This document shows positions 1-64,000 of a stretch of 64,000 nucleotides of DNA, in pieces. Source of the stretch: Candidatus Terrybacteria bacterium RIFCSPHIGHO2_01_FULL_48_17 (lineage in GTDB: Bacteria; Patescibacteriota; Minisyncoccia; Terrybacterales; 2-01-FULL-58-14); NCBI GenBank assembly GCA_001822835.1, contig MHSS01000015.1, positions 2,113 to 66,112 on the forward strand, given 5' to 3'. The notes beneath the pieces were generated by a model. That model was not told where the DNA came from. It did not search any database and saw only the letters and a list, made by a program, of their open reading frames with translations. The translations under genes were made by a program, and so were the position numbers. Each line of letters opens with the position of its first letter. The first letter of the stretch is position 1.

Positions 1-662
1 ATAAACCCTACAAAAAGCTCAAGCCCTAAAAACGGTATGGGGGCAATTACCGGGATTAAAGCACCGATCACAATCAACAGCACCTCGCCCGCAAAGATAT
101 TGCCGAACAACCGAAAGGAAAAGGATAAAATTTTTGCAAGTTCGCTTATGGCCTCGAGTAAGCCAACGAAAAACAAAATGGGGCTTTTGAATGAAATAAA
201 CTTCCCGATGTGGCGGAAAGCTCCCAGTGAAGTAATTCCCATAACGTGAGTTGCAACCACGGCAATAAGAGCAATTGCTAAGGTGTTATTTAGATCGCTG
301 AAAGCAGAACGCACCAAAGGAACCAGATGGCCGGCGTGCTCTATAGTGAGTGATCCAACACCCGGCAAAACTCCCATCCAGTTCGCCGTTATCACAAAAA
401 AGAAAATAGTAAGCACTAGTGGTGTAAATTTTTCTGATTTTGAACGATCTTGCGTAACGCTATCCATAAGCGACAAAAGGCCTTCAAAAACCATCTCTAC
501 CGCTGCCTGTCCTTTTTGCGGAACAAGGCGTAACATGCGGGAAAACGCAAATGCAAACCCGACCAACACAGCCATGGCCAGCCACGATGCCAGAAGCGTG
601 TTTGTTACAGGGAAAAAACCAAGATGACCGATGGTTTCAGTTGAAAGGGATATTTCGTGCAT
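1..662 (-). CDS. atpB: F0F1 ATP synthase subunit a, partial; the N-terminal part lies in the window and the gene runs off the window start
   Basis: The minus-strand frame opens with ATG at 662 (MHEISLSTETIGHLGFF...). It has multiple TM segments and the RLFGNIFAGE signature of subunit a. It is absent from the ORF track only because it has no in-window stop. Confidence 0.8.
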   Translation of the reverse strand, partial: MHEISLSTETIGHLGFFPVTNTLLASWLAMAVLVGFAFAFSRMLRLVPQKGQAAVEMVFEGLLSLMDSVTQDRSKSEKFTPLVLTIFFFVITANWMGVLPGVGSLTIEHAGHLVPLVRSAFSDLNNTLAIALIAVVATHVMGITSLGAFRHIGKFISFKSPILFFVGLLEAISELAKILSFSFRLFGNIFAGEVLLIVIGALIPVIAPIPFLGLELFVGF

Positions 663-664
663 AG

Positions 665-886
665 CTAAAGGAATTTTCGAACTTTATACCAAATAATTAC
701 TCCCGTCACAATAAGCGAGAAAAAAAGACCAACCAAAAGCAGCCACGGAGATGTACCAAGAACCCTGTCCAAGGCCCTCCCACCAAAAAGCAGCACGACA
801 ATAGGAATGGCGACTGAATATCCAAATTCCCATGCAAACCGTAGTGCAGGAAACATATTCTTGCCATTCTCTTTTTCTTGCAGCAT
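665..886 (-). CDS. AtpZ/AtpI-like small membrane protein upstream of atpB
   Basis: 73 aa with two predicted TM helices, directly upstream of atpB with a 2-nt gap. The ATG is confirmed at 886. Confidence 0.5.
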   Translation of the reverse strand: MLQEKENGKNMFPALRFAWEFGYSVAIPIVVLLFGGRALDRVLGTSPWLLLVGLFFSLIVTGVIIWYKVRKFL

Positions 887-924
887 ACTATATATAATCC
901 CTCTATAAGAATACCAAAAAACCT

Positions 925-1866
925 ATGACTGTCAAAGAAATACACGAACTTGCGATTGCCTTTGGCAAGAAAAACGACTTCCGGATGGAAGAGGAAATTG
1001 TGCGTGATTTAACGCGCAGGAAACAAAAATATGAAAAGCTTTCAGACGACGAAAAGGAACTTTATGACAAGGATCTGTTCGAAAACCCATATGCGGATAC
1101 AAGAATTCTTTACGATTCCGGCAAAGATGTAAAACGTGTACTCGCTGGTATTGATATTGAAACGGCCGAAGTTTTGTTGGCGGACCGCTTGGGAGGAATC
1201 GACTGCCTTATCCCCCACCATCCCGTTGGAAAGGCCTTAGCACGATTGGATGAGGTTATGCACTATCAGGCAGATATTCTTGAACAATACGGCGTACCTA
1301 TCGGGATTGCAGAATCGCTCTTGAAATTACGAATCTCCGAAGTTTCCAGAGGCCTTTCCCCGAGAAATCATGAGCGGGCGGTAGATGCTGCAAAGAAGCT
1401 CGACATGTCCCTGCAATGCGTACATACGCCAGCTGACAACATGGCAGCGCAATTTTTAAAACAAAAAGTTGAAAAAGCAAACCCTCGGTATGTATCGGAT
1501 CTTTTGGAGCTTTTACGCACAATACCGGAATACTGCGAGGCGATAAAACTCGGCATGGGGCCAATGCTTTTTGCTGGAGATGAAAACCGAAGATGTGGAA
1601 AAATTGCTTTTACAGAAATTACCGGAGGAACAGAAGGGTCAGCGGCAATTTATGAACGGCTTGCACATGCTGGCATCGGAACGATTATCGGTATGCACAT
1701 GTCGGAGAAACATAAGGAAAATGTCGAGGCCGCGCATATAAATGCCGTTGTTGCCGGACATATGTCAACCGACTCGATTGGTATGAATTTATTTTTGGAT
1801 GAACTTGAGAAGAAGGGAGTCGAAGTGATTGCATGTTCGGGGCTGATACGGGTATCACGAACTTGA
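925..1866 (+). CDS. Nif3-like dinuclear metal centre protein (GTP cyclohydrolase 1 type 2 family)
   Basis: 313 aa. It carries the GIDCLIPHHP motif and a C-terminal His cluster typical of the NIF3/YqfO family. Confidence 0.6.
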   Translation: MTVKEIHELAIAFGKKNDFRMEEEIVRDLTRRKQKYEKLSDDEKELYDKDLFENPYADTRILYDSGKDVKRVLAGIDIETAEVLLADRLGGIDCLIPHHPVGKALARLDEVMHYQADILEQYGVPIGIAESLLKLRISEVSRGLSPRNHERAVDAAKKLDMSLQCVHTPADNMAAQFLKQKVEKANPRYVSDLLELLRTIPEYCEAIKLGMGPMLFAGDENRRCGKIAFTEITGGTEGSAAIYERLAHAGIGTIIGMHMSEKHKENVEAAHINAVVAGHMSTDSIGMNLFLDELEKKGVEVIACSGLIRVSRT

Positions 1867-1902
1867 AGATTTAACAATTTAAAGTTCAAGAGTTCAATAG
1901 CG

Positions 1903-1926
1903 AAAAGCCCGCCGAAAGGCGGGCTA
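1903..1926. terminator. bidirectional rho-independent terminator between Nif3 (+) and the 77-aa gene (-)
   Basis: Hairpin agcccgcc-gaaa-ggcgggct flanked by A/T runs, between convergent genes. Confidence 0.6.
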
Positions 1927-1930
1927 AGTG

Positions 1931-2164
1931 TTAGTGTTCTTTATGAATCGTTGCGGCTATGGCAACATTGGGCTCCCGAAGAAAACGCTCGGCAAAATCT
2001 GCCTCTTTTCCCTGCGGGACATGTACAATAACATTCATGGAAACATACGAAGTAAAATCCTTTGCCTCGCATCCCAGCCGAGAAATCGTATTCAGGGCTT
2101 CGGCCTGCGTGATGCCCCGTTTAAAAACAACCCGAATTACTCCATCTTCAATGTGATAGGGCAT
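1931..2164 (-). CDS. hypothetical 77-aa protein
   Basis: ATG at 2164 is preceded by AGGTGAGG 5-6 nt upstream (a good SD). No family recognised. Confidence 0.5.
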   Translation of the reverse strand: MPYHIEDGVIRVVFKRGITQAEALNTISRLGCEAKDFTSYVSMNVIVHVPQGKEADFAERFLREPNVAIAATIHKEH

Positions 2165-2232
2165 TATGCCTCACCTATGGTTCTTTCAATTTTCTAGGCC
2201 CACCCTATCGCACCCAACCTTTTATGTCAAGA

Positions 2233-2814
2233 TTACGACTCATCTATACGGTTTTCTCCCTCAGCAACGGCTTCATATCGAATCTCTATATGCTGACCGT
2301 CATGAAGCTCTGTGGTTTCATATGTTTCAACTTGACGTCCATCAACAGTCATTATGATACGGTGCTTTTCATCTGCAACAGCGTCCAGAATTTGGCTTTG
2401 GTTAAATGGTTTTCCCCAAATCGTAAAAAAATCTCCCATAACAAATGTATGTCGAATGGGCGCCTCAAGATGAAGCGTTCCTACACCATCGTGCGTGTGG
2501 ATCGGATGCAAACACAATCCATTAACGCCGATATTTGACGGGATAGCAACCGACTCGCCATTAATAATAATGGATAAGCGTGGATGTTCGTGCATGGCAA
2601 GGGTCTGATGGTTCACACAACTTTCCGTTGCGGAGAATTCTGCTGATCCAGCGCTCAACCGAAACCACCAAACCCATCCGGCTATCCCTGCTGCCGCGAC
2701 AATAAGCGCAAGAATACCCCATGTGCGTGCCGTGCGGAAACGACGCGCGCGCCCAATGTTTTGTTTCCTTTGCTCACGACGCTCTTTGCGCAACGTCTTT
2801 TTGTCTTGCTCCAT
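2233..2814 (-). CDS. hypothetical membrane-anchored protein, His-rich (HPIHTHD)
   Basis: 193 aa with a basic N-terminus, one TM helix and His-rich motifs. ATG at 2814. Confidence 0.5.
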   Translation of the reverse strand: MEQDKKTLRKERREQRKQNIGRARRFRTARTWGILALIVAAAGIAGWVWWFRLSAGSAEFSATESCVNHQTLAMHEHPRLSIIINGESVAIPSNIGVNGLCLHPIHTHDGVGTLHLEAPIRHTFVMGDFFTIWGKPFNQSQILDAVADEKHRIIMTVDGRQVETYETTELHDGQHIEIRYEAVAEGENRIDES

Positions 2815-2904
2815 ATAAACTCTTTTTTATAATAATTTCGGTTACCTTGCAAGAAGAGCACCAAATTTAATGCCCTCTATGCAACAAGGGGGACAATAAT
2901 ATTA

Positions 2905-3174
2905 TCATCCTTCGGAAACGAATATTTTGAATTGCTCATAGGGTACGGCGCCGCAGATCCATTTATGGGTTCCGGTGTTGTAGAAAAACGGAACGCCGCC
3001 GCAATGGCCCTTATCGTACTCATCCATTTTTTTGGCATTTTCGGGATTATGCCATACCTCATATTTTTCAAATACCACATTAAGCTCTTGTTCTACCTTT
3101 TGGATAAGCGGCTTCATACGAATACAGTGAGGACACTCGCCACCATAAAATTCCAGTAATCGTTTATCGTCCAT
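2905..3174 (-). CDS. thioredoxin/glutaredoxin-like protein
   Basis: 89 aa with a CPHC redox motif inside a thioredoxin-fold pattern. Confidence 0.7.
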   Translation of the reverse strand: MDDKRLLEFYGGECPHCIRMKPLIQKVEQELNVVFEKYEVWHNPENAKKMDEYDKGHCGGVPFFYNTGTHKWICGAVPYEQFKIFVSEG

Positions 3175-3203
3175 AAATATTTTGTATGAAAGATATCTCC
3201 TAT

Positions 3204-3860
3204 TTATTTTTTCAATAGATATCCGACTCGACCAGGAAGACGCTCGAGCTTACCTGCCGCAACGAGCCGCGCGATAATACGAGTTACGGTTTCGCGCGCA
3301 AGTCCGACTTTTTGTGCAATTGCGTCATGCGTAAGATAAGGCAAGCGCACAGAACCATCCGATTGTTGGTTGGTTCCTACCCGAGTCAATTCCCTAAGAA
3401 CCTTACTTGCCGCATCGCCGGCTAGGGCATCAGCAAGCTTTTCTTCAGCATCACGCAACCGTTGTGCAACAAGTTTAAGCGTTCGCAAAGCGATCTCGGG
3501 ATGCTGGGCAAGAATTGCCTCAAGGTCCTTTCGGGAAACGATACATAATTTTGTGAGGCCTTCGGCCACAAAAAATCCAGGTGGGGGCTGTTCGGCAAGA
3601 TCAGCAAAAATTTCCCCTGGTCGAATCGTAGCAAGCGTTATGGTTCTCCCCTGTTCGGTAATTTTAAAATGAAGCGCCCCTTCTTCTACGAAAAACGCTC
3701 GGCCTTTTGCCGAAACAATCCCAAGATCGGGACGGCGGGGAAAAATCGATTCACCATCCCTGCAAATATGTTCAACCGCCAAATGCATCAATGCATCCAA
3801 CATGTCTTTGGGAGGATCTCGCAACAAAACTACAGAACGCACCACTTCAAGACGTACCAT
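3204..3860 (-). CDS. Crp/Fnr family transcriptional regulator
   Basis: 218 aa. The N-terminus has a cNMP-binding beta-roll pattern and the C-terminus an HTH (ETVTRIIARL). SD AAGGGA sits 4 nt before the ATG. Confidence 0.8.
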   Translation of the reverse strand: MVRLEVVRSVVLLRDPPKDMLDALMHLAVEHICRDGESIFPRRPDLGIVSAKGRAFFVEEGALHFKITEQGRTITLATIRPGEIFADLAEQPPPGFFVAEGLTKLCIVSRKDLEAILAQHPEIALRTLKLVAQRLRDAEEKLADALAGDAASKVLRELTRVGTNQQSDGSVRLPYLTHDAIAQKVGLARETVTRIIARLVAAGKLERLPGRVGYLLKK

Positions 3861-3906
3861 ATTTCCCTTATATCATAAACATCCTCGCCCGACAACTAAA
3901 ATGTTG

Positions 3907-4908
3907 TTACGTTTCTTTATTTGAAATATTGCGAAGGCGATCAAGTTGATTGGAAAATTTTTCAAGACCGCGCTCGGCATCGTCATACGCGCGTACCGCA
4001 TTACGTAAATGCCCGCCAGCGATCCGAAACCGTTCCCCAAACATGAGAAGCTCCTGGTCAAGGGCTTTTAGGCCCGCAAGAATTTCGCGCGCAGAAGAAG
4101 CAACCTGCATTCCTCGCAAACCAATTAAGATGGTTCGTAAATAAGCGAAAAAAGTGCCGGGGGACATGGGAATAATTGCGCGATCAAAAATCGCATCGGC
4201 AAGATCCGGAAGGGCAATAATCTCTGAATATACGCCTTCGGATGGAATATAGAGCATGGCAAAGTCCGCTGTACCCTCTTGAGGCACAATATATTTTTTC
4301 CTGATTGCCTCTGCGTGTTGCTTCACGACCTGCGTAAATTCCTTTTGCGCATGCTCGCGCGCTTCGGGAGACGAACGCTTCAGACGTTCATACGCTTCCA
4401 TGGGAAATTTTGAGTCGATAGGAATGAGTAATTCACCTGCACGAATCACAAAATCGACCCTTTCCCCGGACCGAAAAGTAAATTGCTTCTGCCAAAGGCC
4501 TGCTTCTTCACCCCCAGGCAGGTGCTGGGCTAAAATATTTTCAAGTAATTTTTCACCCAAAGCTCCACGGACGCGTGGCGGTTGCAAAATCTCCTGAAGT
4601 CGTGCAATATCTTTAGATTGTTCAAGCACTCGGCTTAACGCGGAACGCTGCTCAACCAATTGGTTTGAAACATCACGTATTACATCCTGGGTTGAAGAAT
4701 GCGATCGCTCGGTCATTTGTGCTAAATGCCCAATTCTTCGATCAAGCATCGCAACGGTCTCTGAAATACTTCGGGAAAGTTGTTCAACCTTTCCCTTAAG
4801 CTCTCCGTTCTCACCCTGTTGGCTCCGTCGCTTATCCCAAAGGATAAATGCGGCAACAACTATTGCTACCGCAAGAAAAAAAATAGCTAATGGAAAAACA
4901 AAAGACAT
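3907..4908 (-). CDS. rmuC: DNA recombination protein RmuC
   Basis: Conserved RmuC C-terminal domain. The chosen start, ATG at 4908 (MSFVFPLAIFF...), gives the N-terminal TM helix. The ORF-track TTG extension to 4965 overlaps the upstream gene. Confidence 0.75.
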   Translation of the reverse strand: MSFVFPLAIFFLAVAIVVAAFILWDKRRSQQGENGELKGKVEQLSRSISETVAMLDRRIGHLAQMTERSHSSTQDVIRDVSNQLVEQRSALSRVLEQSKDIARLQEILQPPRVRGALGEKLLENILAQHLPGGEEAGLWQKQFTFRSGERVDFVIRAGELLIPIDSKFPMEAYERLKRSSPEAREHAQKEFTQVVKQHAEAIRKKYIVPQEGTADFAMLYIPSEGVYSEIIALPDLADAIFDRAIIPMSPGTFFAYLRTILIGLRGMQVASSAREILAGLKALDQELLMFGERFRIAGGHLRNAVRAYDDAERGLEKFSNQLDRLRNISNKET

Positions 4909-4909
4909 T

Positions 4910-5125
4910 TTATTGATCAGTTCGTTGAAGACGCGGCAAAAGCTCCTCAAATCCCTGGCGGTCAAACCCTTGGCTCGGCAAAGAAGTTTCTGGCGGTATT
5001 TCCGCTGCCTTCTGAATCGCTTCTCGCGCCTGCAACAAAGACCACGCGATCATGCCCACGGCCAGAATCAGCGCGCCAATTGCGGCAAAAGACCAAATCC
5101 AATAAGGAATACGTTTGGTGTGCAT
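4910..5125 (-). CDS. hypothetical small membrane protein
   Basis: 71 aa with one TM helix. Its stop lies 1 nt before the rmuC start, inside the pilus operon. Confidence 0.4.
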   Translation of the reverse strand: MHTKRIPYWIWSFAAIGALILAVGMIAWSLLQAREAIQKAAEIPPETSLPSQGFDRQGFEELLPRLQRTDQ

Positions 5126-5133
5126 ACGAAATA

Positions 5134-5673
5134 CTACGGCCTTGATGCGCGAAATATCATAAATCCCGAAATGGTAAACTGCGGCAATTCATTCCGCTGT
5201 CCGCTCGATGAAACTCCTGATATGACAATTACGACGGGAAGGAGATCAAATTCGCGAAAGAGAGAAGTGATGCGTTCGCTTTCGGTTTGAGCCGTAATTT
5301 TAAACACCACATTTTCAAAACCAGGAGTGCCGGCTGCCGGATCAGAAAAAGTGATAACGGCATCTTGAAGCATTTGATTGGTTGTTTGTGTAACTTTTTG
5401 TTTTGCCGAATTAAACGATGTGAAATCGAGCACCGGTACGAGATCACGAACTTGTTCCGTATACGGAACAAGTTCTGCGGCATCCTGTTTTAACGATGCC
5501 AATAATCGAATTTGCGCTGTGGCCTCTTCTGTCTGTTGTCTTTTCGTTTGAATAGAAGTGAGTTTTTCCGGTAAGATGTTTCTTGCTGCAAGAATAACAA
5601 GACACGCAAAGAGAATTACTCCAAAACGAAGAGCCAAAAAAACAACTAGCTTGCTTTTGGGAAGTCGCCTCAT
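5134..5673 (-). CDS. PilO-like type IV pilus assembly protein
   Basis: Bitopic: TM, then coiled-coil, then a beta domain. It sits immediately downstream of pilM/pilN. Start placed at ATG 5673 (MRRLPK...); the track start at 5679 is TTG. Confidence 0.5.
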   Translation of the reverse strand: MRRLPKSKLVVFLALRFGVILFACLVILAARNILPEKLTSIQTKRQQTEEATAQIRLLASLKQDAAELVPYTEQVRDLVPVLDFTSFNSAKQKVTQTTNQMLQDAVITFSDPAAGTPGFENVVFKITAQTESERITSLFREFDLLPVVIVISGVSSSGQRNELPQFTISGFMIFRASRP

Positions 5674-5688
5674 AAACAAAACAGTGGC

Positions 5689-7191
5689 CTAAAAACAGGA
5701 AATAAACTGAAGGGCAAAATTAAATGGAATATTAGATGACGATATATTAAGTTTAGGAGATACTTTGGTCGTAAACAAAGCCGAGTCGTTGATGCGCTCG
5801 TGAATGGATAAATATGCTTCGTCGGTATCTGCAATGCCGGTGATTGAAACACGAGCATCTTGCTGAATTGTTAATTGCTGTAATTGTATGCCCTGGCCGA
5901 GTATCGCGTTTTCTATCCGCGGCAATATATCGGCAAAAGAACAACGAGTGTTTTGTTGAAATGCTTGTCGGGCTATAGCTACAGCACTATTAAACTCTTG
6001 CGCCTGCCCAACAAGCTCTGTAACTTCAGGATTTGTCTTTGCCTGAAGCGCGTCATTGGCCGCCTTTTCTTGAATTGTTACAATTGCAAACGTTGCGGCA
6101 AATATGATGGCACTCACCGCTACACCCAGCGCAATTGTATTTCCCGCAAACCTGATAAAAAATTCCGAGACACTTCGAGAATATGCTTCTTCGGTACGCA
6201 CGGACATAAGATTAACCAAATGATCCTGGCTTCGAGGTATAATTCCCCTCAACGAAGCCCCTCTAATGGCCGCTTTAGAAAGTTCGTGCTCTATGGTGGC
6301 AAAGCTTACGGTAATTCCCAACTGCTCAAGCTCTTGTATCGCCTTTATGGTTGCATCATCAATAAGGCCATCTATCAACATACGACGCGTTGCAATGTGT
6401 TTGGTATGATCTTCGATTTTTAAAAACCGGACAAGCGTAGTCAGCTCGCGCGCAATCATTGCCGCCCGCTCCTCTGGTGTCACTGAATCAATAATCACAT
6501 GATGCGGAAACCTCACTGCATCTCCCTCGATCGCTGCGGCAAGCACTGCATCGGAAAATAGATACGCGACAAAGCCCGGACGGGCAGGATCTTGGGTAAG
6601 CCCGCGGGCCACGGAAAGCATAAGCGGTTCCGCGGCAACCACCCGCAATCCCGCAGAGTGCGCTGCAACAAGATACGGCTCAACGTCTTGTTTCCGCGCT
6701 GCTATAACTACATATTCCTTCATGGCTTCCGTGCCCTCTTGTGTGTTGTGCGCGACCAATTGCCAGTCGATAAATGCTTCTTTTGGCGAAACAGGAAGCA
6801 TGCTCTCTGCCTCCAAACGAAGCATTGAATCAATATCCTCGTTTCGTGTACCAGGAGGAATCGTAACCGTTTTTGCAAAAAGCGGAAGGACGGGCAATGA
6901 GAGTACGACGCTATGAGTGGATAAGGGCATTGGTTTTGCTTTTGTGATTGCCTCTTTCAATGCCATTTCAACTGCTTTCGCATCGATAAGTTTACCGGAA
7001 GAGATGCTGCCAGGCGGCAAAGGTACAGCGCCCTCAGTAACTACTGCCGGTGGAAGATTGGGACCCTGGACAATAAGCTCTGCGACACGAACCCGCGCTT
7101 CTTCAATGGCCACACCGGCGATATGCTCGTGGCCTTGTACGGCCGTAATCAACGCATCAATATATGTTTTTCCAGGAAATCGGAATTTCAT
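5689..7191 (-). CDS. type IV pilus assembly protein PilM fused to PilN
   Basis: 500 aa. The N-terminal region has an actin-like ATPase fold pattern (PilM), followed by a TM helix and a PilN-like coiled-coil/periplasmic domain. Confidence 0.7.
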   Translation of the reverse strand: MKFRFPGKTYIDALITAVQGHEHIAGVAIEEARVRVAELIVQGPNLPPAVVTEGAVPLPPGSISSGKLIDAKAVEMALKEAITKAKPMPLSTHSVVLSLPVLPLFAKTVTIPPGTRNEDIDSMLRLEAESMLPVSPKEAFIDWQLVAHNTQEGTEAMKEYVVIAARKQDVEPYLVAAHSAGLRVVAAEPLMLSVARGLTQDPARPGFVAYLFSDAVLAAAIEGDAVRFPHHVIIDSVTPEERAAMIARELTTLVRFLKIEDHTKHIATRRMLIDGLIDDATIKAIQELEQLGITVSFATIEHELSKAAIRGASLRGIIPRSQDHLVNLMSVRTEEAYSRSVSEFFIRFAGNTIALGVAVSAIIFAATFAIVTIQEKAANDALQAKTNPEVTELVGQAQEFNSAVAIARQAFQQNTRCSFADILPRIENAILGQGIQLQQLTIQQDARVSITGIADTDEAYLSIHERINDSALFTTKVSPKLNISSSNIPFNFALQFISCF

Positions 7192-7215
7192 ATAGTATTG
7201 TATCCTTTCTCCATA

Positions 7216-9729
7216 TTAACGATTTCGTTCGCCAGGGACAAATGAAGGTTCTGGTTTTAGCGGTTCTGCAAGACGGGAACGGCGCAAAATTGCTTCCTCA
7301 ATTGCTGCGCGCGGATGGCCGAATCGCGTACGAGATAATTCCCGCAAAGAACGAATACGGTCCGCACTAAGTTGCATGGGTCTGGCTATACGGATATTAA
7401 AGGGACGCTCAACTCGTCCTGATACCAAAAGTCGCACATATGCATTGAAATTTTCGATGTTTACCAGATCATCTTCACCAAATACTGGAGCGAATTGTTT
7501 TACCAAAAATTCAGCATCTTTCGGGCCTATCCGAAACGACACCAAAGATCCGACATTTCCGAATACCGCCTCACGAATAGAATCGGAAAGTTGGGCAATA
7601 AACTGGTGTGCCAAAACCATATTGAGCCGATACTTTCGTGCCTCGGAAAGAATGGTTGCGATCGAATCGGTAGTAAAATTCTGGAACTCATCAATATAGA
7701 GATAGAAATCGCGACGCCCTTCTTCAGCGATATCCGCGCGTCCCATGGCAGCCATTTGCATCTTTGCGACCAAGATGAGTCCTAATAAGCTTGAATTCAC
7801 TTCCCCTACGCGTCCTTTTGAGAGATTCGCGATGAATATCTTACCCTGATCCATAAGATCCCGGAGATTAAATCCCGATCGCTGCTGCCCAATGATATTT
7901 CGCATCATCTCATTTTCAACAAAACGACCGACTTTTGATATCAAATAGCCAAGCATTTCTGATTTATGAAATTCGGTTGTTTTTGCCATTTCTTTTTCCC
8001 AGAAGGCCCGAACCATGGGGTCGGTTACCTTCGGCAACAATTGCCGCAAATATGCCTCATCTGTAAAAATACGAGGAATTTCAACGATAGTGCCTGGGTT
8101 TTCGCGATCCGCCATAAGTGTTAACATGGCATTTCGCATATTATGTTCAAACATCGGCCCAATAACTTCTGGGGGAAACAGCTTCATGAAAATCGCAATC
8201 ATTTCCTGAACGGCAAAATCCTTTTGTTCTGGACTAGACCATTCAAGCATATTTAGACCAACCGGTCTTTCCATATCTGCAGGATCAAAATAAACTACAT
8301 CTTCCGCGCGTTCTGACGGAACCATACCAAGCACCGCTTCTGCCAAATCGCCATGGGGATCTACTACCGCCACTCCGTTACCTGCAATGAGGTCTTGGGC
8401 AATGAGATTACGAAGAAATGTTGTTTTCCCTGTCCCGGTCTGCCCCACAACATATAAATGCCGGCGCCTATCTTCCGATGCCAGGCGCACCTTTGTCTCA
8501 ATGCCGCGGTATGTATTTATGCCAAGTTCAAGCCCCTGGGCCGGCAAATTTACCGGGGGGGCTGCTGGTTTTGCCTTCACAACTTTCACCTTTGGCGTTT
8601 CTAATGCCACGCTTGGAAAATGGAAAAGGGAGGTCAACTCTTCCGTGCTACATAAAAAAGAAGCGGCCGGATTGAACGTTCTAAATGAATAGCGGTAAAT
8701 AAGATCCCTTAATGCCCTATTTTTCGTGTTAAAAAACCGAACGGAATTAAGATGCGGTGTATGGTATTGGGAAAATGCGGCCTCCAGATCTTCAAGCATC
8801 TGATCCGCTCTCGCCTGATGGGGTGCCGAAGTAATGATACGAAGATTTGTTTCAAACATCGGCTTTGCGGCCTTTTGTTCCAGCGCCTTAACGATTTCCT
8901 GGATAAGAGGCGTGACTGGTTGAAAAGATTCTGCAAAATATGGCGTTGCGGCACGGCGCCGGGCTTCGGGCGTTCCTTCGCGCGGCTGTGGCATCATTTG
9001 ATAGGATTTCGCCGACGACTTTCCCCCGCGGAGCATTGCAGCCGCTTGCCCCCACAAGGATAATTCAAAACGCGCGCGCTCAAAAGAATGGCCCGCTTTT
9101 TGCATTTGCCGCGCGATACGACGCCCACGTGTTGCTTTGTTTTTCCCTGCGGGACGAATAATAAGCTGTATTGCAGCACCCTCCCCCTCTGCTTCAAGTT
9201 TCGACAATGCACCGGTGAGCGCTCGCAAAGGATCCGATTCCAGAATTTGATAGGTCTTCAACGGCAACGCCCAATCATGTTCGAACCGTGCGTTCGCGCC
9301 CGCGTGCGCCCCCTGTGGATGAAAAATATTATAATCACCAACACGTTCTACTTCGGCAGTCGGGTACACGGCATGAATTGCCTTTTCAACAGGGGCAACC
9401 CATCTATGAGGAGAAGCAACAAAAAATGCAAGTTCCTCTCCGACATTAGGCAATGCAATTTCAAGCGCAACGTAAGGTTGTCCGGTAAACCACGTATGCA
9501 TACCTTGCTCATGAATATGAAAGAGGGCTGCATACAACTGCTCCATAACCGCAATTTTTTCTCGCTCTTTTGCAACATCCTCCCGCTCAAAAACACGAGG
9601 CAAAGAAACCCGCAATAATTGGTAATTGAGTGAACGCTCTAAAACAAAGCGGCGATCCCAACGAGAGAACCACCAAAAAACTCCGCCTGCAAGCGCCACG
9701 ATGATAGACAATACGATAAAAGTTATCAT
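7216..9729 (-). CDS. membrane-anchored FtsK/HerA-superfamily P-loop ATPase, TraD/TraG/VirD4 coupling-protein-like
   Basis: 837 aa. N-terminal TM helix; Walker A GQTGTGKTT near residue 430; Walker B LYIDEFQNF (FtsK/T4CP-like DEF). The roughly 400-aa N-terminal domain has no obvious family. Confidence 0.55.
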   Translation of the reverse strand: MITFIVLSIIVALAGGVFWWFSRWDRRFVLERSLNYQLLRVSLPRVFEREDVAKEREKIAVMEQLYAALFHIHEQGMHTWFTGQPYVALEIALPNVGEELAFFVASPHRWVAPVEKAIHAVYPTAEVERVGDYNIFHPQGAHAGANARFEHDWALPLKTYQILESDPLRALTGALSKLEAEGEGAAIQLIIRPAGKNKATRGRRIARQMQKAGHSFERARFELSLWGQAAAMLRGGKSSAKSYQMMPQPREGTPEARRRAATPYFAESFQPVTPLIQEIVKALEQKAAKPMFETNLRIITSAPHQARADQMLEDLEAAFSQYHTPHLNSVRFFNTKNRALRDLIYRYSFRTFNPAASFLCSTEELTSLFHFPSVALETPKVKVVKAKPAAPPVNLPAQGLELGINTYRGIETKVRLASEDRRRHLYVVGQTGTGKTTFLRNLIAQDLIAGNGVAVVDPHGDLAEAVLGMVPSERAEDVVYFDPADMERPVGLNMLEWSSPEQKDFAVQEMIAIFMKLFPPEVIGPMFEHNMRNAMLTLMADRENPGTIVEIPRIFTDEAYLRQLLPKVTDPMVRAFWEKEMAKTTEFHKSEMLGYLISKVGRFVENEMMRNIIGQQRSGFNLRDLMDQGKIFIANLSKGRVGEVNSSLLGLILVAKMQMAAMGRADIAEEGRRDFYLYIDEFQNFTTDSIATILSEARKYRLNMVLAHQFIAQLSDSIREAVFGNVGSLVSFRIGPKDAEFLVKQFAPVFGEDDLVNIENFNAYVRLLVSGRVERPFNIRIARPMQLSADRIRSLRELSRTRFGHPRAAIEEAILRRSRLAEPLKPEPSFVPGERNR

Positions 9730-9744
9730 GAACGGAAAGGGCCC

Positions 9745-10167
9745 TTATTGACGGTGTAGCTTGCCGCGTTTTATAAGTTCATTAAAAAGCTTATCAACAA
9801 GAACATCGTGGAACGCGTCAAGGACGTATGCAGAATCGATGCTGCGGGCAAGCCGTATAGCTGGTTCAATGCCTTCAGTCAAAGCAATTTGCGCAAGCGC
9901 CACAACCTTCCGTGCGTCTGGCATAGCAGCAATATCGCGCGCATCCGGATGCACAAGAGCTCCTTGCACCGTTTGCTGCGGCATAACGGGTACCGTGGGA
10001 CGTATTCGATGCGACTCTTCCTGCACACGTTCGCGCAATCGTTCTTTTATCTCATCGTGGCGTTCGGGTCTCCCTATCGCCTCTCGATGTTCCCCAAGAA
10101 CTTCTTCCCATCTTGGATGTAAAACTTCCGGCCGCTCACTAGTAGCACGTGGATTTTCATTTGCCAT
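9745..10167 (-). CDS. hypothetical charged protein, first gene of the pilus/ATPase operon
   Basis: Start placed at ATG 10167 (MANENPRAT...), because TGGTATAAT lies 6 nt upstream. The track start at 10194 is TTG. Confidence 0.45.
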   Translation of the reverse strand: MANENPRATSERPEVLHPRWEEVLGEHREAIGRPERHDEIKERLRERVQEESHRIRPTVPVMPQQTVQGALVHPDARDIAAMPDARKVVALAQIALTEGIEPAIRLARSIDSAYVLDAFHDVLVDKLFNELIKRGKLHRQ

Positions 10168-10173
10168 TCTCTT

Positions 10174-10182
10174 ATTATACCA
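10174..10182 (-). promoter_or_regulatory. extended -10 (TGGTATAAT), 6 nt upstream of ATG 10167; leaderless-type promoter
   Basis: Read directly: CCGTGGTATAATAAGAGA-ATG on the minus strand. Confidence 0.5.
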
Positions 10183-10209
10183 CGGATAACCCAATCTTTC
10201 GCTGACTCA

Positions 10210-10218
10210 TGGTATAAT
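10210..10218 (+). promoter_or_regulatory. extended -10 (TGGTATAAT), 7 nt upstream of ATG 10226; leaderless-type promoter, divergent from the previous one
   Basis: Read directly: catGGTATAATaaagttaATGggaaaac. Confidence 0.5.
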
Positions 10219-10225
10219 AAAGTTA

Positions 10226-11779
10226 ATGGGAAAACATACGGTATGGGCGCTGTTGGGCATCATTATTATTGGTGCCATTTTCCGTTTGTTAAATCTCACC
10301 ACTACCCCACCCGGCCTTTGGCCGGATGAGGCCGTAAATGGGCTCAATGCCCTTGAGGCGTTGTCCCAAGGCGACTTTAAAGTATTTTATACCGACAATT
10401 TCGGGCGTGAGGGACTTTTTATTAACCTGCAGGCCTTTTCTATAAGCATTTTTGGCGCAACATCGTGGGCACTCCGCTTTGTGGCGGCTGTTATAGGCAT
10501 CTTTACAGTAGGTGCCCTTTTTTTTGTGGGACGAGAACTTTTCACAAAAACATATCATCCTCACATGACAGCCCTTGTGGCTTCCTTGTTGGGCGCCGTT
10601 TCGTTTTGGCATGTAAACTTTTCGCGAATCGGATTTCGCGCGATTCTTTTGCCGCTTTTTGCATCACTTGCGGTCTGGTGGATGATTTCCGCCATGCGCA
10701 ACCGTTCGCAAATAGCGTTTGCGGCATCTGGATTTATGTACGGAATTTCTCTTTCAACATATATCTCCGCCCGTTTTCTGCCTATTCTTGCGCTCGTGTG
10801 TTTTGTTTATGACCTGTGGCGGGAGCATAAAAACAAGAACGGAGCCCAATGGAAGTCCTTTGTCATTGTCTGGGGATGGTGTTTTATCGGGTTTTTTGTC
10901 GCGGCACTACCGCTTTTGGGATATTTTGCTTATCATCCGGCAGATTTTTTTGGGCGCGCAAATGATGTAGCCGTTTTTGCAGCAGCAGATCCTATCGCCG
11001 AATTTACGCGCTCACTCACAAAAACATTAGGCATGTTTCATGTGGCGGGTGACAATAATTTTCGACATAATCTTGGAGGATCGCCTCAGCTTGATTTATT
11101 GAGCGGTATTCTTTTCCTTACGGGCATCGCAGTTGCTCTATCGCTATTACTGCGCCTGCGAAACGCAAAGGGAAGAAGATTTTATATGGTGGTACTTTTT
11201 GTGTGGTTTGGCCTCATGCTCCTTCCGGGAATCCTTTCTCAAGAAGGCGTACCGCATGCTTTAAGAACACTTGGCGCGATTCCCCCGGTGATGTTAATTG
11301 CGGCACTGGGGTTTGGTTGGCTTGCAGAAAGAACGACGAAAATGTTGGGACGTCAGTGGTCACACATCGCATTAATGGGTTTACTGACTATCGTTTCTGT
11401 TATTAATTTTTACCAATATTTTTTTGTATGGGCCTCACATCCGGAAACACAAAAAGCGTTTCGGTATGATCTTACTGTTATGGCAAAGGTGCTGCGAGAA
11501 CAGCACATATATACTCAAAAAGTTGTTGTCATCAACCAGCCGGGCGCAACGGTTGAAAATTCTTTTATTGAGCTCGCTCCCATACGCTTTTTAGATTATG
11601 CGGATTCGACCATTATCTACAAAGAAAGCACACGGCTTGCGGAAATTATCCCTCAATTTGAAAAAACCATGCTCGTTCCACTCCAAGCAAATGATCAGGA
11701 ATTAGAAGCTTCACTGCGAGCGCTTTTCCCAACGGTAAAACGCAAAGAAACACAAGGAATAGAATACTTCTCACTATAA
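10226..11779 (+). CDS. glycosyltransferase family 39 (ArnT/PMT-like) membrane protein
   Basis: 517 aa with many TM helices and an N-terminal PGLWPDEA motif typical of GT-C/GT39 enzymes. Confidence 0.75.
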   Translation: MGKHTVWALLGIIIIGAIFRLLNLTTTPPGLWPDEAVNGLNALEALSQGDFKVFYTDNFGREGLFINLQAFSISIFGATSWALRFVAAVIGIFTVGALFFVGRELFTKTYHPHMTALVASLLGAVSFWHVNFSRIGFRAILLPLFASLAVWWMISAMRNRSQIAFAASGFMYGISLSTYISARFLPILALVCFVYDLWREHKNKNGAQWKSFVIVWGWCFIGFFVAALPLLGYFAYHPADFFGRANDVAVFAAADPIAEFTRSLTKTLGMFHVAGDNNFRHNLGGSPQLDLLSGILFLTGIAVALSLLLRLRNAKGRRFYMVVLFVWFGLMLLPGILSQEGVPHALRTLGAIPPVMLIAALGFGWLAERTTKMLGRQWSHIALMGLLTIVSVINFYQYFFVWASHPETQKAFRYDLTVMAKVLREQHIYTQKVVVINQPGATVENSFIELAPIRFLDYADSTIIYKESTRLAEIIPQFEKTMLVPLQANDQELEASLRALFPTVKRKETQGIEYFSL

Positions 11780-11788
11780 ACCTAAGAT

Positions 11789-13648
11789 ATGCTTTGGCGC
11801 TTTTTTAAACTCGACATGTTGCTTGCGGCATTTCTTTTAACGGTAATGGCCGTTTCGGCATTTAGTTCGTCCTGGGGGGATACGCTTACGTATGACGAGG
11901 ATGCTCATATTGGAGCAGCGGTTTCTTATATTACCCAAAAGGACATGCGCCTCAATCCCGAACATCCGCCACTTGTTAAGGATCTCGCGGCGCTCCCGCT
12001 TCTTTTTATTCCAAACCTTATTGTGCCGACTAATCACCCTTCGTGGATCGATGAAGTAAACGGGCAATGGAATTTTGGAAAGGCGTTTCTGTTCGAATCT
12101 GGAAATGATGCCGACCTTATCGTGCGATTAGCACGTATTATGCCGATGGTTTTGATGCTTTTGCTTGGCGCGGTTTTGTTCTGGGTGGTACGCGAAATAG
12201 GAGGAACGCTCTCCGGACTTTTTGCGCTTGCGCTTTTTGTTTTTTCACCAACTATTCTTGCACATGGGCGTTTGGTCACGACAGACGTTGCGGCGGCATT
12301 AGGGGCGTTTCTTGCAACCTATTTGCTCCTGCGGTACTTCGCAAAGCCAACATGGAAACGTCTTTTTGCTGCCGGAATTGCATTTGGGATTGCGGAGGCA
12401 TTAAAATTCTCACTTATTTTATTAATTCCCTACTTTGCCGTACTTGCTTTTGCGTGGTGGCTGTTTTCTTTCATATCTTTTAAAAAAGATGTGGCGAAAT
12501 CGTTGTGTATATTTTTAGGAGGAACGGTGCTTGTCGGCATCATTGGCTATATGGGTATCGTTTATCCCCTTTATATGTGGCATGTCTGGGATTATCCGCA
12601 GAGCAGACAAGTTGCAGATATCCGTGCAACGCTTGCCAATAATCCAAACCAAACACTCACTACAATTCCCGAACAAATGGCCCGTAACTTTTTGTTACGT
12701 CCCCTTGCCCAATACGCTTTTGGGATTACCATGGCCACACAGCGGGTGGCGGGCGGCAATACAACGTATTTTTTGAGAGAAGTTTCCGCAGAAGGACGAT
12801 GGTATTATTTCCCGATAGTGTTTGCTCTCAAAGAACCGACGGCAATGTTTGCTCTTGTATTACTTGCGCTTATGACGGGCCTTTATGCCTTCCGAATGGC
12901 AATATCCCGCTCTTTATCGGGATCGCAGGGTTTGAGGAACGCGATTTTAGAAATTGTGAAGTGGAAACGTAAACATTTCGTGCATATCGCGTTTCTTCTC
13001 TGGATTCTTTTTTATCTTGCCGTTTCAATCAAAGGCAATCTCAATATCGGCATACGGCATCTTATTCCTATTTATCCCTTTTTGTTTGCACTCACCGCAA
13101 TTGGGCTCGCGGTATGGCTTAAGCGCGAACGGCATGGTAAACCCGGAGGGTTTCGCACTATTCTCGAAAATACCAGGGGGCTTTTCGCCAGCGGAGCAAA
13201 AGGAGCTGTAGTCGCTGTTTTTTTCGGAATGCTTGCAGTTGGTACGATTCGCGCGTGGCCATACTATCTAACCCATTTTAATATCCTTGGGGGAGGATCC
13301 GAAAATGGATACGTCTACGTCGTTGACTCAAATCTTGATTGGGGTCAGGATCTTAAGCGTTTGGCCAACTTTGTTGAAGAAAACAACATAAAGAAAATTG
13401 CAATCGACTATTTTGGATTAGCACCCCCAGAATATTACATAAAGAATGCGGTAATAGAACATTGGTGGGCAGAAAGAGGACGGCCGTCGGGATGGTTTGC
13501 GGTTTCCGCGACCTTCCGACAGGGACAGTGCGCACGCCCTGGACAAAAATTCCAGGGTCTAACCAGACAATACTGTTTTCTCAACGCCTATACCCCTATA
13601 GCCGTCATTGGTCATTCAATATTTGTATATAATTTTTCGCCTCAATAA
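11789..13648 (+). CDS. glycosyltransferase family 39 / phospholipid-carrier-dependent glycosyltransferase, paralogue
   Basis: 619 aa polytopic membrane protein with YDEDAH near the N-terminus (GT-C DE motif), directly after the first GT39 gene. Confidence 0.7.
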   Translation: MLWRFFKLDMLLAAFLLTVMAVSAFSSSWGDTLTYDEDAHIGAAVSYITQKDMRLNPEHPPLVKDLAALPLLFIPNLIVPTNHPSWIDEVNGQWNFGKAFLFESGNDADLIVRLARIMPMVLMLLLGAVLFWVVREIGGTLSGLFALALFVFSPTILAHGRLVTTDVAAALGAFLATYLLLRYFAKPTWKRLFAAGIAFGIAEALKFSLILLIPYFAVLAFAWWLFSFISFKKDVAKSLCIFLGGTVLVGIIGYMGIVYPLYMWHVWDYPQSRQVADIRATLANNPNQTLTTIPEQMARNFLLRPLAQYAFGITMATQRVAGGNTTYFLREVSAEGRWYYFPIVFALKEPTAMFALVLLALMTGLYAFRMAISRSLSGSQGLRNAILEIVKWKRKHFVHIAFLLWILFYLAVSIKGNLNIGIRHLIPIYPFLFALTAIGLAVWLKRERHGKPGGFRTILENTRGLFASGAKGAVVAVFFGMLAVGTIRAWPYYLTHFNILGGGSENGYVYVVDSNLDWGQDLKRLANFVEENNIKKIAIDYFGLAPPEYYIKNAVIEHWWAERGRPSGWFAVSATFRQGQCARPGQKFQGLTRQYCFLNAYTPIAVIGHSIFVYNFSPQ

Positions 13649-13649
13649 A

Positions 13650-15383
13650 ATGGCTACGATTAATCGTTCCAAAGAGCAACTCCAAGAATTACAAAACGAT
13701 ATTGCGGCAAATATCCGGCTGCGAATCGCAATTATCGTTTCGTATGGAGTGCTATTTGGTTTATTGCATCTTTTGGCAGTGCGTCAAAGTCCAGTATCAT
13801 GGGCCGTTCTTGGGGCTGCGCTCGTTACGACATTTATTATTTGGCTGCTTTTTATTCGTTTTCCCATTTCTCCAGATCCAGAACGCCTTGCCGATGCCTA
13901 CTTCTGGTTCTTAATGGCCGATATGGTCGGAGTAACCATAGGATTGATGCTGGGAGGAGGATTTGGGATTAACGGAGTCCTTATACCGCTTATCTATGTT
14001 GTGCACGGTTCTCTTGTATTCCCAAGCGTAATCCAGCGCACCGTGGTATTTATTGTAGCCACGGGCTTGTATTTTGCGGCTTCGGCCGCTGAATTTGCAG
14101 GAATCGTCAAGGTTGACTATGTTTTTCCGTTTCTGGAGGATGCAGCAAAAGATCCAGGAATCTTCTTCACCAAGCTAGTCATTACCACCGTTGCCATCCC
14201 GATTTTGGGTTTTTACACGAATATCTATGCCAACCGGCTCCAGATAAGAAGAAAGGAGCTCTGGCGAGAACGGGATTACTTAGCAACAATTCTTGCAAAC
14301 CTTACCGCAGGAATCATTGTGTTAGGAGAAAACCAAAAAATCGTCTACACAAATGCCATCGCTGCCCGTCTGCTTGGCGAACCAAAAGAGATAAAAATCG
14401 GGGCTGATCTTTCAACTATCGGGCTGCTTTCGCGAGAACAAAAGTTACGGGAAGAATTTCTAGTACTTATTCAAAGCGTCTTAGATAAGAAAGAGTCGCG
14501 CTCAGCCACTCTCTCGATGGGGCCTCTCTTGGTTTCTGTTACCCCTATTCCCATTCCCCCGCCCACCATCACCGCATTGCGAACCATCCTTGTCTTGCAA
14601 GACGTAACGCGGGAAAAACTACTCGACGCGCTCAAATCCGATTTCGTTACCATTGCCGCCCACCAATTGCGCACACCCTTATCAACCTTGAAGTGGACCA
14701 TCAACGAGCTTCTGAACGAAAGTTTCGGGTCTGTCGCGGAAGAGCAGGCACAAGCGCTGCGCAATGCCTTCAGCACAACGGAAAACATGATTCATCTTCT
14801 AGGGGATCTACTTGAATCAGTACGTTTTGAGGAAGGAAAATTCGCATACGAATTCAAACCAATCGTCTTGGAGGATCTTGCCCAAAAAGTCATTGCGGAT
14901 ACCACATCGCTTGCAAAATCAAGAAGGGTAGAGCTTTCTCTCGCGCTCCCCACTCCCCCTCTTCCTCCAATCGTATGCGATCCTGAAAGAATTAATTTTG
15001 TGCTCACAACTTTTGTAGACAATGCAATCACCTATAACCACGAAGGGGGCAAGGTACAGGTTATCCTCGAAGCAAAGCCGGACGAAGTCATTGTCGAGGT
15101 GCAAGACAATGGCATTGGAATACCCCAACGAGAGCAAACGATGCTGTTTACCAAATTCTTTCGTGCTTCAAACGCCATCCGAACAGAAGCGACAGGATAC
15201 GGCCTTGGACTTTACATCGCACGCAATATCGTCGAAGGGCATGGAGGAAATATGTGGATGCGATCGGAAGAAGGGAAAGGGTCAACGTTTGGATTCAGCT
15301 TGCCGCTTAATCCGGAACGCCTCCCGAGAGGACCCCAAGAACTTATTGCAGCACGTTTACGCATACCGATGCGACCAAAATAA
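13650..15383 (+). CDS. sensor histidine kinase (multi-TM N-terminus, HisKA and HATPase_c domains)
   Basis: H-box HQLRTPL, N-box NAITYN and G-boxes DNGIGI/GYGLGL. ATG at 13650 is 1 nt after the upstream stop; the track start at 13608 overlaps the upstream gene. Confidence 0.8.
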   Translation: MATINRSKEQLQELQNDIAANIRLRIAIIVSYGVLFGLLHLLAVRQSPVSWAVLGAALVTTFIIWLLFIRFPISPDPERLADAYFWFLMADMVGVTIGLMLGGGFGINGVLIPLIYVVHGSLVFPSVIQRTVVFIVATGLYFAASAAEFAGIVKVDYVFPFLEDAAKDPGIFFTKLVITTVAIPILGFYTNIYANRLQIRRKELWRERDYLATILANLTAGIIVLGENQKIVYTNAIAARLLGEPKEIKIGADLSTIGLLSREQKLREEFLVLIQSVLDKKESRSATLSMGPLLVSVTPIPIPPPTITALRTILVLQDVTREKLLDALKSDFVTIAAHQLRTPLSTLKWTINELLNESFGSVAEEQAQALRNAFSTTENMIHLLGDLLESVRFEEGKFAYEFKPIVLEDLAQKVIADTTSLAKSRRVELSLALPTPPLPPIVCDPERINFVLTTFVDNAITYNHEGGKVQVILEAKPDEVIVEVQDNGIGIPQREQTMLFTKFFRASNAIRTEATGYGLGLYIARNIVEGHGGNMWMRSEEGKGSTFGFSLPLNPERLPRGPQELIAARLRIPMRPK

Positions 15384-15400
15384 TTACAGTTTCGTGAAAC

Positions 15401-15432
15401 AAAAATGCGGCCTTCCGGGGCCGCATTTTTTG
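15401..15432. terminator. bidirectional rho-independent terminator (histidine kinase / ftsQ, convergent)
   Basis: Hairpin atgcggcc-ttccgg-ggccgcat followed by a T6 run. Confidence 0.7.
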
Positions 15433-15457
15433 TTACACGATTTGCGCAGTTTCTCGT

Positions 15458-16300
15458 TTACTTATAAAATACTTTCCCTGGCGTGCGAACATCAATATAT
15501 TCCAAGGCAAGTCGCTCCTCCGGAGAAATTACCTGCGCCAATACTTCTCGCAGCGCCGATGCCTGTGCCGCAAGATCTCCTGCGGGATCAATAATCACGA
15601 ACCAACGTTGCGCGGTCTCCGCGCGAAATTCATGTTCACCTGCACGGATGATGCGTACCACAAGCACTCCAGCAATATTTTTTAATATATCTCGAACTTC
15701 AGATAACGCCCCAAGTTCTTCCTCGGAAAAAACCGATTCTCCAAGATGTGCATCCGCGCGTGTCGTATCAATAATACTTATCACCAATGCTCCTTCGGAT
15801 TTTGGCGCCTCGTCAAAAAGAACGCCATAACGATCTGCGGCAAAACATTGCTGGGTATCTATAGTGCCCTGCTCAAACTCCTTGCCCACACACCAAAGGG
15901 CAGCAAGTGTCCGCTCTTGTATATGAACGAAAAATCCAAAGGGCCGCAGAGTGTAACGAATGTTTACTTCTTGAAGGCGTGGAAATTCTTGCACTAACAC
16001 GGCGCGGATATCCGCGGGTCTCAAAAACACCATGCTCATTTGCGCAACGCCAAATCGTTTTCCAGAAAAATGATCGACGATAACCTGCTGCATAGCATCG
16101 GGCGAGACGCGGTCAGCGCCTTCAAACCGAACATGCTTAACATTCAAAAGACCCATTGGGCCAATAACATACCACACGCCACCAAAAAGAGCTATGATAA
16201 AAATGCCGCCAAGAATTATCCGAGGCGGTATTTTAAGTTTTTGCGGAAAGACGAAAGATTTGTTTTTTCTCCTTGCCTTACGATAACGGATAGTTCCCAT
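15458..16300 (-). CDS. ftsQ: cell division protein FtsQ (POTRA domain)
   Basis: 280 aa. Basic N-terminus, one TM helix, then POTRA-like and FtsQ beta domains. Confidence 0.6.
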   Translation of the reverse strand: MGTIRYRKARRKNKSFVFPQKLKIPPRIILGGIFIIALFGGVWYVIGPMGLLNVKHVRFEGADRVSPDAMQQVIVDHFSGKRFGVAQMSMVFLRPADIRAVLVQEFPRLQEVNIRYTLRPFGFFVHIQERTLAALWCVGKEFEQGTIDTQQCFAADRYGVLFDEAPKSEGALVISIIDTTRADAHLGESVFSEEELGALSEVRDILKNIAGVLVVRIIRAGEHEFRAETAQRWFVIIDPAGDLAAQASALREVLAQVISPEERLALEYIDVRTPGKVFYK

Positions 16301-16345
16301 ACAATATTAAAGGATAGGAATTAGGGAATAGAATACGCCCGGGGA

Positions 16346-17488
16346 TTAGATTAAAACGCGGGGAAGCAAAGGATTGATACGGCTTAACACTTCGTATGGG
16401 ATCGTTCCAAGTTTCTCGGCAAGCATATCTGCGGAAATCTCATCTTGTGCTTGTTCCCCAATAAGCACTGCCTCATCTCCCATTTTTGCAGCGGTAATCT
16501 GCGTGACATCTACCATGATCATATTCATACAAACCCGGCCTAATACCTTTGCGCGCAATCCTCGTATCAATACCTCGCCAGCGCGAGAAAGCGCACGATC
16601 ATATCCATCAAAATATCCCACAGGTAACACCGCAATGCGGCTATCGCGGTTTACTTTTTCGGAAAGCCCGTAGCCGACCGGTGTTCCCAAAGGCACATTT
16701 TTAACCTGTGCAATTCGTGTTTTCCAGGACAACACCGGCTTTAAGTGTAATTCCTTCCCATGAATTTCGGCAGCTTTTGCAACTTCAGGCGAAGGCCAAA
16801 TGCCATAAAGCGCGATGCCCACGCGCACCAAATCAAAATGAGTTTCTGGGTGTAAAAGCGCTGCGGCAGAGGCCGCCACATGCCGTATCAAGTTCGGGAA
16901 GCCAGTTTTTGCGCTCTCGTTTAGCGCACGCTTAAATTCCGAAAGCTGGGCGCGAAAATAAGAGCGGTCGTGGGTATCTTCAACATTTGCAAGGTGGGTC
17001 GCGATCCCCTCCGGCACAATCCACGAAGAAGTTCGCGCAGCGTTTAATATCTTTGAAACCTCTTCGGGCCACATTCCCTGTCGCGTAGTGCCGGTTTCAA
17101 CCTTTATATGAATTTTTGCCGGTTTTCGTTGCTCAAGGCCAGCTGCAGCAAGACCCAACATAGTATCGTGATCATAGACCACTTGACGCAAGCCCGCGCG
17201 TACAATATCTGCTAAGCGATCCTCCGGAGTCCAGCCCAACACCAATATGGGTGCGGCCACTCCTTTCTCGCGGAGCATTAATCCCTCATCAACCGAGTCA
17301 ACCCCGAACCACTCGGCTTCGTCAGCAAGGAGTTGTGCGACCTCCGATAATCCGTGACCGTAGGCATTTGCTTTAACTACCGCTAAAAAACGCGTTGATG
17401 GCGACAATAATTTTTTAAGCTCCCGGACATTATGCCGTAAAGCATCGCGGTCAATTTCTACCCATGTTCGATGTTGAGAGCTTGACAT
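16346..17488 (-). CDS. alr: alanine racemase
   Basis: 380 aa with AVVKANAYGHG, the PLP-lysine motif of alanine racemase. Confidence 0.85.
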   Translation of the reverse strand: MSSSQHRTWVEIDRDALRHNVRELKKLLSPSTRFLAVVKANAYGHGLSEVAQLLADEAEWFGVDSVDEGLMLREKGVAAPILVLGWTPEDRLADIVRAGLRQVVYDHDTMLGLAAAGLEQRKPAKIHIKVETGTTRQGMWPEEVSKILNAARTSSWIVPEGIATHLANVEDTHDRSYFRAQLSEFKRALNESAKTGFPNLIRHVAASAAALLHPETHFDLVRVGIALYGIWPSPEVAKAAEIHGKELHLKPVLSWKTRIAQVKNVPLGTPVGYGLSEKVNRDSRIAVLPVGYFDGYDRALSRAGEVLIRGLRAKVLGRVCMNMIMVDVTQITAAKMGDEAVLIGEQAQDEISADMLAEKLGTIPYEVLSRINPLLPRVLI

Positions 17489-17509
17489 AGAAATAAGGGT
17501 TTGTATAAT
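17482..17509 (+). promoter_or_regulatory. sigma70-type promoter (TTGACA-N16-TATAAT) for the small membrane protein gene; overlaps the alr start codon
   Basis: cTTGACAtagaaataagggtttgTATAATactg. A leader of about 30 nt follows, with SD aaaaggagagag. Confidence 0.6.
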
Positions 17510-17545
17510 ACTGTTAGTACGTTAACTCAAAAGGAGAGAGAAATA

Positions 17546-17860
17546 ATGGAGCTTACAATAGCGCTTGCAGCTGCGCTGGGATGGCTCGTAGGAACGGTAA
17601 CGGTTTCAGACCTGCTGTGGCACATTGCTTATGATGCTCTAGGAGCTAAACTCGGTCCAAAAGTTGGGTTTGAAACCAACGATCCCAGCAGAGTTTGTCC
17701 CCTGGAGGCAACGTGGGTTGGCAAGATGGCCCTCAATGCCTTCTGGCCCTTGGCTTTAACGGCTGCTATCTTTTTCCTCGCGATTATCTTCATTGGGGCA
17801 ATTGTGGGAACTATTATCATAATAATAACCACTCTTGCCAAGCGACATTCAACAAAGTAA
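17546..17860 (+). CDS. hypothetical small membrane protein
   Basis: Start at ATG 17546 is preceded by AAAGGAGAGAG. Two or three TM helices. Confidence 0.5.
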   Translation: MELTIALAAALGWLVGTVTVSDLLWHIAYDALGAKLGPKVGFETNDPSRVCPLEATWVGKMALNAFWPLALTAAIFFLAIIFIGAIVGTIIIIITTLAKRHSTK

Positions 17861-17864
17861 TTCG

Positions 17865-17888
17865 AAACGGTCTTCGGGCCGTTTTTAT
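17865..17888 (+). terminator. rho-independent terminator
   Basis: aaacgg-tcttcggg-ccgttttt. Additional hairpins follow at 17890-17935 and may terminate efp, which converges from the other side. Confidence 0.55.
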
Positions 17889-17928
17889 TCTGCCCGCTCA
17901 ACTTTTTGTTGAGCGAGGCTCGCCCGCC

Positions 17929-18504
17929 TCATGCGTGAGGCAAGGCGGCCCGCTCTACATATTCCCCGGTTTTGGTATTTACGCGTACCACGTCGCCCTG
18001 CTTGATGAAAAACGGGGTGTTTATCTTTAGGCCCGTCTCCACAAGCACTGTCTTTTTGCCACTGGTTGCGGTATCTCCCCTTTCCGACGGCGGCGCTTCA
18101 ACGACTTTAAGATCAACTTTTACAGGGAGTTCGATATTCATTATTTGATCATCGAATAGAAGTGCGGTAACTTCTATATTTGGCACGAGATAAAACCGAG
18201 CGTCGCTAATCTGGTTTTCTGATAACTCAAAACGGTTTTTGGGGTTATCGGATTCTGCAAACACAAACTTGCCTCGATTGCTATAAATAAACTGGGCAGG
18301 CATTTTAGTAAGTTCTGCCTCTTCAAAGCGGCCTGCCTGCTTAAAGGAGCGCGATACCGTTGCGCCAGTGCGAAGGTTTTTTATTTTCGCCTGCATCTGG
18401 CCGGTGGACTGCGCCTTTTTGATAAACTGCGTTTCCAAAACCACCCAGGGATCATCATCCATTTTAAATGTGGTGCCTACACGGAGGTCAAAGTTTGAAA
18501 GCAT
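17929..18504 (-). CDS. efp: elongation factor P
   Basis: Start at ATG 18504 (MLSNFDLRVG...). The EF-P family pattern is clear through to the C-terminal GEYVER. The upstream track extension is spurious. Confidence 0.85.
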   Translation of the reverse strand: MLSNFDLRVGTTFKMDDDPWVVLETQFIKKAQSTGQMQAKIKNLRTGATVSRSFKQAGRFEEAELTKMPAQFIYSNRGKFVFAESDNPKNRFELSENQISDARFYLVPNIEVTALLFDDQIMNIELPVKVDLKVVEAPPSERGDTATSGKKTVLVETGLKINTPFFIKQGDVVRVNTKTGEYVERAALPHA

Positions 18505-18590
18505 ATGAATGCATGCGAATAAACTTGTAAACCGCGTAATGATATGGTACGAAAAAAGTAGCTTTTTTACAAGAGAAAGGGTAGGTCTTG

Positions 18591-18803
18591 ATGGATTATG
18601 TCTTTTCGGGAATTGTGTTGTGGTTCTTTTTGGGGGCAATCGTTATTGGAACTAAAATCAGTATCGCGTATGCCGAACATCAAGCAGTAAAAGGAACGGG
18701 AATTATAAGTTATTTTATTTCCTCGCTTCTTCTTTTGGTGATCGCAAGTATGCTGTGGCCAATTTTCGCCTATCTTCGATGGAGATACAAAAAGAAATCG
18801 TAA
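18591..18803 (+). CDS. hypothetical small membrane protein
   Basis: About 70 aa with two TM helices and a weak SD. Divergent from efp. Confidence 0.3.
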   Translation: MDYVFSGIVLWFFLGAIVIGTKISIAYAEHQAVKGTGIISYFISSLLLLVIASMLWPIFAYLRWRYKKKS

Positions 18804-18846
18804 GAATGTCCATCCCATCGCAACCCGTCAAAGAGGCGGGTTTTTC

Positions 18847-20007
18847 TTATGCAGCCGCCTCTCTTTTGGTGTTTGCAAAATAGCGTTTGCGCGCTTCTTG
18901 CGGGAAAACTTCATCGTAGCTTCTTTCAAATGTTTCACGCATCAACGTCGAAAGTTCGCCGAATTTTGCCCTCCTCATTTCCGCAACCAAAGAGGCGAAC
19001 ATACTTAATGATCCGCGGGCTGCAGTCCAATCGCCATTTCGACCCCTTTCTGTCGTAAGGTCCCCCACCGAATCTAAATCGACTATGCGTGCATCAAGCG
19101 TGATATTATGTGGAGTAAGAAAATCATGATGCCAGCCATTTTCGTGCATATGTGCAACATTTTTGCCAAGCGTTTTTGCAAACCACAAAAAATAGTCGGG
19201 GTATGATAAGTGTATATCGCCCTTCTGTTGTACCATCTGGGACACCAGAGCTCTTGCATCATTTAAAAGTAGCTCTGGATTTTCGTGAGATTCAAGGTCT
19301 TGGATCCTCGTTTTCGTTCCAAAGGCGCGCATTTCAAGCACTGGCTGAAAGCTTGGGTCCAATAACCCTCGGTTTCGTACTTCTTCAAGCCCTACCCTTT
19401 TTTCATCCACGAGTAACTCTTCAAGTTTTATAATTCCAACGGTTCGAGAAGTTGAAATGCCGGCGCGCAAAAATGCCTCGCTTGTATCACGATCGTACAA
19501 GGCCAAATTATAATCGAGAAGCCCTCGCTTCCCCAAAGTATAATCCAATTCGCCCCCCGGTTGCGTCACATGTGCATTCTTGCTCCCAGAAAAGAAGCGA
19601 GGGAATTCAATGCTCCCGATTCCTTTGATATCAACATCACGGTATAAATTCCCCTGTGCATCCTGAAAAATAACGCGTCCCAAAAGCGTGGAGCGTCTGT
19701 GTTCTGGAGAAACCTCAAGAAGACATCTTCCCTCGCTGTCTTGTTTTAAACGACGGTGCAACTCCGTGGGAAACGACATTTCCGCAAACATTCCAAGCGG
19801 TGTCGACTTTCCCTCTTCGATCCGAAATGGGAGATTTGGGAAATCAGGATTAACCCAATCAACCGTGTTTTTGACTTCGGCAAACTGAACCAGGCGCTCA
19901 CGCCAGTGCTCGCTCGCATATTGTTCAAGCTCCCCGCCTTTTCCCGTTGGCAATTCTCGTTCCGGCACAATATAGGGTCTTCTACGATTATCGGGGTTCG
20001 ACCCCAA
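18847..20007 (-). CDS. hypothetical protein with protein-kinase-like / APH-fold motifs
   Basis: 386 aa. HHDFLTPHN resembles a catalytic loop and IVDLD a DFG-like metal-binding motif. TTG start at 20007, 7 nt after the upstream stop. Confidence 0.4.
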   Translation of the reverse strand: MGSNPDNRRRPYIVPERELPTGKGGELEQYASEHWRERLVQFAEVKNTVDWVNPDFPNLPFRIEEGKSTPLGMFAEMSFPTELHRRLKQDSEGRCLLEVSPEHRRSTLLGRVIFQDAQGNLYRDVDIKGIGSIEFPRFFSGSKNAHVTQPGGELDYTLGKRGLLDYNLALYDRDTSEAFLRAGISTSRTVGIIKLEELLVDEKRVGLEEVRNRGLLDPSFQPVLEMRAFGTKTRIQDLESHENPELLLNDARALVSQMVQQKGDIHLSYPDYFLWFAKTLGKNVAHMHENGWHHDFLTPHNITLDARIVDLDSVGDLTTERGRNGDWTAARGSLSMFASLVAEMRRAKFGELSTLMRETFERSYDEVFPQEARKRYFANTKREAAA

Positions 20008-20014
20008 TAGTAAA

Positions 20015-20725
20015 TTATTCGGGCTCGGTAAGAATTTCTAAAACATCCCCATCCTCAACGCCGTATTTTACCGCCCATTCTGAAAGATAAGCGCGGGAAC
20101 GTTCAGAAAATTTTCTGCCTCCCAACAACTCTTTTTCTTCCTCAATATATTGACGTATGCCCGACGTTACAATCTGTCGACGTTCATTGGGATCCAGCTT
20201 CTCAAGAATTGGGTGCATTTCCGGCCAATTTAATATTTCTGAAAATTTCTTGCGTTGTACCGATAAATCAAAAAATTGTTGTGCTGCGTGGCGAGACATC
20301 TTATCGAACTCTTCCCTGTCTTCCTGAGTGACAAACTCCCCGAATACACGATTAATTGGCACCGCCCGCTCTAAATGCCGACGCAACAACAGAAATTGAT
20401 CCGGGGAAAGGCCTTCGTGGAGGTCTTGAAGTTTTCTATACTCTTCAGGATCGCGCAGGCGCTGATATTCAGACATATGATACTCAAAATAATTGCGCGC
20501 AAAATCTGCAATTTCTCGCGACGTCAACTCGTCTTTTAATCCCCCCTTCAGCAACAACCGCTGCGCATACTCAAAATTGTTTTGCTGTACGGCCTCATTA
20601 AACTCCGCCGTTCGCTCTTCCATGAGTTTTCCCCACTCCGTTCCGGCATAGGACCGGTTAGATAATACATCCCACCTTGTATTGAAAGGTTTTCCTCCTT
20701 CAAGTTGCGGGCCGTGTTCGGGCAT
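20015..20725 (-). CDS. hypothetical acidic alpha-helical protein, co-operonic with the kinase-like gene
   Basis: 236 aa, no TM helix, no recognised family. ATG at 20725. Confidence 0.45.
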   Translation of the reverse strand: MPEHGPQLEGGKPFNTRWDVLSNRSYAGTEWGKLMEERTAEFNEAVQQNNFEYAQRLLLKGGLKDELTSREIADFARNYFEYHMSEYQRLRDPEEYRKLQDLHEGLSPDQFLLLRRHLERAVPINRVFGEFVTQEDREEFDKMSRHAAQQFFDLSVQRKKFSEILNWPEMHPILEKLDPNERRQIVTSGIRQYIEEEKELLGGRKFSERSRAYLSEWAVKYGVEDGDVLEILTEPE

Positions 20726-20774
20726 AGATTATCGTCGCAGCAGCTTACTATGGGGATCCGATCCCCATATTCGA

Positions 20775-22034
20775 TTACGAGATACGCTCAAAATTAACAT
20801 AGGGACGCAAGATATCAGGTACGACTATGGATCCATCGTTTTGCTGGTAATTCTCGATAATGGCGATAAGCATACGACCAATAGCAATCGCAGTTGCATT
20901 AAGCATGTGCACATAGTCGGTTTTGCCGGCTTTGTTTTTATATCGCACATTAATCCCTCGCGCCTGAAAATCTGTGGTATTTGAGGCCGAGTGCGTTTCG
21001 CGATACTCTCCCTTCCCGCCATTCTGCCCCGGAAGCCACGTTTCAATATCAAACTGGTGAGCATCGGTCCATCCCATATCGCCCGTGCATATCTCTACCA
21101 CGCGATACGAAAACCCAAGTCCCTGCACTAATCGTTCCTGCCATGCAACAAGACGCTCGAGTTCCTCTTCAGAATCTTCTGGCTTGGCGAAAACAAACAT
21201 TTCAAGCTTATCAAATTGATGCACGCGCAAAATCCCTTTTGTATCTTTTCCGTAAGAACCAGCTTCCCTGCGAAAACATGTTGAGAACCCAAGATACCGC
21301 TTGGGCAGCTCGCTTTCTTTCAGGATCTCTCCGCTATGCATAGGACCAATAGTGTGCTCTGCGCTCCCCGCAAGATAAAGATCATCTTTTTGCAGATAAT
21401 ACCGATCCTCTTCTTGATCCGCGGCAAGACGCCCCATGCCACGAAACATTTCCGGCTTTATCATGGAAAGTGCGATAACAGGCGTAAAACCCTCAGACAA
21501 CAGCAAATCCTGACCATAGCGAATAAGCGCAAATTCAAGAAGCGCTACTTCGTTTTTTAAAATGCCAAACCGCGTGCCAGCCACTTTTGCACCCCGTTCC
21601 ATATCAATAAGATCAAGATCTTCTGCGAGCGTAAGATAATTTTTTGGTTTAAACGAAAAATCTATTTTTTCTCCCCCCTCGCGCACCACTTTGTTGTCGC
21701 ATTCATCTTTCCCCTCAAGCATTGATACCAACGGAAGGTTGGGCAACTGTAAAAGCGTTTGCCCGAGCTTTTGCGAAAGATCTCGTTGTGTTGGTTCAAG
21801 ATTCTTAAGACGCACCTTAATATCTTCGGCATCTTTTTTCTTGTCATCGTCTCCCTCCGCAATATCCTTGCTTAATTGATTCAGCACCGCGCGCAAATCT
21901 TCAAGTTGTTTAAGTATCTGGCGATGTTCCGCATCAAGGGCAAGCAAAGCATCAATATCGACATCAGCACCTTTTCTGCGAAGGCCATCTTTCACAATAT
22001 TTGGGTTTTCCCGGATGAATTTTATGTCTAACAT
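20775..22034 (-). CDS. serS: serine--tRNA ligase
   Basis: 419 aa. N-terminal coiled-coil arm plus class II motifs (FRRE, GLGFSYR). Confidence 0.9.
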   Translation of the reverse strand: MLDIKFIRENPNIVKDGLRRKGADVDIDALLALDAEHRQILKQLEDLRAVLNQLSKDIAEGDDDKKKDAEDIKVRLKNLEPTQRDLSQKLGQTLLQLPNLPLVSMLEGKDECDNKVVREGGEKIDFSFKPKNYLTLAEDLDLIDMERGAKVAGTRFGILKNEVALLEFALIRYGQDLLLSEGFTPVIALSMIKPEMFRGMGRLAADQEEDRYYLQKDDLYLAGSAEHTIGPMHSGEILKESELPKRYLGFSTCFRREAGSYGKDTKGILRVHQFDKLEMFVFAKPEDSEEELERLVAWQERLVQGLGFSYRVVEICTGDMGWTDAHQFDIETWLPGQNGGKGEYRETHSASNTTDFQARGINVRYKNKAGKTDYVHMLNATAIAIGRMLIAIIENYQQNDGSIVVPDILRPYVNFERIS

Positions 22035-22091
22035 AAATACTACAAAATACGGATCTGTACGAATATACGAATAGGTTTTAACATATAACGA

Positions 22092-22697
22092 TCATTGGCG
22101 AAAATAGTTTTGAATTTCTGGCAAAAGGGCGGCAAGGGCTCGACGGCGATGGCTTAGCTTCGCATTTTCTTCTGGGGTAAGTTCCACCGCATATTTTTTA
22201 AGACCAGGAAGGTAAAAAATAGAACGGTAGGGATACCCTTTATCGCGCTGCGGGTGCGCTTCTTTAGTAATAATCCCCGGCAGCGATGCCTCATAAGACG
22301 CAACCTCGCCCCGTGGTGTCGCAAAAGTAACAACGGTACGAAATTGTGCCTGCCGTTTCCCTTCGGGCACATCGGACATTTGTTCAAGACAGTATTCAAT
22401 AAGTTCTTCGTCCCCAGCCGTATAGCCCGGCCAGCGGCGCGATTTAATGCCGGGTTCTCCTCCTAATGCTTTAATTTCCAGTCCCCCGTCATCTGCAACA
22501 GCAGGCATATTAAAATGCTGTGTATATATTTTTGCTTTCAGAATCGCATTTTCTTCAAATGTTTTTCCTGTTTCCTCGACTTCAGGGACGTCCCTAAAAT
22601 CGGACAGGGCAATAATTTCTAGGCCTTCCAACACGGAGAAGACAGTTTTCAAATCACGAAATTTTGCCGGGTTTGCTGTCGCAAGCAATAATTCCAT
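22092..22697 (-). CDS. rdgB: non-canonical purine NTP pyrophosphatase (RdgB/HAM1 family)
   Basis: 201 aa with a Ham1 family pattern (TANPAKF...). Confidence 0.8.
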   Translation of the reverse strand: MELLLATANPAKFRDLKTVFSVLEGLEIIALSDFRDVPEVEETGKTFEENAILKAKIYTQHFNMPAVADDGGLEIKALGGEPGIKSRRWPGYTAGDEELIEYCLEQMSDVPEGKRQAQFRTVVTFATPRGEVASYEASLPGIITKEAHPQRDKGYPYRSIFYLPGLKKYAVELTPEENAKLSHRRRALAALLPEIQNYFRQ

Positions 22698-22706
22698 TGC
22701 ATTATC

Positions 22707-22931
22707 TTATTTCAATAGATTCCATGGAAAACTGTCGCGAATGCAAGCGCCGCTCTTATCTGGATAAGAAGGACCGGTCGTTTTGCAAAAATAGCCATCA
22801 GGACACTCCCAACCACCTATGCCGCCGCAAATTGAACCCTCTGGCGCCCTCCCTGTACGAACGAGAATAAACAGGCCGACCAGGAGAAAAATAACCAACA
22901 ATACGATAAATATCAGAAGCTTTTTTGTCAT
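22707..22931 (-). CDS. hypothetical small secreted/membrane-anchored Cys-rich protein
   Basis: 74 aa. N-terminal TM/signal segment followed by a 4-Cys region (CGGIGGWECPDGYFC...C). It starts 9 nt after the lysS stop. Confidence 0.45.
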   Translation of the reverse strand: MTKKLLIFIVLLVIFLLVGLFILVRTGRAPEGSICGGIGGWECPDGYFCKTTGPSYPDKSGACIRDSFPWNLLK

Positions 22932-22940
22932 GCTTATTCT

Positions 22941-24419
22941 CTATCCCCTCTCCCCTGTTTTTGGTTTCATCGTCGGAAACAAAATTATCTCCCGCAAGCT
23001 CGGGGCGTCAGTTAACAACATCACCAAACGGTCAACGCCAATACCAAGACCTGCCGCTGGCGGCATGCCGTATTCCATGGTTTCCAAATATTCTTCGTCC
23101 AAACGTTGCGCTTCTTGGGAGCCGGCTTTGCGCGCTTTCTCTTGTTCTTCAAATCGCCTACGCTGCTCAATAGGATCATTGAGCTCGGAAAACGCGTTGA
23201 CAATTTCCATCCCGCCAACTACGAGCTGAAAACGGTCGGCAACCTCCCCTCCTACGCGTCGGGATCCCTCGCTCTGGCTCGGGACTTTTGCTTTTGCCAA
23301 AGGAGAAAGCTCAAGCGGATGCTCAATAATGAAAGTTGGATTCCATAAGTGTTCAAGGCATCGTTTTTTAAAAATTGCGTCGAGTTGTTCTTCACGCGTG
23401 GGTTGTTCTTGTATGTCGACACCCACCTGCTCCGCCTGTTTTGTGATTTCCGCATATGACGCATTTGCGATATCAAGGCGCGCATATTTTTTTAGTGCCG
23501 CAGCAAAAAGCAGTTTAGTGAATGGTCTCTTAGACACAATCTCCTTTCCACGAAATAAAATAGGTTTACCCCCCTTTGCTTTTTTTACAATGTTTTCAAA
23601 AATGCTTTCGACAAATTTCATAAGACCTTCGGCATCCTGATACGCCCAATAGGCCTCTAAAATAGTAAATTCGGGGTTATGCGTTGCATCCATTCCTTCG
23701 TTCCGGAAAGCTGTCCCGAGCTCAAATATCTTTTCAAACCCACCTACCAACAAACGCTTCAAATAAAGCTCTGGTGCAACACGAAGAAAAAGATCTAAAT
23801 TAAGGGCATTAAGATGGGTTTTGAAAGGTCTTGCCGATGCGCCACCAGGAATCGATTGTAGCATGGGTGTTGCAACTTCCATAAAACCCTTGTTCATAAA
23901 TTCCCGCCTCAACAGCTCAACGATATTTGCGCGCGCTACAAAACGTTGACGTACATCGTCGTTCACTAAAAGATCGAGCGCGCGGTTGCGATACCGCTCT
24001 TCAATATCTTTGAGCCCGTAAAAATGTGTTGGGGGCGGTACAAGCGCTTTTGCTAAAAGCCGACTTTCTTTCACCTCGAGTGTCTCTTCTCCCCTCTGTG
24101 TCTTAAAAGGAACGCCCTTTGTCCATATAAAATCCCCCGTCTCAAGCGTCTCTACGGCCTTGTTAAAGGCCGTCTCTCCCATTACGTCCCTACGAAGGAG
24201 TAGTTGCAGTTTTCCGGAAGCATCCACCACATCCATAAATACCGCGCCGCCATGCCCCCGTGTTGCCATAATTCGCCCAACAATTGAAATACTCTTTTTG
24301 CTCTTGGCTAAGGATAAAAAACGTTTATGAAGACCGCCAATCTCCACGCGCCTAACCGCCTTACCAGGATATGCGGCGTGTTTGCTGCGCAATAAACGAA
24401 GTTCTTCTTTCCGTTCCAT
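22941..24419 (-). CDS. lysS: lysine--tRNA ligase (class II)
   Basis: OB-fold anticodon-binding domain plus class II core (FRNEGMD...). Start chosen at MERKEEL (about 24419, +/-1 nt); the track N-terminal extension overlaps the MMPL gene. Confidence 0.85.
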   Translation of the reverse strand: MERKEELRLLRSKHAAYPGKAVRRVEIGGLHKRFLSLAKSKKSISIVGRIMATRGHGGAVFMDVVDASGKLQLLLRRDVMGETAFNKAVETLETGDFIWTKGVPFKTQRGEETLEVKESRLLAKALVPPPTHFYGLKDIEERYRNRALDLLVNDDVRQRFVARANIVELLRREFMNKGFMEVATPMLQSIPGGASARPFKTHLNALNLDLFLRVAPELYLKRLLVGGFEKIFELGTAFRNEGMDATHNPEFTILEAYWAYQDAEGLMKFVESIFENIVKKAKGGKPILFRGKEIVSKRPFTKLLFAAALKKYARLDIANASYAEITKQAEQVGVDIQEQPTREEQLDAIFKKRCLEHLWNPTFIIEHPLELSPLAKAKVPSQSEGSRRVGGEVADRFQLVVGGMEIVNAFSELNDPIEQRRRFEEQEKARKAGSQEAQRLDEEYLETMEYGMPPAAGLGIGVDRLVMLLTDAPSLREIILFPTMKPKTGERG

Positions 24420-24504
24420 CCTTTCAAGAATAGCGTATTTATGGGTAAAAATGAAGCGGCGAGCCGCTGAAGCCCGCATTCCCCCATGATACAAAAACTT
24501 GTTT

Positions 24505-26553
24505 TTAGGCAGGTTCTTTTGGTTGAGGATAACGAGCAAACAAACGCGCAAGCGCAGGCAATAGCACCAGGGCGGTTGCCGCTGCACCAGCAGTCATCAA
24601 CGCAATCAGAATACCAAGCTCCTTAATAGGAGGAAACGAGGAGAAAAGATACACCAGAAATGCAGCAATAGTGGCAATGGCATCAATAAGAATGGGTTTT
24701 CCGGTTGTTCTTCCGATTTCTGCAAAATCGTCGGGTGTGCATGCTTTTGTTTTCCGTGCGTGATCGAGGAAATGCAGACCAAAATCAAGCCCGATGCCAA
24801 CAGCGATGCCAGTAATTAATGCCGTCGCCATGGTCAATGATATGCCAAGCCACCCCATGGCGCCAAAAGTAAGGACAGTTGCAAGAATAAAGGGCAATGG
24901 CGCCAGCACTCCAAAGCGCAGGGCGCGAAAAGCAAAGATACAAACCAAAAGAGCGATTATCACTGATGCAATAATATTATTAACTTGTCCTCGTATCATG
25001 ACGTCATCTTGCTCGGCAGCAAGCGCCATATCTCCTGCCGTAGCAATTGTAATACCCGGAAGATGGGATTGGCCGGCCTTCAGAACCATTTCGCGAACAC
25101 TCCGGATAACATTGCTTTCGGTAGAACGAAGCCGAATGCGCAAAAGTGCGTAACGATACGATTCATCAAAGGGGTCGCCGAGTTTTTCCCATTGCGGAAT
25201 TACTATTCCGATATCGGGATTCGTTTGAAGGGCACCAACGTATTCCTGGAACGCAATGATCTCTTGCGGATCTGTAAAAATCCCCTCCGTTTTCCCATCA
25301 AGCAACACAACCATAGAAGCTGCCCCGCCAAAAGATGAACGCAAAATCTTATCGGCAGCCCGTGCCTCGTGATCGCTCGGAAAATAGGCAATGAGATCTG
25401 ATCCTACTTTAGGGGGTAAGCCAACAAGCACAAAAATGCTTACGGCTATTACCACGCCCGTCACTAAAATTGGATACGTGGAAGAAAAACGAGCAATGCT
25501 TGCGGCAAAAGCACCCAACGTTTTATCGATCGCAAGCTCGATTAAGCCCACGATTTTCCGTACCGTTCCTTGCTTTGGCGCCACCGGTCCAGTCCCAAAC
25601 ATCATCAATACCGCTGATCCTCCCCCTAAAGCAAAAAGTGCGGTTAAAACTGTCCCGATCGACGTGACAATCCCAAACGTCCGGATGGTGGTAATGGGAA
25701 AGGTCCCCAATGTTGCAAACCCAACTGCCGCAATAGCGCTTCCCCACAAAACCGGCCAAGCGCTTTGATGCAAAGCGGAAGTAAGTGCTTGGAGAGGATT
25801 TGCCCCTTCACGTCGCAAATCCTGGAAATGCACAAAAAGATATACAATATAGGGACCGCCGAAGGCAATGAGTATTAAGGGAGTAAGCATAAGGATCAAC
25901 GATACCCCAATTCCAAAGGCCCCGATACCGGCAAACATAAGCGCTACAACGGTAGCAAGCAGGAAAAATGCGCCAATCGCCAACATGATTTTCCTAAACG
26001 ACATCCAAAATACGAAAAACATTAGGCCGAATGAAAGCGGCAAAAGCAACATAAGGTCACGCGCGATACCATTTTGGATGTCATGCACTAATACTTCCCG
26101 ACCAGTCAGCAAAACTCTTCCTACTCCGACACTTTCTAGGGCACGCCGCATAGACGGGATCATAGCAAGAATTTCATCGCTCAAGGTTGCATCGATTTCC
26201 ATTGGAACCAATACTGCCCGATCATTGGCAGAAGGTTGACAATCCGTAAACCAAACTCCTGGATATTGTGCAAATGAAAACGCCTTTTCACAAATATCGA
26301 GAAAAGTGGTTCGTTCAATTGGGTTTTCGGATGTCACGACAAAGGCGATTGTCTCTCGCTTGCCCACGGCCCGTTCAATAAACGAAAAATCCTGGAGTAC
26401 GGAATTATCATTAGGAAGGTCGCGATCGATGGGAACGCGAGAAACATGAAGGGTTCCGACCGCGATAGCAATGGAACCGATAAGCAAAACGGCGAATCCC
26501 AAAAGCGCTGCAAAACGAAACCGCATTGCAAGAAATGTAAGTTGTGAGATCAT
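24505..26553 (-). CDS. MMPL/RND superfamily transporter
   Basis: 682 aa. Two 6-TM bundles separated by a large extracytoplasmic loop. SD GGGGAA sits 4 nt before the ATG. Confidence 0.7.
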   Translation of the reverse strand: MISQLTFLAMRFRFAALLGFAVLLIGSIAIAVGTLHVSRVPIDRDLPNDNSVLQDFSFIERAVGKRETIAFVVTSENPIERTTFLDICEKAFSFAQYPGVWFTDCQPSANDRAVLVPMEIDATLSDEILAMIPSMRRALESVGVGRVLLTGREVLVHDIQNGIARDLMLLLPLSFGLMFFVFWMSFRKIMLAIGAFFLLATVVALMFAGIGAFGIGVSLILMLTPLILIAFGGPYIVYLFVHFQDLRREGANPLQALTSALHQSAWPVLWGSAIAAVGFATLGTFPITTIRTFGIVTSIGTVLTALFALGGGSAVLMMFGTGPVAPKQGTVRKIVGLIELAIDKTLGAFAASIARFSSTYPILVTGVVIAVSIFVLVGLPPKVGSDLIAYFPSDHEARAADKILRSSFGGAASMVVLLDGKTEGIFTDPQEIIAFQEYVGALQTNPDIGIVIPQWEKLGDPFDESYRYALLRIRLRSTESNVIRSVREMVLKAGQSHLPGITIATAGDMALAAEQDDVMIRGQVNNIIASVIIALLVCIFAFRALRFGVLAPLPFILATVLTFGAMGWLGISLTMATALITGIAVGIGLDFGLHFLDHARKTKACTPDDFAEIGRTTGKPILIDAIATIAAFLVYLFSSFPPIKELGILIALMTAGAAATALVLLPALARLFARYPQPKEPA

Positions 26554-26616
26554 TCGTTCCCCATTTTAAGATTATTATGAACTTACTATACCACAAGACA
26601 AATCCTCCGATACTAC

Positions 26617-26642
26617 AAACCCCGCCGTAGGGCGGGGTTTTG
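26617..26642. terminator. rho-independent terminator downstream of greA
   Basis: aaaccccgcc-gtag-ggcggggtttt. Confidence 0.65.
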
Positions 26643-27107
26643 CTAGGTCACCGCGATTATTTTCCAGCGTACCTTACCGTCGGGAGCGGTTGCTTCAACC
26701 GTATCCCCAGGTTTATGTCCCAAGAGCACCTTTCCCAAAGGGGATTCATTTGAAATGCGCCCCTCTTCTGGCTGCGCCTCCTCGCCTCCCACAATCGTAA
26801 AGGTTTTGGGCTTATTTCGCGCCCCCTCTCGTTCAACGACCACGGTCGAGCCAATACCTATTGCACCTCCATTTTTTTGGGGCGAGATTATTTCTGCCTG
26901 TTCCACCATCGCCTCAAGCTCAACAATCCTACCTTCAATAAATGCTTGCTCTTCTTTCGCTTCCTGGTACTCCGCATTTTCCGAAAGATCGCCAAACGAT
27001 ATTGCGCGCTGTAATTTTTCAGTAAGCTCTTTCCTCCGATTTTTCTTGAGATCCAAAAGCTCCTCCTGGATTCGTTGGAGCCCTTCTTTGGTTACATAAT
27101 ACGGCAT
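26643..27107 (-). CDS. greA: transcription elongation factor GreA
   Basis: GreA N-terminal coiled-coil and C-terminal FKBP-like domain. Start chosen at MPYYVTKEG (27107); alternative in-frame ATGs are at 27128 and 27137. Confidence 0.8.
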   Translation of the reverse strand: MPYYVTKEGLQRIQEELLDLKKNRRKELTEKLQRAISFGDLSENAEYQEAKEEQAFIEGRIVELEAMVEQAEIISPQKNGGAIGIGSTVVVEREGARNKPKTFTIVGGEEAQPEEGRISNESPLGKVLLGHKPGDTVEATAPDGKVRWKIIAVT

Positions 27108-27371
27108 ACCCCGCGAGAAGCTCACCATCCGTTTCATGGCCGTAAAAACCAACGGGTTTTTACAACAAAGAGAAAGAATGGCCACTATTTTTATTAAACA
27201 ATAATAAGCATCGCCTGTGCTGCCCCACAATTTTCTAACGGGGCATAAGTATAAATAAAAGTCCCAATGTCACAATCTCCGCCTGCGCGGCCGAACTTTC
27301 GGCGGACAGGCAAATGACCAATGGGAACGTATACGATAGTGCTCTTTATTATTCACCATCGCGGCCTTATG

Positions 27372-28127
27372 TCAAGGCCGTATTATCCGCAGCCGCCTTC
27401 TCCGCCATTCGAATACTTTCTGGTGGTTGCCGGAAAGCAGGATCTTTGGAACTCGCCACATAATCCTTTTGTTTTTGGGATTAGGGAAAAATGCTTCCGG
27501 GCGAGTGTAATGTGGATATTCGCCCTGAACCAGATCGCGCCGTCGCGCGGACGGTCCAAGGCTACCCCGAACCGTACCACGCGCACGCGGTTCTGGTTCG
27601 GGGCGCCAGCCGAAAGAAAACGACTCCTCCTTTAAAGATTCCTTGTTTCCAAGAACTCCCGGCAGCAACCGGGCCACGGCATCAACGACTACCATAGCAG
27701 GAACCTCTCCACCTGTCAGCACATAGGGTCCAATAGAAATTTCTTCATCTGCAATGTACTTTCTCACACGCTCATCAACCCCTTCGTACCTACCGCAGAT
27801 TAATATTAAATGCGACAACGCCGCATAGCGTTTGGCCGTCTTTTGAGTAAATTGTTTCCCGCCTGCAGAGAATAAGACAATTTTTGTCTTCCTTTTTTTC
27901 CGCAATGCTTGTACAGCGCGAAAGATAGGATCGACTTTCATCACCATACCTGCCCCCCCACCATAGGGACGCGCATCAGTGACTCTGTGAACATCGTGAG
28001 CCCAACGGCGCAAATTATGAATGGAAATTGAAAGATGGCGCGCTTTTTGGGCGCGTTTAAGTATAGATTCGGCAAAATATGACCGAAATATGTCTGGGAA
28101 AATGGTAAGAATGTCAACGTAAAGCAT
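27372..28127 (-). CDS. trmD: tRNA (guanine37-N1)-methyltransferase TrmD, carrying a roughly 23-aa GC-rich insertion
   Basis: Start at ATG 28127 (MLYVDILTIFPDIF...). SPOUT-fold motifs are present. The insertion WRPEPEPRARGTVRGSLGPSARRRD lies before the conserved PHYTRPE. Confidence 0.85.
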   Translation of the reverse strand: MLYVDILTIFPDIFRSYFAESILKRAQKARHLSISIHNLRRWAHDVHRVTDARPYGGGAGMVMKVDPIFRAVQALRKKRKTKIVLFSAGGKQFTQKTAKRYAALSHLILICGRYEGVDERVRKYIADEEISIGPYVLTGGEVPAMVVVDAVARLLPGVLGNKESLKEESFSFGWRPEPEPRARGTVRGSLGPSARRRDLVQGEYPHYTRPEAFFPNPKNKRIMWRVPKILLSGNHQKVFEWRRRRLRIIRP

Positions 28128-28211
28128 CGCAAAAATCAATGCATAACCGAGAACCCCCCATTGTCGATTGGAAACGGGGGGTTCGCATCTGTGAGATATC
28201 GAGTGAAACAA

Positions 28212-28550
28212 TTAGGACTCTTTCAAATCTTCCACGACTTTAGCCATGTCTTCGGCTGAAGTTTGGGGCCTCTGCAAGCGGCGTCCTGCATACCCGCCTT
28301 CGGGTTCCTCAATTTTAAGATTAACCCGGGCGTGATGCCGTAACCCCACGATTCTCAACAGAGTACGTAAGGCCTTTGCAGTAGCACCGTGGCGACCGAT
28401 CACCTCACCCATATCCTCTGGATGGGTTTTAAGAGTAAGCAATACGCCCATCTCGTCAACTCTACGATCGACTTTTACATCTTCGGGGTGATCCACAATG
28501 GCCTTCACTACAAATTCCACGAAATCTTTATCGCTCGGAAGTGCAGCCAT
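28212..28550 (-). CDS. KH-domain RNA-binding protein (YlqC/UPF0109 family)
   Basis: 112 aa with a KH GXXG loop (IGRHGATAKAL). Its position between rpsP and trmD is conserved. Confidence 0.7.
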   Translation of the reverse strand: MAALPSDKDFVEFVVKAIVDHPEDVKVDRRVDEMGVLLTLKTHPEDMGEVIGRHGATAKALRTLLRIVGLRHHARVNLKIEEPEGGYAGRRLQRPQTSAEDMAKVVEDLKES

Positions 28551-28668
28551 AGAAATTACAGATATATCAGAAAAACAAGTGCAAGAGGAACAGCGCGACC
28601 TTTATTCAAGCACCACCATATTGTGGTGGATTACCGCAAAACATCCATCTGCTCCAGCACGTAATACC

Positions 28669-28697
28669 TATATAGCAAATAAAGAAAAATTTGTCAA
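28669..28697 (-). promoter_or_regulatory. sigma70-type promoter (TTGACA-N17-TATATA) inside the rpsP-KH spacer
   Basis: Minus strand: cTTGACAaatttttctttatttgcTATATAgg. Confidence 0.5.
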
Positions 28698-28729
28698 GCC
28701 CCAAAAAATTTAGAAAAAGGAGCCGCCCA

Positions 28730-29128
28730 TTAGGCATCCTTGTCAGATTCCTCGACTGAAACTGCAGCGCTTTCTCGCGGATTCTCATCGACAGCCGTAG
28801 CAACTGCTGTTTCTTCTTGTTGTGATTCTGCCGACTGCGCGCCTGGTACATCTTTTTTCGCCGCGATTGCGTGCACGGGGCGCTTTGGTCCTTCTACAAT
28901 ACCCGCTCGTACCAACAAATTCCAAACGGGACTCGAAACTTGCGCGCCTTCTTTTATGCGGCTTGTTATTCGCTCCTTATTAATCTCGAAGGTTTTTTTA
29001 AGAGGATTATACCAGCCAAATTTTTCTATGTATTTGCCTCGGACTGGTTTTGACCGCTTCGGAACCAGCACCACCCGGAAAGCAGGTTGGTGCCGACGTC
29101 CGAATCTCATAAATCGGATTGTAAGCAT
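28730..29128 (-). CDS. rpsP: 30S ribosomal protein S16 with an acidic C-terminal extension
   Basis: Start MLTIRFMRFGRRHQPAFRVV at 29128. TTGACA-N17-CACAAT ends 8 nt upstream, which fits a leaderless transcript. The track start at 29155 is upstream of that. Confidence 0.85.
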   Translation of the reverse strand: MLTIRFMRFGRRHQPAFRVVLVPKRSKPVRGKYIEKFGWYNPLKKTFEINKERITSRIKEGAQVSSPVWNLLVRAGIVEGPKRPVHAIAAKKDVPGAQSAESQQEETAVATAVDENPRESAAVSVEESDKDA

Positions 29129-29164
29129 CGCAGTACATTGTGAGGCAACATCCAAATACTGTCA

Positions 29165-29195
29165 ATATCAAGAAAAAGCCCGCCGTGTGGCGGGT
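29165..29195 (-). terminator. rho-independent terminator of ftsH
   Basis: Hairpin gcccgcc-gtgt-ggcgggt directly after the ftsH stop, followed by a U-run on the minus strand. Confidence 0.65.
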
Positions 29196-31036
29196 TAGGA
29201 TTGGATAAGTTCTCCGAGAATCCTTTGCAGGTCCTCCCCTTCAAGCGTTTCAACGTCAAGGAGTTCCTGAACAAGACGCTCAAGCGCTTTGCGATGTTTG
29301 TTTAAAACCTCTTCTGCCGTTTTCCTTCCCATATCAACCAACCGAAACACTTCATTATCGATCTGTTCGGCAATATGATCGGAATAATCGCGCTGTTCAG
29401 TAATTTCCTTTCCCAAAAATACCAATTCTTGGCGCCTTCCAAATGTACGCGGACCAAGTGCCTCGCTCATGCCAAAACGCGTTACCATTTGGCGTGCCAA
29501 GTTTGTTGCGCGCTCAAGGTCGTTTTGCGGTCCGGTGGTATGGCCATGTTGTTTTAACAGCAGTTCCTCGGCTACAAGCCCTCCCATCAGCGTTGCAATC
29601 ATATCCTCAAACTGAACTTTGGTATAAAGAGAGCGATCTTCCTCAGAAAGGAAACGGGTGAAGCCGCCGGCGCTGCCTCGCGAAACAATGGTTATCTTAA
29701 CGGGAGGATCGGCATAAGGTAACGCAAAGCCAACGAGTGCATGTCCTGCCTCATGATAAGCAATTATTTTACGCTCTTTTTCGCTTATCACCCTGCTCTT
29801 GCGCTCCGGGCCTGCAATAATTCGATCAATTGCCTCATTGAGTTCGGCCATCGTGATTTTCGGCTTGCCGCGGCGAGCTGTTAAAATTGCTGCTTCATTG
29901 ATAAGATTGGCTAAATCTGCTCCAGAAAAACCGGGTGTCTGTTTTGCAAGCTTCTCAAGATCGCAATCATCAGCAAAAGGTTTTCCTTTTGCGTGTACTA
30001 GAAGAATTGCGTATCGGCCTTTACTATCAGGACGGTCAACCGTGACCTGGCGGTCAAAACGCCCTGGCCGCAACAGTGCGGGGTCAAGAATATCCGGACG
30101 GTTTGTTGCCGCAATTACGATCACATTGGTTGACGTGTCGAAACCATCCATCTCGACAAGAAGCTGATTTAGTGTCTGTTCGCGCTCGTCGTGGCCTCCG
30201 CCAACTCCTGCGCCGCGATGGCGCCCGACCGCATCAATTTCATCGATGAAAACGATACAAGGTTGATTCTTTTTCGCTTGCGCAAAAAGATCCCGCACGC
30301 GCGATGCACCCACTCCCACAAACATTTCGACAAACTGTGATCCCGAAATTTCCCAAAACGGCACCGAGGCCTCGCCCGCCACGGCTTTAGCAAGAAGTGT
30401 TTTGCCGCATCCCGGCGGACCTACCAATAACACGCCTTTTGGAATACGGGCCCCGAGTAACTGGAATTTCTGTGGACTTCGGAGAAACTCAACCACTTCA
30501 GTAAGCTCTTCTTTTGCCTCGTCAACACCTGCAACGTCTTGGAAGGTAACAAAAGGTCGTTTGCCTATCAGCGAGCGTGCGCGGCTTTTGCCAAAATTGG
30601 TTGCCTGGCTGTTTCCACCCTGCGCGCCCCGCAAAACAAAAAAAAGAAAACCCATGATCAAAAGGATTGGCAAAAAGGTAAGAAGAACCTTAAACAATCC
30701 CGACCAAAAGGATCCTTTTTCACGGGCAAAATCATAAGCGATATTATTCTGCCTAAGATCCTTCTGCAACGTTTCCATTGCTTGAGCGTTTATCTCTGTT
30801 TTTGCCGGCTTATCTACAAGGGTGTATTCGGCAATAAACCAGGTAACGTTGCTCTCTTTCAAAATGACCGTAGAGGAAATCTCTTTTGCTTGGATTGCCT
30901 CGGCAAAACGCGAATAAGGCACTTCTTCGGGTTTAGGTTTTGAGCCACCCGAAAGAAGAGGTAATACAAAGAAATATACCAAGAGAATCAAGACGCCAAG
31001 AATGACAAACCTTGAGAACCTACCTCGCCGTCCCAT
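29195..31036 (-). CDS. ftsH: ATP-dependent zinc metalloprotease FtsH
   Basis: Start at 31036 has a perfect AGGAGG SD 6 nt upstream. Two TM helices, AAA+ Walker [12 protein letters not shown], and the HEAGHA zinc motif. Confidence 0.9.
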
Positions 31037-31109
31037 GGGGCACCTCCTGTTTGTATTTTCAAAAAACAAGTGGGTTTATCTTACCACAGGCATATAAAAA
31101 AGTAAACCC

Positions 31110-31145
31110 GCCACTAATATCGGACGGGTGATTTCCTAATACCCA
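31110..31145 (-). terminator. probable terminator downstream of rnc
   Basis: Minus strand: cacccgtc-cgatattagtg-gcgggt followed by ttacttttttat. Confidence 0.4.
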
Positions 31146-31154
31146 CATCAGCCC

Positions 31155-31844
31155 TTATTGCCACCGTTTTTTATGAAGTGCTTCCCGAGCCGCCTCTTGT
31201 TGAGCTTCTTGCTTAGAAAGGCCTTCGCCTTTTGCGATCAGCGTTTCCCCCAAATATACACCAACGCTAAAAGTTTTTGCATGGTCTGGGCCTCGCTCTG
31301 AAATCACCTTATAGGAAGGGGTGGTGCGCATTTTTTCCTGAGCCATTTCCTGAAATTGAGATTTTGGGTCACGGACGGATCCAGATACGAGGATGTCTTC
31401 AAGTTTTGGTAAAAGCGCTTTCCTTAGAAAATCTTTCACGGCATGAAATCCCTGATCAAGATATATTGCCCCCACAATTGCCTCACACGCATTTGCTAAA
31501 ATAACGTCGCGTGCACGACCCACATCCTTTGCTTCTCCCCGAGAAAGGCGGATGACGTCATTTACTTTTAGTTCATGAGCAACATGCGCTAATGTTTCTG
31601 CGCGTACCAGGGCGGCACGCAAATTGGTCAACTCGCCCTCTGGCTTTTCGGGGAAACGCTGGAACAAATATTCCGAGACCGCAAGCTCCAAAACCGCGTC
31701 GCCAAGAAACTCTAACCGTTCATTGTGCGGATATTTCCAACGGGGGTGTTCGTTTAAATACGAACGGTGGGTCAGGGCTTCCTCCAAGAGAACAGGATTT
31801 TTGAAAGAAACCCCGAGCCGCCGCTCAAAATCTGAGATATCCAT
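31155..31844 (-). CDS. rnc: ribonuclease III
   Basis: RNase III signature ERLEFLGDA plus a C-terminal dsRBD. Confidence 0.9.
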   Translation of the reverse strand: MDISDFERRLGVSFKNPVLLEEALTHRSYLNEHPRWKYPHNERLEFLGDAVLELAVSEYLFQRFPEKPEGELTNLRAALVRAETLAHVAHELKVNDVIRLSRGEAKDVGRARDVILANACEAIVGAIYLDQGFHAVKDFLRKALLPKLEDILVSGSVRDPKSQFQEMAQEKMRTTPSYKVISERGPDHAKTFSVGVYLGETLIAKGEGLSKQEAQQEAAREALHKKRWQ

Positions 31845-31945
31845 AGCATTCCTAATAAAAAAGTTTCTATTAGTTTCAATGCATTTCTACAAATTTCTCG
31901 TATTTCTGAAATGTATAGAAACGTGCTGCGCGAAATTTATGGAAA

Positions 31946-32422
31946 TTACTTGTCCTCTGTTTGCTCTTCTTCTTTTTTCTCTTTCACGTGTTCCTTCCCC
32001 GGTTCTCCAATTTCCCGGTAAATCGTTCCCAAAACGCCGTTTACAAAACGACCAGAAGATTCGCCACCAAAGTTTTTGGCAAGCTCAATTGCTTCATTAA
32101 TTGCGACTTTAGGAGGCACGGCCTCGCGATCTCCGAATAAAAGTTCGAAGATGCCGATACGTAGAACATTCCGATCTACCATCGCCACCTGCTCCACGGG
32201 CCATTCCGGGGCTGCCCGAGCAATAATCGAATCGAGCTTTTCCCGCTTTTTTAAAATACCCTTGACGAGATCCTGCGCAAAACCTTCGTCCTCAAGCCCT
32301 GGGGCAAATTCCGCATATGTTTTCTCAAGAAAATCGGACATCTGGGAATCTTCTTTTCCGTTGAAATCCCATGCGTATAATGCCTGCAAGGCAACAGAAC
32401 GGGCAAGGTGTCGAGAAGCCAT
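31946..32422 (-). CDS. nusB: transcription antitermination factor NusB
   Basis: 158 aa with a NusB family pattern and an acidic C-terminal tail. Confidence 0.8.
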
Positions 32423-32530
32423 GTTCCTTAAAAATTTTAATTATTCTAATTTCTAATTGCTCTAATGCTTAGATATTGGAAAATTTCAAACATTCGTTAA
32501 AAATTAGGTCAATTAGAGCAATTGGAGATT

Positions 32531-32827
32531 TTAAAGTTGTGGAGCTTTGTGCGCGGGCACTATTTCTTCTCCTTGGCGCGCCTGACTTTCTGCCTCTGCG
32601 CGAGCAGCTTGTTCTTTTTCCTTCTTTTTGCGCTCCTTTTTTGTAAGTTTCGCAAGCGTATCAATAACTTCTGTAGTGCCATAATATCCGCATCGCCCAC
32701 AGACGAAATGGGAGATTTTCATCGCTTTACAATGGTTACAAACCACAAGTTGCGGCGCCAAAAGCCTAATTTGGCTCCGGCGTCTATTCCTGCGGCCTTT
32801 CGTATGCCGTTGTCGTGCGGTGCTCAT
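32531..32827 (-). CDS. rpmF: 50S ribosomal protein L32 with a Lys/Glu-rich C-terminal extension
   Basis: N-terminal RRNRRRSQ...CxxC...CGRCGYY zinc-ribbon pattern of bL32. It is 98 aa against a typical length of about 57. Confidence 0.75.
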   Translation of the reverse strand: MSTARQRHTKGRRNRRRSQIRLLAPQLVVCNHCKAMKISHFVCGRCGYYGTTEVIDTLAKLTKKERKKKEKEQAARAEAESQARQGEEIVPAHKAPQL

Positions 32828-32860
32828 AAAGGGTACAAGATATAGGGTACAGGGTATAGA

Positions 32861-33511
32861 TTAGTTTTGCAAGCTTTTAAGAAAACTTCTCCGATGGATG
32901 GAACACGGACCGAGTTCTTGTAATCGCCGATAATGTAATCTCGTGCCATACCCTTTGTGTATATCAAAGCCGTACTGGGGAAAATGCTGGTGATGCCGTT
33001 CCATAAGCTTATCGCGATGCACCTTTGCAATAATAGAGGCGGCAGCGATAAGCGAAATCTGCTCGTCCCCCTTAATTACCGTACATTGCCGCAACTGGGA
33101 TGGCGCGTAAAGGGAGCCGTCAAGCAATATAATAGAGTTTAGTCCCGACGCAAGGTCGGGATCCCGACTTCTTTTTTGATAGTTTCGATTGGGGCGTCGG
33201 GAGGAATAGGAATTAGGGAACAATTTATGCAAAACGGCGGCAACAGCACGATTAAGAGCCCTTGTAATCCCTTGTTTATCTATGATTTTTGGGCCAACTG
33301 AAGCTACTGCCCATCGGAAACCCTCATTGCTTTTGATTGTGCAGGAGAGGATTTCGCGCTGCCTTGAAGAAAGACGCTTCGAGTCCTTCAAACGTCCTGA
33401 TCCCTGAACCCTCAATCCTGAACCCCGTTTTGCCGCCACTGCCGCAACTGTAACAGGACCGGCAAGCGGCCCACGCCCAGCTTCATCAATACCAACAATC
33501 CACTGCACCAT
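32861..33511 (-). CDS. rnhB: ribonuclease HII, carrying two GC-rich insertions
   Basis: GIDEAGRGPLAGPV and DSKRLS motifs. The insertions (RGSGLRVQGSG; NSYSSRRPNRNYQKRSRDPDLASGLNS) are encoded by palindromic GC-rich DNA. Confidence 0.85.
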   Translation of the reverse strand: MVQWIVGIDEAGRGPLAGPVTVAAVAAKRGSGLRVQGSGRLKDSKRLSSRQREILSCTIKSNEGFRWAVASVGPKIIDKQGITRALNRAVAAVLHKLFPNSYSSRRPNRNYQKRSRDPDLASGLNSIILLDGSLYAPSQLRQCTVIKGDEQISLIAAASIIAKVHRDKLMERHHQHFPQYGFDIHKGYGTRLHYRRLQELGPCSIHRRSFLKSLQN

Positions 33512-33553
33512 TGTTTTTAATATAGCAGAATTCCTCCCATAGGGAGGAAATAA

Positions 33554-33775
33554 CTACTTTCGGAATGCCCAGAGGCCTTCACGTATGCCTATTATAAGAA
33601 AAACTGTGCCACTCGCGCAAAGTCCAAGGCCTACCCCCGCAAATAGACCGCCCAACGACCATGACTCTTCAAAAATACTAGTGACGACAAGCCAAAAAGA
33701 AAGTACCCCGCCAGCCGCCCAACCAAGACCCCAAGCAATAAGAAGTATTGCCGTCGCGACCATCTCTCCTTTCAT
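33554..33775 (-). CDS. hypothetical small membrane protein
   Basis: 73 aa with two TM helices. SD AAGGGAGAAAG sits 5 nt before the ATG. Confidence 0.45.
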   Translation of the reverse strand: MKGEMVATAILLIAWGLGWAAGGVLSFWLVVTSIFEESWSLGGLFAGVGLGLCASGTVFLIIGIREGLWAFRK

Positions 33776-33847
33776 TTTCTTTCTCCCTTTTTGTGTTGTA
33801 TAAAGTCCTAAATTCCTTTATAGCACAAGTATTTTTAACTGTCAAGC

Positions 33848-33875
33848 TTGTCGAGACAGCTCAATGCCATACAAT
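33848..33875 (+). promoter_or_regulatory. promoter (TTGTCG-N16-TACAAT) ending 6 nt before the dnaE ATG at 33882; leaderless
   Basis: TACAATaaagttATG. The -10 lies inside the track N-terminal extension (33864). Confidence 0.45.
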
Positions 33876-33881
33876 AAAGTT

Positions 33882-36800
33882 ATGGCATCTCGATTCGTCC
33901 ATTTACACGTCCACTCGCACTACTCATTTCTGGACGGACTTGCAAAAATTGATCAACTCGTTGCGCGCGCAAAAGAACTTGGCATGGATGCGCTCGCGAT
34001 CACCGACCACGGCGGCCTTTGGGGCGCCGTTGAGTTTTATAAAAAAGCAAAAGCGCAGGGCATTAAACCAATTATTGGCGCGGAGTTGTATGTCGCTACA
34101 CGTTCGCGTTTTGATCGCGATCCGCAACTTGATACCAGACGCTTTCATCTTACAGTTCTTGCCAAAAACAATATCGGCTACCAAAACTTGGTGAAACTCG
34201 TTACCAAAAGCCAACTAGAAGGTTTTTATTTTAAGCCGCGCGTGGACAAAGAGCTTTTGCGCACCTACCACGAAGGGCTTATTGCTTTATCGGGGTGTCT
34301 GGGAGGAGAAATTCCCCGTGCCATTGAATCGGGCAATATGAAACATGCCAACAATCTGCTTACCGAGTATCTGGATATTTTCGGTCGAGACAATTTTTTT
34401 CTTGAGCTTGGCGCACACAACAACATTCCTCAACAGAAAAAGCTTAATACAAAATTGATAGAACTTGGGAAACAATATAATGTGCCGCTGGTGGCCACAA
34501 ACGACATACATTATGTTTCTGCAGACGATAAAGACGCGCACGAGGTTTTGCTTTCTGTGCAAACCGCTTCGCGTTTTGACGATGAGAGCCGTCTTTCTTT
34601 GAAAACCGACGATTTTTCTTTAAAGTCCGCGGAACAAATGGATGCGTCTTTCCCCAACATGCCCGAGGTATTGAAAGAGAGCGCAAAAATTGCAGAACAA
34701 TGTAATGTTACTTTGCCAATCGGCGCCATTCAGCTTCCAATGTTCCCTGTTCCCGAAGGATACACGCCTGATTCATATCTTAAAAAATTATGCGATGAGG
34801 GACTTACAAAACGCTATGATGCAAATTACCCTCCCCAAGCATTGGAGCGGCTCTCATACGAACTTTCAGTGATTGAAAAAACTGGTTTCGCATCCTACTT
34901 TTTAATCGTGCAAGATTTTGTCAGTTGGGCAAAAGGGCAAGGAATCGTAGTGGGACCAGGACGCGGATCTGCCGCCGGATCATTTGTTGCGTATGTATTG
35001 GGCATCACCAATATTGATCCCCTGCGCTACGAGCTTTTGTTTGAGAGATTCTTAAACCCCGCCCGGGTATCGATGCCTGATATTGATCTTGATTTTGCCG
35101 ATTGGCGCCGCGATGAGGTAATCCAATATCTGCGCCAAAAATATGGCGACGAACACGTTGCCCAAATTGGGACTTTTGGCACCATGGCTGCACGTGCCGT
35201 GGTGCGCGACGCAGGCCGGTCTCTTGGATTCCCTTATAGTTTTTGCGACCGCGTGGCAAAGCTTATCCCTTTTGGCATGACGCTTGAACAAGCACTTAAG
35301 GCCTCCCAAGAACTCAGTCAGGCCTATGAAAACGAAGCTGATGTTGCGCGCCTCGTCGATTCCGGACGAAAACTTGAAGGAGTGGCCCGGCATATTTCAA
35401 CGCATGCGTGTGGGGTCGTCATCTCCAAAGAGCCGCTCACAAAACTGGTTCCACTGCAACACCCATCCCAGTCAGAGGAACACGTCATTTCACAATATGA
35501 AATGCATTCCATCGAAGATCTCGGGCTTTTGAAAATAGATCTGTTGGGCCTTCGGAATCTTTCAATTATTGAAGAAACCATCGGCCGTATCAAAAATACC
35601 TATAGAGAAGAGGTGGACATTGAGCGCTTACCGCTTGATGACGCAAAAACATTTGAGCTATTGCGAACGGCAGACACCACGGGCGTATTTCAATTGGAAG
35701 GCGGGGGCATGCGTAGATATTTAAAGGAACTTGTGCCTACGGAACTGGAAGATATTATTGCGATGATTTCTCTTTATCGCCCAGGTCCTATGGAGTTTAT
35801 CCCCTCCTTCATCAAACGAAAGCACGGAAAAGAGAAAGTGGAATATCTAGATCATGCGCTCGAATCAATACTCAAAAAGACCCATGGCATCGCTGTCTAC
35901 CAAGAACAACTCATGGAAATTGCCAGGCAGCTTGCCGGATTTTCGCTTGCCGAGGCAGATATGCTCCGCAAAGCTGTTGGAAAGAAAATTAAATCGCTTC
36001 TTAATGAGCAACATGAAAAACTTGTTGCCGGAATGATGCGAAACAAGATCACGAAAAATACTGCAGAAAAAATTTGGGAATGGATAATACCGTTCGCGCG
36101 ATATGGTTTTAATCGATCACATGGTGCCTGTTACGCAATGATTGCATATCAAACCGCATGGCTGAAAGCGCATTATCCTTATGAATTTATGGCGTCGCTG
36201 CTTAACCGGGAATATGGCATGGGAACCGATCGGGTTGCGGTTCTTATTCAGGAAGCGCGAGCCCATGAGATTAAAATTTTACCGCCAGATGTGAATGCGT
36301 CACGGGAAGGATTTACAGTTGTATATAAAGAAACTAAAAATCCTGGCGCAATTCGTTTTGGCCTTACTGCGATAAAAAATCTTGGGCATAATGTGGTAAC
36401 AAAAATAATTACTGAACGAGACACGAACGGTGCATATACTTCGCTTGAAAATTTCATAAAACGGATTGCCGGACCGGAATTTACTAAAAAAGCATTGGAA
36501 AGTTTAACGTATGCCGGAGCGCTAGACCAATTTGCGGAACGCAAAGCAATCCTTGAAAGCACGGATCAGATTCTTTCATTCGGAAAAGAAAGCCATAGAA
36601 ACGCACAATCGGGCCAGGGAAGTTTGTTCGACGAAACATCGACAGGAGCGACATTGCGTTTGAAAGAAACGAAGCCGGCAAGCAAACAAGAACGGCTTCG
36701 GTGGGAAAAAGATCATCTTGGGCTTTGGGTTTCCGAACATCCGCTTCGTAGCTATGAACGGCTTCTGGCAACCATTACTAAGCCAATTGAGATTATGCGT

Positions 36801-37091
36801 GATGCGGCAACGGGAAGACAATTACGCATTGGGGGTGTAATCACAAAAATTAAAAAGATCCTCACAAAGAAAGGAGAGCCGATGCTTTTTGTGAATGTCG
36901 AAGATATGTCAGGAACCACTGAAGTCGTTGTTTTCCCGAGAGTTTTAGAAAATTATCCGACTGCCTTTAAAGAGAATGCAATTGTGTTGCTTGACGGTAC
37001 GGTATCAGAACGCAATGGCGAGATGGGGTTTATTTGTGAGAGGGCGGAGGAGATTGTGGAGAAGGCAGAGGAGATAGTGAGAAGGGTATAG
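33882..37091 (+). CDS. dnaE: DNA polymerase III subunit alpha
   Basis: PHP domain (FVHLHVHSHYSFLDG), polymerase core, and a C-terminal OB region. Start chosen at MASRFVHL (33882); the alternative ATG is at 33864. Confidence 0.9.
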   Translation: MASRFVHLHVHSHYSFLDGLAKIDQLVARAKELGMDALAITDHGGLWGAVEFYKKAKAQGIKPIIGAELYVATRSRFDRDPQLDTRRFHLTVLAKNNIGYQNLVKLVTKSQLEGFYFKPRVDKELLRTYHEGLIALSGCLGGEIPRAIESGNMKHANNLLTEYLDIFGRDNFFLELGAHNNIPQQKKLNTKLIELGKQYNVPLVATNDIHYVSADDKDAHEVLLSVQTASRFDDESRLSLKTDDFSLKSAEQMDASFPNMPEVLKESAKIAEQCNVTLPIGAIQLPMFPVPEGYTPDSYLKKLCDEGLTKRYDANYPPQALERLSYELSVIEKTGFASYFLIVQDFVSWAKGQGIVVGPGRGSAAGSFVAYVLGITNIDPLRYELLFERFLNPARVSMPDIDLDFADWRRDEVIQYLRQKYGDEHVAQIGTFGTMAARAVVRDAGRSLGFPYSFCDRVAKLIPFGMTLEQALKASQELSQAYENEADVARLVDSGRKLEGVARHISTHACGVVISKEPLTKLVPLQHPSQSEEHVISQYEMHSIEDLGLLKIDLLGLRNLSIIEETIGRIKNTYREEVDIERLPLDDAKTFELLRTADTTGVFQLEGGGMRRYLKELVPTELEDIIAMISLYRPGPMEFIPSFIKRKHGKEKVEYLDHALESILKKTHGIAVYQEQLMEIARQLAGFSLAEADMLRKAVGKKIKSLLNEQHEKLVAGMMRNKITKNTAEKIWEWIIPFARYGFNRSHGACYAMIAYQTAWLKAHYPYEFMASLLNREYGMGTDRVAVLIQEARAHEIKILPPDVNASREGFTVVYKETKNPGAIRFGLTAIKNLGHNVVTKIITERDTNGAYTSLENFIKRIAGPEFTKKALESLTYAGALDQFAERKAILESTDQILSFGKESHRNAQSGQGSLFDETSTGATLRLKETKPASKQERLRWEKDHLGLWVSEHPLRSYERLLATITKPIEIMRDAATGRQLRIGGVITKIKKILTKKGEPMLFVNVEDMSGTTEVVVFPRVLENYPTAFKENAIVLLDGTVSERNGEMGFICERAEEIVEKAEEIVRRV

Positions 37092-37317
37092 GGCGAGCGC
37101 AACGGCAGGCCTGCTCGCGTCTGCAAGGGATCCTTCCGTTCCTTAAGGCCGCTCGCAGCCCCGCCGCTTGCGCTCTTATGTTACCCTCAGCCTCTTTATA
37201 AAGATGGATGAGAAAAGAGGTAAGAAAGGAAGCCCATGATACGGGCTCTTATATTTTTGACAGAATAATACTAGCAAAGGTATTAGAGAACATTGAAAAG
37301 GAAAAAGGAGGATGGAT

Positions 37318-37545
37318 ATGTATGACTTAATGGGTTTTCCTGAGGAAAATCTACAGCACTCCAGGATGCGGTTTAAACCAAATCCTGAACCCGTCGAAAC
37401 AACTCCCTCCTGTGATCGAGGATCCTGTTCGGGAAGGGGTTATAATTTTTGTTCGGAACATAACACACATCTCTGCAACGGACATTTTGGCTGGCACGTA
37501 AGGATGTTCCACAAAGCGCCCGAATCAGTTCGAGTGCATGGTTAG
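37318..37545 (+). CDS. hypothetical small Cys/His-rich protein (possible zinc ribbon)
   Basis: Strong SD AAAGGAGGA 6 nt before ATG 37318. Motifs CxxxxC...CxxxxxxC...H. It has its own terminator. Confidence 0.4.
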   Translation: MYDLMGFPEENLQHSRMRFKPNPEPVETTPSCDRGSCSGRGYNFCSEHNTHLCNGHFGWHVRMFHKAPESVRVHG

Positions 37546-37571
37546 ACCCCAAAACGGGGTCTTTGTTTTTG
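37545..37571 (+). terminator. rho-independent terminator
   Basis: gacccc-aaaac-ggggtc followed by tttgttttt. Confidence 0.7.
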
Positions 37572-37596
37572 TGCAAACATGTTTTACAATAATCGT

Positions 37597-39348
37597 ATGG
37601 CAAAACAAGAAATAAAACTAGAAACGCTTCGGCATTCGACTGCCCATGTCATGGCAAAGGCAGCAAAGCGCCTCTTCCCTAAAACGGCACTGGGTATCGG
37701 GCCGGTTATTGAAGATGGATTTTACTATGATTTTGATACCAAAAAAGCGATCAGTTCCGACTCATTCCCCCTTATCGAGGAGGAAATGAGGCGCATTATT
37801 GCCGCACACGAACTTTTCAAAAAAGAATATCTCTCGATTTCTCAAGCGCTTGCGCTTTTTAAAAAACTAAAAGAACCCTACAAAATTGAGTTGATTCGCG
37901 ATCTTGCAAAAAAAGGAGCAAAAAAAGTAAGCATTTATCGCACCGGCACAGATTTCCTTGACCTTTGTGCCGGCCCCCATGTACGAAATACTGCCGACAT
38001 TCCTCATAACGCCTTCAAGCTTATAAAAGCCGCCGCAGCATATTGGCGAGGAGATGAAAAAAATCCGCAACTAAAGCGGATCTATGGAACTATTTTCTTT
38101 TCAAATGATAAACTTGCCGGAGAGCTCAACCGCCTGGAGGAAATTGAAAAACGAGATCACAAAAAATTAGGGCGCGATTTGGATTTATTCACGTTTTCGG
38201 AATTGATAGGCAGCGGATTGCCTCTGTGGACCCCCAAAGGCACGATAATAAGAACCTTGCTTGATGAATTTATCTGGAAATTACGTGAAACCCGCGGCTA
38301 CGAACGTGTTGAAGTTCCTCACATCACCAAAAAAGAGCTTTACGAAATAAGCGGTCATTGGGAAAAATTCAAAGATGAGCTTTTTAAAATTACCACTCGC
38401 GAAGGACATCTTTTTGCCATGAAACCGATGAACTGCCCGCATCACATCCAAATCTTCAAACGGCGCCCGTGGAGCTACCGAGAATTACCCCAACGATACG
38501 CAAATACCACAATGGTTTATAGGGACGAACAAACCGGGGAGCTTTCTGGTTTGTCTCGTGTACGCTGTATCACGCAAGATGATGCCCATGTTTTTTGCAG
38601 AAACGGACAGGCAAAAAAAGAAATGATGAATATCTGGGATATCATCGATACTTTCTATGGTGCTTTTGGTTTTGAGCTTACTATTCGCGTCTCGTTGCAC
38701 GACCCCAAAAAACAAAAACGATACCTTGGCGATAAAAAGACGTGGCGGTTAGCCGAAACCGAACTTATCGATCTTGCAAAAAGCCGAGGCGCGAGAGCGC
38801 CGCTTGCACGAGGCGAGGCAGCTTTTTATGGACCCAAAATCGATTTTTTAGCGAAAGATTCCCTTGGACGAAAATGGCAAGTAGCAACGATCCAGCTTGA
38901 TATGAATTTGCCGGAACGATTTGATATTACCTGCATTGACGAACAAGGAAAAACAGAGCGCCTCGTTATGATCCATGCTGCTATCATGGGTTCCATTGAA
39001 CGGTTTCTTTCAATACTCATCGAGCATTTTGCTGGCGATTTTCCCGTGTGGCTTGCTCCGGTGCAAGTACGAATAATCCCAGTATCCGAACGCCATAAAG
39101 ATTATGCCGAAACAGTCAGGACGTTGCTTTCTGAAAAAAACATTCGTGTTGAAGTGGCGTCCGGTGATACAACGATTGGAAAAGCGATACGTTCGGGGGA
39201 ACTCTCAAAAATTCCCTATCTTGCGGTAGTGGGTGATCGGGAAGCTGAGGCGAAAACCGTAAGCGTGAGAGAACGAAAACAAACAGAGTTGCGGAGTATG
39301 AGTCCGCGCGATCTTGCAGAAGTTATCCGCGCAAAACGCCCCTTTTAA
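37597..39348 (+). CDS. thrS: threonine--tRNA ligase lacking the N-terminal TGS domain
   Basis: Editing-domain HxxxH (RHSTAHV), class II catalytic core and the anticodon-binding domain. Start at 37597 is 6 nt after TACAAT (leaderless). The alternative ATG at 37579 would precede the predicted transcription start. Confidence 0.85.
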   Translation: MAKQEIKLETLRHSTAHVMAKAAKRLFPKTALGIGPVIEDGFYYDFDTKKAISSDSFPLIEEEMRRIIAAHELFKKEYLSISQALALFKKLKEPYKIELIRDLAKKGAKKVSIYRTGTDFLDLCAGPHVRNTADIPHNAFKLIKAAAAYWRGDEKNPQLKRIYGTIFFSNDKLAGELNRLEEIEKRDHKKLGRDLDLFTFSELIGSGLPLWTPKGTIIRTLLDEFIWKLRETRGYERVEVPHITKKELYEISGHWEKFKDELFKITTREGHLFAMKPMNCPHHIQIFKRRPWSYRELPQRYANTTMVYRDEQTGELSGLSRVRCITQDDAHVFCRNGQAKKEMMNIWDIIDTFYGAFGFELTIRVSLHDPKKQKRYLGDKKTWRLAETELIDLAKSRGARAPLARGEAAFYGPKIDFLAKDSLGRKWQVATIQLDMNLPERFDITCIDEQGKTERLVMIHAAIMGSIERFLSILIEHFAGDFPVWLAPVQVRIIPVSERHKDYAETVRTLLSEKNIRVEVASGDTTIGKAIRSGELSKIPYLAVVGDREAEAKTVSVRERKQTELRSMSPRDLAEVIRAKRPF

Positions 39349-39368
39349 CAGGGGCGGTGTGTTTAAAA

Positions 39369-39707
39369 TTAAGTTCTTTTCTGTCGGCAATAACAATAGT
39401 AGGTCTCGTCGTGAAAATGACATTTATCGTCAAGTGCGTAACGAATATGCGTCTGTATGGGGTCGCGAGCATTATCGGTATTGGTAAGTTCGCCGTCCCC
39501 CACCGCATTTTTTATCTGTTGGCATCCAAGCACTTCCCCCAAACGATCAAATAGCTTATTTTGAATTTTTTGTTCAAGAAAAAGCTCATCCTCTTCTGAA
39601 AGCGCTTCTCCGGAAAGCTCGGGGTCAAACCCTGCTTCTATGATCAGTTCCCTGATTATCTTTAGCGCAGTTTCTTCTACGGTTTCGACATCAAACGTTC
39701 GCATCAT
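39369..39707 (-). CDS. hypothetical acidic protein
   Basis: 112 aa. SD AAAGGAA 5 nt before ATG-ATG. The C-terminus carries HFHDETYYCYC. Confidence 0.45.
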   Translation of the reverse strand: MMRTFDVETVEETALKIIRELIIEAGFDPELSGEALSEEDELFLEQKIQNKLFDRLGEVLGCQQIKNAVGDGELTNTDNARDPIQTHIRYALDDKCHFHDETYYCYCRQKRT

Positions 39708-39739
39708 CCAATTCCTTTTGTGTAAAAACTACCTCTAGC

Positions 39740-40705
39740 ATGGCATCCAGGAAAACCCGCGTCAAATCGCCCGTCATTGTCATTGTAGGCCCTACCGCTT
39801 CCGGAAAAACGGACCTTGCACATAAACTCGCGAAAACACTGGGCGGCGATATCATTACTGCTGATTCGCGCCAGGTATACAAAGAAATGAATATTGGGAC
39901 GGCAAAGCCGCATACAACAGGGACCAGCAATCGGGGTTCAGGGATCAGAAAATGCCCGGAGATGCGGGGTGTGCAACATTATGGAATTGATCTTGTAAAA
40001 CCCAATCAATATTTTTCCGTCCAACAATGGAGAAAAATAGCTCTTCGCGCCATATCTGAAATTCAAAAACAGGGTCGAGTCCCGATTGTTGAAGGCGGGA
40101 CATGGCAATGGGTTTATGCATTGTTGTATAACTACACGATCCCAAAAGTACCTCCCCAAAAAGCGTTTCGCAAAAAACTGGAGGCGGAAATCAAAAAACG
40201 AGGCACTGGATATTTGATAAAAAAGGTGCTGCGAAGCGATCCTGATGCGACCGCATTTTTAGATCTAAAAAACCCTCGCCGTCTTATCCGGGCGCTTGAG
40301 GTAATGAAAGAGACAGGTAAGCCCTTTTCCCGACTACGCAAAACAGATGCTCCCCTTTTTAAAATACTAATTCTTGGATTAAATCCCGCTCCTCCCGCAC
40401 TAAAAAAGCGTCTCGCAAAACGTCTTGAGCAACAGTTCGCAGAAGGACTTAAACGTGAGGCAAGAAATCTCATTAGTAAATACGGTCGCAAGACCCCGGG
40501 AATGTCGGGTATTGGCTATCGTGAATGGCAACCATACTTTGAGGGTACAATAACGATCGATGAGGTGCGCGCCAATATCTTGCGCAATACGATAAAGCTT
40601 GCAAAAGTGCAACAACGAATGTTTCGAAAAATCAAAAAGGTAAAGTGGATACATGCTTACCAAGATGCAAAACGGGTCGTCACCCAAAAATTTGCAAGAT
40701 TATAA
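39740..40705 (+). CDS. miaA: tRNA dimethylallyltransferase MiaA, carrying a GC-rich insertion
   Basis: P-loop GPTASGKT and a DSRQVYKEMNIGTAKP motif. The insertion TTGTSNRGSGIRKCPEMRGV is encoded by cggggttcagggatcag. Confidence 0.8.
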   Translation: MASRKTRVKSPVIVIVGPTASGKTDLAHKLAKTLGGDIITADSRQVYKEMNIGTAKPHTTGTSNRGSGIRKCPEMRGVQHYGIDLVKPNQYFSVQQWRKIALRAISEIQKQGRVPIVEGGTWQWVYALLYNYTIPKVPPQKAFRKKLEAEIKKRGTGYLIKKVLRSDPDATAFLDLKNPRRLIRALEVMKETGKPFSRLRKTDAPLFKILILGLNPAPPALKKRLAKRLEQQFAEGLKREARNLISKYGRKTPGMSGIGYREWQPYFEGTITIDEVRANILRNTIKLAKVQQRMFRKIKKVKWIHAYQDAKRVVTQKFARL

Positions 40706-40829
40706 TCTATATCGCTTCCTTATTTTAAGATCCTGTGAAAACGTATTCTGAACACAAATGAAAATATTGACTATGTTTTCTTTTTGTGTTAAGGTTTAAG
40801 CGCCATAGTTCATTAGAAAAGGAGAATAC

Positions 40830-41741
40830 ATGGGACAATTTGAATGCTTTCGCGGCCGTCATTTTAGCGTATACGAACAAGGCATGAATGCCTCAATGCG
40901 TATGAAATGGCGTGATATCGCACCATGGGTTGTCGCACCCGAGTACGATAGCAGCAGTTATATTGTGGAAGAAGGTTGCGGCACTGGAGGGCTTCTTTTG
41001 CGTCTTGGTATACGTTTTGCCACCACCCCAGTAATAGGCCGCGATATTTCTTCACATTTCGCCCAAACAAGCGCGGAGGCGGTCTCTGGCCTGGCAAACA
41101 CCGCTGTCATACAAGAAAATATTCTGAAACCTAGATTTGCTTCCGGTTCAGTAGGCACCAAAATATTTTCATCGGTATGGCATGAACTGTATTCCTATAA
41201 TGGATATCGTGAAGACGTGCTCGATATGGTGCTGGAACAAACATATCGTGAGCTTATACCCGGAGGGCGTATCATCATTCGTGACGGCGTAAAACCCAAA
41301 AATCAGCACGTCGCGATGTGGCTCTCCCCTAAATCATATGGGAACCTGCCGTCGGCTCGCGAAATGTTCATGCGCTTCGTGCGCGATTTTCAAGCAGTAC
41401 GACCGGTACCATACGGGCATCTGCAAACAAACGACTACCAACTTTTTGCGGTACTTGGCAGCGAAAATGCCTACGAGTTTCTCATGAAAAAGGACTATCT
41501 TGAAAACTGGGAAGGCGAAATAAAAGAAGTATTTGGGGTATGGACGCCACAGGAATTTGAGCAACGTCTTATTTCTCATGGCTTCAGGCCGTTATGCATC
41601 AAACCCTTCAGAAACCGCTGGATCGTTGAACATCGTCTCAAGCCGGTAACCAAACTATATCGTTTCGGCAAAAAGGGAGAACTCATTACAATCCCCTTCC
41701 CATACACAAACATATTGGTCGTTGGCGAAAAATCAAAATAA
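40830..41741 (+). CDS. class I SAM-dependent methyltransferase
   Basis: Motif I VEEGCGTGG. SD AAAGGAGAA 5 nt before the ATG. Confidence 0.6.
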   Translation: MGQFECFRGRHFSVYEQGMNASMRMKWRDIAPWVVAPEYDSSSYIVEEGCGTGGLLLRLGIRFATTPVIGRDISSHFAQTSAEAVSGLANTAVIQENILKPRFASGSVGTKIFSSVWHELYSYNGYREDVLDMVLEQTYRELIPGGRIIIRDGVKPKNQHVAMWLSPKSYGNLPSAREMFMRFVRDFQAVRPVPYGHLQTNDYQLFAVLGSENAYEFLMKKDYLENWEGEIKEVFGVWTPQEFEQRLISHGFRPLCIKPFRNRWIVEHRLKPVTKLYRFGKKGELITIPFPYTNILVVGEKSK

Positions 41742-41768
41742 AACACCGCACGCTTGTGCGGTGTATTG
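41742..41768. terminator. bidirectional terminator (methyltransferase / nadK, convergent)
   Basis: acaccgcac-gctt-gtgcggtgt, with a U-run on the minus-strand side. Confidence 0.6.
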
Positions 41769-41769
41769 C

Positions 41770-42594
41770 TTAATCCTCGCGCGGAGGGCCGATTATCTTA
41801 TCCACCAATCGCTGGGTGAATCCGGTTCGGTAACGGGAATCTTTCAGATACAGGATAGATGCCTTCTGCCGCGAAACAGTAACGCTTACAGACGAAATAA
41901 TTCCCCCATTTTTACCATCATACAGGAGATGGACTGGTCGTTTCGCCTGACTCCGGTTCTTCACTTCAATTCTTGAGTCCGCGGGATAGACCACGGCGTC
42001 TAGCAATGAGCGAAACGTCCATGCCCGTTGTGCGACAAAAGGAACGATGATAAGAGCTGCCACACCCGGATGTACAATTGGCCCGCCGGCACTTTGCGCA
42101 TAAGCCGTGCTACCTTGGGGCGAAGACACAATGATGCCGTCCCCGGAAAACTTATTAATAACTTCACCATCAATCAAAACATCAAGGTGGGCTGATTGTG
42201 GCGTTGCGCGTTGTACCAAAATCTCATTGAAGGCGTAAACACATCGCTCGCGCCCTGCTATATCCTTGGCGACGACGCGTAGTAAGCGATAGGTCTGCGT
42301 GCGAAAGTGTTCCCCCGACTCCTGAAGCATCTTAATTGACTGTGGCGGATCTATGTATGGATTCATGAAAAAGCCGACGTCACCGAAATTAAAACCAACG
42401 AACGGCTTACGCAAGTGCTGATATTGCGCAACTACCGAAAGCATCGTCCCATCGCCACCGATTATAACGATTACATCAGCGTCTTGGGGGGATGAAACGA
42501 AGAGGGTGGCCGCATGTTTCCGGAGGCCGTCCGCATATACTTGTGCCTCTAGATTATCAGGACGCGCAAGAATCGCGATCTTTTTGGGTTCCAC
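41770..42594 (-). CDS. nadK: NAD kinase
   Basis: GGDGT motif. Start chosen at GTG 42594, preceded by AAGGGAGGGG. The track TTG extension to 42702 is spurious. Confidence 0.8.
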   Translation of the reverse strand: MEPKKIAILARPDNLEAQVYADGLRKHAATLFVSSPQDADVIVIIGGDGTMLSVVAQYQHLRKPFVGFNFGDVGFFMNPYIDPPQSIKMLQESGEHFRTQTYRLLRVVAKDIAGRERCVYAFNEILVQRATPQSAHLDVLIDGEVINKFSGDGIIVSSPQGSTAYAQSAGGPIVHPGVAALIIVPFVAQRAWTFRSLLDAVVYPADSRIEVKNRSQAKRPVHLLYDGKNGGIISSVSVTVSRQKASILYLKDSRYRTGFTQRLVDKIIGPPRED

Positions 42595-42739
42595 TTTCCC
42601 CTCCCTTCTCAAAGAACTAGATATTTTGGTAATAAAATTATAACGCAAATTGTCCAATATGTAAAGGCGGGGCCTTGTAAAAAGATACGGGTAGTGATAC
42701 AATCATTGCAGATCTTTGAGAGAAGAAAGGGCTGCTACG

Positions 42740-43318
42740 ATGATATACCCACCGCAGGAAGAGCTTCGGCACCGATCGGCACTTATTATCGTTGATGTAC
42801 AAAATGATTTCTGTCCCGGCGGAAACCTAGCGGTTCCAGACGGCGACGCTGTTGTTTCTAAAATTAACAACGCAATAACTTATTTTGACATCGTTGTTGC
42901 GAGCCAGGATTGGCACCCCCAAGATCATTGCTCTTTTGACACGCAGGGCGGAAAATGGCCTGAACACTGTATTGCCGGAACTTCGGGAGCAAACCTTCAT
43001 GCTGTCCTCGACACCGCGCGGATCACCCATATTGTCCGCAAAGCATACAAGAAAGATCAGGATGCTTACTCTGCGTTTGATGGAACGGGGCTTGCGGAAA
43101 TGCTGCGAGCGCTCGGGATAACCGAGGTCTTTGTTTGTGGATTGGCTTTAGATTATTGCGTTAAAGCTACTGCGCTTGACGCACGAAAAGCAGGTTTTAA
43201 TACATGGTATATTTTAAATGCATGCCGAGGAGTCGCTAAAAACACCAGCGAACAAGCAGAACGAGAAATGCAAGGTGTTGGCATTAAACCAGAATTCGTC
43301 AGAGGTCCGGTGTCCTAG
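42740..43318 (+). CDS. pncA: nicotinamidase/pyrazinamidase (isochorismatase family)
   Basis: Start at ATG 42740 with an SD. Asp (IIVDVQNDF) and Cys (CGLALDYCV) catalytic motifs. Confidence 0.8.
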   Translation: MIYPPQEELRHRSALIIVDVQNDFCPGGNLAVPDGDAVVSKINNAITYFDIVVASQDWHPQDHCSFDTQGGKWPEHCIAGTSGANLHAVLDTARITHIVRKAYKKDQDAYSAFDGTGLAEMLRALGITEVFVCGLALDYCVKATALDARKAGFNTWYILNACRGVAKNTSEQAEREMQGVGIKPEFVRGPVS

Positions 43319-43360
43319 CCGGACCCTTACTTTTTATAAAGAGAGTGATATAGTTTGTCT

Positions 43361-43963
43361 ATGCAAAAATATATTGCACTTTTTGGTGGCGCCTTTGATC
43401 CACCGCATCTCGGGCATCTTACAGCTATTCGCCAAATTTTTGATGCAAAAAGATTCGACGGGGTTTGGGTCGTACCAAGCGGAATGCGACCCGACAAACA
43501 ATCACATGCATCACCCCAAGATCGCCTCGCGATGACCCGCTTACTTGTGAAGCATGGGTTTGACACACATGAACCGGTATTTGTCAAAACGCACCTCGTA
43601 GACGCTCCCGACTCTTATCCATTTACCATACAAGAACTTGAATATCTTAAAACCCAACATCCCAATACGGCATTTACTGTTGCGATCGGATCGGACCAAG
43701 CACAAGCGCTTCACCAATGGCACAATCCAGAAAAATTATGCGCGCTTGCCGATATCCTCGTTATTGTAAGGGATGGACGGCCTACAACTATTTCATTCCC
43801 CTGTAATACCACAATACTTGACCCCAAAGATAATATATGGTTAAATATATCAAGTACGGAATTACGGTGGCGTATAGCGCACGAGAAGCCGATTTTCGGG
43901 CTTACGCTGCTGCCCATTGCCGAGTTCATTGATAACAAAAAACTCTATACAAAGGAGGCCTGA
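43361..43963 (+). CDS. nadD: nicotinate-nucleotide adenylyltransferase
   Basis: GGAFDPPHLGH (H/TxGH) nucleotidyltransferase motif. Confidence 0.8.
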   Translation: MQKYIALFGGAFDPPHLGHLTAIRQIFDAKRFDGVWVVPSGMRPDKQSHASPQDRLAMTRLLVKHGFDTHEPVFVKTHLVDAPDSYPFTIQELEYLKTQHPNTAFTVAIGSDQAQALHQWHNPEKLCALADILVIVRDGRPTTISFPCNTTILDPKDNIWLNISSTELRWRIAHEKPIFGLTLLPIAEFIDNKKLYTKEA

Positions 43964-43964
43964 G

Positions 43965-45209
43965 ATGCCTATTGTGCCGCGACTTCTTGATGTCGACTTT
44001 TATAAGCTGACGATGGCACAGGTTGCCTGGAAATGTTTTCGAAGTTTCCCCGTAACGTATGGTTTTACCAACCGCACCAAAGACGTAGCGCTCTCCGCAC
44101 ATATTAATCAAGAACGGCTCCAAGATGAGTTTGCGTACGTGCGGGGAAGAGCCCATTTTTCTAACGAGGAACTCAACTGGCTGCGGAGGAATCCTATCTT
44201 TTCCGAAGATTTCATACGGTTTCTTGGACGCCATATCGAACACGAACGATATCCGCTTGACTTGCCGCCGGTTCAAGCAATAACAGAGAGGAACACGTTA
44301 ACCATCAAGACAACCGGCGATTGGCCCCAAACCATCTTATGGGAAACAATTGTGTTGTCGATTGTGAACGAGCTTTATTATCGAGATCTTATCACCACAC
44401 AACGTCTTTCCCAACGTCGCTTATGGCGTGAGGGAGAACGGCGACTTCTGGAAAAAATCGCAACGCTCAAGAGACATCCTGAAGTAAAATTTGTTGAGTT
44501 TGGCACTCGGCGCCGCTTTTCTAGAAAATGGCAAAAACGTGTCCTTGAAATTCTGCTTGCCGAAATTCCCGATCAGGTACTCGGTACTTCAAACGTACTG
44601 CTTGCAAAAGAGTTTGAAATTAAACCCATCGGAACGCATGCACACGAAATGTTCATGATACTCTATGGATATTTCCGATCGCTCAACGATGCCGTACCCG
44701 TATTGTCTGCCCATCAAACGGTGTTAAAAACCTGGTGGGAAGAATATGGCGAATCGCTATCCCTTGCACTCACAGATACATTCGGCACCGAATTTTTTCT
44801 TGACAACTTTACGCCCGACCAAGCGTGGCAATGGCGCGGTATGCGCCAAGATTCCGGAGACCCTATCGAAATTGGTGAAAAAATTGTCTCTTTTTACCAA
44901 AAGCAAGGGATTAGTCCTAAAGAAAAACTTCTGCTCTTCAGCGATGGCCTCACGCTCCCGAAAATAATCGAGCTTTCCAATCGATTTTCAGATAGAATTC
45001 AGGTTTCATTCGGCTGGGGCACCAATCTTACCAATGACCTTGGCCCTGCACCCTTATCGCTTGTTATGAAAGCAACTGAGGCGTGCGGAGTTCCCACAGT
45101 GAAACTCTCCGACAATCCTGCTAAAGCTACGGGACCGGCGGACGAAATTGAACGCGTAAAGCGAGAGGTCGGCTACAAAGACCGACCCGCACAAGCAATT
45201 GTGTACTAA
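43965..45209 (+). CDS. pncB: nicotinate phosphoribosyltransferase
   Basis: Start at ATG 43965 with SD AAGGAGG 6 nt upstream, overlapping the nadD stop (TGAGATG). NAPRTase N-terminal pattern DFYKLTM. Confidence 0.85.
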   Translation: MPIVPRLLDVDFYKLTMAQVAWKCFRSFPVTYGFTNRTKDVALSAHINQERLQDEFAYVRGRAHFSNEELNWLRRNPIFSEDFIRFLGRHIEHERYPLDLPPVQAITERNTLTIKTTGDWPQTILWETIVLSIVNELYYRDLITTQRLSQRRLWREGERRLLEKIATLKRHPEVKFVEFGTRRRFSRKWQKRVLEILLAEIPDQVLGTSNVLLAKEFEIKPIGTHAHEMFMILYGYFRSLNDAVPVLSAHQTVLKTWWEEYGESLSLALTDTFGTEFFLDNFTPDQAWQWRGMRQDSGDPIEIGEKIVSFYQKQGISPKEKLLLFSDGLTLPKIIELSNRFSDRIQVSFGWGTNLTNDLGPAPLSLVMKATEACGVPTVKLSDNPAKATGPADEIERVKREVGYKDRPAQAIVY

Positions 45210-45218
45210 TAATATAAA

Positions 45219-45250
45219 TAGCGCGGCTTATGCCGCGCATTTTGTTTTTA
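45219..45250 (+). terminator. rho-independent terminator after pncB
   Basis: gcgcggc-ttat-gccgcgc followed by attttgttttt. Confidence 0.7.
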
Positions 45251-45775
45251 CAGAAGATCTAGAAAATCAAGTGCCAAATAGCCGGATCCCACGTCACTAA
45301 GCTGCCCCGCGCGAAGGTGGTTTCGGAAATCGTCAAGAGACATCAAGACGACATCAATAAATTCGCTATCATCGGGAGATGGTTCTTGAATTTGCGTGCA
45401 ATTTTCAACGACAAACACGTGCCGCTGCATATCAGAATAAGCGCTATGTACGACTTTGGGCACTACATAACGCACATTGCCAGCATAGCCGGTCTCTTCA
45501 AGGAGCTCCCGTTCTATTGCCTCTTGCGGCGACTCGTTTAGATTTTTCCATCCGGCAGGAAGCTCAAGAAGCACCTTTTGGGGACCAGGACGGAATTGCC
45601 TCGTTAAAATTACCTTTCGATCGGGAGTGAGCGCCAAGGCAACAACAACCTCGCCCTCTTTGGCGATTTCGTAATCTTTCTCCTCAGCGTTGGGCATAAG
45701 GAACCAAACCCGATCTATTTTGCGGAACCTACCGCGGAATGCCGGCTCTTCACGCAATTTCGGCCAGGGATCCAT
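45248..45775 (-). CDS. NUDIX hydrolase (ADP-ribose / NADH pyrophosphatase-like)
   Basis: Nudix box REL(L)EETG. Start at 45775 is preceded by AAGGAGAG. Confidence 0.75.
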   Translation of the reverse strand: MDPWPKLREEPAFRGRFRKIDRVWFLMPNAEEKDYEIAKEGEVVVALALTPDRKVILTRQFRPGPQKVLLELPAGWKNLNESPQEAIERELLEETGYAGNVRYVVPKVVHSAYSDMQRHVFVVENCTQIQEPSPDDSEFIDVVLMSLDDFRNHLRAGQLSDVGSGYLALDFLDLL

Positions 45776-45842
45776 ATTTTCTCTCCTTTTCATATTCGTA
45801 AGAACTGTAAAAACAATAGCACAGAAATTCAATAGACGCAAT

Positions 45843-47498
45843 CTAAGAAAAACGGGCTGCGATCGGCATACGCCGACCTGAACCAAAGGCCTTTGTCGTA
45901 ATTTTAAGACCGGGCGCTGCTTGACGACGCTTAAATTCCATCATGTCTACGGTTCTTATGATTCGGTTAACCAAAGTGCGATCATGTCCTCCATCAATAA
46001 TTTCTTGAGCACTTTTTCGTTCCTCTACATATGCGTGTAATATCGGATCCAAGACATCATAAGGAGGTAACGAATCGGTATCTTTCTGGTTAGGCCTTAG
46101 CTCTGCCGAAGGAGGTTTCATGAGAACGCGCTTGGGAATAATCTCATTTTTACGATTGATAAACCGCGCAAGCTCATAGACAAGGGTCTTTGGGAGATCC
46201 GAAATAATACCAAGCCCTGCTGCCATATCGCCGTATAAGGTTGCATATCCCATAGCAAGCTCGGACTTATTCCCCGTGCCGAGCACGATCCGTTTTTGTC
46301 TGTTGGCAATCGCCATCAAAATCATCCCGCGAATGCGCGACTGAATATTTTCTTCAGTAACGGTCGGTGGATCCGACCATCCAATAGTAGAATCCAGCAT
46401 CTTACGATACGCCTCAAATCCCTCTTTAATGGGAATTGTAAAAAAATCGATGCCGAGGTTCCTTGAAAGGGTTTCGGCATCTTCAATGCTCTCACGGGAA
46501 GAAAACGGAGAAGGCATTGCAACTGCAAGCACGTCTTTTGCGCCAAGCGCTTTGGCCGCAAGTACGGCAACAAGCGAAGAGTCAATACCTCCCGAAAGTC
46601 CCAAAACCGCACCCCCACGGAATCCATTGACCTTGCCAACATAATCGCGCAATCCGAGTACCAAAGCATTCTCTACCTCTTCTGTTTTGTCAACATCAGT
46701 GGGAAAACTTGCAGCAGTTTGTTGATGAAGATCAACAATGAGCATATCTTCTTGATATGCTTTTGCAAGAGCAGTACACGATCCATCTTGGGCAACCGCA
46801 AAACTTCGACCGTCAAAAATCAGCTCGTCGTTACCCCCCACTTGGTTGCTATAAAAAATAGGCACCTTCAACCGTTGTGCGAGATCGGACACAAGACGGA
46901 ACCTCATTTCTGCTTTTCCCCACCAATATGGTGAGCCATTAATAACTACCAGTGCATCAAAATGACCCTTCTCAAAATGCTGAAATGGATCGAAACTATA
47001 TTGTTTCCTCCCACCAACACCCGCATCTTCAACACCGTTCCAGATATCTTCGCAAATAACTACGCCGATCCTTTTTTCCCCAATACTCACTGGGCTTTGT
47101 GGTTTGGTATACGGTTCAAAATACCGATACTCATCAAAAACATCATAAGTAGGAAGCAGCGCCTTACGTCTCGTTTCTTGAAGGAGCCCGTTCTGTAAAA
47201 CCGCAGCAGAATTGAAAAGGGGCTTACCTACTTTTTCTTCATTACGCTCCGCAAAACCCACTACAAGAGGCACCCGTCCCACAGCCCCGGCCATACGATT
47301 CAACGCTTCTAATTGTTGCGCGATAAGATCTTCACGCTCGAGCAAGTCACGCGGAGGATAGCCAAACAGCGCAAGTTCCGTAGAAACAACTAAATCCACA
47401 TGTTTGTTGCATGCATTACGGTATCCCCGTAGTATCTTCTCGGCATTGCCAGCAATATCGCCGATAATAAAGTTGTGCTGCAAAAGCGCTATTTTCAT
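45843..47498 (-). CDS. nadE: glutamine-dependent NAD+ synthetase
   Basis: N-terminal CN-hydrolase domain and C-terminal NAD synthase domain (SGGIDSS PP-loop). The ATG overlaps the upstream stop (ATGA). Confidence 0.9.
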   Translation of the reverse strand: MKIALLQHNFIIGDIAGNAEKILRGYRNACNKHVDLVVSTELALFGYPPRDLLEREDLIAQQLEALNRMAGAVGRVPLVVGFAERNEEKVGKPLFNSAAVLQNGLLQETRRKALLPTYDVFDEYRYFEPYTKPQSPVSIGEKRIGVVICEDIWNGVEDAGVGGRKQYSFDPFQHFEKGHFDALVVINGSPYWWGKAEMRFRLVSDLAQRLKVPIFYSNQVGGNDELIFDGRSFAVAQDGSCTALAKAYQEDMLIVDLHQQTAASFPTDVDKTEEVENALVLGLRDYVGKVNGFRGGAVLGLSGGIDSSLVAVLAAKALGAKDVLAVAMPSPFSSRESIEDAETLSRNLGIDFFTIPIKEGFEAYRKMLDSTIGWSDPPTVTEENIQSRIRGMILMAIANRQKRIVLGTGNKSELAMGYATLYGDMAAGLGIISDLPKTLVYELARFINRKNEIIPKRVLMKPPSAELRPNQKDTDSLPPYDVLDPILHAYVEERKSAQEIIDGGHDRTLVNRIIRTVDMMEFKRRQAAPGLKITTKAFGSGRRMPIAARFS

Positions 47499-48070
47499 TT
47501 ATCTTGATGCGGAGGTTCGCAAATGAGCGGGTCCTGAATCTTTTTTGCAATCGAGCTAATAGAAATAAGCAATAAGAAAATTCCTGCGATGCCAAATTCC
47601 CCTCCCCCAAAAGGCAAGAGAGCAAGAAGTCCGCTCGCCCCGAGGGTTGCCAGCAAAGAAGTTAAAAGAACAGAACTACACGCCGCACAACCAACACCTA
47701 AAATGCCTGCGATCAGTCCGCCTATACCGGTTGCCGTCCCGCCTCCCACAAAAACGGTCCTGCGTTGCTTAAGATAATATAAGAACATTGCAACATTCAT
47801 TCCAAACAGTAAAGCAACAAGCACCGTGATTGCTGCTGAAAAAAGCGAAAAATTGGTCTGGATGGAGCCCAAAAGCGAAACAAGAAATCCTATTTTAGTC
47901 CCCACCGCAATGCGATTAGAGAATACTACTTGAGCAATAAGACGAAGGTTAGGAAGATATACGGCAAGCATAAAAAACACCGCCGCGATACCTAAAACAG
48001 CAAGCGCCAAAAGCTTGCTGCCAAAAACGAGTTTTAGTGCTGGAATAATAAATACTGTGGGGCCGCGCAT
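47495..48070 (-). CDS. hypothetical polytopic membrane protein with an intramembrane CAAC motif
   Basis: About five TM helices, with GVGCAACSS inside a TM segment. Translationally coupled to dsbA upstream and nadE downstream. Start chosen at ATG 48070; the track start is TTG 48100. Confidence 0.45.
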   Translation of the reverse strand: MRGPTVFIIPALKLVFGSKLLALAVLGIAAVFFMLAVYLPNLRLIAQVVFSNRIAVGTKIGFLVSLLGSIQTNFSLFSAAITVLVALLFGMNVAMFLYYLKQRRTVFVGGGTATGIGGLIAGILGVGCAACSSVLLTSLLATLGASGLLALLPFGGGEFGIAGIFLLLISISSIAKKIQDPLICEPPHQDK

Positions 48071-48074
48071 AATC

Positions 48075-48794
48075 TCATTTCTCCCGGAGAGCAAGCTCAA
48101 TGATCGCTTTCAGCGAAGCATAGGGCTGCGCACCCGAAATGGGAAACATCTTGCCATTCGAGGCCATAACAAGAGTATAGGGAGTTCCGTCTCCTCCGGC
48201 ACTTAAGGCCTCGGCCAGATCTTCTGCAACACGCGAAGCATATTTGCCGCTTTCAAGGCATTGTATAAATGCATCCCGGTTAAGACCAATATCTTGAGCA
48301 ATTTGAGGAAGCTGTGCTAAGTCAAGTCCGTCGTTAGAAGGCGTCACTTCAAGGAGGCGATTAATATAGGCCCAAAATGCATCGTTCCCGCCAAGCTCAT
48401 CGGCGCATTCGCTTGCCTCTGCCTCTTTGGGGGCCTTGGAGTGGAGCGAGGTAAGTGGGAAGTGCCTGTATACCCATCGGGCCTTACCGGCATATTCGCC
48501 AAGCGCCCGTTGCAATGTCTGATGAAAACGCTTACAGAAAGGACACTCCAAATCAGAATATTCAATCACAGAAACCGTCGCACGAGCATCCCCTTTAATA
48601 TGATCTTTCGAAACGTCAATTGGCCGGATTCGAATTTCTCCCCCATCGCCTTGAATTTCTTCTCTTTGATCTAATGCCGCCATTTCCTCCTGTAAAAATG
48701 ATCCGCCGCTGAAATAAAAAGCCGCGGCGACAAGAGCGCCGGCGATAACAATGGATCCGGGAATAAAATAGGCATTGATAGTTTTTAAAAACAT
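48075..48794 (-). CDS. DsbA-family thiol:disulfide oxidoreductase, membrane-anchored
   Basis: CPFC active site in a thioredoxin fold with an N-terminal TM helix. Start at ATG 48794. Confidence 0.7.
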   Translation of the reverse strand: MFLKTINAYFIPGSIVIAGALVAAAFYFSGGSFLQEEMAALDQREEIQGDGGEIRIRPIDVSKDHIKGDARATVSVIEYSDLECPFCKRFHQTLQRALGEYAGKARWVYRHFPLTSLHSKAPKEAEASECADELGGNDAFWAYINRLLEVTPSNDGLDLAQLPQIAQDIGLNRDAFIQCLESGKYASRVAEDLAEALSAGGDGTPYTLVMASNGKMFPISGAQPYASLKAIIELALREK

Positions 48795-48854
48795 AAAATA
48801 GTGCCGCAATGTAATATTTCTATTTGTACCATATACGACCTCAAGCAGCAAATA

Positions 48855-48882
48855 TAAAAAACCGCCGCAGAGGCGGTTTTTA
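48855..48882. terminator. rho-independent terminator
   Basis: aaaaaccgcc-gcaga-ggcggttttt. Confidence 0.7.
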
Positions 48883-48914
48883 TAATCAAAATTAGATCAC
48901 CAACCTATTCTTTC

Positions 48915-49478
48915 CTATTCAAGCTGCACCGAACCTTCAGCTCGGGTACCGCCTTTCATGAACACCTGATAGCGTGCTTGTATTTGATTTCCCAAAATGG
49001 TCCCGTTTACCTCCAAGCGGTCAATCCCCGGCGCTTCAACGCTCGGTGCATTCATGGTAAATTCTCCAGAAGGTTTAATGGATATAGTAAAGTCCCCAAA
49101 AAGGTCGTCGTGGTCAGAGAAATAAAGTTCTGCCGGGCCATATGTGCCAGCAAAGGTTTTGGGATCCGGATCAACTAAACCAAAAACCATCCCTCCCACA
49201 TCTACTGTAAACGAAGCGGCTCCATCAGGATTAACAATGATATTAGCCGAGATACCGCCTTTGGTGCTAAAAGTAGTATTTGTCCACGTTCCCTGCCGTT
49301 CTCCCGCAAAACTTGAGAATTGGTCATATCCTACCGCGGGTTGCAATAGAGGAGCTTCACTGGCGGGCTCTTGTTTTTTCGAGGAGCCGCCCCCACCCGC
49401 TAAAATGATGACCAAAATAAGAAGCGCCCCAGCGGCTATCGTAAAATACAATAAATTCTTTTTTGAGAAGTATTTCAT
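48915..49478 (-). CDS. hypothetical secreted/membrane-anchored protein
   Basis: 187 aa with an N-terminal TM/signal segment and a Gly-rich linker. TATAATAAAGATAT lies immediately upstream of the ATG. Confidence 0.5.
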   Translation of the reverse strand: MKYFSKKNLLYFTIAAGALLILVIILAGGGGSSKKQEPASEAPLLQPAVGYDQFSSFAGERQGTWTNTTFSTKGGISANIIVNPDGAASFTVDVGGMVFGLVDPDPKTFAGTYGPAELYFSDHDDLFGDFTISIKPSGEFTMNAPSVEAPGIDRLEVNGTILGNQIQARYQVFMKGGTRAEGSVQLE

Positions 49479-49525
49479 ATATCTTTATTATATCGTAACA
49501 AGAAAAGGAAAGAAAGCTGTAAAGG

Positions 49526-49900
49526 TTAACTGGCAAGTTTATCTTTAATTTTTTGTACCACATCGTCAAGCTCCCAATCGCTTTTTACAAGATAGTCAGC
49601 CACACCGTATTCCGCTGCTTGGGCAATATTTTCAACGTCATCCAAATTGGTAAGTAATACCACGCGAGCGTTTTTCCCCCAATCATGCTCGCGCAACTTC
49701 TTAAGCATTGCCAAACCATCCATTTGGGGCATAAGGATATCAAGCAATATCAAATCCGGTTTATTTTTAATTGCAGCCCGCAAACCTTCAAAACCATTCT
49801 CCGCGCGCAATGCCTCATATCCCTCCTTTTCGAGCCGCATGATAAGCGACTGGGCGATTAGATCTTCGTCCTCAACAATAAGAATTTTTTGCTCTGGCAT
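49526..49900 (-). CDS. stand-alone response regulator receiver (REC) domain
   Basis: 124 aa with the DD...D(phospho-acceptor)...T...K pattern (LIVEDE, LLDILMP). Confidence 0.85.
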   Translation of the reverse strand: MPEQKILIVEDEDLIAQSLIMRLEKEGYEALRAENGFEGLRAAIKNKPDLILLDILMPQMDGLAMLKKLREHDWGKNARVVLLTNLDDVENIAQAAEYGVADYLVKSDWELDDVVQKIKDKLAS

Positions 49901-50025
49901 AAGGTAAAGGTATAGAAAACAAAACGTATAGTCATTATAACACAGAAGCCCTAGTCAACACCATCTCATAAAGAAATGCTTTTCTGATTTCACAACCATT
50001 GTTGAGCCGGGTTTCTCAATGCGCC

Positions 50026-50958
50026 TTAACGCTCACCATCCAATCCATATAATCTAATAATAAGCTCTTCAACAGGAACTATCTTATAGCCGTCTTGCAA
50101 ATGGAAACGCGCCGCATCTTCAAACGCGGAAAGGTCGCTAGAACTCAAGTTATGAAACACCCATATTGCACCCGGGGCAGTATGTTTTGTGATACGCCCA
50201 AGAACGCCTTCCTTGCTGCTGCCACTGCGCCAACCTGTTGTGTCGCCAAAATCAGGGTATCCTTGAATAGAAATTTTCCCAAGCGTTCCAGCAAGGGTAG
50301 TGATGCGTTCGCCTCCCGCGTACTGGGGTTTTCGGAAAAGAAAGGGCGTAAAACCCGTTACGTCGCGAAAAATCCTATCTGTTTCTTCAATTTCGTAGCG
50401 TGCACGCTCGTCTGAAACATCTGCGAGATTGAGATGCGTTAACGTATGGTTTGCAATACTGTGCCCATCCCGAACGATACGCTGTGTTAGTTCCGGGTTT
50501 TCTACTACCCAGCAACCGGTAAGGAAAAAAGTAAGTGGGATTTTATAGTACGCGGCAATATCAAGAAGTTCGGTAATTCCATATGATCCGCCAGTACCCG
50601 TATCAATAGTAAACGCAACGGCACGAATATCGGGGCTTCCCTTCTCAAGTTCAAATGAGAGAGAAATAGTATCTTTAACTTTTTCTGTACGCTTTTCCAA
50701 AACAGCAATGTTATCGGCAAGATCGCTTCGCTTTTGCTGAATTTCTTCAGGAACAGAAATGTTGCTGCAAGGATTATTTGGTTCAGGAACTTCCGTAAGA
50801 AACGGGATATTAAGCGGCTCGGGAAGCGCCGATTCTTCGGTTTCCGATCGGACAGCTTGGCCCGATTCATCATGGGTATCAAAAGAAAAGGGGGCTCCCA
50901 TGAAAACCGCAAGCCCAAAAATGAAAAGCGCAGCAAGCAAAAGAAAAACGTATTTCAT
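50026..50958 (-). CDS. polysaccharide deacetylase family protein (CE4/NodB homology)
   Basis: N-terminal TM helix. CE4 motifs including HTLTHLNL. Start at ATG 50958. Confidence 0.65.
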   Translation of the reverse strand: MKYVFLLLAALFIFGLAVFMGAPFSFDTHDESGQAVRSETEESALPEPLNIPFLTEVPEPNNPCSNISVPEEIQQKRSDLADNIAVLEKRTEKVKDTISLSFELEKGSPDIRAVAFTIDTGTGGSYGITELLDIAAYYKIPLTFFLTGCWVVENPELTQRIVRDGHSIANHTLTHLNLADVSDERARYEIEETDRIFRDVTGFTPFLFRKPQYAGGERITTLAGTLGKISIQGYPDFGDTTGWRSGSSKEGVLGRITKHTAPGAIWVFHNLSSSDLSAFEDAARFHLQDGYKIVPVEELIIRLYGLDGER

Positions 50959-51183
50959 AATTCGCTTGTCGTCATACCACAAAAAATTCCGCCTTCAGGA
51001 CGGAAGTTATTGAAAGTAATGCATACACTTATTGTTCGGACTCGACTGAATGTGTGCGCTGCCATTGTTCCTCTATTTCTTCTTCTCCGCCCGTTTCTTG
51101 CCGTGCAACAAGCTCCCGTTCCTTTTCAATTATTTGACCGAATTCCCGTCGCATAATTTTTATTATATCATGCCCCCAAGACC

Positions 51184-51212
51184 TTGACAAAAGAAACGAG
51201 TACTAGTATACT
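51184..51212 (+). promoter_or_regulatory. sigma70-type promoter TTGACA-N17-TATACT
   Basis: ccTTGACAaaagaaacgagtactagTATACTg, about 38 nt upstream of ATG 51251. Confidence 0.6.
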
Positions 51213-51250
51213 GCTTCTGATCTTTGAAATACGAACGGAGTAGAACACTG

Positions 51251-52666
51251 ATGCTCATCCTCGCAATCTTTGCTGTCTTAGTGGCGCTTGCCGCAGGACT
51301 TATCGTAAAGCTTGCGCTCGATTTTTTTAAAGTCCCCCTTGAAATCACATGGCTTGAATTTGCAGTAGCTTCATTCGTTATTGCGCTTGTGATCGTTCCA
51401 CTCACCACATGGGCGGGATGGACTATCGCCAAAAACAATAACCTTAGCTTTAACGAATACTGGAATGGCTATGAGCTGCGCGCTGACTGGGAACGCATTC
51501 CTTGCAGTCGCGATGGACCATGTGCCCGCGAGTACGATTGCGATCCCTGGATTCACATCCATACAGAAACCTATACCGATTCGGATGGTAACACGCATAC
51601 GCGAACCTATCCGCATACGCACTATCACTCATGCCCATATACCACCGAGGAATGGACCTTCGGCATTGATACGACCCTTGGATACTACACGATCGCAGAC
51701 CACTGGCTACCCACAGATCCAGATAGGCACCGTTGGCGCTTCAGTGTAAGCGTACCAAGCAAGTTGCCTTCGGGTATTCCCGAATTTTGGCAAGCTGCCA
51801 AAGCGCGTATTGATGCGGGAATACCAGGACCGGTTACGAAACGCATGAAATACGATAATTACATCCTTGCTTCCGACCAAACGATTCTTAAACAGTATAG
51901 CGATAAAATTGAATCGTATCGGAACGAGAAGTTATTGCCCGATGTTACGCATAACATTCGTGACTTTTACTACGCAGACAAGGTGCATTTTATTGGATAC
52001 GCGCCGACAGATCCTAGCGTCTGGCAAAATGCCCTTATGCGGTTAAACGCGGCGCTGGGCACGGAACTTCAAGGCGACCTGCATTTGGTAATTGCACAAC
52101 ATTCTACAATCAATCGCGGGCCCGATGCATACATAACGGCGCTCAAAGCATACTGGGCAAACTCTAAAATGTTTGGCGATGATGCCCTGAGCAAGAATGC
52201 AATTATTGTGGTAGTAGGCACGCAAGATGGAACAACGGTCGCGTGGGCGCGAGCACTCACCGGCATGCCTCTTGGCAATGAAACAATGCTGGTTGCGATA
52301 AAAAATAATCTTAAGGGGGTTCCCTTAACCCCAGAAAGCGTTATCGGAACAACAGAAGGCGAATTTTATACCAAGGAAGACCAAGAGGGCAACAAGAAAA
52401 CAAGGGTTCGCGGACGCCACGGCGATGGAGTGCTCGAACGGATATTGTGGGGATTGAGTGAGTCCGCAACGAAGTTTGAACGAGTTTCGATGACCGGAAC
52501 CGATGCCGATGATATAGGAGGAGGATTCCTCTATCTTGAGAGCGAAATTGAACCAACGTTCTGGCAAAAATTCTGGATCGTATTTGTCTGCTTCTGGCTT
52601 GCGGTTCCGGTATGGGGCGCTTTTGCGCTCATCGGACAACGCTATATCCACGGAAACCGATACTGA
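51251..52666 (+). CDS. hypothetical His-rich membrane protein (DUF2207-like topology)
   Basis: Two N-terminal TM helices, a large exported domain containing HIHTETYTDSDGNTHTRTYPHTHYH, and a C-terminal TM helix. It is paired with a downstream LemA-like gene. Confidence 0.5.
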   Translation: MLILAIFAVLVALAAGLIVKLALDFFKVPLEITWLEFAVASFVIALVIVPLTTWAGWTIAKNNNLSFNEYWNGYELRADWERIPCSRDGPCAREYDCDPWIHIHTETYTDSDGNTHTRTYPHTHYHSCPYTTEEWTFGIDTTLGYYTIADHWLPTDPDRHRWRFSVSVPSKLPSGIPEFWQAAKARIDAGIPGPVTKRMKYDNYILASDQTILKQYSDKIESYRNEKLLPDVTHNIRDFYYADKVHFIGYAPTDPSVWQNALMRLNAALGTELQGDLHLVIAQHSTINRGPDAYITALKAYWANSKMFGDDALSKNAIIVVVGTQDGTTVAWARALTGMPLGNETMLVAIKNNLKGVPLTPESVIGTTEGEFYTKEDQEGNKKTRVRGRHGDGVLERILWGLSESATKFERVSMTGTDADDIGGGFLYLESEIEPTFWQKFWIVFVCFWLAVPVWGAFALIGQRYIHGNRY

Positions 52667-52702
52667 ATCTAGAAAAAAGAAAAGGAGGAGGAACAGAAAA
52701 CC

Positions 52703-53356
52703 ATGAGTAACGGAATAAAAATAGGGCTTCTTGTCCTTGGTGCCGTACTGCTTTTTATCCTAGTCGGAGGATTCTCCTGCTATTCCTGGGTCAACGGCCT
52801 GCGCAACGACGGCATCACGAAAGAACGGGCGCTGTCTGCGCAATATCTTGACAACCAAAACCACCTTTCTGCCTTCATTTCCGGTTTCCATGAGCAAGTG
52901 GGCCTTGCAGAGGCCCAAAGCGACAAGGTCAACACTATCCTTGAGGACGCGGTAAAGGGCCGATACGAAGGACAGGGAGGCGGCTACACGGTCGACTCAC
53001 CCTTCTTCAATGCGATTTTTGAGGCGTACCCCGAGGCAAGCTTGGAGCAGCTCTTGGAAAACTGGGGCAAGATCCAGGATTACGTGGTGGCCCAGCGCGA
53101 AGGGTACCGGAATGTGCAAAGCAAGCTCTTGGACATGATCCGCGAATACGACACATGGCGCGAAACCGGTTTGGTGAAAAGCGCGATGGTGCGGAAGCTT
53201 GGGTTCCCGAGTTCCCGACTTGAGGCGCGCATCGGAGATACCGTAGTTACCGGAGAAGCGGCGCGCGAAAAGATGTTACAGATCGTGCTCACGAAGGCAG
53301 CGAAAGACGCCTATGAAAGTGGCGAAATGGAACCGCTCCAAGTTCCACAACGATAA
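52703..53356 (+). CDS. LemA family protein
   Basis: Strong SD AAAAGGAGGAGG. N-terminal TM helix. LemA-like segments (YSWVNGLRN...; REYDTWRETG...GFPS). Confidence 0.5.
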   Translation: MSNGIKIGLLVLGAVLLFILVGGFSCYSWVNGLRNDGITKERALSAQYLDNQNHLSAFISGFHEQVGLAEAQSDKVNTILEDAVKGRYEGQGGGYTVDSPFFNAIFEAYPEASLEQLLENWGKIQDYVVAQREGYRNVQSKLLDMIREYDTWRETGLVKSAMVRKLGFPSSRLEARIGDTVVTGEAAREKMLQIVLTKAAKDAYESGEMEPLQVPQR

Positions 53357-53362
53357 AAGTAA

Positions 53363-53393
53363 AACACCGGCCCAAAAGGTCGGTGGTTTTTTA
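53363..53393. terminator. bidirectional terminator between the LemA-like gene and tRNA-Asp
   Basis: caccggccc-aaaa-ggtcggtg followed by tttttt. Confidence 0.6.
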
Positions 53394-53394
53394 T

Positions 53395-53472
53395 TGGCGC
53401 GGGTGACCGGATTTGAACCGGCGATCTCCTCCGTGACAGGGAGGCGTGTTAACCGGGCTACACCACACCCGC
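53395..53472 (-). tRNA. tRNA-Asp (GTC), CCA encoded
   Basis: Cloverleaf folded by hand: acceptor GCGGGTG/CACCCGC, D stem GTGT/ACAC, anticodon stem CCTCC/GGAGG, anticodon loop CTGTCAC, T loop TTCAAAT. Total 78 nt. Confidence 0.85.
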
Positions 53473-53513
53473 ACTATAATTACTGTAAAGTGTAAAACGA
53501 AAAGTGACAAGTG

Positions 53514-53960
53514 TTATAAAATGCGCTTGATTACTACAAGGTCCCTACGCAAAAGCCATTCAACAGCCGATGCGTCTTCAACCCTACCCCGCCCTTTTGG
53601 GTGCCACTTTGCATGAATGATTTTGCCTTCCCCGATATACATGGCAACATGACCAATACCCTCCGGAAACATAGGGCTGTAGCGTCCCTGTGTACCATGG
53701 AAGAAAAGAAGGTCGCCCAGCTCTAATCTCTTAAGTTTTTTGGGTACGCGACGACCCATGCCCGCCATCTTCAATGAGGGCCGTGGCAGATCAATGCCGA
53801 TTTTTCGGTAGACAAACTTGATAAAACTTGAGCAGTCGAATCGACTCGGGGCATGAGAAATTTTTGCACCATAGTAATAAGGACGGCCAAGATAACGTTT
53901 TGCTGAACGCACAAGCCGTTGGCGCAATTCTTCTTTTGTTTTTCGTTTCAAAGTGCTCAT
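53514..53960 (-). CDS. NlpC/P60 (C40) family cell-wall peptidase
   Basis: Catalytic Cys in DCSSF and His in GHVAMYIG. Start at ATG 53960 is preceded by AAGGAAGG. Confidence 0.7.
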   Translation of the reverse strand: MSTLKRKTKEELRQRLVRSAKRYLGRPYYYGAKISHAPSRFDCSSFIKFVYRKIGIDLPRPSLKMAGMGRRVPKKLKRLELGDLLFFHGTQGRYSPMFPEGIGHVAMYIGEGKIIHAKWHPKGRGRVEDASAVEWLLRRDLVVIKRIL

Positions 53961-54109
53961 ATTTCCTTCCTTTTCCAAAGCAAAAAACCAGCGCGGTTTA
54001 AATCTTTTCCAGCGAGTCCTCGACGCAAGTTTTCATCGGTCTGGCGGTGGGATCATTAACGCACATATCTATGAAGGCGTGAAAACTTGCGGCGCAGGAC
54101 GAGCGATTA

Positions 54110-54180
54110 TGCCTGGGGAGGGAATCGAACCCTCGTACTACGCTTATGAGACGTATGCTCTTCCATTGAGCTACCCAGGC
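54110..54180 (-). tRNA. tRNA-Met (CAT), elongator type (or tRNA-Ile2 if lysidinylated); no CCA encoded
   Basis: Acceptor GCCTGGG/CCCAGGC with a G1-C72 pair, anticodon loop CTCATAA, T arm GAGGG-TTCGATT-CCCTC. Total 71 nt. Confidence 0.8.
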
Positions 54181-54181
54181 G

Positions 54182-54919
54182 TTATATCTTTTTACACACC
54201 ACCATAAGATTTGTTACAGAACCGTCCGGGAAATCCCCTGCGGAAGGATCCCAACAAACCAACCCGCTTTTTTTAAAAAGATTCATCAGTTTTACCACGG
54301 GGGCAAAGCTCACATCATCAACTGCGCGGCTAAATACCGATGGGAATTGTTGGGCAGACCAAACTACCCCCCGAAGCGCGACGCGATACATTACGGTGCG
54401 CTGGAACCAATAAACGATATTTTGAAAAGCGCATAGTTGCAAAACTTGAAAGCCCTCACGGATAAAAATCTGATGGAGAGCACGCGGATCATAGCGTCGG
54501 TGATGCCCTACAAATTCATCCCATGGTGACCAATACGCCATGTGCGCCGGCACCGAACAAATAAAATAACCATTTGGCTTCAATATTCTTTTAATGTCGC
54601 GTATTGTCGCAACATCATCTTTTATATGCTCCAACACCTCAAAAGCTCCGACGAGATCGAAATTTTCGTCAGGAAACGGCAACGGATGCTGCGCGTCATG
54701 TACGACGGTTAAAGCCCCACGCTGTGCCAAGCGCCGAGCTGCATTTTCACTGGTATCCAAAAAGATGGTTCCTGAAAAAGGTAATTTAGGCCGGATGCCA
54801 GCGCCTATTTCAAGGCGTAATTGTCCTTCGCGAATATATCCTTCTAAGAGCTGCCACGCTGGCCATTGCGATGGCTCGGCAACGGCGGATACCGTATTCC
54901 AATATTGATCGTACTCCAT
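54182..54919 (-). CDS. class I SAM-dependent methyltransferase (type 11-like)
   Basis: LEIGAGIRP motif I. Pattern of the Methyltransf_11/23 families. Confidence 0.65.
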   Translation of the reverse strand: MEYDQYWNTVSAVAEPSQWPAWQLLEGYIREGQLRLEIGAGIRPKLPFSGTIFLDTSENAARRLAQRGALTVVHDAQHPLPFPDENFDLVGAFEVLEHIKDDVATIRDIKRILKPNGYFICSVPAHMAYWSPWDEFVGHHRRYDPRALHQIFIREGFQVLQLCAFQNIVYWFQRTVMYRVALRGVVWSAQQFPSVFSRAVDDVSFAPVVKLMNLFKKSGLVCWDPSAGDFPDGSVTNLMVVCKKI

Positions 54920-55028
54920 GAAAACAAGCTTGCTTACTTATTACGCACGGGGCGGGGAATTACTATAACATCCTACGAGCAGAGCGAGTAGATGCCGTTA
55001 TGAGCATTCTGAACGGAGTGAAGGACTT

Positions 55029-55300
55029 CCTCATGGTAGCCCCTCGTCGCTACGTTCTCCCTCGCGTAACTCGGGACTTCCCCTTCGCTACGCTCAGGAC
55101 TTCGCTACGCTCAGCTTCGGTCGCTCGGGACGCTGAATTTGGCAACCGCGCTACGCGCGGGATTGGTGCCCCCTCGTCACTACGTTCCTCGGGACATTCA
55201 ATTCGGCAGCCCCTCGACAAACTCGGGACACTGAAATTTTCAGGTAGCCCCTCGCTTCGCTCGGGACACTCAAAATTGCAGCCACGCTTCGCATGGGCAA
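55029..55300. repeat. degenerate tandem direct repeats (about 38-41-bp units; core gcccctcg...ctcgggacact(g/c)aaa(a/t)tt)
   Basis: gcccctcg recurs at 55035, 55164, 55205 and 55243. ctcgggac recurs at 55066, 55119, 55184, 55218 and 55256. Confidence 0.6.
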
Positions 55301-55308
55301 TTTTGGTG

Positions 55309-55378
55309 TTGCGGGGGCGGGAATCGAACCCGCTTAGTTGGCTTATGAGACCAACAAGATACCAACCTGCCCCCCGCG
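55309..55378 (-). tRNA. initiator tRNA-fMet (CAT); C1:A72 mismatch; no CCA encoded
   Basis: 5' CGCGGGG and 3' CCCCGCA-A, as in E. coli tRNA-fMet. Anticodon loop CTCATAA, T arm GCGGG-TTCGATT-CCCGC. My hand fold of the D arm is short, so the 5' coordinate may be off by a few nt. Confidence 0.7.
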
Positions 55379-55442
55379 ATGAAAAAGCACCCCCAGGATG
55401 CCTTGATACTATAGCGGAAAAGTCCGGACTATTCAAGCGGAA

Positions 55443-56015
55443 CTATTCCTGTATTATCTGCATTTCCTTAAGGAACGTTTCGTAGTTTAAAATGGCCTGT
55501 TTGGCTTCGTATTCGGAAAGGTAAAATTGAGGATCGTGCACGATGGTATTACGTGTTTTGTGAGCCGCTTGCAATTGCTCTAAAGATGACAGCTGGGCCG
55601 GCTTAATGTTGCCCAGACGCTCCCCCATGGTTTCTCCTAAATGTCCCATGCGGCGCAAAATTGTGTCGCAAAGCTTATCTGCTTCGATAACCGCTAGTTT
55701 CCATTCAGCTTCCGAGCCCTTTTCTAAACGATTCTTGATGCGGGACCAATGTTTAGCAAGACGCGTTGGCTCAACCGGTGCCGTCCGCATGGCTTCACCC
55801 AAGCGCTCCAAGGGACTTGCCCCCATAAGTTTGGAGATACGAAAACTCAAATACACGATCGCGACAAACGCAAGTAAGGAAACAACGCCTGATGTGATTT
55901 TCAACGCCAAGAGTAATTGCGCCGGAAGGGCCTGGCCAAAGACAGGAACCAACGCGCCATTGCCCTTTTTGATAAGGAGGGCGACCTGATTTAAAAGTTC
56001 TAATACAATATCCAT
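55443..56015 (-). CDS. hypothetical membrane protein, occupying the usual gatB position after gatA
   Basis: 190 aa with one TM helix and an alpha-helical C-terminal domain. ATG at 56015 is 10 nt after the gatA stop. Confidence 0.45.
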   Translation of the reverse strand: MDIVLELLNQVALLIKKGNGALVPVFGQALPAQLLLALKITSGVVSLLAFVAIVYLSFRISKLMGASPLERLGEAMRTAPVEPTRLAKHWSRIKNRLEKGSEAEWKLAVIEADKLCDTILRRMGHLGETMGERLGNIKPAQLSSLEQLQAAHKTRNTIVHDPQFYLSEYEAKQAILNYETFLKEMQIIQE

Positions 56016-56025
56016 AAACAATTCA

Positions 56026-57465
56026 TCACGACTGTTCTATGAAATGTCCGACCCCGAAAAGCACTTCCTCGGAAAAGGCCTTGCCCATAAGCTGCACCCC
56101 TACCGGAAGGCCGCCAACGCTTCCCGCAGGAATTGAAAGGGCGGGAATACCGGCAAGATTTGCAGAAACAGTATAGATATCTGCCAGATACATCGAAAGT
56201 GGATCTTCAGTACGTTCCCCAAAACGAAACGGCAAGACAGGGGAAGTCGGGGTTAAGATAACATCGACATCACGAAAGGCCCTTTCAAAATCTTCAGTAA
56301 TACGAACGCGAATCTTTTGTGCTTTAAGATAGAATGCATCGTAGTAGCCGGCAGATAATGCAAATGTTCCAAGCATAATACGCCGTTGCACTTCGTTGCC
56401 GAAATATTTTCTACGCGTTTCAAAATATATCTCCCAGAAATCTTTTGGGGATTCATTCCGTGCAATAGATGCCCCGTATCGTATTCCGTCAAAACGCGCA
56501 AGGTTTGCCGATACTTCCGAAGGCATTACCAAATAATATGCCGCAAGTCCCGCGGGTGCGTGGGGTAACGATACGTCTTTAATTCGAGCGCCCTTTTGTT
56601 TTAACGCCTCTATCCGATTATCGAGTATCGCGCGTACTTTATCATCAAGGCCCTGACCAAAATACTCTTTTGGTAAGCCCACCCGAATATCCGAAAGGTC
56701 TTGCAATGATGCGTTATCCTGGAAAGAAAATCCCGCATGCGGATGCGTAGTGGCATCCCGCGGATCGTGACCTGCGATAATAGAAAAAAGGAGTGAAGCA
56801 TCTGCAACAGTTTTGGTCATCGGCCCTATTTGGTCAAGCGAGGAAGCCATCGCGATAAGACCGGAACGCGACACTCTGCCGTAGGTTGGTTTAAGACCAA
56901 CAATCCCGCAAAATGAAGCTGGCTGTCGGATTGATCCCCCGGTATCGGAACCAAGGGCTGCCAGACAAAAATGCGCAGCAACCGCAGCTGCCGATCCGCC
57001 GGATGATCCTCCAGGAACGCACGATACGTCGTGGGGATTATGCGTTGGGCCGAAAGCCGAATGTTCTGTTGAAGATCCCATAGCAAACTCGTCCAGATTT
57101 GTTTTTCCCAAAAAGATGGCGCCAGAAAGGTTAAGTTTTTCGATCACGGTGGCGTCATAGCTTGCAACATAGGGTTCAAGAATTTTTGATCCGGCGGTAC
57201 AGCGCTTTCCAGAAATAAGGATATTATCTTTTATCGCAAGCGGAATCCCATCAAGCATGCTTTTGGGGACCCCTGCCTGTAATCGTTCGTCCGCAAGGTC
57301 GGCTTGTTTGCGCGCATCTTCCTGAAAGACATCAAGGTATGCGTGGATTTCACCATCGCTGCGAGAGCTTTCGGAAAAACATGCTTCAACGATATCGCGA
57401 GAGGTAAATGTTCCTTCGCGTAAGCCCCGTGCTGCTTCTAAAAGCGTAAGGGTATTAAGCTCCAT
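56026..57465 (-). CDS. gatA: Asp-tRNA(Asn)/Glu-tRNA(Gln) amidotransferase subunit A
   Basis: Amidase signature GGSSGGSAAAVAA with the Ser-cisSer-Lys triad pattern. Confidence 0.9.
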   Translation of the reverse strand: MELNTLTLLEAARGLREGTFTSRDIVEACFSESSRSDGEIHAYLDVFQEDARKQADLADERLQAGVPKSMLDGIPLAIKDNILISGKRCTAGSKILEPYVASYDATVIEKLNLSGAIFLGKTNLDEFAMGSSTEHSAFGPTHNPHDVSCVPGGSSGGSAAAVAAHFCLAALGSDTGGSIRQPASFCGIVGLKPTYGRVSRSGLIAMASSLDQIGPMTKTVADASLLFSIIAGHDPRDATTHPHAGFSFQDNASLQDLSDIRVGLPKEYFGQGLDDKVRAILDNRIEALKQKGARIKDVSLPHAPAGLAAYYLVMPSEVSANLARFDGIRYGASIARNESPKDFWEIYFETRRKYFGNEVQRRIMLGTFALSAGYYDAFYLKAQKIRVRITEDFERAFRDVDVILTPTSPVLPFRFGERTEDPLSMYLADIYTVSANLAGIPALSIPAGSVGGLPVGVQLMGKAFSEEVLFGVGHFIEQS

Positions 57466-57480
57466 AATTTAAAATCCCTT

Positions 57481-57777
57481 CTACTCAATTACTCGTGGAA
57501 CGACAACAAAGTCGTTTTGAGTTTTAGGTGCTTGCTCCTCAAGCAATTCCTTTTTTATATTCGCAAGAGCTGCATCTTTCGAAATATCTTTCCGTGCTTG
57601 ATTCTCAAGGCCAGTTGCATGCGCAATTGCATCAACCTCTGTCGTATCATAACGATCCAGCTCCTTGATATATTCAAGGATGGCCGAAAGCTCCTTCGAG
57701 AACTTCCCGATATCGTTATCATTAAGCCCTACGTGGGCAAGGTGCGCTATATGACGCACGGTTTTGTCATCAATCAT
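57481..57777 (-). CDS. gatC: Asp-tRNA(Asn)/Glu-tRNA(Gln) amidotransferase subunit C
   Basis: 98 aa with a GatC pattern (VRHIAHLAHVGLNDND...). Confidence 0.85.
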   Translation of the reverse strand: MIDDKTVRHIAHLAHVGLNDNDIGKFSKELSAILEYIKELDRYDTTEVDAIAHATGLENQARKDISKDAALANIKKELLEEQAPKTQNDFVVVPRVIE

Positions 57778-57904
57778 ACCCCGTTAGAAATCTGCCCGTA
57801 ACGCAAAGCAGATCGTAATAAGATTTCGATAGTGAGAATGCCTCCGTTGCCGTCGCTCATAAAAATTTTGAGAAAATTTTTGCTAAGGATTTCTAACGGG
57901 GCAT
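57778..57904 (-). promoter_or_regulatory. gatC 5' leader with a perfect 14-bp long-range inverted repeat; the proximal arm covers the ribosome-binding region
   Basis: ccccgttagaaatc at 57780-57793 and gatttctaacgggg at 57889-57902. Confidence 0.45.
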
Positions 57905-57942
57905 AGTTCCATCGTTTAGCGTATAGCGGATAGGAGATTGCG

Positions 57943-60021
57943 TCAACGCCCTTTCACGCGCCGCAAGAATTCCCCCTCGTCAATAATTTCTATACCAAGT
58001 TTTGTGGCCTTTTCGTGTTTTTCACCAGGATCTTTCCCCGCAACGACGAAAGAGGTTTTAGGGCTTACGACCGTTGTTACGGTCGCGCCATGTTCGCGCG
58101 CGCTTTGCTGCGCCTCGTCCCGCGTCATGGTTTTAAGTTCTCCGGTAAATATAACAGTGGTACCCGAAAGCGATTGTTTTTTATCTTGGATTTTTGGCGC
58201 GATTGCCCGCACGCCAACCCGCTGTAGTTTCCTAAGCAATGTTCGATTCTGCGCACTTTCAAACCACAAAGCGATCGAGCGCGCAACGGTAGGACCGATA
58301 TCGGGAATTTGCTGAAGATCCTTCTCCCCCGCAGCGGAAAGATTCTCTATGGTTTTAAAACGTTGCGCAAGAATACGGGCAGTTTCATCTCCAACATGCA
58401 AAATGCCCAGCGCTTTAATAAGTCGTTCAAACGGCACTTTCTTTTTTGCTTGAAGTGCCGCAGCAAGTTTATTTGCCGAAATTTCCGCAAATCCTTCCAC
58501 TTGCAAAAAACCATCTTTGCTTAAAGTAAAAAAATCGGCGGCATCTTTTATAAATCCCCCGTCGATAAGCTTATCCACGGTTTCGGGCCCCAACCCCTCG
58601 ATATCAAATGCGCCCTTTGAAACAAAGTAGTAAAAATGTTCACGCCGAAGCGCTGGACATTTTTTGTTTTGACACCGGATGAATACGCCGTCGCGGACCG
58701 TGGGTGAACCGCACTCCGGACATCGCCGAGGCGTTGCTTTAGCCCGCGCAGCTTTTGGCCGAAGAGACGGCAAAACACGCACCACTTGTGGAATGACATC
58801 ACCGGCCCTGCCGACAATCACAGTATCGCCCTCGCGGATATCGAGTTTTTTAAGCTGATCAAAATTATGAAGTGTCGCATGTGTAACCGTCACTCCGCCA
58901 ATAGATACGGGGCGCAATTTGGCCACAGGAGTTAAAACGCCGGTACGTCCTACAAAAATATTAATTTTCTCAACAACGGTTTCTGCCTCGCGCAATTCAA
59001 ACTTATATGCAATCGCTCCCCGCGGAGCTTTTCCTACCACACCAAGGCGGCGGAACGCGCTATTATCATTTATCAAAACGACGATGCCATCAATCTCGTA
59101 AGGCAGGCCGTCGCGATTCTTTTCCCACGAATTGCGGAAGGAAACAACATCATGCGGGTTTTTGGCGAAACGGTTGTGGGTATTGGTTTTAAAACCAAGC
59201 GCACGAAGGAGGGCATGCGTTTCCTCGTGCGTCTTTTGACCAAGATCGGTTACTAAATCGTAGGCGAACGAATCAAGATTCCGGGATGCGGCTACCTTTG
59301 GATCAAGCTGACGGATTGATCCTGCAGCAATATTGCGGGGATTAGCATATAGGGACTGGCTGTGCTTTTTTTGTTCCCGATTGATTGCCGCAAATTCTTT
59401 CTTCCCTAAAAAAACTTCACCGCGAACTTCAAGATGCCGAGGAAATCCCTTTCGTAACTGCTTGGCAAGTTGATGAAAGCCCTCTTTTGCCAAATCCACT
59501 GCTACCTCTTTTGATGTACGCAGGCCTAACGGGATCGCTTCAATTGTTTTAAGGTTATGCGTTACATCTTCTCCAACAACACCATCGCCCCGTGTAGAGC
59601 CCACAGAAAACAAACCGTTGTTATATTCAAGCGAAACGGCGAGGCCGTCTATTTTTAGCTCAAGAAAAAAACCCTCGCGCAAGACCTCTGGAACAAGTTT
59701 TGAAATGCGTTCTACCCAAGAAAAAAAATCGCCTTCAGAGAACACGTCGTTGAATGAAAGCATGGGTACCGCATGCCGGACTTTGGTAAACTCTGCCCGC
59801 GCTTTGCCGCCTATGCGTTGGGTTGGAGAGTCGGACGTAACAAATTCGGGAAATTGATATTCAAGCTGCTCAAGTTCTTTTTTGAGCGAATCGAGTGCCG
59901 CATCGGAAATCTCTTGTTGATCCAGAACATGGTACAAGTACCGATGGCGATTGATCTCTTTTTTGAGATTCTCGATCCTCTCTCGTACCCTCTGTTTTGT
60001 GAGTTTTTTCCCCATATCCAT
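57943..60021 (-). CDS. ligA: NAD-dependent DNA ligase
   Basis: KxDG adenylation motif (LKIDGLAV), OB fold, 4-Cys zinc finger, HhH motifs and a C-terminal BRCT domain. TGTTATAATAAACG lies immediately upstream of the ATG. Confidence 0.9.
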   Translation of the reverse strand: MDMGKKLTKQRVRERIENLKKEINRHRYLYHVLDQQEISDAALDSLKKELEQLEYQFPEFVTSDSPTQRIGGKARAEFTKVRHAVPMLSFNDVFSEGDFFSWVERISKLVPEVLREGFFLELKIDGLAVSLEYNNGLFSVGSTRGDGVVGEDVTHNLKTIEAIPLGLRTSKEVAVDLAKEGFHQLAKQLRKGFPRHLEVRGEVFLGKKEFAAINREQKKHSQSLYANPRNIAAGSIRQLDPKVAASRNLDSFAYDLVTDLGQKTHEETHALLRALGFKTNTHNRFAKNPHDVVSFRNSWEKNRDGLPYEIDGIVVLINDNSAFRRLGVVGKAPRGAIAYKFELREAETVVEKINIFVGRTGVLTPVAKLRPVSIGGVTVTHATLHNFDQLKKLDIREGDTVIVGRAGDVIPQVVRVLPSLRPKAARAKATPRRCPECGSPTVRDGVFIRCQNKKCPALRREHFYYFVSKGAFDIEGLGPETVDKLIDGGFIKDAADFFTLSKDGFLQVEGFAEISANKLAAALQAKKKVPFERLIKALGILHVGDETARILAQRFKTIENLSAAGEKDLQQIPDIGPTVARSIALWFESAQNRTLLRKLQRVGVRAIAPKIQDKKQSLSGTTVIFTGELKTMTRDEAQQSAREHGATVTTVVSPKTSFVVAGKDPGEKHEKATKLGIEIIDEGEFLRRVKGR

Positions 60022-60091
60022 CGTTTATTATAACAAAAAGGGGTGCTTCCCCCTATTCCTACCCCTTTACCCGCTCTGCCCTATTTTTATC

Positions 60092-60493
60092 TTAATAGCT
60101 TACCTCAAAAGCCCTGCGCACTCCGCGAAATTCGCCAAACGCCCTGATGCATAACACCCTATTGCCGCATGCCGTAGGAATTGGTCCGGGAAACAAAGGG
60201 CTTGCGGGATCTAAAACCTCAAATTCTGACCATGCAACAGCCCCATTGGAAAGTGCAAATTCTGTTGTTATCCGATCTCCTGAAAGCTCACCGATTCTTC
60301 GAATACGAAACAGCGCATTTTCCATTGCCGCATCAGCCGCTATGATGGCTGTTGAAGAATCGGCGACATCGGTTGCGATACGGAAACGTCCTGTCATTAA
60401 AATAGATGCCGCCAGCGCAGCAAGAACAACTACGCCGACTACGATAACGGCAAGAAGCAATACAATGCCTTGTTGTGTTGAGCGCACAATCAT
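60092..60493 (-). CDS. PilX-like pilus assembly protein (PilX N-terminal domain)
   Basis: N-terminus RSTQQGIVLLLAVIVVGVVVLAALAA matches the PilX_N pattern. Confidence 0.5.
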   Translation of the reverse strand: MIVRSTQQGIVLLLAVIVVGVVVLAALAASILMTGRFRIATDVADSSTAIIAADAAMENALFRIRRIGELSGDRITTEFALSNGAVAWSEFEVLDPASPLFPGPIPTACGNRVLCIRAFGEFRGVRRAFEVSY

Positions 60494-60498
60494 AATAC

Positions 60499-61122
60499 CT
60501 AATCACATCCGTCTCTTATCTGCCGAAGCGAAACGGTTGTCTGGAGTAACAGGGGTTGCACACCAACGGCCTGCCGGGGGCTTGTCTCAAGCCCAAGGGT
60601 TACGCGCGGCTGCCTATTATCGCTATCGCCACATCCGAACGCAGATGCCTGAAATCGATTAACCTGTACAACTGTAGCGTCGCCTGCGAGGTCAAGAAAC
60701 CATGTTCGAATAGGGAACGAAGATCCGTTCGCCCGACGCTCCTGGAGGCGCCGGGTACCGCCATCGTAGTGATACCTCACAAGGCAATCAGTCGGATCAG
60801 AGGCGCTGCAACCGGAAAAGCCAAACGCATCATCAAGCATCGGCTGCTCATCCATTATTATAAAATCCTGTGGTGTATTGTCAGCCATGGCTTCGATATC
60901 GGAAACTCTTATGGCGCGCGTCATTTCATCCATGGCGTAACGGGCATTATCCACGACGAGCGATTCCACAAACGCTTGCCGCTGGATACGAAGCACACCG
61001 ACAAAAAGCGCAGACAAGCCGACGACAGCCGTCACAAAAATACCCATGCTGACAATAACCTCGATGAGGGAAAAACCGAGTTTCGGATTTCGGGTTTCGG
61101 ATTTCGGGTTTTTGAATATCAT
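60499..61122 (-). CDS. prepilin-type N-terminal cleavage/methylation domain protein (minor pilin/pseudopilin)
   Basis: 16-aa leader MIFKNPKSETRNPKLG followed by FSLIEVIVSMGIF. Its ATG overlaps the upstream stop (ATGA at 61119-61122). Confidence 0.65.
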   Translation of the reverse strand: MIFKNPKSETRNPKLGFSLIEVIVSMGIFVTAVVGLSALFVGVLRIQRQAFVESLVVDNARYAMDEMTRAIRVSDIEAMADNTPQDFIIMDEQPMLDDAFGFSGCSASDPTDCLVRYHYDGGTRRLQERRANGSSFPIRTWFLDLAGDATVVQVNRFQASAFGCGDSDNRQPRVTLGLETSPRQAVGVQPLLLQTTVSLRQIRDGCD

Positions 61123-61712
61123 GGCGTTGTTCCAAACCAATTCCATAATACGTCTTCGGCAACGACCTCCCGCTCGTTGCCTGGGCAGGATGCCAAACCA
61201 GATGAACACCACGTTACTATCGACTCCACCCGAAAAGAAATACTGTCGTTGGGAGGAGGTGGGGTTGAAATCCGGATTCTCCTACGAAAAGGGGTGTCGA
61301 TTCCGGAAGAATATTGATAAAATCTATTTCCATCAATCTCAAGAGCCGGATTAGAGCCCGGCGCAAGAAGATTGGGATTATCATACTGGGCACGATAATC
61401 GCCGTCGCATAATCTGTCTCGCCATGATTGAGGTGGGCTAGGTGCGCAATTTGCGCCATTATCATTATCCCTGCTTCCGGCCGCGGTTCGCAGCCAATTT
61501 GAATCGCGCATGCTGCGTACAATCTCAATCCCCTCCTGCGCTAAATTTGCTGCAACAAGTTCCTGCCGTCCAAGGCGTGCGGTTTTTAACGAATTTGCTG
61601 CAAGGGTCCAAACCGCAATTCCTGCCATCGCAAAGATGGCTAACGCAATAATTACTTCAATAATAGAAAAGCCAGCTGGTATCGTTTTCTTGCTACACAT
61701 ACTAAAAGTCAT
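61119..61712 (-). CDS. prepilin-type N-terminal cleavage/methylation domain protein
   Basis: ...KKTIPAG|FSIIEVIIALAIF. Start chosen at ATG 61712; alternatives are 61700 and GTG 61730. Cys pairs in the C-terminal region. Confidence 0.65.
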   Translation of the reverse strand: MTFSMCSKKTIPAGFSIIEVIIALAIFAMAGIAVWTLAANSLKTARLGRQELVAANLAQEGIEIVRSMRDSNWLRTAAGSRDNDNGANCAPSPPQSWRDRLCDGDYRAQYDNPNLLAPGSNPALEIDGNRFYQYSSGIDTPFRRRIRISTPPPPNDSISFRVESIVTWCSSGLASCPGNEREVVAEDVLWNWFGTTP

Positions 61713-61755
61713 CTCAAAAACCCCGTTCACCTTGCTGCGCTAAGCCCCAGTACTA

Positions 61756-61868
61756 CGAAATACGAATCGGTACGAATATACGAATACCTTATTGTTTCCG
61801 TTTTGTTCCTCATTCGTATATTCGTAAAATGTTCGTACTTCGTAGTATTCTTTGTACTTCGTAGTGTG
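61756..61868. repeat. imperfect roughly 45-bp inverted repeat built from TTCGTA/TACGAA iterons, between a pilin gene's stop and the pilin operon start
   Basis: Left arm ctacgaaatacgaatcggtacgaatatacgaata, a loop, then right arm cattcgtatattcgtaaaatgttcgtacttcgtag... Confidence 0.6.
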
Positions 61869-62516
61869 CTATTCTTCAATAAATACAGCCCCCACTGCAT
61901 TCACCAATACCGTGCGACTTGCTGCCCCACGCACCAACGAAATACGAACCGCGGGAAGAACAGTGCTGCCCGCAGTTTTGCAATTTGAGCCGCGCGACCC
62001 AATGCCTGTCGTTTCATCATACAAAAACGTATTGGGGTTAGGGGGGCAGAAAAAAAATGTGAGAGTATCCGCGTTGGTTATGGTGCTTGGCGGAGAACCA
62101 AGATCGCACAAAGGCATAGAACACTCAAAAATTTGGGCGTTTTGTGCTCTAACCTCGCTGCGGAAAGTGCGCGAGTCAACGAATTCGCCCGCGGTCTCGC
62201 TATAGGTCATGTCATTATCCAAATCGGCAAAAAGCGTCGTTTGGGTATTAGCGCCGCCGCCCGGATCATCGGAAACAACAACTCCATACCCAAAGGGCAC
62301 GACCCCTTGAATTTCTGCGGAGCTTGCGGCAAGCGCCTGGGCTTTACGAATATCCAATGTCAAAAGCTGCGCCTCCCTGCGTACTGCTTGTTCTTCCCGC
62401 CCCCTGCGCAATGTTACGCTCACTACCCCCATAAGGATCGTGGCGATTGCGATAACAACGATAATTTCGATCATTGAAAATCCTGCTCGATGACCGCCGG
62501 AAAACAATCGCCGCAT
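61869..62516 (-). CDS. prepilin-type N-terminal cleavage/methylation domain protein (GspH/FimT-like)
   Basis: ...HRAG|FSMIEIIVVIAIATIL. Start chosen at ATG 62516; alternatives are 62540 and GTG 62561. Confidence 0.6.
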   Translation of the reverse strand: MRRLFSGGHRAGFSMIEIIVVIAIATILMGVVSVTLRRGREEQAVRREAQLLTLDIRKAQALAASSAEIQGVVPFGYGVVVSDDPGGGANTQTTLFADLDNDMTYSETAGEFVDSRTFRSEVRAQNAQIFECSMPLCDLGSPPSTITNADTLTFFFCPPNPNTFLYDETTGIGSRGSNCKTAGSTVLPAVRISLVRGAASRTVLVNAVGAVFIEE

Positions 62517-62526
62517 AAAAAAAGAG

Positions 62527-62916
62527 CTAGTTTTTTGCATATCGAAAAAGAATGGAATCACCGCGGCTGACTAATTGGTATTGAAGGGGACCGGCTACCC
62601 AAACGTTATTGAGCCATACGGCCCAGCTTTGTACTCCTCCAATCCTAAGCCCCGAAGCATCCATGGCAGGCGATAAATCAAAAGAAATACGTCCGGTCTT
62701 GGCAGAAGCGCGAAGCACATGCAAAATAGTGGTTCCGGCAAGGACGGGTCCCTCAAATACCCGCACGGTACCATTGCCAAAATCAATGGTTACACGGGCG
62801 TTATTCCGTCCCAAAATAGTTTCTCGTGTACCAATTGGAGGTCCGAAAACGCTGAGGAAAAAAGCAAAGGCCGTTGCCAAAACCAAAGCAAGTATTAAAA
62901 AATCCCTACGTACCAT
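62527..62916 (-). CDS. hypothetical exported protein inside the pilin cluster
   Basis: N-terminal TM/signal segment (MVRRDFLILALVLATAFAFFL), then a beta-rich domain. Start chosen at ATG 62916. Confidence 0.4.
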   Translation of the reverse strand: MVRRDFLILALVLATAFAFFLSVFGPPIGTRETILGRNNARVTIDFGNGTVRVFEGPVLAGTTILHVLRASAKTGRISFDLSPAMDASGLRIGGVQSWAVWLNNVWVAGPLQYQLVSRGDSILFRYAKN

Positions 62917-63001
62917 AGTGTTAGTGTACCAATTTAGACCTTCCCTGCCCATCTATCAAAAACCTTTTGTCCGGCAGGCATACAGCGCTCGCTTAAACTT
63001 G

Positions 63002-63814
63002 TTAGTTGCTAAAAAGGAAAAAGGCAAGAAGATTACGGAGCCATATTTCGGGGACAAAGTACATCACAACCGGCGGGATGATAAGAAAAGGGCCGAAGGG
63101 AATCGTTTGTTTAAGCGTTTTGGCACGCAGCATCACCAGCGCGAGCCCAACGAACGCACCTAATATAAACGAAAACGCAAGAGAAAAAAGAATCAAGGGA
63201 TACCCCACAAGCGCCCCAAGCGCCACGGCAAGCTTCACATCCCCCCATCCCATCCATGCGCCGCGCGATACCATGGCAAATACGGCCAAAAATACGACCG
63301 CAAGCAAAATACCAAGGCCGGCTTGAGAAAACGCCGGAGGCAATAATCTTTGCTCAATTACGTCAAATGCGCGCAGTGCCACAAGACCCGTAGCTCCCAC
63401 TACTGCCGTAATCCATGCGCTATCGGGAATAATATAAAAACGAAAATCGGCAAAAAATGCGAGTGCCAAACCAGAAAATGATATGAGAACAAAAAATAAT
63501 AGTGTAAACTCTCCAGCTCCTGATGAATCACTAATTATTTGCCACGCAGAAAAACCAAATAATAACCCAAGACCTAATTCTTCAAAAAGATGACGTTGGG
63601 GAATTAAGACACGGCATTGGCTGCATTTTCCCAAAAGCCAAAGCCATGAAAAAATGGGAACAAGTTCCCACCATAAAAGCTTTTTCCCGCATGCGGGGCA
63701 ATGGGAACGACCAGTAAGCGGGCCGTGATTCACGGCCCGCTCCGAAACGACGTCAAGAAAGCTTGCTATGGCTGCTCCATACACAAAAGCGAATAACGAA
63801 ACGAGTTCCTGCAT
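63002..63814 (-). CDS. pilD: prepilin peptidase (A24 family)
   Basis: N-terminal CPACGKKL...CSQCRV zinc motif, a polytopic membrane domain, and a catalytic Asp motif MGWGDVKL. Confidence 0.85.
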   Translation of the reverse strand: MQELVSLFAFVYGAAIASFLDVVSERAVNHGPLTGRSHCPACGKKLLWWELVPIFSWLWLLGKCSQCRVLIPQRHLFEELGLGLLFGFSAWQIISDSSGAGEFTLLFFVLISFSGLALAFFADFRFYIIPDSAWITAVVGATGLVALRAFDVIEQRLLPPAFSQAGLGILLAVVFLAVFAMVSRGAWMGWGDVKLAVALGALVGYPLILFSLAFSFILGAFVGLALVMLRAKTLKQTIPFGPFLIIPPVVMYFVPEIWLRNLLAFFLFSN

Positions 63815-63829
63815 GAGTTCTTTGCGCGT

Positions 63830-64000
63830 TTATGGAGTTTGCACAAAACAAAGCACTCCCGTTACACCGCAATCAATGCTACTTGTGCCGCCATCGGTAA
63901 AGCTACAGAGTCCCAAATCGCGTTCTGCATCACCCACCTCAAGCGTAAGCGCCATGACATAAGCAACATTATCCCCATCGTGAGGACAATCTGCACCAGC
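63830..64000 (-). CDS. partial 3' end of a gene running off the window; Cys-rich C-terminus, possibly a pilin
   Basis: An open minus-strand frame from the window edge to TAA at 63830 (…CPHDGDNVAYVMALTLEVGDAERDLGLCSFTDGGTSSIDCGVTGVLCFVQTP), directly upstream of pilD. The frame is assumed and was not verified. Confidence 0.25.
   Translation of the reverse strand, partial: AGADCPHDGDNVAYVMALTLEVGDAERDLGLCSFTDGGTSSIDCGVTGVLCFVQTP

Follow-up and report, generated by a model that had tools for sequence, protein, structure and literature searches.

Arrays of four direct TTCGTA repeats, set mostly as divergent pairs of arms in the spacers between genes, appear to form a large family of intergenic DNA elements, seemingly undescribed in the literature searched. 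The same four-unit arm is present at >170 public loci, mostly from Patescibacteria, plus some records labelled Bacteroidota. The family was traced from a 64-kb stretch of DNA from Terrybacteria RIFCSPHIGHO2_01_FULL_48_17 (the window), where one pair of arms lies between two pilin-like genes and a single arm lies in front of serS. We tentatively favor the reading that an arm is an operator-type array for a putative oligomerizing, sequence-specific DNA-binding protein; that a protein binds, what type of protein it is, and the sign of its effect are points that we infer.

Divergent TTCGTA arms between pilin genes and a single arm at serS

The sequence-only reading of the window had described an inverted TTCGTA repeat between two pilin genes, and the repeat is present as described, in the form of two divergent arms (Table 1). 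The inverted arms stand, and the length of ~45 bp originally assigned to the repeat is replaced by arms of ~36 nt separated by a gap of 24 nt. In both arms, unit 1 lies inward and the TTCGTAG(TA) end points toward the flanking gene. The proximal arm faces a minor-pilin-like operon (193, 207, and 133 aa), and the distal arm faces the 3′ end of the upstream pilin gene, whose annotated start differs from that of the longest open reading frame. Exact TTCGTA occurs nine times in positions 61754-61863 (four times on the minus strand and five on the plus strand), accompanied by one TTTGTA variant at 61851. The repeats are regular, as first noted; the plus strand adds start-to-start intervals of 12 and 7 bp to those listed in Table 1, and the range of unit spacing becomes 7 to 12 bp in place of 8 to 11 bp. 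The idea that the units are helically phased is wrong because spacings of 8/10/7 bp do not keep a 10.5-bp phase. The extra pair of units, TTTGTACTTCGTAGTG, is separated by 2 nt from the stop codon (61869-61871) at which the upstream pilin gene ends.

Table 1. Arms of the TTCGTA element and adjoining genes, in window coordinates
Feature	Position	Strand	Description
Solitary arm at serS	22038-22073	-	33/36 identical to proximal pilin arm; without partner arm
serS, seryl-tRNA synthetase	20775-22034	-	within same-strand run aspS-(74 aa)-ham1-serS
Pilin-like gene downstream of pair	61119-61700	-	193 aa; N-terminal motif GFSIIEV; followed by pilin-like genes of 207 and 133 aa
Proximal arm	61751-61786	-	TATTCGTATATTCGTACCGATTCGTATTTCGTAGTA; four direct TTCGTA units spaced 8/10/7 bp, then GTA
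Gap between the two pilin arms	61787-61810	.	24 nt; differs between element copies
Distal arm	61811-61847	+	CATTCGTATATTCGTAAAATGTTCGTACTTCGTAGTA; mirror image of proximal arm, spacing 8/11/7
Extra unit pair	61851-61866	+	TTTGTACTTCGTAGTG; 19-nt tandem duplication of distal-arm units 3-4
Upstream pilin-like gene	61869-62516	-	215 aa; weak N_methyl match; stop codon abuts distal arm

The near-identical copy reported directly in front of serS is there as well, matching at one position more than the 32/36 first counted. This arm ends 3 nt before serS, followed by TTT and then the ATG at 22034. No Shine-Dalgarno sequence lies between the arm and the ATG of serS; GGAGG is used at other genes of the same genome, and many of its genes carry TATAAT 5 to 8 nt before the ATG, a leaderless signature. 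The second-best match to the proximal arm in the window reaches 21/36 positions, and a sensitive scan of the 64 kb for four heptads with flexible spacing recovered no further arms, nor did shuffled sequences yield any at that score. TTCGTA itself occurs 55 times in the window, versus 28.8 ± 5.6 times in shuffles. Chance or simple sequence as the origin of the arms was ruled out by the shuffles, the next-best match, and the expectation of far fewer than one match for the strict pattern defined below.

The pilin pair is embedded in a type IV pilus cluster, in the order pilM-N-O, a 109-aa gene, pilB, a receiver-only response regulator, pilT, pilC, the 201-aa major pilin, pilD, a 129-aa gene, the 215-aa pilin, the pair, the pilin-like genes of 193, 207, and 133 aa, and ligA. 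Just past the right end of the window (L123:9087-9181), a second divergent pair lies between pilC and the major pilin gene, and its proximal arm, TATTCGTATATTCGTACTGATTCGTATTTCGTAGTA, differs from that of the window by one base. The end of this arm is ~40 nt upstream of a canonical extended -10 promoter, TGgTATAAT (placing the arm at ~-55 to -90). The leader behind this promoter is long and contains a terminator-like hairpin and GGAGG. In total, ~76 kb of the source genome holds three loci with at least five arms between them, all intergenic. The genome clearly uses promoters of the TTGACA/TATAAT type, and canonical terminators are present elsewhere in it.

A family of four-unit arms across Patescibacteria

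When one genome from each species was searched for the 14-mer TTCGTATATTCGTA, at least 119 loci were returned. In ~50 of the matches listed, the 14-mer is followed by n3-5 and ATTCGTA-(A/T)-TTCGTA-G, that is, by units 3 and 4, which were not part of the query. The lineages among the matches listed are Moranii-, Uhr-, Zambryskii-, Portnoy-, Yanofsky-, Staskawicz-, Falkow-, Nealson-, and Doudnabacteria, Paceibacterota, and Saccharibacteria, together with some MAGs labelled Bacteroidota and a few co-assembly MAGs labelled Gammaproteobacteria. The strict four-unit pattern, with 26 fixed bases, was found on at least 120 metagenome contigs, versus far fewer than one expected. The resulting arm consensus is (A/T)TTCGTA-nA-TTCGTA-n3-4-A-TTCGTA-(A/T)-TTCGTA-G, with its four ATTCGTA heptads at offsets 0, 8, 18-19, and 25-26, and the trailing G is present in 69% of the arms that were not selected for it. 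Arrays with additional units occur at two other loci (L171 and L017), as they do in the window. The picture of a sequence confined to two operons is thereby replaced by one of hundreds of copies across Patescibacteria, at many unrelated genes and often inside operons.

The strict pattern had no match in 2.9 million viral contigs (IMG/VR), and BLAST searches of the pair against plasmid and phage collections (PLSDB and INPHARED) found none, which rules out a phage or plasmid origin as judged from these three collections. No Rfam family matched the element at gathering or permissive thresholds. Full-text literature searches returned no description of the arm sequence in either orientation, of TTCGTA direct repeats, or of a CPR promoter or repeat motif.

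Placement of arms at gene boundaries

Pairs are divergent, by 20 to 0 in the first set examined and in 65 non-redundant cases overall, and convergent pairs are almost absent. Among the strict arms in the matches listed (n = 126), 58% are accompanied by a divergent arm no more than 120 nt away and 2% by a convergent arm; 37 to 42% have no partner. From pair to pair, the gap varies over 0 to 126 nt, with no helical periodicity in its length. The family motif is almost exclusively intergenic and is placed relative to gene ends, in agreement with the sequence-only reading. The outer end of the arm lies 4 to 12 nt before the start codon in 63 of the 88 arms that have a downstream ORF, and 1 to 9 nt from the stop codon in 22/28 antisense arms. 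A pair usually lies between two same-strand genes and runs from the upstream stop codon through the distal arm, the gap, and the proximal arm to the downstream start codon. Solitary arms are more often in the sense than in the antisense orientation (28:12).

Copies can be dense. In one pilus cluster (L008), the element occupies four of six intergenic spacers, and in one ribosomal-protein operon (L128), pairs lie between S3 and L16, L14 and L24, and S8 and L6 (three to five arm-bearing spacers in 14 kb); single arms precede L24 and L6 in other genomes. At another locus (L041), arms flank a TGaTATAAT promoter before pilB on both sides, and canonical terminators adjoin the arms. Copies within one genome have the same polarity relative to gene direction (source genome, L008, and L128), and they share arm-specific spacers, with unrelated inter-arm sequences (source genome and L128).

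Genes next to the arms

Overall, arms most often adjoin type IV pilus genes (pilB above all), genes for ribosomal proteins and chaperonins, and genes of glycolysis. The 80 downstream proteins matched 105 Pfam families, the commonest being the PilB-type ATPase (T2SSE/MshEN, five members), followed by DNA polymerase III alpha, class II tRNA synthetases, L6, L24, archease, and glycosyltransferases. Small neighbors include IF-1 (six), S10 (four), receiver-only response regulators (four), S8, S13, and GroES. No single pathway unites the downstream genes. Type IV pilus genes are present at 18/171 arm-bearing loci, versus 0/68 control loci holding only a chance 14-mer, and a random window of equal size in a CPR genome is estimated to reach a pilus cluster in ~2% of cases. 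Given these figures, the link to pili that was suspected from the window is a genuine enrichment without being exclusive.

No helix-turn-helix or ribbon-helix-helix family recurred beside the arms, either when 304 neighboring proteins were clustered or in the Pfam annotation of 80 downstream and 110 small proteins, and none of the 80 downstream genes encodes a DNA-binding regulator. An autoregulated regulator adjoining the arms was therefore ruled out; the recurring neighbors belong only to housekeeping, pilus, and receiver-only response-regulator families.

Gain and loss between relatives

The element is an accessory, patchy module that is gained and lost, because it is missing from the corresponding pilC-pilA and serS positions of close relatives. 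The serS arm is retained at an identical offset (..TTCGTAGTATTT-ATG) in one relative, with a SerS that is 71% identical (L245). In one whose SerS is 68% identical (L246), the arm is absent and the spacer is just 23 nt long, and it is likewise absent from 21-kb syntenic regions of two other Terrybacteria (L250 and L251). The positional conservation at orthologs raised by the sequence-only reading is supported by the serS offset in the first of these relatives. A further relative, with a PilD that is 74% identical (L249), has a pilC-pilA spacer without the whole ~100-bp pair. The TGgTATAAT promoter and leader downstream of the missing pair are conserved there, and since these can be aligned, the difference is a clean indel right after the pilC stop codon. 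No arm was present in the 24 nt that follow the stop codon of the 215-aa pilin ortholog in this relative, where the contig ends. Absence from close relatives therefore keeps a mobile-repeat explanation alive, one that the sequence-only reading had not raised.

Conservation of units and spacing

The spacer between units 2 and 3 is identical in both arms in 0/39 oriented pairs. Position 3 of the unit varies between C and T in a noncompensatory way, giving 17 C-A mismatches versus 10 G-U pairs when read as sense RNA, and both arms of a pair are equally conserved, with the G kept in both. Because units and their spacing are conserved, while spacers and inter-arm complementarity are not, the pattern argues that the arm is recognized as double-stranded DNA, by a putative protein, and not as an RNA hairpin.

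An operator-type array as the preferred reading

A shared operator and an unusual promoter, the two functions first suggested for the element, remain the leading functional readings, although not as properties private to two operons. The operator is the one that we prefer, with the reservation that it is a tentative choice. Several protomers would load on the four direct heptads of an arm, possibly in the manner of ribbon-helix-helix proteins of the omega/ParG/MetJ type or of BldC, which bind direct repeats of 7 to 9 bp. Counted from the downstream start codon, an arm covers ~-40 to -6, or else it flanks a canonical promoter, and the second arm lies directly behind the upstream stop codon. Since arms sit in the promoter zone and behind the upstream stop, the bound protein may modulate transcription over the gene boundary, by occluding or assisting downstream initiation or by blocking read-through from upstream. 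The predicted targets in the source genome would be the major pilin, the minor pilins, and serS.

This proposal is consistent with a strict pattern so far above expectation, the emergence of units 3 and 4 without being queried, and the conservation of units and spacings in the face of free spacers and C/T variants that do not covary. It also accords with the 65 divergent pairs whose outer ends lie close to start and stop codons, the nonrandom neighbors, and the retention of the serS offset in the 71%-identical relative. Placement relative to the promoter varies as well: the arms are upstream of it at the major pilin, on both sides of it at the pilB locus of L041, and directly abutting serS.

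Comparable arrays are known. The omega protein of pSM19035, ParG of TP228, and MetJ at its met-boxes bind arrays of 7- to 8-bp repeats cooperatively as dimers. Operators of such ribbon-helix-helix proteins resemble the arms in having short units of 4 to 7 conserved bp set head to tail, with direct or inverted blocks that overlap or flank promoters, and their 7- to 8-bp period corresponds to the 8 bp between units 1 and 2 and the 7 bp between units 3 and 4. They differ in being private to one plasmid or regulon, with the repressor gene adjacent or autoregulated, whereas the arms are dispersed at many unrelated genes and lineages with no such gene nearby. Another precedent is BldC of Streptomyces, a small MerR-like winged-helix protein from a family stated to be widespread in bacteria, whose protomers bind head to tail on two or four direct repeats, four on four; its consensus is AATTxxxx(C) and its optimized site is AATTCGGAC (PMC5859096). 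That optimized site and the arm unit have ATTCG in common. Unlike the arm, with its intervals of 7 to 11 bp, BldC sites have a 9-bp period and no divergent-pair rule, and no BldC-like gene lies beside the arms. Operators of this type consist of at least two contiguous short direct repeats with a 7- to 9-bp period near a promoter; the arm units lie 8, 10 to 11, and 7 bp apart.

Several observations weigh against an operator. No candidate binding protein was found beside the arms, the genes downstream share no pathway, and the high density in L008 and L128 resembles that of a general signal or a repeat family. Relatives without the element keep the pilA promoter, and patchiness even within Terrybacteria would also suit a mobile repeat. 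Moreover, the sense bias of single arms would not be predicted for an operator that acts in either orientation.

Alternative explanations

The arms may instead be the terminal inverted repeats of a selfish or neutral miniature inverted-repeat element, each with four transposase sites, a possibility that we consider doubtful yet serious. On the same doubtful footing, solitary arms would be decayed copies, and copies would survive only where they are harmless, in the few bases that separate a stop codon from the following ribosome-binding site; a regulatory effect, equally open to doubt, would be secondary. Arms that are always inverted with the same end outward are in keeping with such an element, as are the presence/absence differences at orthologous sites (pilC-pilA in L249 and serS in L246, L250, and L251) and flanks of 1 to 9 plus 4 to 12 nt, which together make a normal operon spacer, as if ~65 to 130 bp had been inserted. 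Lineages are patchy and yet the units are near-identical, even in records labelled Bacteroidota; copies within a genome have common arm-specific spacers; unit arrays are able to expand (L171, L017, and the window); and no regulator gene is associated with them.

REP/REPIN-RAYT systems and MITEs such as the Neisseria Correia elements are similar in being extragenic, often within operons, and arranged as inverted doublets of fixed orientation, and also in their solitary decayed copies, GTAG/CTAC ends, and variable presence between relatives. The abundance of divergent doublets, the near lack of convergent ones, and the share of singletons are what a REP/REPIN family would display. Nevertheless, a single REP is a hairpin and the arm is four direct repeats; REP sequences are species-specific, and the arm units are common to several classes. 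Neither the target duplication nor the conserved interior of REP/MITE elements was seen. A REP/REPIN-RAYT system was rejected, as the Y1 transposase homologs encountered (L198 and L241) are flanked by other, GC-rich hairpins and not by arms, and these were the only Y1 transposase genes in 1.7 Mb of fetched DNA. In the limited data inspected, inverted terminal repeats and orthologous presence/absence were found, whereas a target-site duplication in the flanks, a conserved interior, and an autonomous transposase element were not, and no transposase lay between or beside arms, distant arms included. Inter-arm sequences are unrelated among the copies of one genome despite conserved arm spacers, and the plasmid, phage, and IMG/VR collections hold no copies. 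A mobile repeat would also have to account for the single polarity relative to gene direction in each of the source genome, L008, and L128, for the enrichment at pilus genes, and for a serS offset retained over ~29% protein divergence.

It is rather unlikely that the arm is an unusual promoter, used by an alternative or variant housekeeping sigma factor for mRNAs with no leader or a very short one. The layout would also be improbable in its details, with unit 1 at -35, the TA-n-TTY at the junction of units 3 and 4 at -10, and transcription starting a few bases past TTCGTAG; that the partner arm would then yield an antisense transcript or be a by-product is no more probable. The arm and its distance to the start codon together span ~-40 to -6, the footprint of a core promoter, and the minimum distance of ~4 to 5 nt is as if the ATG cannot precede the transcription start. 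In most sense arms, the end lies 4 to 12 nt before the start codon (6 nt for serS), a placement that would put the transcription start at the start codon or leader or shortly before it, as with a sigma-70-type promoter. The absence of a Shine-Dalgarno sequence at serS, in a genome with GGAGG elsewhere and many TATAAT motifs close to the ATG, points the same way, and the serS region can be read as TTCGTA-N16-TATTTT-N9-ATG. Single arms are sense-biased, and the downstream genes are typically highly expressed. At one locus (L015), a strong GGAAGGAGG follows the arm, and a start between the arm and the Shine-Dalgarno sequence is therefore plausible there.

No sigma-70 consensus is present in 61600-62000 or on the serS side, where the TTCGTA-N16-TATTTT match is weak; the pilin arms have TATTTC, and most would-be -10 elements end in C (TAATTC), without the critical final T. 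One hexamer would be needed as both -35 and -10, distances to the ATG spread over 4 to 12 nt with no sharp peak, and antisense arms are conserved as well as sense arms. Arms also occur upstream of or around canonical extended -10 promoters and between genes of ribosomal-protein operons, and the relative's pilA promoter works without the element. Promoters used experimentally in cultured Saccharibacteria (TM7x tuf and rpsJ) are canonical and without arms. A canonical promoter hidden in the inter-arm gap was rejected, as -10-like hexamers are no commoner there in the sense than in the antisense direction.

Two known promoter types were compared with the arm. The housekeeping promoter of Bacteroidota has TTTG at -33 and TAnnTTTG at -7; arm units 1 and 2 read TAnnTTCG, the TTCG of unit 1 lies 19 nt before the TA-n-TTCG of units 3 and 4, and some arms are in records labelled Bacteroidota. 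The arm differs by a C for T and by one base too few in the usual 7-bp junction. The cin-box of ComX (sigma-X), which serves streptococcal late competence genes including the competence pilus operon, is TACGAATA. It is exactly the reverse complement of the 8-bp repeat TATTCGTA, and the arms are enriched at pilus genes. A cin-box was rejected because TACGAATA points away from the adjacent gene and paired arms would face each other; the match is a coincidence or, at most, a lead.

The operator, promoter, and MITE-like readings are not mutually exclusive, as a spreading repeat later used as a binding platform would show the features of all of them.

More speculatively, and with little probability in our estimate, the divergent pair may be a dedicated gene-boundary signal of Patescibacteria, in which one abundant factor binds both arms, at the distal arm stopping RNA polymerase that comes from the upstream gene and at the proximal arm launching a leaderless or nearly leaderless transcript of the downstream gene. 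Long same-strand runs such as pilus clusters and ribosomal-protein operons would thus be split into separately controlled units. Eukaryotic rDNA offers a parallel in its TTF-I/Reb1 sites, factor-dependent terminator/promoter elements to which such a signal would be a bacterial equivalent. An intrinsic terminator was rejected: there is no terminator-like site at the pair, and the hairpin is AT-rich and followed by CTGGGGC, not by a run of T.

A function of the arms in RNA is quite improbable. Under that explanation they would fold within polycistronic transcripts into a long interrupted hairpin, bringing an upstream stop codon beside a downstream start; equally improbably, the hairpin would serve as a processing site, a 3′-end stabilizer, or a device for translational coupling. 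The window pair folds at -42 kcal/mol (z = -6.8), both stem ends are within ~10 nt of stop and start codons, and many pairs are intraoperonic. Any palindrome would fold, however, and the serS arm is among the 37 to 42% of strict arms without a partner with which to pair. Arm spacers are complementary in none of the 39 pairs, C-A combinations are not rarer than G-U, and the loop would range from 0 to 126 nt. Structure alone would leave the conservation of heptad sequence across classes and phyla unexplained, and neither a U-tract nor an Rfam family was found. An RNA hairpin under selection was accordingly rejected for want of a compensatory pattern.

Three further identities were dismissed. A DNA uptake sequence (DUS/USS) would need ~1 copy per kb, including copies in genes, and here three intergenic loci occur in ~76 kb. 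The LexA/SOS boxes of Bacteroidota are GGA-N5-TCC and CTAA-N5-TTAG. TIGR-Tas arrays, which occur in CPR, consist of two alternating repeats of 8 to 12 nt with variable 9-nt spacers in 5 to 15 units and have an adjacent Nop-domain gene (PMC12045711). The present element has one repeat type, with no variable-spacer array and no adjacent Nop gene.

Significance for Patescibacteria

Patescibacteria (CPR) account for much of bacterial diversity and have few recognizable regulators, and to our knowledge almost nothing is known of gene control in them. Their type IV pili are central to host attachment and DNA uptake. If the mobile-repeat explanation is true, the element would be the first widespread MITE-like family described for Patescibacteria, as far as the literature was searched, and would be useful for tracking genome dynamics where genomes are very small. 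The arm is a 32-bp signal of strict architecture that is common to many CPR classes and concentrated at pilus, ribosomal-protein, and chaperone genes. It could be used as bait for the putative protein that reads it, as a marker for predicting transcription units in uncultured genomes, and as a building block for genetic tools in those few Saccharibacteria that can be transformed.

A second TTCGTA pair at the major pilin gene

The contig of the window (L123) continues past the window's right end and carries there a second divergent pair of arms, each arm being four direct TTCGTA units. The pair lies between pilC and the gene for the 201-aa major pilin, and its proximal arm differs by one base from the proximal arm of the pair found in the window. 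The major pilin gene has an extended −10 promoter of its own, TGgTATAAT, followed by a leader of ∼140 nt in which a terminator-like hairpin, AAAACCGCC...GGCGGTTTTG, stands directly 5′ of GGAGG. This promoter and leader region is conserved in a relative with a 74%-identical PilD and no arm pair in the corresponding spacer (L249). The hairpin may act as an attenuator of pilin expression.

Features of the window and of arm-bearing contigs (coordinates without a prefix refer to the window)
Feature	Position	Strand	Remarks
Second divergent TTCGTA pair	L123:9087-9181		∼630-730 nt past the window's right end
Extended −10 promoter and leader, major pilin gene	L123:9185-9380		
Tandem arm array	L017:7090-7364		six arm copies, 41-bp period
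Run of ∼16 units	L171:2646-2830		on one side of an arm pair
RAYT-like Y1 transposase gene	L241:2700-3700		
Two NrdR-box-like sequences	L050:5250-5500		ACACTACATGTAGTGG and ACACTACATCTAGTAT, upstream of nrdR
CRP/FNR-family regulator	3204-3860	minus	218 aa
Second PilM_2-domain protein, TraG/VirD4-like coupling ATPase, RmuC	5689-9729	minus	
Histidine kinase	13608-15383	plus	577 aa
Weak tRNA-Met call	55310-55377	minus	36.7 bits
Genes with a TATAAT-like hexamer near the ATG	ligA 60021, 10226, 33511, 49478, 3860		examples

Arms and other repeats on retrieved contigs

Arms can grow into tandem arrays, as in a metagenome-assembled genome labelled Bacteroidota (L017) and in L171, where the run of units adjoins pilin and pilD genes. 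On contig L244 (positions 1 to 250), SerS is only 83% identical to that of the window, whereas the 110 nt upstream of serS, arm included, are 100% identical; this mismatch suggests that the assembly is chimeric or that recombination took place recently at the arm. The transposase gene of L241 has GC-rich, REP-like hairpins of its own on its flanks (CCCAGCCATAAATGGCTGGG is one example), and TTCGTA arms occur on the same contig, which therefore carries two distinct repeat systems. The contig with the NrdR-box-like sequences bears its arm pair after ftsZ.

Start signals and other genes in the window

At many genes of the window, a TATAAT-like hexamer ends 5 to 8 nt before the ATG without a Shine-Dalgarno sequence, and a clear GGAGG precedes others; leaderless and leadered genes thus seem to occur together in this genome. 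The weak tRNA-Met call, compared with 70 bits for the other tRNA-Met, is overlapped by predicted ORFs on both strands and may represent a tRNA that is degenerate or atypical. Besides the CRP/FNR-family regulator, the window encodes the histidine kinase, which lacks a neighbouring DNA-binding response regulator, the sole response regulator nearby being the receiver-only protein of the pilus cluster. Apart from that main cluster, the second PilM_2-domain protein (500 aa) adjoins RmuC and the TraG/VirD4-like coupling ATPase (443 aa as called versus 837 aa for the ORF), and this gene group may constitute a DNA-transfer or DNA-uptake module.
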